DNA of 64,000 nt from Guillardia theta CCMP2712 (taxonomy: Eukaryota; Protista; Cryptophyta): contig NW_005434604.1 of the NCBI RefSeq assembly GCF_000315625.1, forward strand, positions 186,001 to 250,000, written 5' to 3'. A program made the translations under genes and the position numbers. Shown here one piece after another: positions 1-64,000 of the stretch. Position 1 is the stretch's first letter. Each line of letters opens with the position of its first letter. The notes below the pieces were generated by a model that was given only the letters and a program-made list of their open reading frames with translations, did not search any database and was not told where the DNA came from.

Positions 1-1727
1 TAAGAATCATCAGGGTATGAGATTCAGGAACTGAATTGAAATGTCCAGAGAACTTTGCATCCTTGCGAAAGAAGATGATGCAATCTATGCTGCACCACTA
101 TGACAGCAGGGTGAGGGATTTTGTGCTAGGACGGATTAGCTCTCTGACTTTGCCTGTGCTCTTTGCAGGCTGAATCCAGCATGTCGAACATTGGCGACAG
201 TGGAGGTTCGGAGAAGATGGATTTTCCTGCCGCTGACAAGGAGGTGACTGTTTGACTCTCCCATCGTTGGTGATTCAAAACTCATCCTGGTGCTGCGTCT
301 TGAACACAGGATTCACTGTTGAGTAGCGGCAGTAAGAGCGAGAGAGCGGCAAGTTTGATGGACAACAACAAGCGATCAATGCTGCATGACAAGACTGAAG
401 AAAGGAAGCATTCTGTTGACAAGCAACCGTCTCCCACCTGGAAAAGCCTTGCCAAGTCACTGTAAGCAAGGAATCCACACTGAAAGACTACTAACCGCAG
501 TGGCCCTGTTAGCTACGTCAGAAAGTGGAAGCCATCGCATGAAGCAACGCATGCATCAACCAGCATCAAACAAGGAGCGTCATGGTCGGATCTTAGCGCA
601 GAGCTCAAAAATGATATAGATCCGAACGTACGGGTATGTTGCATATTTCGACCCCAAAAAGCGTGTGTTGGCGACTTGAGCATCTTTTGCCATAAGAATT
701 CAAATCACTGTCGCTGATTGATATCTTTTATCAGGAAGAGAGAAAGGATCTTCGAGAAGCGAAGATTCGAGCAGAAAATTACCTCAGTGAGAAGCAAGTG
801 GATCAATCTGCATCAGGCAGAGCCCATGTCACTCAACTAAGTTTGAGAAAGAAAGCGAAAGCAAAGAATGTTGATCTCGAAGATAGCAAGTCAGAGAATC
901 TCAAGCGGCAGATGGCGAATGAGGACAAGCTGAAAGCCAGAAAATATGTCTTGGGGATCATCGCGAAGGACGTCCCCAAGTCATTACAACTTGCCTTCAT
1001 CAATAATTTGGAAAGCAAGCGTAATGATGGACATGGGCAGTCTCTTGCAGCTCTTAACTCGCAGATGCTGAAGCTCAAAGATGAAGTTCGAAGGATGAAA
1101 GACAAGGCACAGATTCTAGAATTGCAGAGCGAGGTACAAAAGTTGGAGCGGCAGCAACATGAAGCGAGCAAGCCCGTATCAAAGATGATGACAGTTGCTG
1201 CAGCAAAGGAGGGTCTGCTGAAGAAAGTGAGATCCATTCTGCAGGCACAATTCAACACTTTGAGAGAGAACATCGAAAATGAAATCAAAACCGTCAGTGC
1301 TTCGGACATTGCGGAAATCATGAGAGAAGGAAATGCAACGTCCCCGTTTTCTGATTCCAATGAGCTTAAGAAGATTGAAGCATTGAAGGGACAGAATGCG
1401 AAGTTAACGTCACTGCCTGCACGTCAAGAAGGCGCAGATACAAGGGCCAAAAGCATTTTGACAAAGTACAAGGCCCTGGTCAAGGAGAATGCTGACTTGA
1501 AAAGTGAGATAACCTCTATCGAGATGAAGCAAAGAGATTCGAAGAATCTTCCGACCAATCAAGACGTTTACAAACTCCGGCATTTGGCCTCGAAGTACAA
1601 ATTGGAAGCGCTCAAGCTCAGGGAGAATAATAGTAAGTTATCTGCCGAAGTCTTCAATTTGCAATCTCGGCAGAATACTCCATCAGCGGCAGCATTAGCG
1701 GCTCAAAAGGATGGCAAGCGCAAGTAA
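1..1727 (+). CDS. 3' part of multi-exon hypothetical coiled-coil protein (begins upstream of window)
   Basis: Long terminal ORF 798-1727 is K/E/L/Q-rich with heptad character; upstream short GT-AG introns (e.g. ~111-168); no recognisable domain. Confidence 0.6.
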
Positions 1728-1961
1728 ACTGAAAGGCAGGGAGCGATGAATTCAATTGAAATGATCGCGGTGGCCTGGATATCTTCTTTCTTCTTTCTTC
1801 TTTCTTCTCTCTATCTCAAGCTTTCATAGATCCTTTTTAAGCTACTAAGGCTGATCTCTTGTTGTACTATCCTGACACCAAAATACTTCAATCAAAATGA
1901 CAGTAAACTCCCGCCGCACCGGCCGGCGGCGGCATCCGATTGTCGAGCCCGACCGGCGACT

Positions 1962-1975
1962 TTCTTTACTCAAAG
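1962..1975 (+). promoter_or_regulatory. Partial copy of dispersed TTTACTCAAAG intergenic element
   Basis: TTCTTTACTCAAAG matches the 5' half of copies at 17009, 18133, 49775 and 62646; embedded in GC-rich palindromic sequence upstream of the gene at 2404. Confidence 0.45.
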
Positions 1976-2403
1976 CGACTAGTAGCCGAGGCTTTCCAGC
2001 GCGGCCTCCGTCGGACGGTCGGCCCGGACTCAGGCGGCAGTGCCGGCAGTGCCGATGCGGCAGAGGCCGGGTCCGTTGCCCCTCATCCCGTCCGACTCCG
2101 TTTCTATTTCCGGGATTGTATAATAGCTGTTGTAATTTGATGGGAGAAGGTAGTAACTGGTACAAATTTATCAGTCAATATGAGTACCAAATCCAAACTA
2201 TTAGTACAAATTTATACTTTCATGTTCAGCTTCTCGGTTTCAATATTGTACTGCAACGATATATATAGTTATCTGTCATACATCAATTTTTGTTATTCAT
2301 ATTATAAAATCAACAAGTGTTCTCAAGTTGGGTTTCGGGCGTCCCATGGCGGTGGGGTGAAAGCGCAGAGGAGGAGGGAAGTGCGGCAGAGCTCTGAGAC
2401 AGG

Positions 2404-4741
2404 ATGAGAGGTCCTTGCATCACCCTGGCCGCGTCAGGGATCTGCGTTCTCTTAGTCCTCGTTTGCATTCTAAGCGGTGAACAGTCTGACAAGAGTGATA
2501 ACCCGAACCTGACGTACGAACTACTGACCTCACTGGGCGCCAAAGAAACGACCTTGGCATCCAACAACTTAACATCTTCTGATGATTACGCCGCGCTGAT
2601 ACAAGCAATCAAGAATCTTGTCGCTGGGAAGAATAAGGGAAACAGCACTTCAGATATCAAAAATGCAGTTCAAATTATTGTCGATCGCAAACTGGAACAG
2701 GCGAAGGAAGCCATGAAGAAAGAAAAAGAAGCAATAGAGGAAAGGGAGCGACAAGCAGAACAAGAGAAGCGGAAAGATGTCAAGAGTGAGCAAGAAGCGG
2801 CTGTGATCGGAAGCATCATTGGCAAAGCGTTTGCTCAGCAGTCACAGATTGATGAGACAAAATCTGAAGATGATGCAAAGAAGGCTGAAAAGTTCGAAAG
2901 GTATTCATCTACCTCCCTGCTTTCCTCTCTCTCCTCGTGTTGAGCTTTGCATTAGGGCTGCAAAGCGAGAACAATATAGAGCGAATAGACTAAGGGTTGC
3001 TGAGTCGATTAACAAAAGGATCATGGAAACGTCAAACAAAATGTCAGAAGTTGCCAAAATGGCAGCCAGTGCAGCTGCTGATGCCAAAGAGGTAACACTC
3101 GCAGCTCAAGATTTTCATCGTATGTTGTTCACTCACTTGCTGTAGATTGTCGAGGATGAAGAATATGCGGCTCAAGACGAGGACCAGAGAATGATTGAAG
3201 AGGCCAGGGCTGCACGAAGGGCAAAGGAAGCAGAACGAAAAGCTGCTGACGAGCGTAGGATTGCGGAGAAAGCTGCAGATCAGAGTGAGATCTCATTTAG
3301 ATCCACCGAAGGTGCAAACGACCAGGTGCAATAAAACAAGGGAGGAATTCTACATATCGATCTTACAACATGCGCGCAGTCTTTTCAGAGAGTTGATTCG
3401 GCAAGAAGAGACGCAATTGCATCTGCAGAAAAGGTTGAAAAGGAGGAGAGGAAGATGATGCAAAGAGCGAAGGCAAATCCTCTAAAACATTTGAACTTCA
3501 AGCTTATTTGTCAAGTCAGGATGCTGAATTCCGAGCCCAAGAAGATGCAAGAAGGGCTGAGGCTGCTGAGCTGCAATCAGAGCTGATCTCAAAAGTAACC
3601 TTGCAGACCTCACAGAGGTTTGCCTTTGAAATCGAATTAACTCAGATCCGCAGGAATTTGTAGCGGCTGAGAAGGAAGCAAAGAGACAAGCGAAGGAGGC
3701 TCGAGAACAAGCAAACATCGCTATGCACGCAGCAAAGAATTCTCGTTTGGAAAGAAAAGTGTGTGATGTCTGATCACAGAGATCTTGTGACTGGTAACTT
3801 CCTTGCCTTAGAGAATGGAAGAAGCGGGCAAGGAAGACATCGAGGCAGCAAAAGCGGAAACGAAAAGGGCCCAAGACATTGCCTCGTCCTCGGAGCAATC
3901 GGTACCAGCACGTCCTTTCGAAGACACTCGAGTTCTCACTACCTGCCTTAGGGCGACATGGAGGAGGAATTGAAAGATATCGAGAAGGATCTCCATATCT
4001 TACAAGGAAAGGTTCAAAGGGATGAAGAGATGCGCTTGTCTGCTTCAAGAAACGATGATCTCCCGAGAATTGGCGAGGAGAGAATCCCAAGAACGATCAT
4101 AGTGAACAAACTCCGAAAGCCAAAATCGGTGTGTCTACATCGTGGTCCAACAAACTGGTGGAGCTCTGATTTTTCGTTTTTCAGATGGCTATCAAGAGCG
4201 AAATGAACGCCCAGGTTGAGAGAGAGCTTTACAGACTTATCTCCAAGATCGCATTGGATAGGACGCATAAGCAGGACCAAAGGCACAAGCTGACTGTGTA
4301 CGAGGATCCCAAAAGATTTCTTGTCAAAAAGCAGGTAGCTATATCTTTATTCAGGGGATGTATGTGGCATATTTGACCTTGTCTCAGCCCCCGGTCTCGT
4401 CAAATCCTTTTGATTGGATCGTTCGGGGGTTAAAGCCTTACGAGTCACAAGGTGATCTGCCTCTTAAACAAACGCTGCAACGCTGATGCCTTGAAACTCG
4501 ACCAGTTCGGTTAAGTCACCCTTCGAGAATGCAGAGAGTTAAACCATACGCCTACAACATGCCGCATCCAGTTGCCGTTCATAGCTTCCCGGGCGTTGGG
4601 ATGGACGCGCTCTCGCCCGAGCTGCAAGCTCACAGGGCGCTGGCATCGGCGCAAGAAGCGATCAGACGCATGGGAGGGGTAGCTGAGATGGATGTGAGAC
4701 ACGGAAACTTGTTTGCTCACCCTGAGATAGTAGGACGATAA
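2404..4741 (+). CDS. Multi-exon hypothetical protein, N-terminal signal/TM segment plus long A/E/K/R coiled coil
   Basis: MRGPCITLAASGICVLLVLVCILSG hydrophobic leader; exons joinable through short introns, including a GC-AG intron at 3473-3519; last ORF ends 4741. Confidence 0.6.
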
Positions 4742-5169
4742 AATCATGATGGTACTGCCTCTGGGACATTTTTTCAAATTTAGAATTTTGACCTTACTTA
4801 AATCGGTACAATAGTAACCTATAACATTCCATGCAAACTTTCGATTGTTTCCCCCAGCATCTCCCAGCAGCTTCTGCTGAAGTCACTTGATGGTCGGCAG
4901 GTTGATGGAGAAGTTCAATGCTGACGCTATCCGGCGAAACTTCTTCTGAGCCACTGTTCCGCACTACTGGTGAAGCAGATCCGCCTCACCGAGATTATAG
5001 GCACCAAGAGAAAGCATCAACGAAATTCTTTATTTGTTTATTTTGCTGTTCCTGTGAGAATAACTAATTGAATGCTGAGGTGAACTTGTCAAGTTGTAAA
5101 AGTGCACCAACAGTTTGCTCTGCAAGGGTTGTGTGCGAGGAACGGGAGGAGGGAGAGGAGGCATTGTGA

Positions 5170-6285
5170 ATGTTGAGGAAGGAGTTCCTCTGTCCTCTTG
5201 TCTTGTTGGTTTACCTCCATCAAGTCTCTTGCTTCTCTCCTCCTCTGTTCCATCAAGTCTCTTGCTTCTCTCCTCCTCCTCTGTCTTCTTGTCTCCCTCG
5301 TGGATCCTTGACTCATCGGCTGAGGAGACCTTGCCGCATGGCGAACGTAAACGATTATGCGAGAATGCCGCCTTCTGAGAGGAGAAGAGCTGATGAGAGC
5401 GATGACAGCATCTTCTATCAAAGCCCTCGTCTTGTTTATCATGCCGATCATGATTGTCTGCAACGTCTCACCGACATATACAAGTCGCTGATTCCTGCCG
5501 ATCGCCGCGTACTGGATCTTGGGTCTTCCTGGGTTTCGCATCTTCCTGATGATGTGGAGTATGCGCAAGTAGTTGGTGTGGGACTGAACGAAGTCGAACT
5601 TAGAAGTAATCACAGACTAGACGAATATTTGGTCTTGGACCTCAACAGCAAGCAGCATCTTCCTTTTGAAGCCGAGAGCTTCGATGCCGTTCTGCTTGCT
5701 TTCACGATCCAGTACCTCACTCATCCTGAGAAGCTCCTGGCAGACATCAGGAGAGTATTAAAAGATGATGGAGTGGTCATTGTCAGCTGGACCAGGCATT
5801 GCTTTCCGACCAAGGCAATCACAGCTTTCCTGGATCGAGATGAGGAGGGCAGGTTAGAGCTTGTGCAGAATCTTCTGGTACATGCAGGTTACGATGTCGA
5901 GGTTCACCGGAGAGCGATTCTGAACCGAGATTTTAAGGGGTCCGACCCTCTCTACGCCTTGTCTGCTCGCAAGAACGCCCTCGGAGGAAGCAGTGCAAGC
6001 GCCCAACCCAACGACGAGCGCCTAGACATGATGGAGCAGGGGGCCGTGAGGGTGCAGCCAGACAGCTCCCTTGTGTGGAGGGAGAGGATCATTGAGCTTG
6101 CTCGAGAGGCTGAGGGCCTGGGCATCCCAATGTCAGCGATGGGCTTGGAGAAGCTGGGGGACAACCCGAGCAAGGAGCAGGTGCAAGAGGCTATGTCACA
6201 CATTCATGCCATCATAGGTTGATTGCTTCTTTGCTAGTCTACATCTGACTTGGCTCTAGCGAGCAGGCTCAGCTCTAACCTCTAG
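5170..6285 (+). CDS. Class I SAM-dependent methyltransferase (Methyltransf_11-like), probably plastid-targeted
   Basis: DESDDSIFYQSPRLVYH, VLDLGSSWVSHLP (motif I), LPFEAESFDAV, RVLKDDG; leader with signal peptide VSC-F; short final intron gives ...IIASRLSSNL* with TAG at 6283-6285. Confidence 0.85.
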
Positions 6286-9200
6286 CGCGAGGAGGAGGAT
6301 CGGAAGCGCATCTTGCTGATCTCAGGAAAGACGCTGTCTCTGCGGGAGACATCCCGGTAGCTGTCCACTATGTTGGTCCCATCGCGATAGCCACTTGCTA
6401 TCGTTCTCTCCCTGTACGGCACCTCCTCCATCATCTCCTCGTTGTACGATTCTTTGCCCGCAAACTTGGCCTTCCTCATCCTCTTTGTGATCCCGACGGA
6501 GAGCTCGTCTGTGCTCGGCACACGGAGCTTAGCGACCGGAGCGCTGGACTGCAACTTCCCTTCCTCATGCCAGACCGCATGAACCTTGTCTCCTGTGCGG
6601 AAGAAACCTCTTCCGTGCGGCCTCCCTCTCTTCCATTGCCCTTCATATCGGCTTCCGTTGGGCCACAGAAACTCTCCCCATCCTTCTCTGCTTCCTAGCA
6701 CGAACTCCCCGTTGTACTTGGATCCATCCTCCCACCACCTCGAGCCTGAGCCATGGAAGCACATCTCCTCCTGCTCCTCCACGTCCCCAACTTCTCCATC
6801 ATAGTAAGACTTGTCCGGAAACGTGAAAGTCCGTCGAGCCTTCTCGTGGGGCTGCATCAGGATGACCGACCCAAACCTGCTCTCAATGTCGTACGCCTCA
6901 CCCCCGTACGCCAGCACTGCAGAGCCATGCTGCTTGTCGTTCAGCCAGTCCCCGTCATACTTGTACAGAGTCCCGTCTTGGTCCCTCCACTTCTGCATCC
7001 CCTTCCCTTCTCTCTTTCCATTCACAAAGTCTCCCTCGTACACGCTCCCGTTCGGCCATGTCAGCTTGCCCCGCCCATGTCGGCATCCCTCCAGGTATTC
7101 GCCTTCGAACTGCATGCCATCAGGAAACTTCTCCTTGCATGTGCCATGCCGTTTCCCATACTTCCACTCGCCCTCGTACACATACCCATCTTCCCCCACG
7201 AAAGTACCCCTCCCGTCTAACTTCCCGTTCTTCCAGCGTCCTCGGTACTCGCTGCCGTTGACAAACTTCATCGTTCTCTCCCCCGTATACCAAAACTGCC
7301 TCCGTTTGTCTGCGTCTCTCTCGCGCGATCGAGACTCGTCGAGCACCTGCATCTTCATCTTCACGCTGTAGTGTCCTACTTTGTTCCAGACTGTGACAAC
7401 CCACGTGCCGAGCTCGCAGTTGCGCAAGGGGCGACCGTAGATCGTTCCGGTCCTCTCCTCCATCTCAAGGCCGTACGGAAGCTGCTTCCAGTACTCCCAA
7501 AACCTGCAAAGCAACGTCAGCAAGCGAGGACAAGCCTCAGGCCTCTCACTCTTCGAACTCGATCTGTCCAGTCCCGTCTTTGTCGATCTGAGCGAGCAGC
7601 CATCGGAACTCTCCCTCAGTCAACTTCTCCCCTAGATCTCTCAGGCAAAGTCGGAACTCGCTGGGATCAAGAGCCCCGCTGTCGTCTTTGTCGAACCTGT
7701 TGAACACCTCTCTAGCTTTCTCAACTTCTCTGGCCACTGTGAATCTCCTCGGAGCAGAGGCGTCGCAGAGCAGCACCTCGTTGTCCTTGATGGACTCGTT
7801 GAGCGAGTAGACGAGGTCAAACTTCATGTAGATCAGTGTTGTCGCCACCTTCGCCACTTCGATGTGAACATCCACTGAGTGTGACCCCACGTAGTTCTTC
7901 CCGGTAACGACGAACCTGACGCTTTCTGTTACCCCTGGCTTTCCGCTAGATGTTGTCTCCCTCGTAGGGGCACCACTGATCGTTCCAGTCTTCTCGTCCA
8001 GCTCTAGACCAGGAGGGAGTGGCGGGTAGACCGTGAAGCTGACACTGCTTCCCTCGAAGGTCAGGGTGTTGTCATAGAACATCTCGCCGCACTCCGACAG
8101 AGTCTCAGGGTCAGCATCGACTCTGCAATAGCACTCGGGGCTATGCAGCTTGTAAATCACGTCCGAGGAGCGATAGCGAAACTGAGACGGAGCGTCTTGA
8201 ACCTCCATGTTAAGCGTGGTGGAGGTTTCTCCTACCGGATTCCATGCTGTGATCACGTACAACCGAAGCTGGGAGGGCAGCAGAGGCACGCCAGTGATGG
8301 ACCCGTCGTTCTCGTTGAGGTGCAGGCCCTTGGGGAGGGCAGAGGAGAAGTACCTGGAGAAGGCGTCGAAGGTGATGGAGTCAGAGCCCTCCAAGAGCAT
8401 GGACGAGAAGATTTCCTCCATGTCAGACTTGGCCAGGCGGATACCAAGAATGCTCAGCATCTCCTTGAACTCTGAGAAGTCCAGAGTGCCGGACTGATCG
8501 TCATCGTAGGAGTCAAAGAGGGTCCGCAAGCGCAGCGGATCGATCCCAACAAGGAACCTCATGCACCCATTCTTCGACTTGGCCGTTCCATTCGTCGCGC
8601 ACTTCATGGGTCGGCAGGCGGTGTTGGTGGCGAGTCTGACCACGTCTTCGACTAACTTGTACCGGAAGTTTGAAGGCGGATCCATCACTTCCATGCTCAC
8701 CTCGCACTCAGTGGAGCCAACCCTGTTGCTCGCTCGAATGACGTAGTCTGTCGCTCCCGCAGACCTCAGGGGAACTCCACTGATGGCGCCTGTTTCTCTG
8801 TCGATCTTCAGTCCCTCAGGAAGCTCGGGGCTCGTGCTGAAGATGAAGGGGTGGGTTCCATTGATGGCCTTCACCTTGAGGGGGCCCTTGATCCAGTCGC
8901 CCTCCTGGTTGACTTTGAAGTGGTCAGCTCCTTCTCTGTGCCCAGAGTACATCTGCTTCGCAATCCTCACAAAGTCGTCGAAGAAGATCTCTTGCTCCTC
9001 TCCGCGATCGCTGTTCGTGGCCTCCCTCATCATGCTGCTCAGGTCTTCCTCGGAAATACGAACCCCCCACGCTTCCAGCGCGTCCCCCATCTCCTTGGCG
9101 TCTACTGACCCGGAGTGATCCGAGTCAATGGCGTCGAACAGCTCCCGGGCTGCTGAGATAAGTCTATTGTCATCCATCCTCTTTCCCAGCTTTGAAATCA

Positions 9201-11274
9201 ACGACGCTCTTGCTGACTTCCACGCGTCCAGCTGCAGCTCTCCCTGCCGGTAGATGACGTTGGTGAAGCAGTACTCCAGCTCCACGGGGGGGTCAAGAGC
9301 TTGGAAGTAGACCTGACAGTGGGCGTGCCCGACATCATTCTGCACGGTGACTGTGTGAAGAACTTTTGCTGAGTCGTGCAGTGGTCTCCCCGCAATAGTT
9401 CCTGTCTCAGTATCGATGGACACTCCCTCAGGAAGCGGAGGGTCGATAGAGAACCTGTGCGGCCTCGTTCCCTTGAGTGTGGCGACTTTGATAGGCTTCA
9501 ACTTCTGTTCCACCGCGCAGAAGACGTCAAGAGATTCGTACTGCAAGTTTGACACGGTCTCTAGTATGGAAAGCTTCAGCACAAACTTAGTCGATCCCAA
9601 ACGATTCATGGCAGTGATGGTCCATAGGCGGCCGTTCAAGTTGGTTTCGTCTATCATCCTTGCCAGTTCATCGTCTTTGATTGTGACACCAACCTTGTTC
9701 AAGGCAACCACCAGCTCATCAATGGATAACTCGCCAGAACCATCTGAATCCATCTCTTGGAAAATTTGATCGAGCCTCTCCCAAAGCTCTTCTTTCTTCA
9801 GGTTTGGACCGATCATTTTCACGATCCCCACCTTCGCACTCTCCCAGACATCATCATTGTTGCCAACGTAGATATTCGTCAGAAGATTTTTCCAGCTTTG
9901 AAAGTCAATTCCTGGATCATTCAATCCCTGATCTATCCCTGCTTCATCCATCATTTCAAGTATCGTCGCTTGCTCCACATCCAGGCCCAAACTGTTCAAC
10001 GCCAGCTCAAGCTCTCCGATGTCTATCTTCCCCGACCCGTCCTCGTCAAACTCGTTGAACACCTCTCTACATCGGATGGGAAGTTCAAGCTCCACGTCTA
10101 GTCCTTCCCCCAACTTCTTGATCAATGCATACCCTGCTTCCTTCCAGGCGCCGTACTTGTCTTTGCTGTGATACATCTTGAACAGCATCTCCTCGAATTC
10201 GAGGATCTCGATCTCAGCACTGCCATCAACGTCTAACTCAGCCGCCATGTGCGTCAACTCTTCGTCAGAAACTTGTATGTGAAGCGAAGTCATCAGAGCC
10301 TTCAGCTCGTCGAAGTCTATCTGCCCGGACCCATCCTCATCGTACTTGTTGAAGATCTCCCTTGCTCGTTCTCGGATCTCTTCTTCTGTCAGGTTCATCC
10401 CTAATTCTTTGAGGAGCGCATTTCTTGCCTTCTTCCATCCGCTGTCGCTGGTTTTGCCCATGTACATCTGCAAGCACAGGTCTCTCCAACCTTGCATGCT
10501 CAGCGAACTTTGCCCTGTAGGGTTCCCACTTATGATCCCCGTGGCCTCATCGAAATGAAGGCCCGGAGGCAGCGGTCGATCGATGCTGAAGTGTATGGGG
10601 GCAGAGCCAGATTCAAGAAGAGGCTCGTTGGGAATGATGTCATGTTCGGATGCGTACTTACACACACCAGCAGTGTATGTCAGCTCTGCCGGCGCGTCCT
10701 CCATCTCCACATGATCGCCAGAAGTCATGGAAACGAACAGGTAGAATTGTCCATACCCCTTGTCGGACGTTCGTTCGCCCGGTGAGAACTGGTCGAGGAA
10801 GCTCGTATGGACTACATTACGAATGGTGGCATCCAGCTTGTCGCCGTTGACGCCGAAGGAGAGCAGGCCAGCATCTACATCGAAGAAGACATCTACCACA
10901 TCGCCTGTTCCCGTCATCCGCTTTTCCTTCTGATCTGACGCCGGGACTTGGCGGCCGCCACTCCGCAAGCATCCGTCGGAATTGCAGTAATGCCAGAGCC
11001 GATCGTTGAAGTACGTGTCCAGCGCTCCCTTCTGCAAGTCAGAGTCCTGTATGTCCACCGCGATCCCGATGCAGAGCGAAGCTGAGGGATTCTTCCTCAC
11101 GATCTTGAGCTGCCATCTGTGCTTCCCTCTTCGTCTGGGAACCTTGGCCAGCACAAGATATTCTCCCTCACAGTCTGGGATGCTTGCAGACTTCCCCTCG
11201 ACCACGGCATGCTCGCGCGACCATCGCCCCCACACATTGCTCTGAATGTGCGCCATGCCACCGAGATCGGACAA
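6282..11274 (-). CDS. ~1640-aa protein: SPRY domain, 6 putative-Ig (He_PIG-like) repeats with inserted EF-hands, C-terminal MORN repeats
   Basis: ORFs 7546-11274 and 6282-7523 join in frame via a 46-nt GT-AG intron (7504-7549: EFEE/FWEYW). SPRY motifs (LCIGIA, GDVVDVFFDVDAGLLSFGVNG); LPxGLxxDxxTGxIxGxP repeats; DxDxSGxIDxxE loops; YxGxWxxGxxxGxG MORN repeats. Confidence 0.88.
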
Positions 11275-11423
11275 AGAGTTGGTTCTCTCAGCTTCCTAGC
11301 TCAAGGTTCTCTCACTCGGCATCGCCATCATTGAGCAGCAAGCGCATCGCCATGAGCAGCAAGCGCATCGCATCCTTCTATGCGCCATCAGTTGCTCTGC
11401 CGGTAGAAACTTGATCCCTTTCT

Positions 11424-11466
11424 CACTCAAAGTAGGCAGTTAAAAAGCAGTACGTGGACAATCAGG
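11424..11466 (+). promoter_or_regulatory. Degenerate copy of dispersed intergenic element
   Basis: ACTCAAAGTAGGCAGTTAAAAAGCAGTACGTGGACAATCAGG aligns with 17012-17053 ACTCAAAGTTAAGTTAAAGATCAGTACCGTAGGACAATCAGG; followed by GGGCCCCGGGCCCCGG. Confidence 0.6.
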
Positions 11467-12217
11467 CCCGCGCCGATCAGTTCGGACTAGTCGGGCCCCG
11501 GGCCCCGGCTGGCATGGCCCCATCAGTACTGCACTCAAAGTTACCAACAACACTGGTCGTTCCTCAGAAAGTGAACGACCACTGTAACGAAAACAGTACC
11601 ATCAGGCGGTGCTTGCTGCCAAAAATGAAAGTACCCCTCTTTCAAAGGAATATTGTACCGGTACTTTATCCCTCAAAGGTTCATTTTTCAACAATTCAAG
11701 GGACGTGACTGGATAGGGAGGGGTGGGGGTCATAGGAGTTCTTGATGTAACGGAAAGCTTGGTTCAATCCTCGGTACTACCATGCAAAGCTCACAGCAGC
11801 AAAGTAATGCAGGAGGTAAAGGAGAGGAGGGAGGAGACAGGAAACCTTCTTGTTGACTTGCGATGTTCATCCAAGTACCCTCTGATTTGTTATCTGATGT
11901 CTACTGTTCCTGCCTCTTGCATCATAGCCATCAACTAGCTGCTGGGGTTTGTTTCTCGTGTGCAATTTACTTGCTTTTGGTCTTTCATCGGTGAATGCTG
12001 ATGGTGTGTGTGGTTAACGGACCCGACTTTAAAATCAGATATGATATTTGAATGAATGTCTTCCCACAAAACAGTGGTTCTATGCTGTGCTTCCTTCTTG
12101 AAGTCCAAAGATGCACAATTTTTTTTGTATCGCTCATGCCGTATAACAGTACAAATACTAAATCGCAGCGGCCATGAAAGCTATTGATTGATGGTCTAAC
12201 AAATAGGTTTTTTTCAG

Positions 12218-13559
12218 GTGCTGTATCGATGGGAGAAGCACAACAATTGTATCTACATAGGAGTTTATGTCCGAACATTATGCCTTCAGAGCCAATACAT
12301 GTTGGTATGAAACACACCCAACTCAAATGCTTGAATCTAATATTCTCAATAGGTGCAGAGAACAAAAGGCAACAGTCTCCAACGAGCGATATTCAAGGTG
12401 ATTTAAATCTGTTTGTTGACTGAGCGTGGGTCTTCGTGTTATTTGTGGTTGAATTTTTTTCGATCCTAGAACATTCGAATCACAATCCAACGCCAAGTAG
12501 TGAAACACGATCAAATTGCAATCGTCACATGAAGCATTTTGAACCTGCAGCTCCTGTAGAGGGTTGCAGCAGCAAAGTATGGATCCCACTCCGGTTTGAT
12601 TTCCTCTGTGACTTGTTGTATTCCAGCGCGTCCGTTGCATCCATTGCAGCTGGACCGGTGCAAAGAATGTGTCGCAACAACTCCATCACTTGGCGGTATA
12701 TCATGTTGGTTTCTTTTAATATGAGACTCACATGCTTCAGGTCGTTTGCCCAACCTTCCCTACAATACCAGAATATCAAGACGAATGGAGGATACTGGTG
12801 AATTTGCTCAGCAAACTCGATTCAGGTCTGATGTTCTCCCAGGTCCGAAATTTGCCTTCTTCCCAGTTGAAGACCAAGAAGTCTAAACAAGCCCATGCGC
12901 TCGCATTACAATCTTGTTTGCCAAGCTCCGTCCTTGATGGGAGTTTGGACTCACAGGTTGAGTACACCTTGTGCTTGATTTGTCCTTGACGTGGTTGCGT
13001 AACAGGAAATCAGAGGTGATGAGCCACCAGGCAAGAGAGCAAAGCGGGGTGACAGTCAATCAAGAGCGCAGAATCCAAACCTGTCAAGAGCACTAGAGCA
13101 CATCATGCAAGTAGCTGCTGAAGCCCAGGACGCGCAATCTTCGTCGCCAATGCTGAGACAGGCGAGAGTTGGGCGAGGCAGGCTTTCCGGGATTAACATC
13201 TGTATGAAGGCCGTGAGAGATGAAGAAGTGTCACATGTGCTAAGACAAGTACTGAAGGAGATTAAGGTTCGACGGTTGTATGATGCAAATCTCAAATAAG
13301 ACACAAAATAGGGATTACGAGAAGACACCAAGAGACAGACAGAAGAAACTCGGGAAGTTTCTAAGTTGCTGAAAGAAATTCTTGGAAACAGAATCCCCTC
13401 GCAGGTAATTCAAAATCTGATTGAAATCTGATACTCAGAAATTTGATCGTTTTGCTTGCAGGAACTTGGCGGACGTCCCTCAAACGGTAGAGCTTGATTG
13501 CAATAGCTGAAGTGGAACTTGACCTCTTTTCTTCCACAGAAGCTCAAGATCCAAACTGA
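12218..13559 (+). CDS. BED-type zinc-finger protein with NLS-like motif and C-terminal coiled coil (start uncertain)
   Basis: Spliced reading HMKHF...SK|RVRCIHCSWTGAKNVSQQLHHLA|VVCPTF gives C-x2-C-x13-H-x4-C through canonical phase-0 introns; PPGKRAKR; stop TGA 13557-13559. Confidence 0.65.
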
Positions 13560-13803
13560 AACAATTCAAGGAACAAGACCAGATCCCTGTGGTCACATGA
13601 TGTAAAAGAAGGATCCGGCAGGTTCGGAACATTCCTTAATACATGCACAAGGCACCTCGGGCAAGAGCATCATCACAACATGTCGAAATATTTATACATA
13701 TTTTTTCAATCAATCAATTGCTTTAAATGACAGTCCATATTTTGTTCGTGTATTTTTGTTTCTGTGGGATGATTTTCTGACAACAATGCGTTTTGATTGT
13801 TTC

Positions 13804-14237
13804 TTATAACTTTTTCCACTCTGCTGGAGCAACAGATTGCAGATCGCAGCTGCTGAAGGCTGAGAGGCAATGCAGGGTAGAAGAGAGTCTTGCATCCATT
13901 GGATTCTTTTCTCGGTCTACTTCTCTTTTCCAGCAGTGTAAGGCTGGAGGCCCAGGAGGCCTTGTGATGAGGAGGGCAGCCTGTCTGCCATCATCCCCTC
14001 CCTTGGCCTCTCCACTTCCAACGACCCTGAGACATGGAGCTCTCTCGCCATTCTCATCGACATGTTCATGCTGCAACAGTAGCAAACATACAAGGTTCTA
14101 TTCGATCAAGCTTGAATGCTAGGACTCATCAACAAGATTCAAAACAGATCACTCAAGAGCAAGGAGGCCTCTTAGTTTCTTGGCACTATGATACAACAAC
14201 CATACGAGAACAGCAGAAAGAAAGTCAGCCGTCTCAT
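13804..14237 (-). CDS. Possible small hypothetical gene
   Basis: ORF 13804-14085 plus upstream ATG-RRLTFFLLFS at 14237; exon joins not resolved. Confidence 0.2.
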
Positions 14238-14258
14238 AGCTACTGAGTTTGGTGAACG

Positions 14259-16792
14259 CTATATCTTCTTCGCGATCTTGTCGTTCTTTCGGATCTGCTG
14301 GTACATGGCATCGATCCTCGCCTGGTACTTCTTGACTAGGTTTGACCGCCGGAGCTTGAGGGTGGGAGTGACCAGCTCTTCCTCTATGGTGAACCCCTGA
14401 CCCGCCTCGTTCACCTCGGTCTCAAACTCGATCTCACACGGCAGTTCAAAGCCCCTCAACTTCGCCGCGCGCCCGATGGCGATGACGTCATCGAAGATCA
14501 TCCTCTTCACTGCAGGATCCCTTACCAGGTCAGCCATGCTCGTCCTCGGCCTGTGCCTTCCTGCCCACGTCATCAAGACCTCTCGATCTGGCACTATCAC
14601 TGCGACCACGTAGTTCTCGTAGGAGTTGCCGTAGATCCAGCACTGTCCCACCCACTTGCAGGCGCTCAAGGCATTCTCAACAGCCTCAGGCGCTACGTAC
14701 TCGCCTTGTGCGAGCTTGAAGATGTTCTTCTTGCGGTCGATGACTGAGAGCGAGCCGTCTTGATTCCACATGCCGATATCGCCCGTGTGGAGCCAACCCT
14801 TGTCGTCAAGCGCTTCTCTGCTCTCCTCCTCATTCTTCAAGTAACCCGGAAACACATTGAAACCCCGCAAGCAGATCTCTCCTCGCTCGACCACTCTGCC
14901 GGCAAGAGTGGGATCGAAGGGTCCTTTGAAGGAAGCCTGCTGCTCAAACTCTCTCTTTGTCGTCGGATAAACATCTGAGCTCTTGTAGTCTTCAGTGTCT
15001 CGCAGCTTCACCTCAACTACTGGCGTTGGGCCCCCGACATTTCCTCCTTTGATACTGCCAAGCGGCTGAACGCAAGCAGTAGCAGAGTTCTCAGTCATCC
15101 CGTACCCTTCAAGGACAGGACAGTCGAAGACTTGCCTGAGGAAGTTGTGAAGCTCTGCACTGAGAGGAGCAGCGCCTGAGGCCAGCAGACGGATTCTTCC
15201 GCCGAGCACTCGTTTGAGCTTGTTGAAGAGTATCTTGTTGTAAATGAACTTGGTCTTCTTCGATCTCATTCCCCAGTTGAAGATGGTCTTTGCGATGAAA
15301 CCCTTGCTCTCAACGCCCATCAAGACCTTGTCATAGATACGCGCGTAGATTCTCGGAACTCCAGCCATGATGGTCGGTCGGAGATCCGGCAGGTCCTCAC
15401 TCACGAGCTTCTTGACATCTCCCTGATAGAAGCCGATGGCGCAGCCAACCAAGACAACGCAGTTCTGGAGCCCGACTTCGAGCGAGTGAGCGAGGGGGAG
15501 GTAGGAGATGTAGAGGTTGTCTTCAAGCAGCAAGTCCTCACGGAAGTTCTGACGGAGAATTCCAGCAGCTGAGGATAGCACGTTCTCGTGCGTCTGGATC
15601 ACTCCCTTGGGGACCCCGGTCGTCCCGCTCGTGTACATGATGCAGGCCCAGTCCTTTGGAGCCGGCATCAAGGTAGACTGCAAGCAAGGCGTTAAAAGGG
15701 TTCTTATGCTCGGGCCCATGGCTGCTCACGGGACTTTGAGCGGATGTCAAGATAATGTTACTGAAGGAGAAGAGTTTCAAGCCTTGGGATATAGAAGAGA
15801 AACGTGAGTAGAAGCAAGACCATTTCTGTCATATCACCAGCAACTAGTGCACTAGAAATCTCCTCCTCTGTAGGATCCTCGAATAGAATCTTTCACAACT
15901 TGTCAGGGCTTTGAAGTCAAACTTCAGTTCCCCTCACGATGTTCCTGAGATTCGAGCCCTTCCAGTCGCACTTGATCAAGTTGGGCAACTTTGCTCGTTC
16001 TGCTGCGATCTAGGACAAGAATGTCAGCTCCTCCTGCGAGGATGTTTCATTAACCGTCGTTAACTCGGCATGAGTAACGATGTAAGTGACGGAGTTGAGC
16101 ATGAGCGTGTCGTACAGGGGAACAACCTGACGTGAATCCCTCACTCTCCGTCGTTCCAATGCTGCGATCAACAGACCACGATGCGGGACCTCCAGGCAGC
16201 ATGAAGCAGCTTCGTCCATTCGGAGCGATTGATTCTGCAGCATTCATCACCGATACTCCTTATCATATTTGCAACGTACGAGTAGATTCCAATGCGAAAT
16301 TGGCTCTCCCCCTCCTTTCCTGTGCTATCCAGCCCGCACTGTTGCACGAGGCCAACCCCCAACCTGCCGACAAGGCTTGAGTGACATGAAGCAGCTAGCA
16401 AGACAGACCTCAGGATGTCTGTATAGCATTTCTCGTAGGTCTCGAAGACGTACTTTCCTCTCTTGCCCTCCGGCTCCCGCGTCCGCTCCCCCAAGAATGG
16501 GCGGCTTGCAAACCTGAAACGACAATCAACGGGGACCAACATCATCGTGCTTACTTGTCTCGTGCACGTTTCAAACAAGCGGACATGGTGTTGATGTGCG
16601 GCTCATCCGAGAAAGGCAGCGACACGAGCTCCTTCTCGTAGCCTGGCGCGCGATGGACTTTGCTCTCGTTCTCAGCCTCCCTCTCTCCCCACTGTCAACA
16701 GGCACACTCATCAGCATCCCGTGCTCGCTCGTTAGTAAGATGGTTGCCTCAACAGAGAACACCGACGGAGTCGCGACGCCTTTCAGCGACAT
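14259..16792 (-). CDS. LACS: Long-chain acyl-CoA synthetase (AMP-binding)
   Basis: IMYTSGTTGVPKGV, YISYLPLAH, GYGMTE, GWLHTGDIG, IDRKKNIFKLAQGEYVAPE, TPTLKLRR; N-terminal exons (VVPLYDTL) joined by short introns; ATG at 16792. Confidence 0.95.
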
Positions 16793-17008
16793 GTTATCTC
16801 CCGTCTAGACGCGAACCTGAACACAACAAGCGACTCATCTCTTAGGGAAACTTGCGGCGTAATTTTCACTTATCAGTAAGTTTTAGCGACTGGTCGGATC
16901 GGATCGGACGGTCCACCGGCGTGGCCGCTTGAAATTGCCGCGCAACTTCGGCGTCACCTGGCATCCCGGGCCCCCGGGCCCGGACCGTACCATACGGGCC
17001 GCAGCTTC

Positions 17009-17037
17009 TTTACTCAAAGTTAAGTTAAAGATCAGTA
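17009..17037 (+). repeat. Dispersed ~30-bp intergenic element, full copy
   Basis: TTTACTCAAAGTTAAGTTAAAGATCAGTA, identical to 18133-18161. Confidence 0.85.
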
Positions 17038-17074
17038 CCGTAGGACAATCAGGATAGTCGAGGAGGCTTGACCC

Positions 17075-18060
17075 TCAACACTGTCGCACTGGCCAAACGG
17101 CGAGAAGAGAAAAGACAGCGAGAACCAAACCCAATTGATGTTGCACCCGCATGACGTTACGTCAGTAACGGACATGGCAGCATCATGCGAGTAGTCGTAA
17201 GAGGCTACGTACGCTGGCGAGGTGTATAATGCTAGAATCGAAGATCAGTGTACTGGACGTAGACGTACGTACAACACATTGGTATGATGAAAGCATGAGG
17301 CTGGTATAAACCGATACACATGTTTACTCATTGCTGTATTACGGGTTAAGCCTGACCTCGACATATAAGCAACCCATCTTAGACGTTGGCCACGTCATCG
17401 GAATGGGATTGCACGAACATTGACGTGTGTTCTCTTACTGCTGTACATAAACAAATCTAGCTTCATTGTTCATCTGTTCTACTCCTAAGTGCGGCACTAT
17501 CGCTCAGTTGCTGGACTATACCCGCATCACCAATCCTGCCGACTGCTGTCCCCCAAACTTAACTGATACCTTCACTTAACTGCGCGCAGGACAAGTCCCC
17601 CGCGCGGCCATGCCAGCGATGTCGCGGTGGCCGCCGCCGAAGGAATGAGACGCATACCGGGATGCACCCGCGATGGATGATGGCAGCGAAGGACAGGGAG
17701 GCCTTGAGCTGACGAACGATCCTGGACCGGATGCGTTTGCAAGTCGGATCACCTGAGACGTCTTGCGAGGCCGAGAGACCATCCAGCGCTGCCGTTGCCT
17801 TGTTCGCCGAGCGATCCGCCAGCCACCACAGCCTCGGAAAGCGCAACGCATCATCGTCCTGCAAGAGGCCATCAGTGCTGGCGATGATGGAAAGAAAGGC
17901 CTTTGGCGGGACGTGCTGAGCATATGCATTACGATGCCCTCGGAGGCTTCCGCTGTGCTGCCGCTTGCAGTTTGCTTCAGGGCCGTGTTGGGAAACGTGC
18001 AGAAAACGGTCACCGGCGCCTTTACTGTCACTGTGGATAAAGTTCGAAGTCCCCTACATG
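17075..18060 (-). CDS. Possible micro-exon hypothetical gene or degenerate gene
   Basis: Minus-strand open frame NAYAQHVPPKAFLSIIASTDGLLQDDDALRFPRLWWL, serial donor/branch/acceptor-like signals, and a hydrophobic terminal frame LGLVLAVFSLLAVWPVRQC* (TGA 17075-17077); full splice path not resolved. Confidence 0.3.
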
Positions 18061-18132
18061 ATGATCAGAAAAGATCCGGTACGGTACAGTGAGAACCGGC
18101 CGGGCCTGTGCGACAGTCCGATCATGAGTTAT

Positions 18133-18161
18133 TTTACTCAAAGTTAAGTTAAAGATCAGTA
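18133..18161 (+). repeat. Dispersed ~30-bp intergenic element, full copy
   Basis: Identical 29-mer to 17009-17037; upstream of the P4-ATPase. Confidence 0.85.
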
Positions 18162-19152
18162 TGAGTCATTGAGTGGCCGTCAGGGTCAAGCGGGGGCCTC
18201 CCGTACCGGGTCCGGTCCCAGCGATGACTAGTCAATCCGATGATCCCGGGCCCGCCCAAGTATCTTTGGGGATACATATGCCCCTGAAAGGTCTTGCGAC
18301 TCGACTGTTTTTTCTTCTCACGGCACGGTTTTGCCTGTCGAATTCAGAGCAACAATGCGAAACAACGTCTTCTGAGCTTCTGATAAGTTGAAAAATAACA
18401 ACGTTTGGCATGTCGCAGTGTTAAAACCTTCCATAGCCAGGGCAACAATGTGAAGATACTCTTTTTCATTGATATCCTAATTACTACACAAACGCAGCGC
18501 TTCACATTGTTGCCCTTGCATTCCCAGGAATTTCCATCCTTTGAGGTAACTAAAACATTCAGTCGAGTACTGAAAGCACCTTTCTTTTTACGTAACTGCC
18601 TCTGCAAGGGGTGGGTCCGTGAAAGAGGAAAGGGGGGTGATCCGATCTTTCTGCAGGATATGGAGGATGGAACAGATGGCTGTAAGCGGAAGGAGGGATG
18701 GTTGAGGGGCAGGAAGAGACGTATTGTTCGTAAGGAGTGCATGCATGTGTCGTTCACATGAGGAAACAAGGCAACCAGGGATGTAAACGGATAGCGATGT
18801 GATAGGATCACAGGATAGCATGTGATCATGGAAAAAGTCAAGTAGGAAGCGACGAGGCGTAGACGACCTCCGTGATCCCGTGGCTTCTCTCCTCACTTTC
18901 TTTTCCAGGTGTCGTTTTGTAGTCCAATGGTGACCTGACCGGTTTGATTCTTTCTTCGCCTCCGTGAACATGGACTACAGAAATCTTGTTCCATGGCATG
19001 GCAATGCGCACGGCGCAGGACCCCCTTTCCTTGCGGAATATGGCTTCCACAGTGCGCCTCACTTCATTCTTCAGCCATGGGATAGTCACAAGGGCTGAGT
19101 TGTGCTCTTACTTGACACGCTCTCTCGTGCATGATGCATGCGCCTCAGCCAG

Positions 19153-22100
19153 ATAACTTCAGGATCGTCAAGATCCTGAAGTCACTCACGGATCCAGACA
19201 GTCGGCCTCCTTTATTCTTCCAAGGTCAGTGATGAAGCGTTCCTAATACCTGATGGTACATTGTGTATGACTGATCCTCAGGGCGCGGGAGGAGGCCTGC
19301 GAAGGGGGCTGCAGGCAACAAGATCAAGACTACAAAGTACAACATCATCACCTTCCTGCCTAAGAATCTGGCGGAGCAGTTCAGACGTCTCTTCAACGTC
19401 TTCTGGCTCATTCAGTGTGTGATATCATTGATACCCAGCATTGCTGCGTATTCAGCTGTCACGACTATCATGGGCCTGGTGATTGTGCTGGTCATCAGCA
19501 TGTTGAAAGACGGGTACGAGGATTACAGGAGGTACGTTTCGGACAAGGAAGCCAACACGCAGCCGGTGTATGTGTTTCGAGATGGGAAGTTCGAGATGAT
19601 ATTTGCGGAGAATCTCCTAGTTGGAGACATTGTTCGTGTTGAGAAGAATCAGGTGTTTCCGGCGGACATGGTCATGGTTTCAAGCTCGGACCCGTCGGGG
19701 ATCACCTTTGTCGAGACGTCAAACCTGGATGGAGAGAGGAATCTCAAGCGCATGTGAGTGGAGGGGGAGAGATGTGTCAGTGCTACCTGATGGGGGAGGA
19801 GAGATGTGTTTGACTGCTGGGTCACTGTCGTTTGCTTCTAGGTATGCTCTCGATCATACAAAGTCGCTGCAAGACGAGGCCTCGCTCCTCAATCTGCAGG
19901 GCGAAATCTTTGTTGAGAAGCCGAATCCTTATCTTTATGAATTCACTGGACAATGGAAGATGGTATGTTGATGTTGAAGTCTTGTTCAGGCATGTAGTCT
20001 ATCTGATGGGATGTAGAGTCATTTTCCTCTCTGTGATCTTGCTGGGTATCCAGCATTTTGCTAACTTTTCATTTCCGTCCAGCCGCACACGCACGTGCAA
20101 AGCGTGTCGAATGAGCAGCTTCATGATTCACATCCTTCGCATGACCTTCGCGCCATGTTCCCCATCTCCGTCGAGAACGTCTGTCTGCGCGGGGCTCGTT
20201 TGAAGAAGACAAGCTGGGCAGTCGGGATCGTCGTGTATGCGGTAGTTTTGATGTGATAAGATTGAACCTGAGGAGGAAGCAATGATGTGACAACCTGAAT
20301 GATGAAGATGATGCCGGAACAGACTGTCTCCCCTTCACTGACATGTTCTCTTGCTCATCCAGGGGATGGAATCCAAGCTTGCAAAAAACTCAAGTGCCGC
20401 GAGAACGTGAGCATTTCGTTTCCGATATTTCTCGCTCCTCCTCCTCCTCCTCTGCTCTGAGCTTCTCTTCTCAGAACATCCTCACCCTTCTCCTCACCCT
20501 CTTGTGCTACAGGAAATTCTCCACGATGGACAAGACGCTGAACTTTTGCATCGCCATGCTCTTCGTCTTCCTCACGATCCTGTCCCTAGCCCTCATGGGA
20601 GGATCGTACGCTGTCGCTCCCTCTACAAACAACTACTTCTACCTGCAGAACGTCTCTGCCTGCTCTTGTCCTGCATGTCGAAGATGACGAGGATGTTACA
20701 GGCCTCTCAGAGCAGCCAAAACCTCTTCCTCAACTTCTTCACCAACTTGATGCTTCTCAACACCTTCATCCCCCTGTCTCTCATGGTCACGCTCGAGGTT
20801 TCCATCTTCCTGCAGGTCTTGTTGAGAGGCGGAAGATGAGGAGAGGAGCAGAGCAGAGCAGAGGGGAGGGGAGGAGGATTGGAAAGCCGGGGGAGGGAAG
20901 GGGAGGCTAACACAACTGTGGCAGTCTTTCTTCATGCAGTGGGACGATGACTTGTGGTCTGAGGAGCGAGGAAACATGCGGGTGAGGAGAGAGAGGCAGG
21001 AGCCTGGGTTTGATGTGCGAGTAGGTGTTGACTTCTAACCTCAACTCCGAGCTCGGCATCATCGAATACGTCTTCTGTGACAAGACGGGAACGCTTACCA
21101 AGAACCAGATGGTCTTCAAGGGCTGCTCCGTGTACGGCCGAGTTTTCTCAGAGGTCATGGACGGTCAGCTTGCAGAGGCTATGGGGAGTCAGGAGACGAC
21201 GCCGCAGCTGCAGCGATCCCTGCTCACCTTCATGGAGGCTCTTACCATCTGCAACGACGTCGTTCCGGAGATATCCAAGGACATCGACAGCACGCTTGAC
21301 CTCGCCTCCTCTGACCCGACGACCTTCGTCAGCTCCAGCCCAGACGAGATCGGCCTTGTTGAGGTCTCGATGAGCGCGCTTGTCCCTGCCATGCCTCTGA
21401 TGCCTTGACAGTGTGCGGCAAAGAATGGTTGGAGGTTGTTTCATCGCGAGCCTTCACATGTAAGTTACCGCCTCCTCCCTTCGTCCCTCTCTGTCTATCC
21501 TCTGCTTTTCCTTCTTTCCAACTGCTCTGCTCCCCTATCTCATCGTATCTTCTTTCTCCTCTCACCTTTTGTCACCATCCTCTCCCCATTCCTTTTCTCC
21601 ATTTCTTCCTCGCCCCTCATTCCATTTCTCTTTCTCTTTCCTTCCTGTCCTCTCCTTCTCCCTTCTGATCGCCCTCGTGTTCCTTCTTTGCAGGTGATTA
21701 TCCTGGATGACAACGGTCGAACGATCGAGTACAAAGTCTTACATGTCATCGAGTTCACACCTGAGAGACGCCGTATGTCAGTCCTGATTCAGGTCAGACA
21801 CTGATGCTTCGAATGTCAAATACTAGGAAGTGAGGGGCTGGGAGGTCCGATGGGGTGTATGTAGCAACAAGAGAGGTCTTAGTGATGTGATGAAAGGAAA
21901 GTGGGGAGGAATAGAAAGTGAGAAAGTGAGAGAGGGAGAGAGGAAGGGAGGGAGAGAGGAAGGGAGGGAGAGAGGAAGGGAGGGAGAGAGGAAGGGAGGG
22001 AGAGAGGAAGGGAGGGAGAGAGGAAGGGAGGGAGAGTGGAAGGGAGGGAGAGACTACGTAGAGTGAGGTATAATTAACATAATTCTGAATTTTTGGTTTC

Positions 22101-22468
22101 AGAGAAAGGATGGGACAAGAATGTTGTTGAGCAAAGGGGCAGACATGGCCATGCTCCCTCTATGCAAAGACAACACAGACGCAGCAGTACTCGAGAAGAT
22201 GATGAAGGTGATGAAAACATCTTTCTGCCTTTTCCCGTTTTGCCGACCCTTTCGACCTTGTAATTTCCTCCAATGCTTATTACATATCCTTTTCCTCCTG
22301 TCTTATCGTCATTTCATAACCTGTATTCTCGCATCGCTATCAACGTCTCTTTCTCCTCGTCTTGTCTCAACTCATTAACATCTCTCATCCAATCTTTCAG
22401 GATTCCGAACATTTCGCGACCGAAGGATATCGAGTTCTCATGATTGCTGCGAGAGAAATCTCAGAAGG

Positions 22469-22519
<51 letters not shown>

Positions 22520-24390
22520 ACTTCCTACCAGATTATTCCTTCCTCTTCTTCACCTACCTCCTCTTGCTTCTGAACCTCCAAGCTTTTTCTCCTTGCCTTA
22601 CGAACGACTCAGATGAGTTCATCGCCTTTGAAACCTCCTTCCTCCGCACCAGCAGCTTGTTCGATCGCCGCAAGGAGGAGGTAGCGCGGCTCTATGACAC
22701 CCTCGAGAGGGATCTTACCTGCCATGGCGTGACGGCGGTTGAAGACAAACTGCAGGAGGAAGTGCCGGAGACTGTCCAGTACCTGATCCGTGCGGGCATG
22801 CACGTATGGATCCTGACGGGAGACAAGCTTCAGACTGCCCTGACCATCGCCTATTCCTCCTCCATCATCTCCTCCGACATGGCGCTCTCCGTCATCGACT
22901 CGTCCACCTGGGAGGAGCTGGAGCAGGAGCTGAGGAGAGCGAGGGAGGAGCCGCCGGGGCCGCAAGGGAAGGCACTTGTGATAGGAGGAGCCGCTCTCGC
23001 GCTTGCTCAGACGAGAGCGGAGGAGGAACTGGTTGCGCTCTGCCAGGCATGCACAGTCATCGTCTGCGCCCGCTGCGCTCCCGTGCAGAAGGCGCAGGTG
23101 GTGGACCTGGTGATTCGGAAGCTCAACAAAGTCTCGCTAGCCGTGGGGGATGGAGGGAACGACGTTCCGATGATCCTGGCGGCCAACGTGGGCATCGGCA
23201 TCATGGGGAACGAGGGGATGCAGGCGGCTCGGTCCTCCGATTTCGCCATCGGGGAGTTCCGGCACTTGAAGAAGCTGCTGGCAGTGCATGGAAGACATTC
23301 CTGCCTGCGCACGTCGGAGCTGATCAAGTACTCCTTCTTCAAGAACATCTGCTTCTGCTCCCCCCAGGTTGTCTACTTCTTCTACACGCTCTTTTCCTCC
23401 ACCACCATCTACAGCGCCTGGATCATCCTGGGGTTCAACATCATCTTCACCGGGCTTCCTCCCTTCGCTCTCGCCATTTTCGAGAAAGACCTGACGCATG
23501 ACGTCATCTCCCTCTACCCCGAGCTCTACTGCACCAGCGACAGGAAGCAGCCCCTCAGCCTCTGGTCCTTCTTCGTGTGGGAGCTTCAGGCTTTCCTCCA
23601 GGGCGTCGTCCTCACCCTGGGCATCATCTACTCCATGGCGAGCTTTCAGACTGCCCCCTACGTGGAGGACGGGAAGGTCGCGAGCGCGGACGGTGTCGGG
23701 ATGCTGCTGGCAGAGGCGGTTGTCTGGGCTGTGACGCTCAAGATCATCGTGTTCCTGCGGCACTGGACCATCATCACGCACGTTTGCATCTGGCTCTCCC
23801 TCTTCGCCTTCTACATGGTCCTCCTCATCCTCAACACCTTCTTCTGCCCTCTGTCTGCCTTCGGCGACTCGAACCCTGTCTCCACCTGCGGGACTGTCGA
23901 CAACGAGGTGCTCAGGAGCACGCACAGCTGGCTTGTCGTCATCCTCTGGGTATTTGAGGCTGCTTGCTCGTCCCCATTCCCCCATCTCCTCTCTTCCACT
24001 TGCTCCTCCGCCCGCCTCCCCTCAACATCGCTTCTCCCTTCCAGCCCCCCCTTCACTTCCCTCTTCCCACCTGTCCTCCCGCTCCCCCATCTCATCAGGC
24101 TGCCTACAGGTGTCTGTCGTGCTGCTGTCGGATGTCGCCGTCGCTTACATCAGGAGAACTTTTTATCCTCAACCATGGCAGGCAAGATTTGCAGTCTCAA
24201 TCCTCCTCTCCATGACGTGCCCGTAGATCCTCCAAGAGGAGCTGATCCTCAATCAGGGAGCTCGTCTGCGAAGAGCGACAGAGTGAGTGAGATTCTTCCT
24301 CCTGCTACGATGCTCGTGACTTGTCGCAGTCCAAGTCAGCTGCCTGTCGTTCATTCCCCCACTACCGCCAGCCTGGCATACATCAGCTGA
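19153..24390 (+). CDS. P4-type ATPase, phospholipid flippase (5' end uncertain)
   Basis: NKIKTTKYNIITFLPKNLAEQFRR, ETSNLDGE, FCDKTGTLT (phosphorylated Asp), SPDE, RRRMSV, KGAD, WILTGDK, GDGGNDVPMI, YSFFKN; multiple introns including GC-AG 24182-24226. Confidence 0.95.
21925..22052. repeat. Intronic purine-rich tandem repeat (GGGAGAGAGGAAGGGA-like)
   Basis: Directly visible tandem units within a P4-ATPase intron. Confidence 0.85.
22470..22519. repeat. Intronic (CTCCTG)n microsatellite
   Basis: About 8 units directly after donor GAAG|GTGCTC; explains the spurious poly-L and PA ORF segments. Confidence 0.9.
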
Positions 24391-24698
24391 GCAACCGACC
24401 AAAATTTTCCTCCGCTCCTTCCCTTCTTCTCTACTCGCTCACCATCCCTATCTTGTAAGATTGTATGCTTCACCACCAATGTAAAAAGTCCTAAAAGCTC
24501 CTGTCTGTTTATGAAAACATTGAAGCCATCCTGTTCTACATTTGACTGCGATAAAAAAGAAAGATAAATGATGCAAAAATTTGCGCTGCTGTCCTGCCGA
24601 CCTGCTGCCCTGCGGTCGGCAGGGCGAAAACACAAAATTTGAGAGGGTGGAGGGCCAGCCGAGAGCTTCACTGCATGAGGACGATTAAGGGGTTGACA

Positions 24699-27300
24699 TC
24701 AGTGAACACTTGAGAGGAAGCAATCTCCATAGACGGCACCAAGATCGGCCCTCCTGCACTCAACGATCAATACAGGGACGAGGATGCTGCCCTGGTCGTA
24801 CCTGGGAGGAGAGGAGGGGTGACGGGAATGGCTCCCATCGCTGCGATGGGTTGAAGAGTGGGAGAGCCTTGGAGCATCGTCAGAGGACAAGGACAGGGAG
24901 GAGTCTCTTTTACCTGAATCCACTGTAGGAATGTTTGGGTTGAGAGCGCTCGCGATGATGCGAGGGTGGGGCCCGGTGGGAGGGGACATGTTTTCAAGCA
25001 CGTGCCATGCGCTGGAAGAGAGAGATATGCTGCTGTAGATCGACTGGTCAGAGAAACTTTGATCTTCATCAGAAAGAGATGCACCTGTTGGACCAGTCGG
25101 GGGATCCATACATAGGAATCACAGCGTTGGACTGGAAGACAACAAGTCAAAATGGTTGTCTGCAGTGCACGGCAATCACCTGTATGCTGGTGCTGCGATG
25201 AGCATTGTTGGCAGGGTGATTGCTCGAGGCAACAGGACTTGTCCATGCTCTTTGTGTTGGTCCAACTGAAGTACTCTGTGGAGTCCATGAAGTTCCGTGC
25301 AAATTTCCTGGGGTCATGAGTGAATCTGCCGCCTACTTCACATGGAGCGAGTAACCTTGTGTACTCGGCAGAGGCTCGGGGACTCGGTCAAGCCTTGGGT
25401 AATCTTGAGACAACACACCGAAGGAGGCCGGGTTGGAACTTTGGCCTGGTGAGGAGGACCCGATCGAACTGGAGCAGTAAGTGAGCATTGGTTGCTGAGA
25501 AGCGAAACAAGAGACCTCGTAGTCTGCCCTTGACCAGCAGGGATCGTATTCGTATGAGGCAATTCACTCCCGTCCTCGTTTCTTTGCTGCAGCGCCTCAT
25601 TGGCCCTTTCCAAGAGCCTTCGGTATACCTCCTCAGTCAACACCGGTATCCTTGATTGAAGAAGATCAGGAACAGCAAGAATCTGACAGAAAGAGTACCT
25701 AGCCGCTGACGATGATTGATGAGCTTGGGATTGGGAAGCATCTGAACCATCTCCTTGTACTTGTTGAAGCGCTTCGTTGGCTCTCTCTAGCAACCTTTGA
25801 TATTCTGCCGCAGTCAGGACGGGAATGTTGCTGGATGGACTGAGGACAGACAAGACATGTTACAAAGGATTCAAATCAGTCTGGAATTCAGCTCACCCTG
25901 AGCTTTGAGAATTCAGAGCATTATTCGGCGCAGGCCTGAAGCCGTTGGAACTTTGCGGATTCTGAAGGTTGGTAGGATTGATGGGATTAAGGTTGCCGTT
26001 CACGTTCGGAAGAGAGTTTGGTATTGGAAGAGGCCTTGCATTCATGTTTGGAGGTGCAACATTGTTCAATCCATTGGGCGGTTGCGGAAGGCTGCTATAA
26101 ATATTACATCGTGAAAAAAATATGATGAAAAAGAATAAGGAGAGTATGACATGGGAAACAGACCTGCTTGGACCTTGGATCATAACAGGGCGAGTGGTGG
26201 TGGTTGTAACAGTCTCATAGTCGCTACCTACCTCTGAACGGACTTCTACCGTTGTCGTGCTAGCAGGAACCCACTGTGTTATCGGCATCCACTCGATCGT
26301 TGTAGTCCTCGTTATGATCACTTCACGTTGCTCTGTTGGCGCAGGCGGTGACAGCTCGTGTCGGCACTTGGGGCAAGTTGTCTTCATACTTAGCCATCGC
26401 CCAACACACTCGCTGTGGAAGAAGTGTTGGCACGGGAGAACCATGACTTCTTCGTCATCTTCATAGCCGCACTGACATACTTCACATAGCCTGTCGTCCT
26501 CCTCCGTGTCGATTTGAAGACCAGGTATGATGAGTCCTGCAGAATGCGGGCATCCTTTCTGGGCATCAGTCGATTCAGACTTGTCTTTCGCATCAGATTC
26601 CTGCTTCTCATTCTGTTTCTCAAGCTCCCGAAGTATAGCATCTGCATATTTCATGCGACAGGTATCTCGGTCTAGCACCTCCTGGGGGACACCAGTAAAA
26701 ACATCATTGGAAGACTCCACAGCTCCATTGAGAGATGCTATGACAGAGTTTGCATCCGAAGAGCGGATGTAAACCGGAGCCAACGGCCTGTGGTTAGGAT
26801 GCGAGGTGCCTTCACCTCGTAAACCCTGGAGACCCACAATCAGCTCTATTGCAAAGGATGTAACACCAAATCAAAGTTGAAGTGACTTTCACCTGCTGAT
26901 TGCGGTGTTCTTCTCGACTATCTGTCATTTTCCAACGCTCGCACGGTTAGAAGCCTCAACTGAGAACATTCAAGTCAGTCCTTGCAGCCTTGCAACAAGT
27001 AGGGACATTTCTTGTCAAGTCTGTAATGCCTGGGATAATTTTGGAGGCTGTCATCAGCACTGGTACTGATATGCGTGAATAGATGTGAAATCATTGATCG
27101 TGTATACTTCTTTGATCCTCAACAGCAAACAAGAAGCAACAACATCTATCTTCGTGCTTAAGATGCAGACAGAGAAAAGCAGCATCGAGGACAACTTGAG
27201 CACGAGAGATGGAAGTCATGCAAAGGTTGGTCCACTTTTGATATGCACAGCTTTAGCTCATTCAACCAAAACAACCATGGAGTCTCATATCAGCAACAAT
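24699..27300 (-). CDS. RING-H2 zinc-finger protein (E3 ligase-like) with long low-complexity C-terminus; ends uncertain
   Basis: CEVCQCGYEDDEEVMVLPCQHFFHSECVGRWLSMKTTCPKCR is a canonical C3H2C3 motif; downstream S/P/N-rich exons. Confidence 0.75.
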
Positions 27301-27429
27301 ATAGCGGCAGGGGGAAGCAGTTTCGAGGTAAGTGCATCGAAATGTACCGAAAGCGCCTTCAGCAGAACAAACTCTGTGTGAGAGGAAAGATACAAGAGGT
27401 TTGAGAGGTGAATGAATGTGGGACGATGA

Positions 27430-28310
27430 AGATCATCAATTGTGTTCAATGATATGGCGATGAGCGAGGGTGATGGTAGAAACAGTCCTTAGGATCGTCA
27501 TGAAACCGCTCCTGAGGGTTGCACCATTGCGATGCGCTAACCCTAGGAATGGGGACAGGAGGGCCCCAATTAGTGGGGTGGGGTGATCAATCACCCATAT
27601 CTTTGATATCCAAAGTACCGGTACTGATGATTGAAAACGAGTCAATCGGTGCCTTTCGGGGGTAGGGGGTAGTCTTCTCATCGGGGTGATATTTACGAGA
27701 TCTCTAATGGGTAGATGGTGGGGGTGATGAAGGGGCCACAAGGGGGTGAGGGACGGGCATGGAGCTGGGGGGTAGGGTGGTTGACTCCGTCAGGTTTGAA
27801 CGCCTTTGGGTGGGTAGCAATGTCGGTTGTTCCAAGGGGTGAGGGTACTTTTCGCGGGAAAGAGGGGTGATTCATCTGGAAGGGTATTTTTTCAATAGCA
27901 AGATAGGGGTGGTCATGTGAATCATTGCATTTCCTCAAGAGACGCACCACCTACCTACCACCTTGACAAACGTACCCCTACCTGTCCAGGTCAAACGTCA
28001 ACCATCCGACTGTACCCCTGATCATATGACTACAGCTCAGCTATCACCTACCGGTACTTAACAGTGCCCACCCCCGTCATGGGAACCCTCCACAGATGTC
28101 ATCTCCAGTCCTGTGCCTTTTCACGCAAAAAATCCTTTAAAAAAAAGCAAGGACAACCACCGGTACTTGCGAAATATATTACAGGGGTCCTTGTATCTTG
28201 TGAAGGGAGGTCGGTATGGTTGCGGCCATGGGAGGTGGTGGGGTTGTGTCCTGTCGGGGGTGGGGTTCCGAAGGAGCGAGGAGGGGTGGGGTAGAAGCAG
28301 GTCAATGTGT
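27430..28310. repeat. Intergenic G-tract/C-tract island
   Basis: Dense GGGGT/GGGTGGGG runs on + (27430-27910, 28190-28295), C-rich 27940-28095; contains AGTACCGGTACT at 27614-27625. Confidence 0.6.
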
Positions 28311-29011
28311 GCAACGAAGAGGAAATATCCGATTTGTTTTCAAGGTTCAAAATATTTTTTTATATCTTGAATTTACAGAAACATATTTGAGTCTGCGCAA
28401 GATATTTGGAAAAGAGTCCCGCGGGGCCGTTTAAAAAATATTTTAAGAAGTTCTTTTTCGAGCGAAACCGGCACATCAATCGAATGAAATCGAATCAAAC
28501 CGCATGTTCCCCTGCAAGCGGCCCGCCCGGGCCGCCCCCCGGCCCCCGACTCTCAGTGTTAGTGAGTCACCAGGCTGACCCGACGGTACCGTCGGGGGAC
28601 GGAGCACAACTGGCAAGTTTGTTAGACTTGTACTAAGCCAAAGTAATGCAGACATCATATCGACATCAGGTGCAACAAGCCAGCCTTCATGAGTCACAGT
28701 CGGATAGACCGTGCTGTATGCTTAGCACTGCGTCTGAGGGCGGCCGGCACCGAAAACACAATTGGTTTACAGGTGCCGGGCGGCCGGCAGTACTATGCAT
28801 ATCGGATCAACACACCCGCTGGCCACCGTTTTTGTTAGCTCGGCGCTATCTGACTGGCACGGCTGGCATGCGATCCATCAGACCGCCAGATTAATTCGGA
28901 AGTCCGACTGGCCGAGTCGAGTCTGAGCAGCCCTTTCATACTGACGGTTTGCTGACTCTCAGTGAGAGAGTTCAAGAGGTATTTACATACTAGTACAACA
29001 TGATCTACCGA

Positions 29012-32000
29012 CTACTTGTCAGTGACGCCGTGCGGGTCCATGCCCTTGAGACGCGCGTTGACCTGGTCGAGGATCTTCTCGGAGTTCTGTATGATCCCCT
29101 CGTGAAGCTGTTGCCGCAGTCTGTCAGGAGCGAAAGATCGCGCGCAACCCTTACCATCCCAACTATCGTCTCTCTCTTGCGGATCCCAAGCCAGCTCAAG
29201 ATCGTTATGATGTCAATCGGCACTTCACTGATGGCCGCGATCGGTGGTTCAAGCTTGAACTTCAAGCACCTTCATCAGGATTGTGAGCCTGAGCCCCGCG
29301 AGACACGACCGCATTTGGCGCACCTGTAGTCGAGCTTGAGGCCTTGCGTCAAGTTCTTCTCACGCTGCAATGAAGATCGACTTTGAGATTCTGAGAGAGG
29401 AGAAAACAAGTCGTTCAGAGGAGGATGATCGAAGTCTGAGGACATGTCGTCTCTCCTTGAGTTCTGAAGCTTTCCGTCAGTTCTCATCATCCAGTGCAGA
29501 CGCAAGGAAAAACCTTGTATCGTTTGAACAGCTGCTGTAGATACTCGTATTGATAGAAGTCCACATTGACCTCGATGGGAGATTTGAAGTTTGAGTCGAA
29601 TTCACAATGAACAAGTTTCGAGCGGTTTTTGCCACCTGCAAAGAGCATCAGACGCCACAAGCAGGCTGATGAGTACAAATGATCACCGCTACAAATCTGT
29701 ATGGTAGACAAATCGATCGTAATGTCGGGAATGTGAACGATGTAGTCAGCGCCAAGATGTCGCATAACACCCTGCTTGATCCTGTTGCAAGTGATGTCCT
29801 GGTTGCAAGAATCAACAGGAGGGCACCAAACGACACGTCAACTGACCTTGGAAGGCGGGCCTTTGCTTACTCGTATGACATACACCATGTTTGCTTTCAG
29901 TTGCAAGAAGCGATACATATCAGATTCAGCCTTGGGACAAGTCAGCGCAACATTTCACGTGAGATAGTCCTTTATCCTACCAGGTTCTCTTCCATCTGGA
30001 AGTTCAGAACAACATCGTGGATGGATACTTGACAACACTGAACACCCTCCGCTATGCTGCTGTCGAAACAGGTGACGTGTATCTCTTCACCTACGATGGC
30101 AATCGCTCCCATCACCTGCAGGAGGGATCAGAGAGCCCTGGACTCCTCCAACAACAGGGATCCCTCCTCACCATCTGTCCTTCCGAGACCTGAGTTTGAC
30201 TCGGGTGCAACGCTTCCTTGAATGATTTCTTCCTCTCCTTCACCTGTGTCTCGTACTCCGCGTCCGTCGTAAACGCTGAGAAGGATCTTGACAGATGTTG
30301 ATGAGCATTCTTCCCAGCTGCATCTCCATTGGGGGCCTTTAGAAAGGACCAGTGAGTAGTGGGGGAGCGAACAAAGACCAAGAGGAACCTTCCTAGCAGT
30401 CTTGTTGCTTGTCTGGAGGGCAGATGACATTCTCTTCCAGATGCTCATCAGGGTCGGAGTTGTCTCACTTGAAACGTGAATCAACAGACGAGAAAATCTG
30501 AAATGATCCATTAGTTATATCTGAGGAGGTAAGTGTGGATGCTCTTCAACACCTCAGGAGCAGCTTGGAAACAGGATCCCCTTCGTGCCCATGACCTGGG
30601 AAGCTGCTGTTGATGGCTGCATGCGTGTCGTTGGACCTGAGCTCAAGCACTTTGGAGCCATCCAGGCTAAGAAAAAGAATGTCAAGAGATCTCGCGATCA
30701 GTGTCGGATGGACCTCAGGTCGCAGAAGGCGTACTTCGAGCCAGCGATCAGCGACATTGCTCTGAGGTGCCATGTTGTTTAGAGGAAGGCAAGCAAACAT
30801 ATGCATGACTGGCCAAGCAAACATATGCATGACTGAGGTCATCACCTGTTCATCTTCTCGTCCGGCTCCGTCTGCTTCAAGAAGTATCCTTGCTGAAGAG
30901 CGCTCGCGATCTTCAAGAGAGAATCGTCTCTCATGGGGCTTTCAACTCTGATCATATCTGGTGTAACCAGGTCACAACTCTCCGCTTGTTCCAAGTCAAA
31001 TTTCACCGAGAGTGCAGGAGGCGATGCCTTCCTGCTGCTGCAGCCCCGCCTTGTCTCGATCCAGCGATCCCTTGTCGAAGTAGAAGGTGATGGGATGGGC
31101 CCTCCGCTCGTCCATGCCGGGTTTGTTGCTCAACCTGGCATGACCTAGGGGATGCTCGACGGCAACGTTGCACTCCTTGACTTGCACAGACAAGCGAAAG
31201 AAAGATTTCTTTCGCTCCTTCACGCGCGAGATGAACGAACGACGTGGAGCGACGAGGTTGCCAGCTTTGTGAGGAAGGGAGATGTTCTTGCCAGCAACCA
31301 ACCAAGATTCAAGCAGCGACGAAGCATTGAACATGGATCGAATGTTGACAAGGCCCTTCACTGAGACCAAGGTCGCGATGAACGACGTCAGCAGCTGATT
31401 GTTGTTCTCGAAGGAGGTGGCGGATGCCGAGATGCCTTGGAAGCTGACGTAGGAGTCAGGATGAGCTCCTTCCCTCCTCACCATGGTCGAGTCGATCTGT
31501 TGCTGGACAAGTTTGAACGTCACCTGCTCCACGTTGAGGCACAGGTACCTCCAGACTCCATCCGCAAGGTGCATCGTCCCCTCCCGAAGTTGCTCCCGCG
31601 AGCTGAAGCAGGTCATGAGGTCGAGCTTCTGGATGGAGAGGACGGCGAAGAGATCGCGATTGTCGAGCTCGGGCTTTCCTGACTCCACGGCTGACAGTCT
31701 GACGTCGAAGGACGCGAACCGCATGGAGTAGACCGTCCTGTTCATCAGCATCTTGATAGCGCCGCGCTGCTGTCCCTTCCCTTCGCTCCTTGCGGATCGG
31801 GCTTCAGGAGTCACAGACAGAGGAGGGCTGGACTTTGAGGCTTGAATACGACTCGTGTACTGCGAATGCAGACTGAGGACTTCATTGAGAAAGTCGAGGA
31901 CGAGGGGAGAAAACCAGAGCTCCCGTACGTTTCCCTGCTTATCTCGAGGCATGCGCATCTCACAGACTATGAGGGTGTCCGGGAGGCTGAAAACTTCCCC

Positions 32001-35000
32001 GTCGATATCAATCTGCGAGTTTCCTTTCCACCTCCAAGGGATCTGAGAGTTTTCTCTGTCCGCCTTGCCTCCGAATCCCTTCATAGCAAAGAACAACTTG
32101 CCGCAGGCCGCGATGTCAAACTCGGGGAAGGGAACGCAAAGGAGAATGTCAGGCTCCTCGTTGCTATCAGGCTTCTTGGGTGCGACTTTGTGCCTCCTCC
32201 GGGTGTCGCTTCCTGCTTTGTGATAGATGGTGAGGATGCCCGTCGCTGAATGAAGCGACAAGTTCAACTTCACGCATCTGAACTTCTTCTCAGACTTCAA
32301 GTCCATCAGCCTCAGCGTGCTTCTCTCCGCCGGCTCCGTCGCTGCTTCCTGGTCCTCCTCGACGTTGTCGGGGTCGGGTGATTGTTGGTAGTAGGGAGAG
32401 TCGAAGGCTCTGTGGATCCCCCAGGAGTTGTGGAACTGAAAGAAGCTCTCGACCGTTTGCGAGTCCATCTCCATCTCGAAGGAGGGAAGCGACATGACTA
32501 GACAAACTTCGAGCTCCTCGTACGCTGCTCCTGTCGGCTGCTTGGCGATGAGACTGAAATCGCCCGAGGCCTCTTTCAGGATGAACCCGTTAGCACTCAG
32601 CAGCTTTCTCAGATGATCGTAAGACTGCAGGCTGTCAGGAAGCTTCAACTTCTCGGACGAGAAGCCGACAGCAAGGTTCTGGAAGTCCAGGTGTGACAGC
32701 ATCATTCGGTCGAAGGTGGAGGACGAGGACGAGGACGAGCTCTCTGCACTGAGGTCAATCATATGCAGGCAGGCTATCAGAGATCGAGCGTTGTGCAAGC
32801 CAAGCCTGTCCTGTTGCTGTTGATCTCTTATCGACAAGAAGCTCTGGAAGTAATCAGACGCTTTCGCCTTCTCGTCGACGGTGAAGCAGAAATCGTTGGA
32901 GATCTCATATTCGTAAACCATGGAGATCACTGTCTCCCGCAGCTCGACATGCAAGTAGATGTTGTTCATCAAGCTCTCGTGGTTCTTGTTCATCAGGCGG
33001 CTGCCGGCTGCTGTCTTCCCGGAGTTGACCATCCGCTTGATCGACTTATCCAGGGCCTCGAGGTGAATCGCTTTCCTCTGCTCCTGGTATGCCTTGTATG
33101 CCTCGACGTAATGGTTGCCAAACTCTATGAACGTCCGCACGCAACCAGGACGTGCGACGATCGTCGTGTTCCTGATAAAGATGGAGAGCTTGTGAGGAGA
33201 TCCGACCTTTTCCTCTCGTGACGGCAGCCAGGTCACCACGTCCTCTTGGAGGTCCGACGACATCGCCGTCTCCCCTGCGTAGTTCTGCACCTTGAGGTTG
33301 GTCGTCATCTGAGCTTGGATCAAGTTCTTTTTCTGCTTCCTCTTGGGACCTGACGCGCTGGCGTCTCGAGGGGTGGAGGACGAAGCCTTCACGGAGGTAG
33401 AGGTCAGTGCCAGGGTGAAGCCGTCCAGGGCAACCCTCCACATCGATGAGCTGTGAAGAGACGAGCTGGGCTTCAGCTCAGCCTGCACGGAGATCAACCC
33501 CGTGTCCAGCATGAGCGAGGCAGACGGGGAGGCAACTCTCAGCCGAATGCCCATCATCACAAAGGTGACGTGGAAGGTGATGCGAGATAGAAGCACCCGA
33601 GAGTCGCCGGAGGGAGAGGAGGAGTACCTCTTGGCGTATTTCTCAGCTTCCTGCAGGAAGACGTCGATTTCGTTCTTCATCGTCCTCTGGATCTCCAGGA
33701 GATGATTGAGGATTTCAGCTCGGACCTCGTTGCACACCTGCTCGACAGAGACCAGCAACTTGATCTCACTCACCTCAGTCGCCCTGCCCTCCGTCCTTCT
33801 CTCCCCTCCCTTGTGCAGCCTCCCGTCAAACGCGGCCCGGCCTCCGTTGGTAAGGACTTCCGTCACCAGGTGAATCTCAGGGAGGGCGATGGCAGGATGC
33901 CTGTCCTTGCCCCCTCCCTGCTTCGAGCTCCGGAGGTTCCCCTTGTGGACCCTCATAGTGATCAGCGAGTGCGCTTGACGGTTCATCGATTCTCTCATCA
34001 CTTCATCGTAGTCGCACAGGACGTATCGGCGCCAGGTTGTGCTGAGCCCGTCAGCTATGACGTAGTTCAGGGAGACGTCTTGTAGAACCTTCACGCTAGC
34101 GCGCAGACTCTGCACACGGAGGATGAGCTCGAGGACCGAGTTCCCGTGACCCCCCTGGCCTCCCCCGTCCAGTCCTGAACGGATAGACGCGATCTCAATC
34201 TTGTTGGAGGGAGGGAACCACGCGTAGACGAGCTTCTGGAGCAGGTTGCCATCGACCTTGTTGAGGGAGACGTCGAGGACTTGGAGCTCTTTGATGTCTA
34301 AGATCCCTCCCGTCTCCTCGTGCTCCTGCTCCGTCACTGCAGCCCTCATAGTTTCCTGGAAGTTCTTCACACCTGCAGCGCCCTTGGTCTGCTCGGATGA
34401 TTGACGAGCAGGGAAGACTGAGCAAGTCTTGACGGACAGATTGATCTCCCTGCCGACGATCGACCCCAACGACGAGAACTCGTCCTCTGCTATCTTCTCA
34501 ACTTTGACCTCTATGGTCTTGATCTGTGACGAGACTCCCGTCTTCATCTTCTTTCCCTGCTGCTCCTTCGCGTCCCCAACGTCGGTGAGCAGGAGGGAGA
34601 TGGGCGACATCACCAGCATTACCCGCCCGACGTGAGGGAGGTCGGCACACAGCTCCACATCAAGTTGGCAGTAGACGTGGATCTTAGTGTTGGTCTTCCT
34701 CCTCCTTGTTTTGGCTGTTTCCCCCTCCGACGGCTTCGCAATCAGGTCCGACAGCAAGTTGCTGATCGCCAGGGCGTTCTCAACGGCCGAGAAAGAGGGC
34801 AGAGAGTTGCTCCTCCCGTGGGCTGCGAGACCTCTCATCCCCCTCATACACTTCTTGTCCCCCTGCGTTGAGAGGGCGGCGGCAAACGTCATTGGCTCCT
34901 TCCTGGTGTCCTTGGGCATGTCCACCCGTTTCAGAACCCCCTGGATAGGAAGCACCACGCACACATCGCGCTTGCTCTTCTCTTCCGCCTCTCCGTTCCA

Positions 35001-38000
35001 CTCCACCATGTTCTCCTTGAACGACACGATCCTCTTGCTGGACTTCACAGTCTGCGCCTCCTTCTCGAGGTAGGAGGAGATCACCCCTGATGCAAACCGT
35101 CGGCCGACCCTCCTGCACACGGTCGAGACCGTCTCGGCCATCTCAGCAAAGAGAGGGAAGATGTGGATGTTTATCTTCTTGCATTGCACGTTGGCGATGA
35201 TGCTCAGGTCTCCTTGCCTGTTCGCTCTCAACGAGCTGGGAACCCTCCTCTCCGCTGATGGCTGCGAGCTGAACATGTTCCCGTTCACCGTCACCTTGGT
35301 ATCCAGGATCTGCAGGCAGCTGATGTCGTTGGCCTTTCTGAACGCCTCACTGGAGGAGATGTCGCTCAGATTGAGTGACCGAAGCTCCTTCTCTGACCCC
35401 GCCAGAGAGCATCCAGGGGGAAGAGTGAGGACAGTGAACTTGGGGAATGAGGCAGACACGACGCAACTCCAGTCTGAGACACTCGCTTCTTCTTCCTGGC
35501 TCTTGAGCTTGCATGCACCGCAGACAGCCTTCAGAGTCTGTGGGGAGACAAACTCCCAGGATTGCGGCAACTTCAAACAACTGTTGAGCTCCTTGATGTC
35601 ATGACCTGAGCAAGCCCGAACAAACGTCACAACGGAGTGATAAGAAACTTGTTTCGACAGCTGGGAAGCAATACGCCGGTAGTCCTCGCTGGTGTGTCGT
35701 TGCAGATTCTTGATAGCTTGCGGAGACTTGAAGCGACTGTCCTTCCAGTTCCTCGGATCGTCGCTCTTGCTCCTTCTGAGGTGAGAGAGGTTCAAGTTGG
35801 GGAGGTCGTGTGAGGAGTCGGTGGAGAAGGAGTTGAACGACGACGTTCTGTTCAGCTGGGAAGTTCGGACAGTGTCAGGCACAGCCTGATCGATGAGCAT
35901 GCCGATGTTTCGCTTCATGATCGAGGTCCGTTGCCTGAGGTTGTCTTGAAACCGTTTGACAATCTCCGCGTACATGACAAGGAAGGGCAGCAGGGAGGCG
36001 ATGCAGGTCTGATCCATGGCAGACAGGACGGCTCCGACATTCAGCTGCCAGTCATCGACCTCTGACACATCTGCTATCACCGTCTTGTTGAGGCTCAGCG
36101 TGAGGCCTTCGACAGAAACGATGAGCAGGTGCCGCAAGCTCTCATCCTCCTCAGCTCGGAGGAACGACTCTCCGATGACCCTGTGCATCATGCTGCTGGG
36201 CAGCCCGACTTGCTCTCTCAAGAAGGACCTGCTGTACCCCTGCATGCAGAAGAAGCAAAGAATCTTCCTCATCGAGAAGTCGACTGCAATCTTCTTCTCC
36301 TTCTTCATCGCTCCCTCCTGCTCTCCGTTGACGTTGGACTGCTGAATGAAGGGATCCTGCCATTCTGACAGGCTTATCTTCGACTTGATCGTCTTGAAGC
36401 CGAAGGCAAGGACAAGTTTGCTCAGCACCTCGTCCTCTTTCCCATTCTCCCTCTTCTTCCTCATCTCTGACCTCACGTTCCTCTGCTCAGGAGCTGTCGC
36501 CTCGTCCTCCGACAGCTTGAACAGTTTCAACTCCGTCCCATCCACATTCACCACCACCGTCTTCCTCCTCTCGTGCAAGGCGCTGAAGGCGTATGACGCA
36601 GACGGCGGAGAGTTCGCCCGCTTCATCCTACTCAAACATCCCTCCACAGAGCTGGTGAGATGAGGAAGGTTCTCTGCTAAGGAGAGGAGCTTCAACAGGG
36701 CTATGTCGCACACGCTCGCTTGCACCAGCCCTGCTGACACACAGACTTGCTCTTCCACAAAGACGTCCTCTGACTTCCCGTCCTGGTTCAAGGAAGGGAG
36801 CTGCTCGTGCTGCAAAACCTTCCACCCGTTCACCCTGACCGTCTTCTCCCCGAGAAGCGTGTCTAGTTTCCTGTCGTAGTCATCCATGAATTGATCTTTG
36901 ACGCGATCGAACTCCTTCTGGTCAAAAGTAGTGAAGGACTTAGGATGGAAGGGAGTGTACAGTCTCAACTTCGCCATCTTGACCGTCGCTGCCTTGGTGT
37001 TGGCACAAGAACAAGAGAAGTTCAGCGGGACTACCTCGTATGACGTGGAAACTTGACCCGAAAACTCTTCTCTCTCCATCAAAGTGTCCGACACTTCTCG
37101 GAAGTCATCATCGCTGTCAAGGAGCGACCCGTCGGACGTTGAGAAAGAGGAAGCGTCGTCTGCAGTGATGAAGTCCGCAGCCGTCGTGTACACCTCGGAG
37201 GAGGGAGTCTTGGAGAAGGAGCGCTCTGAGATATTTCCTGGCCTCCCCCCAATCTTCTGCTTCTCATTTGCGATCACGTCGGCAAGCCTTCCAGTCTGCC
37301 TGTCGTTCTCAACCAGGAAGGTCAACTGGTTCTCGGCGTCCTCTTTTGATGTCGAGTACTTCTTGAACAGCCTGATCACCAACGAAGTCTGCACCCTGGC
37401 GAGCTCATAGCAGAGGGTGTTGGCATTGCAGGAACGATTCGGGAGGAGCGTGTTGAACACGTAGAACGGGTCCTTAGCAGCATCGCACAGGACAAGCTTG
37501 CACGAGGGTACCTGAACGATCTTGGCTGCATGATGCTCATTACAGACGAGCGAGTCGCCCTTGACCTGCAGACCCTGAGACAGCTCGAGCTGGATCTTGT
37601 AGGAAGGGTCCGTGAGAGTGAGCGAGACGACGTCGACTTGGCAATCTAAGATATCGTAGGAGAGGCGACGCTGCCACAGTCTGCCTGGAACGACGTCGGT
37701 CTCGATGTTAAGAGGACGGTGATTGGACGACAGGAGCTGCTGGAAGAAGCCGAGCAACGACTGGAACTGAGTAGGAGACATCTCGCCATCGCACCTGCCG
37801 CACATGATCCTGGTGGATACATGATAGACCAGCTGCATGGGATAAGACCCGAGGAGCTTCTTGTGGTGCAGCTCGATGCCGTCAATGCGCACAACCCCAG
37901 CAGAGCCCGGGCTCCTTGGTTTCTCCCTTACCTTGTCAGATGGACTCTTGAAGTGGAGGGAGGCCGGTGAGACGAGCAGGGTCAGGTCACTCTGTTGAGT

Positions 38001-40802
38001 TTGGTTGCGGATCTCGATGATGACTTCGTTGACATGTGCCGTTGCAAACGACTGCTTCCTTGCGGTGATGATCTCGTGCTCGGGGAGCTCTAGGGAGACA
38101 TCGCACAGGGTGATGCGCAAAAAGGTTTCGTTCTTGTTGGGAACCTGCTGATCCTGCTTGCGGAGAAACTGTTTTAGGAAGGTCTTCTGCTGCTTGTGAT
38201 TCCAACCCCAGATGCCGTTCTTGTCCTTGGTAGCATTGAACTCCTTCCTTGTGACGGCGATCGAGCAGGACCCGAAGTAGTTGTTGATGAAGTTGCTGAT
38301 GGTAGAGAGTGAGTGCCCGTGGGCAAACAGAACTACTCCATCCGCATCGATGTAGATCGAGGAGTTGTCGATATCAGCATAGCCCTTCCCGTTCCACTTG
38401 TGGCGGAGGACGCTTCCTGATACCCTCAGGCCCCTCCCCTTCAAGAACTCTGGGAGGGGGCCAGAGATGAACTGCGAGATGCTCCGAGGAGCTTCTTCCT
38501 TCATGATCCCATTCAGGCTCTCGACAGACACCACATACTGAGTCTCACTTTTCATGGCCTGCAAGACATCATTGCAAGTTCGGGTCTCCACCCTCAGCGA
38601 CTTCGCCCTGAGCATCAGGATTGCGTTGTTGTCATCGTCGGCAAAATCGTTGACGACGTTGTCTTCGTTCACGATCAGGTTGACCTCAAGCTTGCCATCC
38701 ATGTCCACAAACACTTTGACGATGTTGGGCATGAAACGCGCAGGGTCCACGTTAGCTTGCACTCCAGGAGGCTTCCAGATCCAATCGGAGATCAACGAGG
38801 CAATCAGTCTGTCATGATCTCTGAGCAGAATCAGCCTGCTGTTCGTGCTCTTGATCTTCCATGTGATCGTTCTTAGGTCGTTGTACCTCTTCCCGGACAG
38901 GACCGAGACGCTCAACTTGAACTTGGAAGCTTTCCAGAACACATTCTGAGACTTGACACTGACGATGCTGGTCGAGATGGACACATCTTCTACGAACTCA
39001 ACATCCGTGAAGTTCTCGTGGAGAGATTGCTGCGAGTAGTGGAAGGGGACGAAGTTGTTGACAACAACGACCAGGGGGAGGGAGTCCACTCTGTCTCCCG
39101 GCAAGACTGAATTCAACACGTACTCCTCCTCCTCCTCCTCAGTCGATCCATCCTCAGACTTCTCGAAGCTCGTCTCCGTCGTCTCTGACGATGAAGTCCC
39201 GTCCTGCTCTAGAGCTTCAAGGTCCGAGTGCGACCCTCCTGACCCTCCTTCCTCCTGCTGTTCGACTCCCTGGTCCTTACGTGGCGCCTCTGCACTATCC
39301 TGATCCTGCCTCCCTCCCCTCCCGAAAGTCTCGAACACGTCAGACGGGCACGATCGCCCGTCCTCCCTCGTGGTTCCGCTGAAGAACTTTAGGAAGGCGT
39401 CTGACTCGAGGTAACGAGTGTACGAGGATCTAGCGTCTACCTTCCTGCTGCTGGACTCCCTGCTGAACGGCAGCTTGAAGCGGACTGATCCCCGGATCTC
39501 AACTCTCGTCCTGAAGCCGCATCGATCTGACGTGTAACCTGCCTTTGCCCTCCTCGTTCGCCGCTCCTGGAAGTCAAATGGGAAATAGAAACTCTGAAGA
39601 ATCGCCCTCTGCCTGTCTTCCCACGGTCCGTAGACGATCGTGGGATGTACGACTGTCAGTCTCAGGCCCCTTTCAAGATCCTGCACATGCTCCATTCCAC
39701 AGAACTCCAACGGCTCATTCACTTCCCTGCGGAACCCTGACAGGTGGTCGTAGAACTTGAGGTGGATCAGCTGACTGGACAGGATCTCCTCGATACCCTC
39801 CCTCGACTTCACTCTCCCGCTGCTGTTCGTTCCGCTCTGCGCTCCTATCTCTGCCCTGCTCTGATCGTCGTTCTCACCCCCTTCCATCGAACTTCTTCCA
39901 CAATCTGACATGTTGTCGTTGCCGTCCACCAGGTGCTGAAGGAACGGAAACGCGTCCTTGAACCCGGCAACCATGCCGTGCCACACGTGCGAAGCTTCCC
40001 AGGAGAAGAGGTGGGAGCGAAAGGTCCTGCGAGGGTCCCCCGGCCGGAAGAAGTCCTCTTGAAATCCCTCGTTCTCGCATACCTTCACCTTGACGCCGAC
40101 TATGTCCAAGTCAAGCTCAACACGGCTACAGAGCCTCTTGTCCTGGTGCAGAGCAAACTTCCCCTTGGCCGCCTCGAATCCCAGGATGACCATGGTCGGT
40201 AAGCTCGGGTTGCCGATAGTGATAGTCCCCATGTTGATTCTGATCCCGATCATGCGAGCAAGCCAGAAGATCCCTGAAGCCCTTGGCGGGAGGCTCTCCT
40301 CGATCTCAACGGTCTCGTTCCTTGATCTTCCCAGCAGCTCTTCGAGGATGTTGTACTTGGCTGTGTTGTTGACAAGAGCGCATTCCAGCCCACTCAGATT
40401 GAGAATCATCGTCGTGCCGTCCCTGGCCCACTCCCGCCACCAGGCGATCGAAAGGTACCCACTTACAGCTCGAAAGTTCATGTTCGGAGTTGATATCTTG
40501 ATCTCTCCTACACTGATGCACCCTCTCAGCACAGCAAAGTGGATGCCCTTGATGTCGATTAGAACGTTTCTGTGAAAGACCAGGTGGTTGAGAAGAAAAG
40601 ATATCAGGAAGCCTATCAGGCGAGAAGAGAAGAACAAGAAGAACACCATCCATGCTGAAAAGAGAATGCTGAAGCCTACAAAGTTGTAGACATCATTCTG
40701 GTCTAGAGCCATGGCTGCCGCGTTCGCAGTTACGGAGTTTACAGCTCTACGACCGTCCTCTAACAGTGCTTGCCACTGGCTGGAGTTCGATCGGATGCCC
40801 AC
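29012..40802 (-). CDS. BLTP1: Bridge-like lipid transfer protein BLTP1 (KIAA1109/Csf1/Tweek family), >3600 aa
   Basis: N-terminal TM plus FFSSRLIGFLIS...IHFAVLRGCI...GYLSIAWW; YGPWEDRQRAILQSFYFP; NNYFG; C-terminal LEPPIAAISEVPIDIITILSWLG...TIVGM|LHEGII (FSA_C-like); stop TAG 29012-29014; first in-frame ATG 40712. Confidence 0.88.
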
Positions 40803-41101
40803 TTCTCTTCATGGCCTCTTGTCTTCACCATCATTGCCTAGTGCAGTCATGGATCTCTCCTCGCTCCTTCAGCACGTCTCCTCAGCCTCCCTCCCTACCT
40901 CCATCTTCTGCGTCGAAGCTTCAGTGCTGATCCCCCGTCAGCAAGGAGATTATTCTTCATTGTTTCCTCCGGTCGGAGGAAGAATCCGCGATTGCCGGTT
41001 GACCACTGATCCTGTATGAGGGGCATCCAGCAGGCATCCAGGGCAATCAGGGCAATCGAAATAGTGGGGATGAGGGGCACACGACTCTTCACTGGCGCGG
41101 A

Positions 41102-42513
41102 ATGCGGAGCTACGGGACCATTGCTCCTGGCATGGTGAGCATGGGGAGGAGAAGATTTTGGCGGAAAGAAGAAGAATGCAGATATGATCTCCTATTCTAT
41201 GCTCTGTCTTCTTCTTCCACCGCCGAATCCTGCAAGAGAAATGAATCATGGCATCTCAACTTCTTTTGTTGTGTTCGCTGTTTGTCACGTTATCTGGATT
41301 ATGAGCGATAGTTTGCGTCCACGTTGTGATACTTGGACGAGCAATTTTGTTGTTGTATTTGGGCTATGTTGATATGGTTGGGCAGGAGCTCGCTCAGCGC
41401 TCTTCCTTCTCCTTGAGGAGGGGGGCTGTGGCTATCGCAGGTATGGTCAATGTTCCCACCGATTCCAGCCTGAAGCCTGGTTGCAGTGTCTTTCTTGGCT
41501 GTTCTTGCTCTTGCTCATGTTGCCATCAACGACAACTCCAGAGCGTAAGCGTGACATGTCGCACCATGTTCGCCAGCTGACGCGACAAATGAAGCTCTGT
41601 CCTCGAGTACCATGGTGCCTTGAACCCAATGAACAACCCAGCACTCGGTACCAACAAGGTAACTTCCTGCGATGAGGGATGGCAGAGGTGAACGTGCACA
41701 AGGGTGGCCTCGGTACCGGAGAATACAACTTCATCAATGGAGAGAATCCTGATGCGCCTGAACATCCAGGTTGGACAGATCCAGTCCCTGTGACCACTCT
41801 GTTGAGTTGTTTTGCTCTTCCTATCATATTCAAATCCATCTGCGCCCTTTGACACGTTGTATCGTCACAGCTGGATATCAGTGGGCTACCACTATGACGG
41901 CCAACGGCCCGGTAAGCCTCAGCAGCTTCAGCAGGTACAGAAACTGACACGTCGTTTCAATGGCAGGAATACGGACATGGAAGCGACTGGATCTATCAGA
42001 ATGGTTGGGAGAATCCTGGACCAGGAACAATCAAGTGAATAGCGGAGATGTGCTGACAAATGTTGTTGTTGTTGATCGCTGTGTTAGGGGTCCGTCGTCC
42101 TACTACTATAACGAGTATATGGACGATGCTGACACGGTGAGATCGAACGATTCCATGTTGCCTGCTCTCTGATTGAAGTGGACAGGCTGTCGGCGAGAAC
42201 GTTCCAGAGGAAGACCTGGTAAGATCAGCTTGCTGGGAGCATGTGCGAAAGAACCTGTCAGTGATGTTTGATCGCTTCTTCAGGAATACAATGAGAACCA
42301 GGTCGACAATGAGAGGTCTCTCCCTGACCACAGCACCTCCAACCCGTACACCTATGCTTCTTCTCAGGGAGTGGTGAGGCTCTCGTTTGCCGTTCCTCGA
42401 AACCTCGCGTCATCTGAGCTCGTGTGACTTTTTTCCAGCTCACTGGCCCCAACGGCGTGGATCAGATCTTGAACTTTGACGACTACCTCATGAATTCCAA
42501 CGGAATTTATTGA
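41102..42513 (+). CDS. Micro-exon hypothetical protein
   Basis: Short exons (WCLEPNEQPSTRYQQ, GGLGTGEYNFINGENPDAPEHP, GPSSYYYNEYMDDADT, GVDQILNFDDYLMNSNGIY*) flanked by GT/AG; start uncertain. Confidence 0.45.
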
Positions 42514-42805
42514 GGAGATATGAAGAAGGATTGTTATTAGGTGTCAGTGAAACTGACGAAATGTCCATCATGTCCCCCTCTACGGAGTCCCTCTTTCTGT
42601 GACGGTTGACATATGCGGTTTACATACCGGCGGACTGTTTGCTCTGGTAGGGAGGATTATTGTCAACCTCGTGTCTTGGCTGATACCACTGTAGAGAGCT
42701 AATCTCTGATGCTTTGAGGTCTCTGTTCACTGACAGAATTCCATCCTTGAAACACTGAGTAGTGTCCGTACATCATCACCCAGAGTCTGGCAGCCTGAGA
42801 ATAGC

Positions 42806-45542
42806 ATGATCGAGTTGGTTGAAGGCTCGTCGCTACATGGCACTCATGGTTGGACAGCAACCCCATGACTCGCAGAAGAAGACTCAACTTCTTCCTGTGA
42901 CCATGACCGATTTACGCTGGAGTATCGGGCCCGCCTCAACAAGGGGGCCGCAGGCATGGCAAGGGAGCGAACGCTGAAGGAGGTGGTGAAGGAAGGGTTG
43001 TACGTGCTGTACTGGATGAGCGCTGCTCAGCGAACAAGAGAAAACCATGCTCTGCAGCACGCCATCTCCATCAGCAACCACATGCAGAAACCTCTCTGGG
43101 TCATCTTCTGCCTCTTCGAGAAGTACCCCGAGGCGAATGAGAGGTGAGGGGCGGGTGGGGAAGTTCAAGGGCTGACCTGTCCGGGCAGGCACTTCACCTT
43201 CATGGTAGAAGGGCTACGAGAAGTTTCCTTGAACCTGCAGAGGCAGGGCATCAAGTTTACAGTCGTCAAAGGAAGGCCACCCGATCCCATCCTTCTGCTT
43301 CAAGACAAGTCCTGCTGCACTGTGCTCGATTGTGGGTATACAAGGACAGTGCGAGGGTGGAGGAAAGAACTTCTTGCCAAGTCATCAACGAAGATCGTCC
43401 TCGTTGAGGGAGAGGTGAAACAACAATCGTGTTCGAGCACGCCAATTCATTGACGTGTACAGGTTGTTGTTCCAACTGATGTGGCGTCCAAAGTACAAGA
43501 GCCGGCGGCAGCGACTTTCAGGCCGAAGGTTTCAAAGTGGATCGACGTGAGACTTGCCCTGTTTGAAAGCTGTCTGAGCTTCAGCACAGAAATATCTGGT
43601 CTCTGCAGGCGAGCAGCGCGTCTTATTCCCTTCGGTGGACATGGACTTTGAAAGCAACTTTGACAAGCATGACGATCTCGAGCTGATGGACATGAGCTTG
43701 CCTCTCGACGAGATCATGAGCAAGGTAAAAGTATCCCTGTCACTCGGCTGATTGCTCATGTGTGCTGCGCATGCGAACTCGAGCAGCTGGTGGTGGATCG
43801 GACTGTACCTCCTTGCTCCTGCTTCCTCCAAGGAGGAGAGACGCGAGTGAGTTGGTGAAGGATCGTGCTGTCAGAGTGATGGAGATCCTGCAAGGCTGAA
43901 GAGCTCTTGTCAAAGTTTTTGACTTCGGGAGCTGACGGAAAGGCAATCAATGAGTACCAGCTGAAGAGGAACGATCCGAGCTTGCGCAAGTAGCTGCGCC
44001 TGTCCTCCGATACCAGCTGACCAGTGCCCAGGCAGAGCCATCTGTCTCCTTACCTTCAGTTCGGTCAGATCTCTCCCGTTAGAATCGCAATGAAGGCCAG
44101 AGAGTTCGCCTCCAAGTTCCCCGAGCACAGACAAGACGTCGATGTCTTCCTCGAGGAGCTGATTGTCCGACGAGAGTTCGCGGTCAACTTCGTCCTCCAC
44201 AACCCCAGCTACGACTCGTCAGTTGCTCCCCCACTGGTCCCCCACCTGACGACACTGACCCTGCCTCGCTCAGACCTTTGTCCCTGCCTGACTGGGCGCG
44301 AAGTGGCCTCGGGTCCAGGGCTCTCCTCCTCGAGCTCTGCTGACTCATGCCCTAGGGACCACGCTCACGAGAAGCGGACGCACACGTATACTGAAGAGCA
44401 GCTGGAGCAGGGCAGGACGCACGATCAATACTGGAATGCTGCTCAGGTGGGATGGGATGCTGGTGGAAGTCTGCTGGAGTGCTGACCAAGCTCATCAGTT
44501 CGAGATGATCATAACGGGGAAGATGCATAACTACATGAGGATGTACTGGGCCAAGCAGGTCTGCGAGGGGAGAAGAGGGGAGAGGAGGGGAAGAGAATGG
44601 GAGCGGAAGCTTTTGATGTCCGGTTGCAGGTGATCTTGTGGATGGACAAGTGGGAGGATGCGTATAGATTCCTGGTGGCTCAGAACAATAAGTGGGAGCT
44701 GGATGGAAGAGGAAAGGTCGCGGGGAGATCCTAAGGGCGACTGATTGTTGCTTCAGGGGCGAACGCCTTTGCAGGGGTAGCATGGTGCTTCGGGCATGCA
44801 GACCGGTACCTCCTCCTCGACACTCCTCCTCTCTCCATATCTTTCGAGCTGTCTCCCCCCTGGTTCATCCGTTCCCGCCACCTCCCCTCCCCTCCACCTC
44901 CTCCCTTTCCTCTTCCTCGCCCTCCCACATCGCTCATCCCCTCTCCTCCCTCGCTGCTCTAAGGAGGAATCGTCGCAGGCCCTTTCCCGAGCGGCCCGTG
45001 CTGGGTCCAGTGCGATGGTGAGGAGTATTCGAGGTCTCGCTTTTTGATGGGCGGCGATGGCAGCATGACGGCGGGTGGCCTCGAGAAGAAGTTTGACGTG
45101 TCGGGGTACCTGAAGAGGATCGAGCATCTGCGAAAGGGTATCGACGAAGGTAAAGGAGCACGAGCACGCCTGCCTATGACTCTTGGCGACAGGTCGAGTA
45201 TTTGTGATCCCCGAAGCCCTGGTAACCCTCTCCCTTTGATCTCAAGGCTTCTGAGTGTCTTGTCTGCAGAAGTTCGTGCGGCTCGCCACAGTCACGTCCT
45301 TCTTCTCTCCGGGAAAAGGTGAAGGCTCTCCTCCTCCCTCCCCTCCGTGAGCTGTGGGTGTAGCAGCAGCATCTTCTGCTGGAGAAGGGTCTCCTCAGGC
45401 TCGCAGCAAGAGAGCATCGAGTGAAATCGAGGATACCAGTCGCAAAGTTGCACCCAAGCGAAAAACAGAGAAAGAAGCGATCAAGATTCCACGTCCTCCT
45501 TCACAACTTTCTATCTCTGACATGTTCCGAAAAAAGACATGA
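42806..45542 (+). CDS. PHR: Class II CPD photolyase (5' end may extend upstream)
   Basis: YVLYWMSAAQRTRENHAL, HFTFMVEGL, RNDP, SHLSPYLQFGQISP, FLEELIVRRE, THDQYWNAAQ, GKMHNYMRMYWAK, ELDGR, WCFGHADRPFPER, KKFDV. Confidence 0.95.
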
Positions 45543-45764
45543 TGCGAAATTAATGGTCATATCAACTTCTCTAGTGCTTCAAGAGGAGAGTTCATCAGAC
45601 GAGGCAGGTCGCACGAGGAGAGGAACCGGAATCATGTAGTTTATGTGACATGTTAGTGATAGCTCTTGATTGCATCATTTCCTGTGCATCTCCTCTCTTC
45701 CTCTCCTCTCCCTCTCCTCCTCACGATCCCTGGATTCGTATCCCTACCATACAAGGGATCCGAT

Positions 45765-45930
45765 CTGGGGGTTGTAATTGAGGGTAGGGTGGTTGTTGGC
45801 TTACGTTTCGAGGGTGGTATGGACGAATGACCCCTTCATTCATCTGACTATCTGTGCTCTGAAATAGGGAGGGGTGATGTCATTCGAGGTAATCGGATCA
45901 ATGTATGGGGTGGGGTACTCTGCCAGTGGT
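45765..45930. repeat. Intergenic G-tract island
   Basis: GGGGGT, GGGTAGGGTGG and GGGGTGGGGTAC runs upstream of the PsbP-like gene. Confidence 0.45.
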
Positions 45931-46305
45931 AGGTATAAGAACAATGGAGGCGGCGAGAGAGGAAAGAATGGAGTGCAGGAAACAATAATGTAGAGGAGGC
46001 GAGGAGGCGCAGGACGACGCAATTCAGATGGGTAGGAAGGAGAAGCTATGAAAGTCATGGTAGAAGGTGGAAGAAAGGCAAAACACGGTTAGGGTACAGG
46101 TAGACGACAGGCCATAGCATACAGGAAGGCAGAGGAATTGGTATTCAGCGATTGTACAGTTTAGATGGATGATAATGGAAGAGCAATGAGCACTGATGCA
46201 ATGATCTACAATTATCTTTACGTGTTGGAAAGAGATTTTTTCAAGCAGAGAGGTCTTTCCCTTTGCAAAAAAAATGCTTGACTCTTGTGTATCCTCAAGG
46301 ACGCC

Positions 46306-48100
46306 ATGGCCTACATGAAACTTGTACTTCTTTCCGCCATGGCTGCCGGCGCAGAATGCTTTCTCCCTTCCCCAACCCTCGTTCAAGGGAAGGGCATCCC
46401 AGCATTGAGGGCTCAGCGCAACGTGCGGGCAAGCGAGGTGTGCATGAGCATGGAGTCTCAGGCCACCCGTCGTGAGGTACTGGCGCTGTCCTTGGCCTCC
46501 GCAGTTGCCGCCGCCATCCCCTGTGGGTCCTTCCTCCTCCTAAGGGTCTGCCGATACTGACCGTTGCTGGTCTGCAGCTAAGGCTGATGCTGCCGGTTTG
46601 GCCTTCGGGTACAGTGAGAACTTGAAGGATATGAATACCCAACTGGAGGCCTACGGGCTGTCCAAAGTTGCGAGCGTTCCTGGAGGTTTCAAGCCCCTGA
46701 TGCAGACGATCGGAGGGTCGGTAAGACGAAGAAGAGAGCAGAGAGAGGAGAGAGGGGTTGCTTTGGAGAAACAGTCTGAAGGGAATAGGAGAAGACCGGA
46801 GAACCAAGAGTGAGGGAGAGTTACGTTAGAGAGTGAGGTGGGGTCGATGAGGGGCATATTGGGACGTACACGATAGTGACAATACAGCATATTTCACCTG
46901 ACGAGCTGCTCAACTTCTCAGGTTGCTGCTAACATCGACGGCTCGAAGATCATGGACTCGATCGGATCCAAGGTCAGCGTCGGGCTCAAGGTGATAGGAC
47001 TGGAGCGGAGATTTGGCAATCTGAAAACATCTTCCCTCTTTCAATATCCTTTCTCCTGTCTGCTCTGAGTCTGAAAGGTTCCTTTGCAGTCGGGCGAGCG
47101 TGTCCTGGTGCTCTTCAACTATCCTGGGTACCAGATTCCCAGCTGCGCGTTGACTGCGAGTTCTCATCCTCTTTTCTTCAAGGTCCTGGATTGTCTCTCT
47201 TCCCATCAGCACTACCAACGGTATGTCACTGACAAGCAGCCGTGTTGTTCTGAACCTGTGGATGAAGGTGAGAGTGGAACAGTCTCGGCCGGCAACTACG
47301 TGAGATGTTGAGGTGGACGACAAGAGCTTGCTTGAAGGGTTCGAAACAGGTCAAGGGAGACAGTGCTGCCGTGTCTGCCACCATCTTGGAGTCTGGGAAG
47401 GTTCGCCGGATTTGTTTGATGCCATCCATGGTCCTCAATGTGTCATACAGATCGTGGAGCAGGGCACGGAATTTTTCGAGAAGCTCTTGACTCAGGTACC
47501 GTTGACTGGTGATCAGCAGACAAAGAATGAGGGACGATGGCAGACTGTGAGCAACAATGGATGGCAAGGCTTCAAGGTCATCAAGAAGAAGGTGTGTAGT
47601 GGCTCGATCGGCCTTTTGGCATTGTTGCGCTCGCCTTCGCTGCCACTCGTATCCTTGACTAACTGATACACGGCCCTCCCTCCTGTCTCTCCTCCGCCAG
47701 CTACCTCCATCTCTGCATTCCCTTTCTCTTCCTCTATGTTTACCTTACTCTTCATCTCATGCAGGCCAGCGAGCCTATCGATGGGAACGAGGCTGTTGAC
47801 ATTGAGTACCGCTACGATCTCATCACCAGCGGGCCTGTGCGGCTTCAATCTCGAGGATGTCCTCAGCTGACTGTCTGTCAGGTCGTCGGCAGGCACGGCT
47901 TCGCCAAGCTTGTGGGGTTGGGAACCACTGTGGTTGCTCTCGGGGCGACATCAGCTGACACTCGCTTCAAGGTTTGAGTCTTCGGACCTGTCTTACTCGT
48001 AGCTCATGGGATCACGCAGAATCTCAAGGATGATCTCAAGACGACTACTGACTCCTTCCGGGTCCACATCGTCAAGCAGGAGTTCGAGAAAGCACGATGA
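46306..48100 (+). CDS. Thylakoid-lumen PsbP-like protein with tripartite (ER signal, plastid transit, Tat) leader
   Basis: MAYMKLVLLSAMAAGAEC-F, R/S-rich transit, TRREVL twin-Arg, hydrophobic stretch and AKA cleavage site; mature part FNYPGSW..., IEYRY...VVGRHG...DSFRV resembles the PsbP fold; stop 48098-48100. Confidence 0.7.
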
Positions 48101-48246
48101 GCTGCTTGCTTGCAGACAAGGCGAGGAAGGTTGGACCAGTCAGGCATGCATGAGTCACCTAGAGACCGTTGGACACGGAGTGATCTGCTCGTTTAGTTTC
48201 TCAACAAGCGCTCTCTACATCTTCCCGTCTCTAATGACACATTCTA

Positions 48247-49545
48247 TCATACATCTGCGTAAGCTCGTTTCCTTCCCGATTGGTTCGGCTCTTCTTGTTC
48301 AACACAAGTCAGCGATTGTCCTGGAGGGCATGCAGCATTGTAAACCTGAGATGATGCTCCGTGTGAAAATCTCATCATCTGACCGCTCTTCCTCGCTATC
48401 CGCTATCACTTCTTCTTCCTCCAAGGGTGTCATGAGCTTGTTGTCCTATGATTGCAAACAACTCACATGCTTTCCCGAGCTGCTGGGCTTCTGGGCCGTT
48501 GGATCTTTGGTTGGTTTTGTTGCTCCCCACATTTGTGCGATCTCCTCTTCGTTATCATCCGATTCTTCCTCTTCATCCTCTCCTTGCTGGTACACAAAAA
48601 CGCTCTTTCAGCTCACGTTCTTGCAACATGATTGACGGACATGCTTGCTACCTGCTGCTTTTGCTCTTCGTTCCCGGCCTTAATTTCAACCCCGCGGTTC
48701 TCCTGGGTCAAGCTGGAATCAGTGCGACAGCTCCACTGCCTGGGTTACCTTAGCTTCTTCGTGAGAGTCCCATGACTTGCTCAGCGTGACGTTTCCTCGA
48801 TCAACAGCCTGACAGCGACATTGAGGTCGTAAAGAACAACGATCCTCCTTACACTCACATGCTTCTTGGTACTCTCCCGCGCCTTTGCCTCGAATCGCAG
48901 CCTGTTTTGCTTGTACTCTTGGGTCTAACGGCAATCAGCTCATATCATCATCTCGTGCTAGTCAAGACTCACGATCTCGGGCATGAGGCCGTCATCTGGA
49001 TTGGGTTCTGAAATCAGCAGCTGAATGCTTGTCAGCACTGTACTAAGGTTCAATGCTGGCTTCCACTGTCCTTTGGGCGGCATGTTCAAGATGTCAAGAC
49101 AGATTCTTCCGCCTGAGTCTATGTTCGGGTGATAGATGGGGGTCATGAAGCGAACTTTGGGGGGCTCGAACGGGTATCTATCAGGCACCTGAAGGCAGTT
49201 TCGTGATGGGGTACAGAAGAGGAGGGATGTGTTTACGCTGATCTCCAACTTGAATGCACCTCCTTCATAAGGGGTTCCGGCAGGTCCTTGAACAACTTGT
49301 AGCACTTCAGCTGTCGAGCACAAGGAAGTAGCTTTGCACCTGCTTCGAGAAGATGAATCTGCTCCCCTCTCGGCCACGCCGAGATCCCTGGAGGAGGCTC
49401 AATCTCCTGGAGGCAGAGTAGAAGTCAATCAACAGCTCGTCTCGTGCAATCTAAAATTCTTTCTCTTCCTCCTCCTCACCAGCTGCTTCATCTCTTTTGC
49501 CATTCTCGCTGTCCATGCCGACGATCTGCCGCCCTTACCCGCCAT
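48247..49545 (-). CDS. UBE2T: Ubiquitin-conjugating enzyme E2, UBE2T/UBC37-like, with acidic C-terminal tail
   Basis: RMAKEMKQL|[58 protein letters not shown]; ATG 49545, TGA 48247-48249. Confidence 0.88.
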
Positions 49546-49774
49546 CTCGCCCCTCAAGCGCACAAGGCGAGCGATCAGAACAACCCGCCTCAGATTGACT
49601 TCTTTAGTTACTGGTTAGTTGTCGAACGGCGGCGGGCCTGCCAGTCAGTGCCGGCCTTTCGAGGCTTCCGAGCGAACCGGGCCCGGGGCCCGCCGGTGCC
49701 GGACCTGGCTCCGACTCGGAGCAAACCGACATTGCCAGTTGCACATTGAAGCTGATTGGCAAAGTCAGCTTGCC

Positions 49775-49807
49775 GTACTGAGTTTAAGTTAACTTTGAGT
49801 AAAGAAG
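49775..49807 (-). repeat. Dispersed intergenic element, near-perfect copy
   Basis: Reverse complement CTTCTTTACTCAAAGTTAACTTAAACTCAGTAC; lies upstream of UBE2T. Confidence 0.8.
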
Positions 49808-50006
49808 TGTCTTGCAGTTGGCTATCCGGAACTCGTAGGGTTGCAATTCAGTTTACTACAGTGCTGTACGGTACCTGAAGGTCGATGACTTCAAGTTGCC
49901 GCCTTCTTCGGACCGGGTGGTTCAGCCCACAATCTAGGGGTCGCCCGGTGGCCCTGAGAGTCATCAGCCCTCTGGTTTCCGTCTTCCGCCTGTCTCGTCC
50001 TCCACT

Positions 50007-50333
50007 CCTGCCCCTGCCATGGCGTCGGCCAGCTCTCTCCAGCCCCCCCTCAAGCCCCTCCTCTCCCCTCACGCCTCGAGCCTCCTCTTCCCTGATGGCC
50101 AAGATCAGGGCTCCGCACAGGATGATGTCAGGCGTCTTGATACAGCTCCCTCGCTCAACCATCGATCCTCGGCGGTTCGTACTGAGCAGTATGCTGGAGC
50201 AGTGAGCCTGCGGAGCATACATGTGCTGAGCGACTTCGAGCCAGCTGTCAAGCACAGCCACGCAATCGTCTGTGTCAGCGACGGCCAAGATCTGCTACGA
50301 AACGTCCGGTCCTGCATGCTCCGCCACGCGTAG
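50007..50333 (+). repeat. 327-bp duplication copy 1, containing a 104-codon ORF (50019-50333)
   Basis: Matches 51254-51580 with about 3 substitutions. Confidence 0.9.
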
Positions 50334-51253
50334 CCGTGCCTTGTAACCGCAGAGGAGGTCATGGTAGTCTGCACTTGAACGATGGGAGCAAGGGTGTGAT
50401 TGCCATGGTACGGCGGAGCTAGACGTGGGCCATTTTCGGGTTCAGTCAGGACGTCATTCGTCATGGTGCGTGGAAGGGTCCGACGGGGCTCGTGACATGT
50501 TGAAGCAAGGAGGCAACACAGAGTCTTTCGTAGTTGCGTCTGGGGTATTGTTTCTCTTTCTCTTTCTTATCTCGAATGTACATACACACTCAAAGTTCAA
50601 AAGTGTCTAGTCGAATGCATCAAGTCGTTGTTGGCCTTGTTCCATGCCCTCGCCGGTCATTCGGACAGAGCGGTAGTTGAGATGCTTTACCAGCCTCGGC
50701 TCACTCACAGGCAGTGATCCGATGATCTGACGGCTTACAACTGTTCCAAAGGCAGCGCAAGGAGTTGGAGCTATACCTCTCACGGGCAATATACTTACAT
50801 CGAGATTACAGAAGCTACTCAGCCACCAGACCGATACTCCTCACGCTCTCGCGACTTCCATTGATTTCTTGCTTCGTCTCATTTGTTCTGCACATCGGCC
50901 GAGTTCAGTAAGATGTGTAGCTCAGAACAGTGAGCAAATCAATGAGTCACAGTGAGCAAATCAATGAGTCAAATCCGATTGTATCTGTCTGTAACAATAA
51001 GCGTCAACCACAACATAAAATCTCGTGAAAGTTGTGTTCAAGTTTGCTCCAGTCATGAAGTCAAACTTTCCGTGAACAGACGGAGCCTCCGGTTGTCGCT
51101 CACGGGAAGTCAATTCGGCAAACGAAAAGAAGCGATTTGGATGGCGTAAATATATTTGTGTCACACCCGTTGGAAGAGGTCGCGTTCTGCCAAAGCGACT
51201 GATTTTCCAGCGACTTTTTCGGCCTAGTAGTGTCCTTCGTACCGCGCTGCCCG

Positions 51254-51580
51254 CCTGCCCCTGCCATGGCGTCGGCCAGCTCTCTCCAGCCCCCCCTCAA
51301 GTCCCTCCTCTCCTCTCACGCCTCGAGCCTCCTCTTCCCTGATGGCCAAGATCAGGGCTCCGCACAGGATGATGTCAGGCGTCTTGATACAGCTCCCTCG
51401 CTCAACCATCGATCCTCGGCGGTTCGTACTGAGCAGTATGCTGGAGCAGTGAGCCTGCGGAGCATACATGTGCTGAGCGACTTCGAGCCAGCTGTCAAGC
51501 ACAGCCATGCAATCGTCTGTGTCAGCGACGGCCAAGATCTGCTACGAAACGTCCGGTCCTGCATGCTCCGCCACGCGTAG
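51254..51580 (+). repeat. 327-bp duplication copy 2
   Basis: Matches 50007-50333. Confidence 0.9.
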
Positions 51581-52688
51581 TCTGTGAAAGAACGGCGGGT
51601 TGAACTTCGGAAAGCCTGGGAGGAGATAAGCCTCAGAGAGCAGAAGAAGGCCAGGACGTCATTCGTCATTACAGTCATGATGCCTCGAGTCTGCGTGTGA
51701 TGTCGAGGTCCACGAGTCACCCCGCGCAAACTTTGAGTAGTGGAGCTTTCGGCCGCCAACCTTCTTGGGATCGGTCAGCTGGAGTCACAAGTTCAGTGCC
51801 CTGCTGTTCGAAAGTTCTTCGGTTTTAAACGGTTCACTGTGCAATCGTTTTTCTATCTGTTTGCTTAGTCTCCTTCCTGTTTTGTTATCACAAACCGTTT
51901 TGATACGTGATGATTGGCTAATTCAAAGCCAGGCTGCCCGGGTTCCGGTTTCCCGGGTCACCCCGAGCAGTGCTGGTTCTTTTCGGGCTTGTGTTTTGTG
52001 TGTGTTTGTGCAGCTTCTCGCTGTTCGCTGTGCGCCAGGAGTGTATCACAGTGTCGGATTTACTGGCAGAAGGTAAAAAGTGCCTCAAGCAAAACAAAGC
52101 GGAACAAGCTAAACCTCCTCCGGGTAGCACCACTTCCACTCTGTGTCAGAGTCGGCCATGGTCCGAGTGACTGTGTGTGATGGTGTCACCGTGACTCAGG
52201 CTCAGTGAGTCCCGGAGTCGGTTTGCCAGGCGGCAGTACTGAGCTGTCGGACTCTGTGCCTGACTCGGAGGCTCAGCGGCCGCCGGGCTCGCCTCAGTGA
52301 CCATGACTACTACATCGCCGCGGCTCAACTTGACCTTGGAGTTACAATCAACTTAGTTGCAATTAGCCTGCTACAGCCTGGGCTCGCTGCGGAACCGTAA
52401 GCCGCTAGTGATCCCCCGGCCGCGCCGCGCATTGAATGACGGCTAGTAGTCACTGAGTCAAGTTTGACTAGCTTGGAGGGCCCGCCTCCGAGGAAAGGGG
52501 CTCACAGTGCCTGGCCAGGGAGTCCGAGGGCCCGGCGCGTGTGTTATATCCAGAGGGTAGTGTCAAATAGGGGGTAGGGGTAATACCATGAGGGGTGTAT
52601 GCAATAGTGGATCTATGATAAAAGGTCTGGTAGGGTGATACCAATGCATTGGATGCAAGGTAAGTGGTGATAGGGGGTCCGAGGAATC

Positions 52689-54880
52689 ATGCCGTGGTTG
52701 TTCCTTGCTACTGCGATCCTGTTGCTGTGGGGAGGGGGAGGAGGAGGAGGAGGAGGAGGAGGGGGAGGAGGGGGAGGAGGGGGATTGTGCTTGGCAATTT
52801 CAATTGGAAGATCAACGTCAACGGGAAGTTTGCCTGGGGGGATGCGATGGGTTACAGACCGGCATGGTTTCCCAGTGCTCAAGACAGGATCGGACCTGTT
52901 CCTCTCAGAGAAGGAGATAGCGCATAAGAACGCTGTGAAGAAGATTTCTGCCGAGTTGAGTGTATCCCTACTTGAGAGAACTGAACCGGGAGGATATGCC
53001 CTGAAGAAAGGAACTTCGTCTTCGAATCAAGTTCACGACTCTAGTTACAAGAAGGCACAGTCGAAACCGATCGATCTCTCCTCCTTCAACTCCATCTTGC
53101 GCGTAGACGTCGAGAGCATGATCGTGAGGGCCGAGCCTCTTGTCAACATGGAGGAACTCGTGCAAGCCACGCTGTCGCGCGGGCTTCTTCCTAAGGTTCT
53201 TCCCGAGTTCAAGCACATCACTGTAGGTGGGGCCATCATGGGGGCAGCTCTAGAGAGCAGGTGACGATTAATCTTCTAGGGCCCTGCTGACCGTCTCTCT
53301 CAGCTCACACCGGCACGGGCAGTTTCTGGACATCTGCAACTCAGTCGAGCTGCTGTTGGGGGACGGGAGCGTGATCCTATGTAGCGCCACTCATAACGAG
53401 GACTTGTTCAATGCTCTGAGCGGGTCGTACGGTATGCTCCAACTTGTCCTCCCTCCTGCACACGTTGAAAGGTTGGCAGGAACGTTGGGCGTTCTCTTGT
53501 CGGCCTCTATCTCTTGTGTGCCGGCCACACAGTACATCAAGGTAAACCATCACTATGAAGAAAGGAGGGGAACTTGACATGTTCTGCAGATGAGCTATAC
53601 CCTGCTGCCCACCATAGACAAGGCGATTCAGACCATGGAGAGACTGTGCGGTCCTTCATCCGAGCACGAGTTCATCGATGGCGTTCAGCTCGCCAACTCC
53701 AAGCACGCCATCGTCGTCGTTGCTGACTTCTATCAAGCCCCGTTCCTGCAGCAGACGGATTCGGCGAACATTAAGGCGGCCGATCGCCCTGCCAGCGTGA
53801 CGAGCGGCTTTAAGGATGAGCCCTCTCCGAAGAAGTGCAAGGTCCTCTCCCTGGGAAGGCCATGGAACCTGTGGTTCTACGAGCACTTGAGCCGGGTAGC
53901 AGAGAAATTGAGGAGGAAACATCCGGATCTGATGAAAAGGAGCGATTTCCACATAGAGGGCGACTTCTTCGAGATAGTCAAAACGGAAGACTATCTCTTT
54001 CGCTACGACTACGGCGCCTTCTGGATGGCACGGCCGATGACGTGGGGGGCAAAGAGCACCAGGTAAGATGTGACGAGCCTTGTTTGTCCTGTGTTGATGC
54101 TCTTGTCATTCTGATTGCGTTGACAACAGGCTTAATCTGGTGACCTCTACTTTGTTTCTGATGACAAGTCCATGGCTGAGAATGTTCACGGGGTGGATGT
54201 TCTCAACGAGGATCCTTTTCTCCTTGCTCAGACTCGCCTCAAGATCCGCAATTGCGTCAAAGATGATCATTCTGGTATCAAATTCCTCCCAAGTTTGCAG
54301 TCACCCTTCAAGTCTCCATCTCTTGCTCACACTTCGCTCATTTCTCTACACGCCCTTCTTCTCCCTCTCTTCCACCCTTCCCGTGCAAATTGTGACGTCT
54401 TCACAGGATGCATACATGCCCATCAGGAGCGCCGCGACGCTCGTGCAGGAAGTTCGGTCCAAGGTTCCCATCAGCACCCCGATCTGGCTTTGCCCCGTCA
54501 AACCCTCATCAGCAGCCCAGCTGCTCTCTCCCCATGGGCACGTGAAATCGCTGGTGGTGAACGTGGGGATCTACGGGCGGGTGTGCGATGGCAGAGGCTC
54601 GTTCTACACCAAGTTCCTGGAGGCTCAGATTGCGAAGCTAGGGGGAAGGAAAATGCTCTATTCGCAAAATTTCTACAGCGAGAATGAGTTCTGGGGAAGA
54701 GAAGCGCCGTGGAAGAAGACGATGCCTTCGGAGAGCGAGTACAACCAGCTGAGGAAGAAATACGCAGCAGAAGGTGTGTTTCCCAACCTCTTCGTCAAAG
54801 TCTGCGAGGCCGCGCGGCCACCCGAGCAAGCGACGTTCAGAAATCGACTCTCCAACTTTCTCTCCAACCTGCTTCTCTAG
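52689..54880 (+). CDS. DHCR24: Delta(24)-sterol reductase family FAD oxidoreductase (DHCR24/DWF1-like)
   Basis: AEPLVNMEEL, VLPEFKHITVGGAIMGAALESSSHRHGQF, DLFNALSGSYGTLG, DYLFRYDYGAFW, PIWLCP, VNVGIYG, GGRKMLYS, LRKKYAAEGVFP. Confidence 0.88.
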
Positions 54881-54892
54881 TGACTCTCTGGA

Positions 54893-57257
54893 TCATCTGC
54901 TCTTCTTCTTTGCTTTCTTCTTGTTCTTGGCATCGTTCGTATTGCCCATCCCCATCCCCAGGCCCTGGCCTCTCTCTACCGGCTTCTCCGCTTTGCTTCC
55001 TCCACCAGAAGGGATTGGCTGATTTGCCGACCACAGCGCGAGCTCCTCCATAGCGAGCTTGAACTCGTCCAAGTACGGCTGAGCTCGTTCAACAGGATGG
55101 GAGATCTCTCGGATTTGATAGGTTGCGTCTGCATACACCTTCCGCTCGATCGCCATGATCCTGTGATGATGGAGAATGTACCGATGGGCTACAGCTTGCA
55201 GGTCAAGCTCGTCAACGAGACTGTCTTCGTTAAAGTTTGCCCATCGCTGAGGCTCGGCCTGCAGCATCCTTCTTGCTAACTCTTGTGCAATATGCCTGCA
55301 TAGTAGATCCGAGGATTCTGTAATTTACACGTTCAGTGTCTCTCCCGCCGATTAAAATTTGTTAAACTCTCATCCCTTACCTTCTTTCGAGCCATCCGTG
55401 AGGGACAGGATGGGAAGGGACGAGAAGCCAAGAGGAAGAGGAGCATGGAGCGAGAGCCACTGGTCACGTTCCAGCTTGTTGACGTCAAAACTTCCTTCGA
55501 TCAGCACTGGGAGCTTCTTTCTCGACAGAGCAGACGCGCGCATGCACGCGAAGTTCAGATCCCAGACGTGCCTGAGAAGCTCGTCAGTCTCGCTGCTCGT
55601 CTCCTCGCAAGAGTTCACGTGTCAACGCCCAGCGTGAGGTGGATGGACTCCTCCTTCGTCTTCACTCCGTTGACAGTGTCGGTCACGTGCGGGTATCTGC
55701 CGCAAGACGTCAGGAGAAGGGGAACTTGTGGGTTATGCACACCCAGCTGGGACATAGAGCATCTGCCCTGGCTCTAGGACGACATCAAGGAGCTGTAAAG
55801 ATGAGCTGTATCAGAAGATATAGAATCTTCTTTCTCCTCATTTGCACTCCCCCCCTCCTTCATCCCATCCAACACTTCTTGGAGGCCCAAGGCAGCATAC
55901 CGGCTCCTCGAGCTCTTCGAACGTCAAGACGTCATTTCCCTTTCCGCGCGTGAAAGGATCTTGCTGTCAAAAGCTTCCTCCTCAACACAAGTACAAGTGG
56001 AGGCATGACGTACCATCACTTTGTTTGCGGGATGAGGAGGCATGTATATCCTCCACCTCTTGCTACCCTGTGCCTGCAAACCGCAGGGAGTGAGGCTTAT
56101 GAATGATGGAACAGAGGTCTCTACTTGGATCGCAATCACGTCTTGCTTGTCCGTATGCAGAGGTGCGGAGGAAGGCTTGAGGGACTCTGTCATGTAGATG
56201 TTCAGCCATATTGGCAGCTACGGGGAGGCAGTTAGGATCTTCCAGGCGCATCGCCATCAACTCCAGCAAGGTACGACCTGGAAAGCATTCAACAAGGCTG
56301 TGCAGATAGAAGCGAGCCGAGGCATGAAGAAGCTGGAAGGAGCTCGTCAGTCCTTCTTCGTCGATCTTAACGCAAGGATAACAACCCAGCACTGTTGAGG
56401 GACACTGTACCCTTCTGCATCTGCTCCTTGATACTGTCGAAGTCCAAGGGCGCCATGTTGTTTGCATCGTTCATCTCCGGTCCAAACTTCGACATCATCC
56501 ACCCGCCATTCTCCAATGTCAGGACAGCCGTCCCGGCATACGTTGCTGGATAGAAACTGTCTCTGCATGTCAGCATCATGGAGACAGCACGGTAAGAGTT
56601 TCTCACGTGCACTGTGTCTCAAGATCGCTCATGCTGAAGCATTCTTTTGCAAAAGGGATCACCGCATCGAACTTGAAGGGCTGAAAACCAATGAACATCC
56701 TGGTATACCCTTCCAGAAGTGGAAATTACCTTCTTAGACCAATACTCCGAGATGAATTCTTCGTTCTTAGCGAGGTTGCGGAACAGTTCATTCCAGGGAT
56801 TCATGGCCACATTGCTTGTACAAAGCTCCTCAAGATAATCAAGCTGGTCCTCATGCTTTCCGTCTGACTGCACCTCCCTCCCGATCTTCCGCTCCAGGTC
56901 AGCGAGCGTTTGGCGATCTCCTTCCTTCAAGTTGGTAGCCCTGCGAGCGATCAAACACCTCTGGGCCACACCTGGGACAGCAAATCCGAGTTCATCACGG
57001 TATGCTGTCCTTCGAGCTGCTCGAATGAGTCCTGCTCTTCCCCCACACGCAGATTGACCTCGACCACGACAGTCCTTGCGATCACCAGCATTGGGCATGA
57101 TGGCGAAGCCTAAGAGGTCGCGAGACGGACTGAGAGGAGATGACTTGGAAGAGGAAACACAAGGGAAAAGCGAAGGAGAGGAGGAGGAGGAGGATGTTTG
57201 AAGGAGGAGGAGGAGGAGGAGGAGGCCTCCAAATGGAAACATAGCGGCCGGCTGCAT
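54893..57257 (-). CDS. JmjC/Cupin_4 2-oxoglutarate-Fe(II) oxygenase (NO66/MINA53/YcfD-like) with bipartite leader
   Basis: EFISEYWSKK|PF; NIYMT..APLHTDKQDVIAIQ|AQGSKRWRIY (HxD); LEPGQMLYVPAG|YPH; SIHLT; leucine-rich signal peptide followed by S/R-rich transit-like region. Confidence 0.82.
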
Positions 57258-57269
57258 TGGGAGATGGGA

Positions 57270-58015
57270 AGTGGAGGGGGTCCGTATTGTGATTCTGGTG
57301 GGTAGGGTTCAATTGGTGGGTGGGGAGATACCCAACAGAGGGTGGGGGTATAAAATACTTTCAATTCACCGGTATATTGCAGAGCAATTTGGTACTAAAA
57401 TGGGGGGTTACTCAGAAATTGGGTGGGTAAAAATAATGAGGGGTGGTCATTTATCCCCTCAACTTGTGTTTCCATAGGGGTACTCAGACGAGTGAACTCT
57501 CAGCGGGGGTGGGTAAGTGTCGTGACCCACCCTCATGTTCCATGGAAGATTCCAGGAAACCACTAGGGTGGGGTATACAAATGGGTTGTTCCGCAGGGTG
57601 GGTTATACCTGACAATTAACAGTACCGGTACTAATTATATAAGAAGGAGGGGTGACCCAAAGTTTGTACGTATCGGGCTATACAAGGGGTCCTAAGCAGG
57701 AATTTTCAGGGGTGTGGTAGGAATAGGGGTCCGGTCCAGAGCAAACAAAAGTGAGAGTGGGGGTAGTCACCCTACCTTGTCTTTAGAGGGGAAAATGTGG
57801 TATCGTGATGGGGTACTTCCGAGTAATCGTCGGGTACTCCACAAAGTGGTCGTCCATATCTGCGGATTCCACAGAAACGAAAGGGCAGAAAATAGGGGTG
57901 GGGAATATCAGAAGGGTCCAAGTTCATCTTCAATGTAGGGGTACTATTATCTTTATTCAGGGGTGGGGTGAATACGAGTTGGGGTGGATCATGCCCTGCT
58001 TCAGATGGGGGTAGT
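57270..58015. repeat. Intergenic G-tract island
   Basis: More than 20 GGG(G)T runs on + strand, with AGTACCGGTACT at 57621-57632; lies between divergent genes. Confidence 0.6.
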
Positions 58016-58550
58016 ATAGAATGAGTCAGAGCGGCATGGTCGGAGCGAAAGGGATATTGAAGCGAGAGGAAGGAGAGGAGAGGAGAGGAGAGGAGATGAT
58101 TGACTAAAGGGAGTTCAGGTTGTGAGGAGAGGTTAGATGAAGGTGTGTGCTTGAGATAATGATGTACACATGAGTGATTGATGTCTAGGAAAATCGGAAA
58201 TGCAATTTTTGTCTTGGGAAGTCAGAGCTGTGGGGATAAGCGACTAGTGGCCCATGTAAGGTGGTATGGCAAACACGAAGGAAATCAGAATGATACGAGA
58301 TAGTAAGAGTGAGGAATGCTCCGCAACAGAACGATGGCAATGATAGCGTATTCTCTACGCTTGTAGTCTTCACAGGCCTCATGATCAATTATGTTGCAGT
58401 ACCTCTAAGCGTAAGCGATGCTCCTTATAGTTTTCCTGTCTCTGGCTAACTTGACTCCATGCTTCTCTTGCAGAAACCTCACTCTATTCGTTGGTGGGCC
58501 TTGCTCTGAGGGACTTTGACTGGACGTGAAGATGCGCCCACCCGCGGAGT

Positions 58551-60237
58551 CATGGTACTTCTAGCACCATGGGAGGCATACGCGACTGACGGCTGTCCTC
58601 TAGCTCCGGGCCCAACAATCAGAGTGGATTCCCACGAGCAAACAGTTTCTTCGGGTGCATCTTTCTCAAGCAGGTATGCGTCGGCGCATTCTCGGTCGGC
58701 CGGCAGCGTTATGAGACTTGCAGGGAGTTATGTGCATCTGTTACGCCCAGATGATGTCGGCAATGCTCATGTTTGTTCTTATAGCACTTCTGGTGAAAAT
58801 ATCTCCTCCCCCTCCCTACCTCCCTACCTCCCTCCCTCCCTCCCTCCCTCCCTACCTACCTCCCCATCCCTCCCTTCCCCCTGTGCCCCCTATCACGCAC
58901 TCCCTCTTTCCCTCAAACTCAAACTGATGTCATACTTGTTCTGCAGGTGATGGCATTCATTGACGAAGAACAGGTGTGCTCTACCGTCAACCTCACTCAT
59001 GATTGACCCTCCACGTTTGCAGTTCTTGAAAGCGCATTATTATACCGCGTCGAAGAGATTGTTCATGGCTTCTATGATGTAATCAATTTGAACTTGTTTC
59101 TAGTGAGATATTCATTTGGGAATGGATAGGTATGGAGCTCCGGCCTTGATCCTGATAGGTCTGAAATCGTCGTTCCTGCACCATTCGGGTGCTGATGTGT
59201 CTGAAAACATCAGGAGCGTTCTACGGTGCCGAGTTCTTCTTTGCTCTGAAATGTCTTACAAGCATACACAAGTCGGAGCCTGGTAAGCGACATGTTCGTG
59301 CCAGAGGGCAGATAACCGGTGTTCGCTGCAGATGGGATAAGATATTACTACTTGTATCAGATATGGGCCCTGTCCTTCAGCCTGGCCGGTCTCTGTCTAA
59401 CTGTTTTTTTGCATTCCTCCTTGGATGCTTTCTTGCTCTGCCTCGCTGTCTCGTGCATTCATCGCTACTTTACTGCTTCCCCTCACTTAAACTGCCAAGT
59501 TCTCTCGTGGCTGTACATTCAATTTCTCACCTTGTGATCATGCTTGCGTCCTTTACACTTCTCATGCACCAATGCTCCATGACACCTGTTGCTGTTCTGT
59601 AAACTGTTCCCTCTGCTTCTTTTCCTTCCCGCCCTAACTTTGGCCTGCTCAGCTTTCTGCATGACAACCCGCTGGTCGTTCGGTGACTGCATGAACATGA
59701 TCTTTGATGTGGGGCTCTGGGGTTATTTTATCTGGTGCATTTGGTCGCTGCACGAGGCGCTGATGATCGGAGGAGAGACTGCAGTCTTGGCAGGTGTGAC
59801 TCCCTTCCTCCCTGACTCCCTCCCTCCCTCTCTCACTCACTCACTCACTCACTCCCTCTCTCACTCACTCCCTCCCTCTCTCACTCACTCCCTCCCTCCC
59901 TCCCTCTCTCACTCCCTCCCTTCCTCCCTCCCTCCCTCCCTCCCTCCCTCCCTCTCTCCACTCCCTCCCTTCCTCCCTCCCTCCCTCCCTCCCTCCCTCC
60001 CTCCCTCCCTCCCTCCTCTCACTCACTCACTCACTCACTCACTCACTCACTCACTTTCCCCCCCCACTCTCCCCCCTCACCTCATTACTTGTTTGCACAG
60101 GCTTCGGTCAAGCCGCTTCTCTCGAGCGGAGCGGGTGGGAAACAAGAACGCCGACTTGCAGCCCTCTGACCTCGTGCGACAGGTTGTTGAACCAAGAACA
60201 GTCGGTGGACACGTCGAATGTCCCGTCGACAAAGTGA
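58551..60237 (+). CDS. Multi-exon hypothetical membrane protein
   Basis: Hydrophobic exons (DGIRYYYLYQIWALSFSLAG, MIFDVGLWGYFIWCIWSLHEAL); last exon in frame to TGA 60235-60237. Confidence 0.45.
59806..60078. repeat. Intronic (CCCT)n/(CACT)n compound microsatellite
   Basis: Directly visible; lies between donor G|GTGTGA and acceptor GCACAG. Confidence 0.9.
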
Positions 60238-60459
60238 TCTCGAACCCTCATGTGTGGCAGAGCCTGACGAGGTTGCAGTTACCTCCCAGGAAGGGATGCA
60301 TCACATTTCATCGAGAAGCTCTGAGGACGGCAGTGTTACACTAGTACAGCATACTGTATTTCTTCAGCACGTCACATCACTACACTTTCGTACCCACGCT
60401 AGTACGGATCGGAGGTTTTGGCCTTGTGGAAAGAGTCAATGGAGAGATTTTGAAGGCGG

Positions 60460-62430
60460 AAGGTCACCGGCAGTTGTCCTCATCATCCTTGGGAGGCTTG
60501 GTCTCGTTTTGACGTCGCAGAACATGTTCTGTGTGGTTGCGCAGCTGCGACAGGATGAGGAAAGAGGAGGGCAGAGGGAAGTAGCTCACAAATAAAAGTC
60601 GGATGAAATGCAGCCAGAAAGGATTCGTGCAGAAGTAGCTCACGATGACGATGAGGAAGAGGATAACTCCTCCCGCCTGCTCGCTGTCAGCCTGCAGTTG
60701 AAATCCAGCTCGCGGCAGCACCAGCATGAACCCAGCTCGAACGGCGGCGCTCGTGAGGTCCGTGCTGGTTATCTTTATGGGGGAGGAGCCTTGTGTACTT
60801 TCTGCTACTGTGAGCGCCAGGAGAAATTCCCCGCCGTTCTTTCCCAGGCCCTGGATACCTGCAGCAGCCGTCACTTCCCGCTGCTCCTCGTGCTGCTCGA
60901 CGCTCTGCTCGTCCCCCCAATTCCCCCTGTATACCTTCGGTAAAGAAGCAGCCGGCTGATGCCAGTAGGCTTAGGGAGACTATTGCTGAGATGTACTCCC
61001 TCCTTGAGGTCATGAGCTTGAACCTGCCACCTTCTCCCTCACACATCATCATGACAACTCCAGCAACTCACAATTGAGGTCGAGCAATCTGCACGTAGAT
61101 CTGCCGCGAAGCCGTAAGAGAAAGAGCAAGACGCAGATAGCTTACTCGCTCCCCGTCAAGAAAAGCAGAGTCGTTCCTTGTGACGATTGCCCTGCACCGA
61201 AACAACTAAGGGCTCCTCCCTCCCCTCTCGTTTCAAGTATCACCTGTACTCCTCTAGTCTGAAGTACCAGCTGATCTCAGCCTGATAATTGCGGACTATG
61301 CGAATCTCCGAGGAAAATGTCCCCTTCTTCTCGAACTCTGAAACACTCTGAGAGACAACACTGAGCAAGAGTTGTTTCAAAAGGATGGAGCTGCAAACAT
61401 TTCATGGAACAAAACCTGATCGGAATCTCCACATACTTGATCCACAAGTGAACTGTATAGATTGCAAATACCACATGAGAACAGATTCCTGCGATCAACA
61501 AACCGATCGCCACGCTCATGATCTACAAGACTTCATCAGCAACACATGAAATACCAAGGAACAAGCATCACCTTCCCAACGTTGTTGACGCACGGACCCT
61601 CCTTGGAACGAAGCCAGCAGTCCAGGGGCTTCTCATCGGACCCTTGGTACCCCGTAATGAAATCATCTACCATCTATTGTGCATTTCTAAGCGTTAGAAG
61701 CTTCAGCTCAACAATCGCTCCTTGTTTTCCACCTGTGCTGGTCCAGTCGAAGAGAATAAGCGGCAGGTCGCAGTGCTGATTTGAAAGTCCCAGCTGGTAC
61801 ACGTCGACGAAAGAGTTGTGCACTTCCTGCAGCAATCCGTCCAGTCTGCCCCGATTTGATGGGTTCGATCGCAAGTAGTACAACGGTAGGGGTTGGTAGA
61901 CTGGAGTTCTCCATCAAGAACATGAACAAACAAGTCTTTGTGGCCTCACGAGCGTGCTGATAGAGAAAGGAATGCCTGCCAGCTTCCCCTTGGTCGCGTT
62001 GCAGTTCGACATGCCTGAGCATGGCATCTTTCGACAACCATCATTCAACCAGGAAACAAGTTCACTTCTTGCCCTACCCATTGCACTCCTTTGAGAAGTT
62101 TAGTCTCCCCTTGGCATGTAGATCCCTCGGCAATCGCACATACACTGATGGGGAAGCTGCAAGGAGAACTCTGAGTCAGCTAGGGAGACAAAGTCATACT
62201 CTTCTCACCCGCCAGCAAATTTGCTTGTCTTTTCGTACAAACCCGTTTGGGCTCCGCAACCTGAAAACTCATACGGACAGACTCCTCTGCGAACATCGCA
62301 CGTCTTCAGGACCGTTGTCGGTATCTTGGAGGAGAGGGAGCACTGACAAGAAGAATCCACGAGTTGAAGAGACTGCAGGGCGAGCAGGATAGCGACGGGA
62401 GACAACAGCAGGGTTCGAGCTGCCATCCAT
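60460..62430 (-). CDS. Multi-exon hypothetical secreted/membrane protein
   Basis: Signal-like MAARTLLLSPVAILLALQSLQLVDSS, Cys-containing exons and several hydrophobic exons (IMSVAIGLLIAGICSHVVFAIY); ends uncertain. Confidence 0.4.
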
Positions 62431-62645
62431 CCACAGCGCACCTGAACCATTGCAGTTGATCAGAGCGATTTCAGACACGAGGACACGTCAGGTGTGGGGG
62501 GATGGAGAGGACAACAGCATATCGACATAGGTAGTCTCCCAGTCAGCTGCTAGAAAGAGGCGCATACAATTTTTACAATAGTTTCATGTCATTTCACGCA
62601 TTTTTGACTTTTTTCTTCTGAGTGCCAATTGTCTTGTCCTGGCTC

Positions 62646-62676
62646 GTACTGATTTTTAACTTAACTTTGAGTAAAG
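62646..62676 (-). repeat. Dispersed intergenic element, near-perfect copy
   Basis: Reverse complement CTTTACTCAAAGTTAAGTTAAAAATCAGTAC (1 mismatch to the 17009 copy); adjacent to GGCCGGCCCGGTCGGCCGGGCCCCGG. Confidence 0.85.
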
Positions 62677-62968
62677 TTTAAATGGCACTTGGCTGCGGCC
62701 GGCCCGGTCGGCCGGGCCCCGGACCGGCCATTAGTAGGGGTCGGAGCAAAAAAAGAAAAAAGATCCACCCCCCATTTTGACCTCGAATACCCCACCATAT
62801 CGATGGTTTCGGATGCTTTTACGACCCCCCTATCCACTGTAAAAAGGACCCCCCATCTCGGATCCAAAACTCCGACGAAAAAAAACGTCATTAGGATTGT
62901 ACGGGGTCCTTTTGCAGTCATCTAGACGGGTCAAGACCATTGAGATCGATACCGACATCTGCGACAAA

Positions 62969-64000
62969 ATGGAGAAGCAATCGATGGACAAGGAGCCGGA
63001 GGAATCGAGGGAGAGCGATGAGAAAGGGACGAGCACGAACAGTACTGACTTCTAAGAACCATTAGGGTGACGTCGATGTCGATGTATGGTAGAAGAACAG
63101 AGTTCACTTCTCCCTTGTACAGCCATAAAGAGGAGAATCCTCGTCATCCTCATCCTGCTAGGGAGAAGCCTCAAGCTCGTGAGGAGGTGATTCCGAGTCA
63201 GACCTTTCTGTCTCCGGGACAAGAACGGCTTGTCAAACGATACGTAGATCCCAACGTCCGATTCCAGCCCCCTGCTCGCTCGCCGCCGTCATTCGTGAAC
63301 AGCAATGAGACACTTTGTGTCGATCTCCTCCTGGACATGCGGCATCGAGTCGAGTCACTTGAGAGTACAGTCCGACAGCTTGTGGGAGTCTGTCGAAGCC
63401 TCTTAGATGAGAACAACACCATGAAAGATCAAATCCTCGCCCTCAAGGTAGCTTGGCAAACCGTTTGAAGCTGCATTTAATTTGCGCAAGCAGAAAAGGA
63501 TCGAGCAACACGGGAGTGAAACAAAATCCGTCAATCTGTCTCCGAAGGATCATTACGTTGAAACTGCATCGAACCTGAAGGTGACTGCCTGCACTTTCTG
63601 ACAATCATCGCTCTGACGGGGTTGGGATGCAAAGAAGGTCAACATTTCAAAAGATGAATTGCAGTCCAACTATGAAGACTTCAACGAATCCATGAAGTTG
63701 CTGATGCAACAAGTCTCTCCCTCGATACAGAAATCATCCCCTAAAGATTCTGTAACCTACCATGCGATTCCTCAACCTAGTCACTGATACTCACTCAGGC
63801 GCCTAAAGTCGCTCACAGTGAGAAATCAGAACAAGATCGGCATGCAGCTCTTGAGGGATCAGATCAGCGCAACCCTGAACTTTTTGATAGCCCTAAGCCT
63901 TCGTCAGAGGCGACTTTTGTCATCCTAAATGGTACGTTTGTACAGTCAACTTTCAATCTGGCGTGCTGAATACGTGTTAGTCGAGCATCTTTCATGTTTC
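62969..64000 (+). CDS. 5' part of hypothetical coiled-coil protein (runs off window)
   Basis: ORF 63067-63468 with heptad LLDMRHRVESLESTVRQL; downstream GT-AG introns. Confidence 0.5.

What the first reader, a model, noticed from the sequence alone, without database searches (positions are those of the whole stretch)
6282..11274. Ig-repeat rod with EF-hand calcium modules inserted inside four of its six Ig domains, between SPRY and MORN
Seen: six repeats of the pattern P..Y...F...LPxGLxxDxxTGxIxGxP...xVTAxNxVG (He_PIG/cadherin-like Ig, typical of secreted bacterial surface proteins). Repeats 2 and 5 have no EF insert. Repeat 1 has a block of ~5-6 EF loops inserted after GNPT, repeat 3 has an EF pair after the first strand (YRQGE), and repeats 4 and 6 have EF pairs just before LPxGL. 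That is at least three different insertion points. No signal peptide is visible. Established: MORN repeats act in membrane/cytoskeleton attachment and SPRY is an interaction domain. Inference: an intracellular Ca2+-gated extensible or bendable linker, a candidate component of a contractile fibre, flagellar root or ejectisome/periplast system.
Basis: partly seen in the sequence, partly recalled or inferred. Interest (0 to 1): 0.75.

Follow-up and report, generated by a model that had tools for sequence, protein, structure and literature searches.

The report
Calcium modules nested inside Ig domains
A cryptophyte alga (Guillardia theta) encodes a long rod-shaped intracellular protein whose antibody-like (Ig) domains each fold around complete calcium-binding EF-hand modules inserted in their loops, a natural version of a trick so far seen here only in engineered calcium sensors; what the protein does in the cell is unknown.

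Summary
Window 11256..6282 (minus strand) holds one two-exon gene with a 46-nt GT-AG intron. It encodes a protein of about 1,642 aa with no signal peptide or membrane segment.

The layout is SPRY, six He_PIG (cadherin-like Ig) domains, about 10 MORN repeats and a disordered tail. Six EF-hand pairs are nested inside four of the Ig domains, at three different loops:
- A'-B loop: Ig3.
- C-C' loop: Ig4 and Ig6.
- E-F loop: Ig1, with three tandem pairs.

Four lines of evidence show that the Ig folds close around the inserts:
- AlphaFold models.
- Structural alignments to titin, SraP and a single solved He_PIG-like domain.
- An independent He_PIG profile.
- Collinear orthologues.

The gene is single-copy in Guillardia theta. 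It is conserved, inserts included, in Teleaulax, Rhodomonas and unnamed metagenomic relatives at about 47% identity. I found it nowhere else.

The public Guillardia model (GUITHDRAFT_75881, 141 aa) is a chimera of two EF pairs from this gene.

Function is inferred, not shown. I favour a Ca2+-responsive strut or tether anchored through SPRY and MORN.

This is a new variant of known kinds, of moderately high interest.

The parts
6282..11256 (-). Whole gene: ATG at 11256, stop at 6284-6282; protein of about 1,642 aa (1,235 + 1 split codon + 406)
   Evidence: N-terminus and collinearity match the full-length orthologues P0001 and P0257.
7504..7549 (-). 46-nt GT..AG intron. It splits the codon of the twelfth (Glu) residue of the last EF loop.
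   Evidence: The junction sequence is confirmed by orthologues.
10702..11256 (-). N-terminal SPRY domain (aa 1-185; Pfam match aa 45-151)
   Evidence: 27.1 bits against a cut-off of 26.3. The Teleaulax orthologue scores 35.4 bits.
10516..10701 (-). Ig1, N-terminal part (strands 1-6, aa 186-247, ends GNPT)
   Evidence: Pfam He_PIG profile 34-66; own profile 1-60; strands in the model.
9631..10515 (-). Insert in the Ig1 E-F loop: three tandem units, each a W-K-x-A helix plus an EF pair (aa 248-542). The last EF loop runs straight into strand F (NGRLWT).
9559..9630 (-). Ig1, C-terminal part (strands F and G, aa 543-566)
   Evidence: Own profile 64-83; strands at model residues 358-380 with block pLDDT 78-86.
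9286..9558 (-). Ig2, uninterrupted He_PIG domain (aa 567-657)
   Evidence: Matches 4ogz_B at Z 11.8, rmsd 2.0, 84 residues aligned.
9238..9285 (-). Ig3, N-terminal part (strands A and A', aa 658-673)
   Evidence: strands 473-477 and 481-485, pLDDT 89-94.
8896..9237 (-). Insert in the Ig3 A'-B loop: one W-K-x-A helix plus an EF pair (aa 674-787)
8683..8895 (-). Ig3, C-terminal part (strands B-G, aa 788-858)
   Evidence: Pfam He_PIG profile 43-85; own profile 18-84.
8548..8682 (-). Ig4, N-terminal part (strands A-C, aa 859-903)
8341..8547 (-). Insert in the Ig4 C-C' loop: one EF pair (aa 904-972)
   Evidence: Matches a calmodulin lobe (2rob) at Z 10.2, rmsd 2.0.
8194..8340 (-). Ig4, C-terminal part (LPKGL to strand G, aa 973-1021)
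   Evidence: Pfam He_PIG profile 46-87.
7849..8193 (-). Ig5 (aa 1022-1136): no EF insert, but short non-EF extensions at the A'-B and E-F loops
7735..7848 (-). Ig6, N-terminal part (aa 1137-1174)
   Evidence: tested on the orthologues P0003 and P0001.
7485..7734 (-). Insert in the Ig6 C-C' loop: one EF pair with two canonical loops. It spans the intron (exon-1 aa 1175-1235, the split codon, exon-2 aa 1-6).
7335..7484 (-). Ig6, C-terminal part (LPYGL to strand G, exon-2 aa 7-56)
   Evidence: Pfam He_PIG profile 47-77. In orthologue P0003, 4ogz_B aligns 83 residues at rmsd 1.9 across the insert.
6543..7334 (-). Charged linker helix and MORN repeat array (exon-2 aa 57-320)
   Evidence: MORN, 111.6 bits. 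The orthologue model matches TbMORN1 6t4r at Z 17.2, rmsd 1.9.
6282..6542 (-). Predicted disordered C-terminal tail with a conserved GYRDGT motif, and the stop codon

Best explanation
SHOWN. This is a real, single-copy, two-exon nuclear gene of Guillardia theta for a cytosolic protein of about 1,642 aa. The layout is an N-terminal SPRY domain, a rod of six cadherin-like (He_PIG) Ig domains, a MORN repeat array and a disordered tail. Six complete EF-hand pairs are nested inside Ig1 (three pairs), Ig3, Ig4 and Ig6, at three different inter-strand loops. The beta-sandwiches are predicted to close around them. Eight of the twelve EF loops keep canonical Ca2+ ligands in all four species compared, and the inserts are as conserved as the Ig scaffold.

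INFERRED (about 40%). The protein is a Ca2+-responsive strut or tether roughly 25-30 nm long. SPRY and MORN anchor its two ends to partner proteins or a membrane skeleton. By strand order, all three insertion loops (A'-B, C-C', E-F) lie at the C-terminal pole of their domain, next to the junction with the following domain. They are joined to the strands by zero to a few residues. Ca2+-driven opening of the EF lobes would therefore act directly on the inter-domain hinges and change the stiffness or bend of the rod. This is the logic of cadherin junction Ca2+ sites, carried out with cytosolic EF-hand sensors, and of engineered sensors with calmodulin inserted into a beta-barrel.
For: Gene model.

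Domains: Pfam.

Nested folds, from the models:
- Window aa 186-1025, mean pLDDT 77.8.
- Orthologue P0003, mean pLDDT 71.8.
- Every Ig shows the same eight-strand pattern, with helical inserts between strands 6/7, 2/3 or 4/5.

Nested folds, from structural alignment:
- Titin I67-I69 (2rjm): 259 residues at rmsd 4.5 over model 380..836, which equals the range minus the two inserts.
- SraP two-module fragment (4m03): 160 of 165 residues over 478..835.
- Titin I65-I70 (3b43): 343 residues over 1..836.
- A single solved He_PIG-like domain (4ogz_B): 83 residues at rmsd 1.9, Z 11.0, over 372..526 of the orthologue, spanning the Ig6 insert.

Independent profile of 2,694 non-family He_PIG domains. Native modules hit it in pieces; with the EF insert removed they give one fuller and higher-scoring hit:
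- Ig1: 1-60 plus 64-83 (51.8 bits), becoming 1-83 (64.7 bits).
- Ig3: 65.1 to 74.1 bits.
- Ig4: 45.8 to 49.1 bits.
- Ig6 of P0001: 31.7 to 43.2 bits.

Conservation:
- Inserts sit at identical positions in P0001, Teleaulax P0257 and Rhodomonas-type P0245.
- 38% of insert columns are invariant, against 34% of scaffold columns.
- The junction motifs NGRLWT and GWRDLC.QMY.G are invariant.

Cytosolic: no signal peptide, and the highest 19-residue hydropathy is 1.2. MORN is an intracellular module.

EF lobes are calmodulin-like.
Against: - No localisation, partner or Ca2+-binding data exist.
- I could not inspect model coordinates. The statement that all inserts sit at the C-terminal pole rests on strand order and standard Ig topology, not on measured distances.
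- Four of the six EF pairs keep only one canonical loop.
- pLDDT within the Ig1 EF block is only 50-80.
- The alignments behind the models are shallow (14-19 sequences, one family).
- Nothing shows that Ca2+ changes the rod.
Confidence: 0.4

Rival explanations
1. Ca2+-dependent docking platform. The rod is a passive spacer. The six EF lobes work like tethered calmodulin or centrin lobes that capture helical motifs of other proteins (or the protein's own W-K-x-A helices) when Ca2+ rises. Rod mechanics do not change.
For: - The EF pairs match calmodulin, centrin, troponin C and alpha-actinin lobes at Z 9-12, rmsd 1.4-2.5.
- Four of the six units carry a conserved amphipathic W-K-x-A...L..K.LG helix just before the EF pair. 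This could be a built-in ligand.
- SPRY and MORN are also interaction modules.
Against: Simple tethering would not need insertion inside a fold with near-zero linkers, nor three different loop sites. Appending the modules between domains would do. The junction residues are invariant, which suggests coupling to the scaffold.
Confidence: 0.3
2. Constitutive structural or buffering role. The EF modules are always Ca2+- or Mg2+-loaded, or are degenerate, and merely stabilise or decorate the rod, or add Ca2+ buffering capacity. There is no switching.
For: - Four of the twelve loops are non-canonical or truncated (EF4, EF6, EF8, EF10).
- EF10 is variable in length and sequence among orthologues.
Against: Eight loops keep the full canonical ligand pattern across sequences only about 47% identical. 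The inserts are at least as conserved as the scaffold. Cytosolic canonical EF pairs usually act as sensors (established knowledge).
Confidence: 0.15
3. Secreted or surface adhesin-like protein, as for most bacterial He_PIG repeat proteins, with the EF-hands as extracellular structural Ca2+ sites.
For: The nearest sequence relatives of the Ig repeats are giant bacterial and archaeal He_PIG surface proteins. The structural matches include the SraP adhesin and dystroglycan.
Against: - Guillardia, P0001 and Teleaulax all lack a signal peptide and a membrane segment.
- MORN arrays are intracellular modules.
- The structural matches of the MORN part are axonemal and cytoskeletal proteins.
Confidence: 0.05
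4. Gene-model artefact. The EF-hand stretches and the Ig stretches belong to different transcripts or are removed as introns, as the public 141-aa model implies.
For: The public model GUITHDRAFT_75881 splices aa 287-367 directly to aa 1177-1235.
Against: - The 1,242-codon frame is uninterrupted.
- Transcriptome-derived orthologues are collinear over the full length, for example Teleaulax amphioxeia at 1,689 aa, marked 'ORF type:complete'.
- The region skipped by the public model encodes well-scoring, conserved domains.
Confidence: 0.02

Closest known systems
He_PIG / dystroglycan-type cadherin-like Ig repeats (Pfam PF05345), e.g. bacterial giant surface proteins, SraP cadherin-like modules (PDB 4m03), the BF4189 N-terminal domain (4ogz)
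   Same: Same domain family by Pfam score, by an independent profile and by fold (4ogz_B at Z 11-11.8, rmsd 1.9-2.0). Same tandem rod arrangement.
   Different: Among the top sequence hits, no protein outside this family combines EF-hand and He_PIG domains. Those relatives are mostly secreted or surface proteins. This one has no signal peptide and is flanked by SPRY and MORN.
Classical cadherin ectodomains
   Same: A rod of cadherin-like beta-sandwiches, with Ca2+ sites placed at the pole facing the next domain. For this protein that placement is inferred from strand order.
   Different: Cadherins bind Ca2+ directly through loop and linker acidic motifs, outside the cell, at millimolar Ca2+. 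Here whole EF-hand pair domains are inserted, in a cytosolic protein. Pfam Cadherin (PF00028) does not match.
Engineered Ca2+ sensors made by domain insertion: calmodulin or troponin C in fluorescent-protein barrels (NCaMP7 6xw2, icBTnC2 9vsj, NRS 8c0t, RCaMP 3u0k), and a 12-residue EF loop grafted into a de novo Ig domain (PMC9530121)
   Same: An EF-hand module is inserted in a loop of a beta-structure through very short linkers, so that Ca2+ binding can act on the host fold. These sensors appear among the best structural and sequence matches of the inserts.
   Different: Those are man-made. This one is natural and conserved, and uses three different loops of a small Ig sandwich, with up to three EF pairs in one loop.
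Rod-plus-EF-hand cytoskeletal proteins (alpha-actinin, spectrin) and titin-type intracellular Ig rods
   Same: An intracellular elongated scaffold with calmodulin-like lobes. The lobes match Entamoeba alpha-actinin 6sl3 (Z 10.9) and spectrin 8iah (Z 10.8). The Ig tandem superposes on titin I67-I69 (Z 10.1-11.3).
   Different: In those proteins the EF-hands are appended at an end of a helical rod. Titin Ig domains are I-set and uninterrupted. No sequence relationship was found.
MORN repeat proteins (TbMORN1, radial-spoke RSP1/RSP10, junctophilin, MORN4)
   Same: The C-terminal array matches the MORN fold at Z 13.7-17.2, rmsd 1.9-2.2, and Pfam MORN.
   Different: Among long MORN proteins sharing words with the query, only members of this family also carry He_PIG or EF-hand domains. 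The score drops from 715 to 326 bits outside the family.

Membership tests
He_PIG (PF05345) cadherin-like Ig domain | Score above Pfam's gathering cut-off | tested here: met
   98.9 bits against a cut-off of 24, in 5 stretches. The sixth repeat, in exon 2, scores 17.4 bits on its C-terminal half alone.
He_PIG (PF05345) cadherin-like Ig domain | Complete beta-sandwich fold like solved members | tested here: met
   - Ig2 against 4ogz_B: Z 11.8, rmsd 2.0, 84 residues aligned.
- Ig6 of the orthologue against 4ogz_B: Z 11.0, rmsd 1.9, 83 residues aligned across the EF insert.
- All from predicted models, not experimental structures.
He_PIG (PF05345) cadherin-like Ig domain | Contiguous domain, as in all other members seen | tested here: not met
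   Four of the six domains are interrupted at profile positions about 17/18, 34/36 or 60/64 of 84. This is the departure that makes the protein a new variant.
EF-hand pair (PF13499) | Score above the cut-off, and the paired helix-loop-helix fold | tested here: met
   162.3 bits against a cut-off of 30, in 6 stretches. The lobes match calmodulin, parvalbumin and centrin at Z 9-12, rmsd 1.4-2.5.
EF-hand pair (PF13499) | Canonical 12-residue Ca2+ loop (D-x-[DNS]-x-[DNSG]-G-x-hydrophobic-x-x-x-E) | tested here: met
   Eight of twelve loops (EF1, 2, 3, 5, 7, 9, 11, 12) keep the ligand pattern in nearly every case across the four species. The exceptions are Ala at position 6 of EF2 and small departures in EF3 and EF12 of P0245. 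EF4, EF6, EF8 and EF10 are non-canonical. Actual Ca2+ binding was not tested.
MORN repeat (PF02493) | Score above the cut-off, and the beta-hairpin array fold | tested here: met
   111.6 bits against a cut-off of 22.5, in 7 stretches. The orthologue model matches TbMORN1 at Z 17.2, rmsd 1.9, 143 residues aligned.
SPRY (PF00622) | Score above the cut-off | tested here: met
   27.1 bits against 26.3, which is marginal. The Teleaulax orthologue scores 35.4 bits. The fold was not modelled.
Classical cadherin (PF00028) | Cadherin-repeat sequence profile; the inter-repeat Ca2+ motifs were not examined separately | tested here: not met
   PF00028 is not among the families matched at E <= 0.1. The protein works like cadherins only by analogy.
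Calmodulin / centrin (free four-EF-hand sensors) | Stand-alone protein of about 150-170 aa with two lobes | tested here: not met
   The EF pairs are internal parts of a 1,642-aa chain. The public 141-aa 'EF-hand protein' model is a splicing artefact.

The most novel reading that the evidence does not exclude
A natural Ca2+ switch built by domain insertion. EF-hand lobes nested in the junction-facing loops of cadherin-like Ig domains would convert cytosolic Ca2+ transients into changes of hinge angle, stiffness or unfolding force of a rod about 30 nm long. That would make a Ca2+-controlled nanomechanical element, specific to cryptophytes, of a cortical (periplast), ejectisome-docking or flagellar-root structure. 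It would be a Ca2+-mechanics principle distinct from centrin/spasmin fibres and from cadherins.
Probability: 0.2. Interest if true: 0.85.

Novelty: new variant of a known kind. Interest (0 to 1): 0.6.

Why it matters
Every domain type here is ordinary. The way they are combined is not.
- Complete EF-hand pairs are inserted into three different loops of a small Ig sandwich.
- This happens repeatedly within one protein.
- The arrangement is conserved across cryptophyte genera.

If the EF lobes control the Ig rod, this is nature's counterpart of engineered insertion-type Ca2+ sensors. It would be a new way of coupling Ca2+ to the mechanics of a protein rod. It would interest protein-evolution, protein-design and protist cell-biology researchers.

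There is also a practical point. The public Guillardia theta annotation represents this 1,642-aa protein by a 141-aa chimeric 'EF-hand protein'. Proteomic and comparative studies that rely on that annotation miss it.

Tried and rejected
- Paralogues in the same genome: none. The other hits are generic EF-hands or He_PIG ORFs. The He_PIG ORFs on contigs C21 and C53 were fetched and have no EF-hand.
- Relatives with the same combination elsewhere:
  - Among the top 150 of 14,114 hits in 1.84 billion representatives, only fragments and orthologues of this family combine EF-hand with He_PIG.
  - The list is crowded by giant multi-He_PIG proteins, so small EF-in-Ig proteins could be hidden.
  - P0203, P0085 and P0154 had alignments spanning an insert, but contain no EF-hand.
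- An uninterrupted SPRY-He_PIG-MORN ancestor-like form: not found.
- ESM Atlas look-alikes: no usable hit, for the Ig4 module or for the rod.
Only engineered cases turned up.
- A further 3' exon: rejected. A convergent methyltransferase gene ends 60 bp from the stop codon.
Distances between EF lobes and neighbouring domains could not be measured.
  - Exons were searched by reference.
  - Ig6, which spans the intron, was judged on the natural orthologues P0001 and P0003.
  - The EF-excised test sequences existed only inside the script.
Full report
**Gene model**

The finding lies on the minus strand. A 1,242-codon open frame (7546..11274) and a 413-codon frame (6282..7523) are joined by a 46-nt intron with GT and AG ends at 7549..7504.

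- The intron splits the Glu codon that forms position 12 of the last EF loop.
- The first ATG is at 11256 (MAHIQSNVWGRWS...). Full-length orthologues start the same way and read straight through the splice junction (IEFDEFWDYWKPLPYGL), so both ends of the intron are confirmed.
- The stop is at 6284-6282. A convergent methyltransferase gene ends 60 bp away, so no further exon is expected.
- The protein has 1,235 aa from exon 1, one split codon and 406 aa from exon 2, about 1,642 aa in all.
Exons were searched by reference, and Ig6, which spans the intron, was judged on natural orthologues.

**Organism and annotation**

The assembly has 87.1 Mb in 669 contigs. A 141-aa public protein, XP_005827063.1 / GUITHDRAFT_75881 of Guillardia theta CCMP2712, matches the locus. 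That model joins aa 287-367 directly to aa 1177-1235. It is therefore a chimera of two EF pairs that skips 809 codons of good coding sequence. The real protein is not represented in the public annotation.

**Domain content**

| Pfam family | Score | Stretches |
|---|---|---|
| SPRY | 27.1 bits, just over the cut-off (35.4 in Teleaulax) | 1 |
| He_PIG | 98.9 bits | 5 |
| EF-hand_7 | 162 bits | 6 |
| MORN | 111.6 bits | 7 |

Six LPxGL..D...G.I.G.P motifs mark six Ig repeats. There is no signal peptide and no hydrophobic segment; the highest 19-residue hydropathy is 1.2.

**Are the EF-hands inside the Ig folds?**

Four independent tests say yes.

1. *Pfam on separate pieces.* The He_PIG profile stops at position 66 of 96 where the Ig1 insert begins. 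It starts at positions 46-47 directly after the Ig4 and Ig6 inserts.

2. *AlphaFold models.* Window aa 186-1025 was modelled at mean pLDDT 77.8, with Ig strands mostly 80-95. The natural orthologue P0003 was modelled at 71.8.
   - Every Ig domain has the same eight-strand pattern, with strands of roughly 5, 5, 5, 5, 3, 3, 11 and 11 residues.
   - The helical inserts fall between strands 6/7 (Ig1), 2/3 (Ig3) and 4/5 (Ig4, Ig6).

3. *Structural alignment against 48,161 solved chains*.

   | Solved chain | Z | Aligned residues | rmsd (Å) | Model range | Note |
   |---|---|---|---|---|---|
   | Titin I67-I69 (2rjm) | 10.1 | 259 | 4.5 | window model 380..836 | exactly the range minus the two inserts |
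   | SraP two cadherin-like modules (4m03) | 10.5 | 160 of 165 | 6.6 | window model 478..835 | Ig3 plus Ig4 |
   | Titin I65-I70 (3b43) | 9.0 | 343 | 7.5 | window model 1..836 | four Ig domains |
   | Single He_PIG-like domain (4ogz_B) | 11.0 | 83 | 1.9 | P0003 model 372..526 | a 155-residue range that contains the Ig6 EF pair |

4. *An independent He_PIG profile.* I built an 84-position profile from 2,694 He_PIG domains of non-family proteins. I then scored each module as it is and with the EF segment removed inside the script.

   | Module | Native: profile positions (bits) | EF removed: profile positions (bits) |
   |---|---|---|
   | Ig1 | 1-60 and 64-83 as two hits (51.8) | 1-83 as one hit (64.7) |
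   | Ig3 | 18-84 (65.1) | 1-84 (74.1) |
   | Ig4 | 34-83 (45.8) | 18-83 (49.1) |
   | Ig6 of P0001 | 2-34 and 36-83 (31.7) | 2-83 (43.2) |

**The inserts**

- Ig1 carries three tandem units of about 100 aa. Each is a conserved amphipathic helix (W-K-x-A...L.K.LG) followed by an EF pair ending in M-Y-x-G. The Ig3 insert is a fourth unit of this type.
- Ig4 and Ig6 carry plain EF pairs at the same loop. In the orthologues both begin with the same R-D-P start, which suggests duplication of an Ig+EF module.
- At least three insertion events are therefore needed.
- Eight of the twelve loops keep canonical ligands in nearly every case across the four species. EF4 and EF8 have extended loops and EF10 is degenerate. 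EF6 is truncated, and its loop runs straight into strand F through an invariant NGRLWT.
- Linkers are zero to a few residues long.
- The inserts are at least as conserved as the scaffold: 38% against 34% invariant columns.
- Ig5 has short non-EF extensions at two of the same loops. These loops are evidently permissive.

**Distribution**

- The gene is single-copy in Guillardia. Other Guillardia He_PIG ORFs have no EF-hand.
- Orthologues at about 40-56% identity, with the inserts at the same positions wherever they cover them, come from:
  - Teleaulax amphioxeia (1,689 aa, complete transcript ORF);
  - Rhodomonas salina;
  - a dozen unnamed metagenome clusters.
- Beyond this family, the hits are either He_PIG-only, EF-only or MORN-only proteins.
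- The limits of these searches are given under Tried and rejected.
- No paper mentions the protein or a natural EF-in-Ig insertion.

**How it probably works (inference)**

In a seven-pass Ig sandwich whose termini lie at opposite poles, the A'-B, C-C' and E-F connections all lie at the C-terminal pole. The rod-like superposition on titin requires that arrangement of the termini. The EF modules should therefore sit at four junctions:
- Ig1/Ig2 (three pairs);
- Ig3/Ig4;
- Ig4/Ig5;
- Ig6/MORN.

With almost no linker, Ca2+-driven opening of a lobe would act on the strands and the hinge. SPRY and MORN are protein-interaction or anchoring modules at the two ends. The MORN part matches TbMORN1, radial-spoke and junctophilin MORN arrays at Z 13.7-17.2.

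My ranking of the readings:
- About 40%: a Ca2+-responsive strut or tether.
- About 30%: a Ca2+-dependent docking platform.
- The remainder: constitutive, extracellular or artefact readings.

Where the protein acts in the cell is unknown.

**Comparison with known systems**

The nearest analogues:
- Cadherins, which place Ca2+ sites at the junctions of cadherin-like domains. They bind it through direct ligands, outside the cell.
- Engineered sensors with calmodulin or troponin C inserted into a beta-barrel. These appear among the best matches of the inserts.
- A designed Ig domain with a grafted 12-residue EF loop (PMC9530121).

The protein is a member of the He_PIG, EF-hand, MORN and SPRY families by their own criteria. 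It departs from the other He_PIG proteins seen here in having interrupted domains.

**Verdict**

This is a new variant of known kinds.

Noticed in passing
window 7552-10398 (minus strand; aa 287-367 and aa 1177-1235 of exon 1): The public Guillardia theta gene model GUITHDRAFT_75881 / XP_005827063.1 (141 aa, 'EF-hand domain-containing protein') is a chimera. It splices one EF pair of Ig1 to the EF pair of Ig6 and skips 809 codons of conserved coding sequence.
   Followed up: yes
window 5170-6222 (+): A convergent neighbour ORF of 350 aa is a class I SAM-dependent methyltransferase (Methyltransf_11, E 6.7e-12). Its stop lies only 60 bp from the stop of the EF/Ig gene.
   Followed up: partly
window 7849-8193 (minus strand; Ig5): Ig5 has no EF-hand. 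It does carry a Cys-containing extension of about 25 aa at the A'-B loop and an extension of about 8 aa at the E-F loop. These are the same two loops that host the EF inserts in Ig3 and Ig1.
   Followed up: partly
window 7504-7549 (minus strand): The only intron of the gene (46 nt) sits inside the codon for the bidentate Glu at position 12 of the last EF loop.
   Followed up: yes
L001:4113-5708 (G000 contig C21) and L002:3349-4692 (contig C53): Guillardia has other ORFs with tandem He_PIG domains and no EF-hand or other Pfam domain. Cryptophytes may hold a small set of He_PIG proteins. I did not check these ORFs for a signal peptide.
   Followed up: partly
P0192 (Picozoa sp. SAG11, 1,109 aa), P0119 (Teleopsis dalmanni, 1,219 aa), P0015 (metagenome, 1,903 aa); also G000:C79:359358-360008: Long proteins made of 10-13 tandem EF-hand pairs resemble the three-unit EF block of Ig1 (about 28-33% identity). 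They may be related to the source of the inserted units.
   Followed up: no
exon-2 aa 370-395 (window about 6318-6395, minus strand): The otherwise disordered C-terminal tail holds a motif conserved in all orthologues (GYRDGT[DN]..[TD]SY...R....[FL]P.I). It is a candidate short linear binding motif.
   Followed up: no
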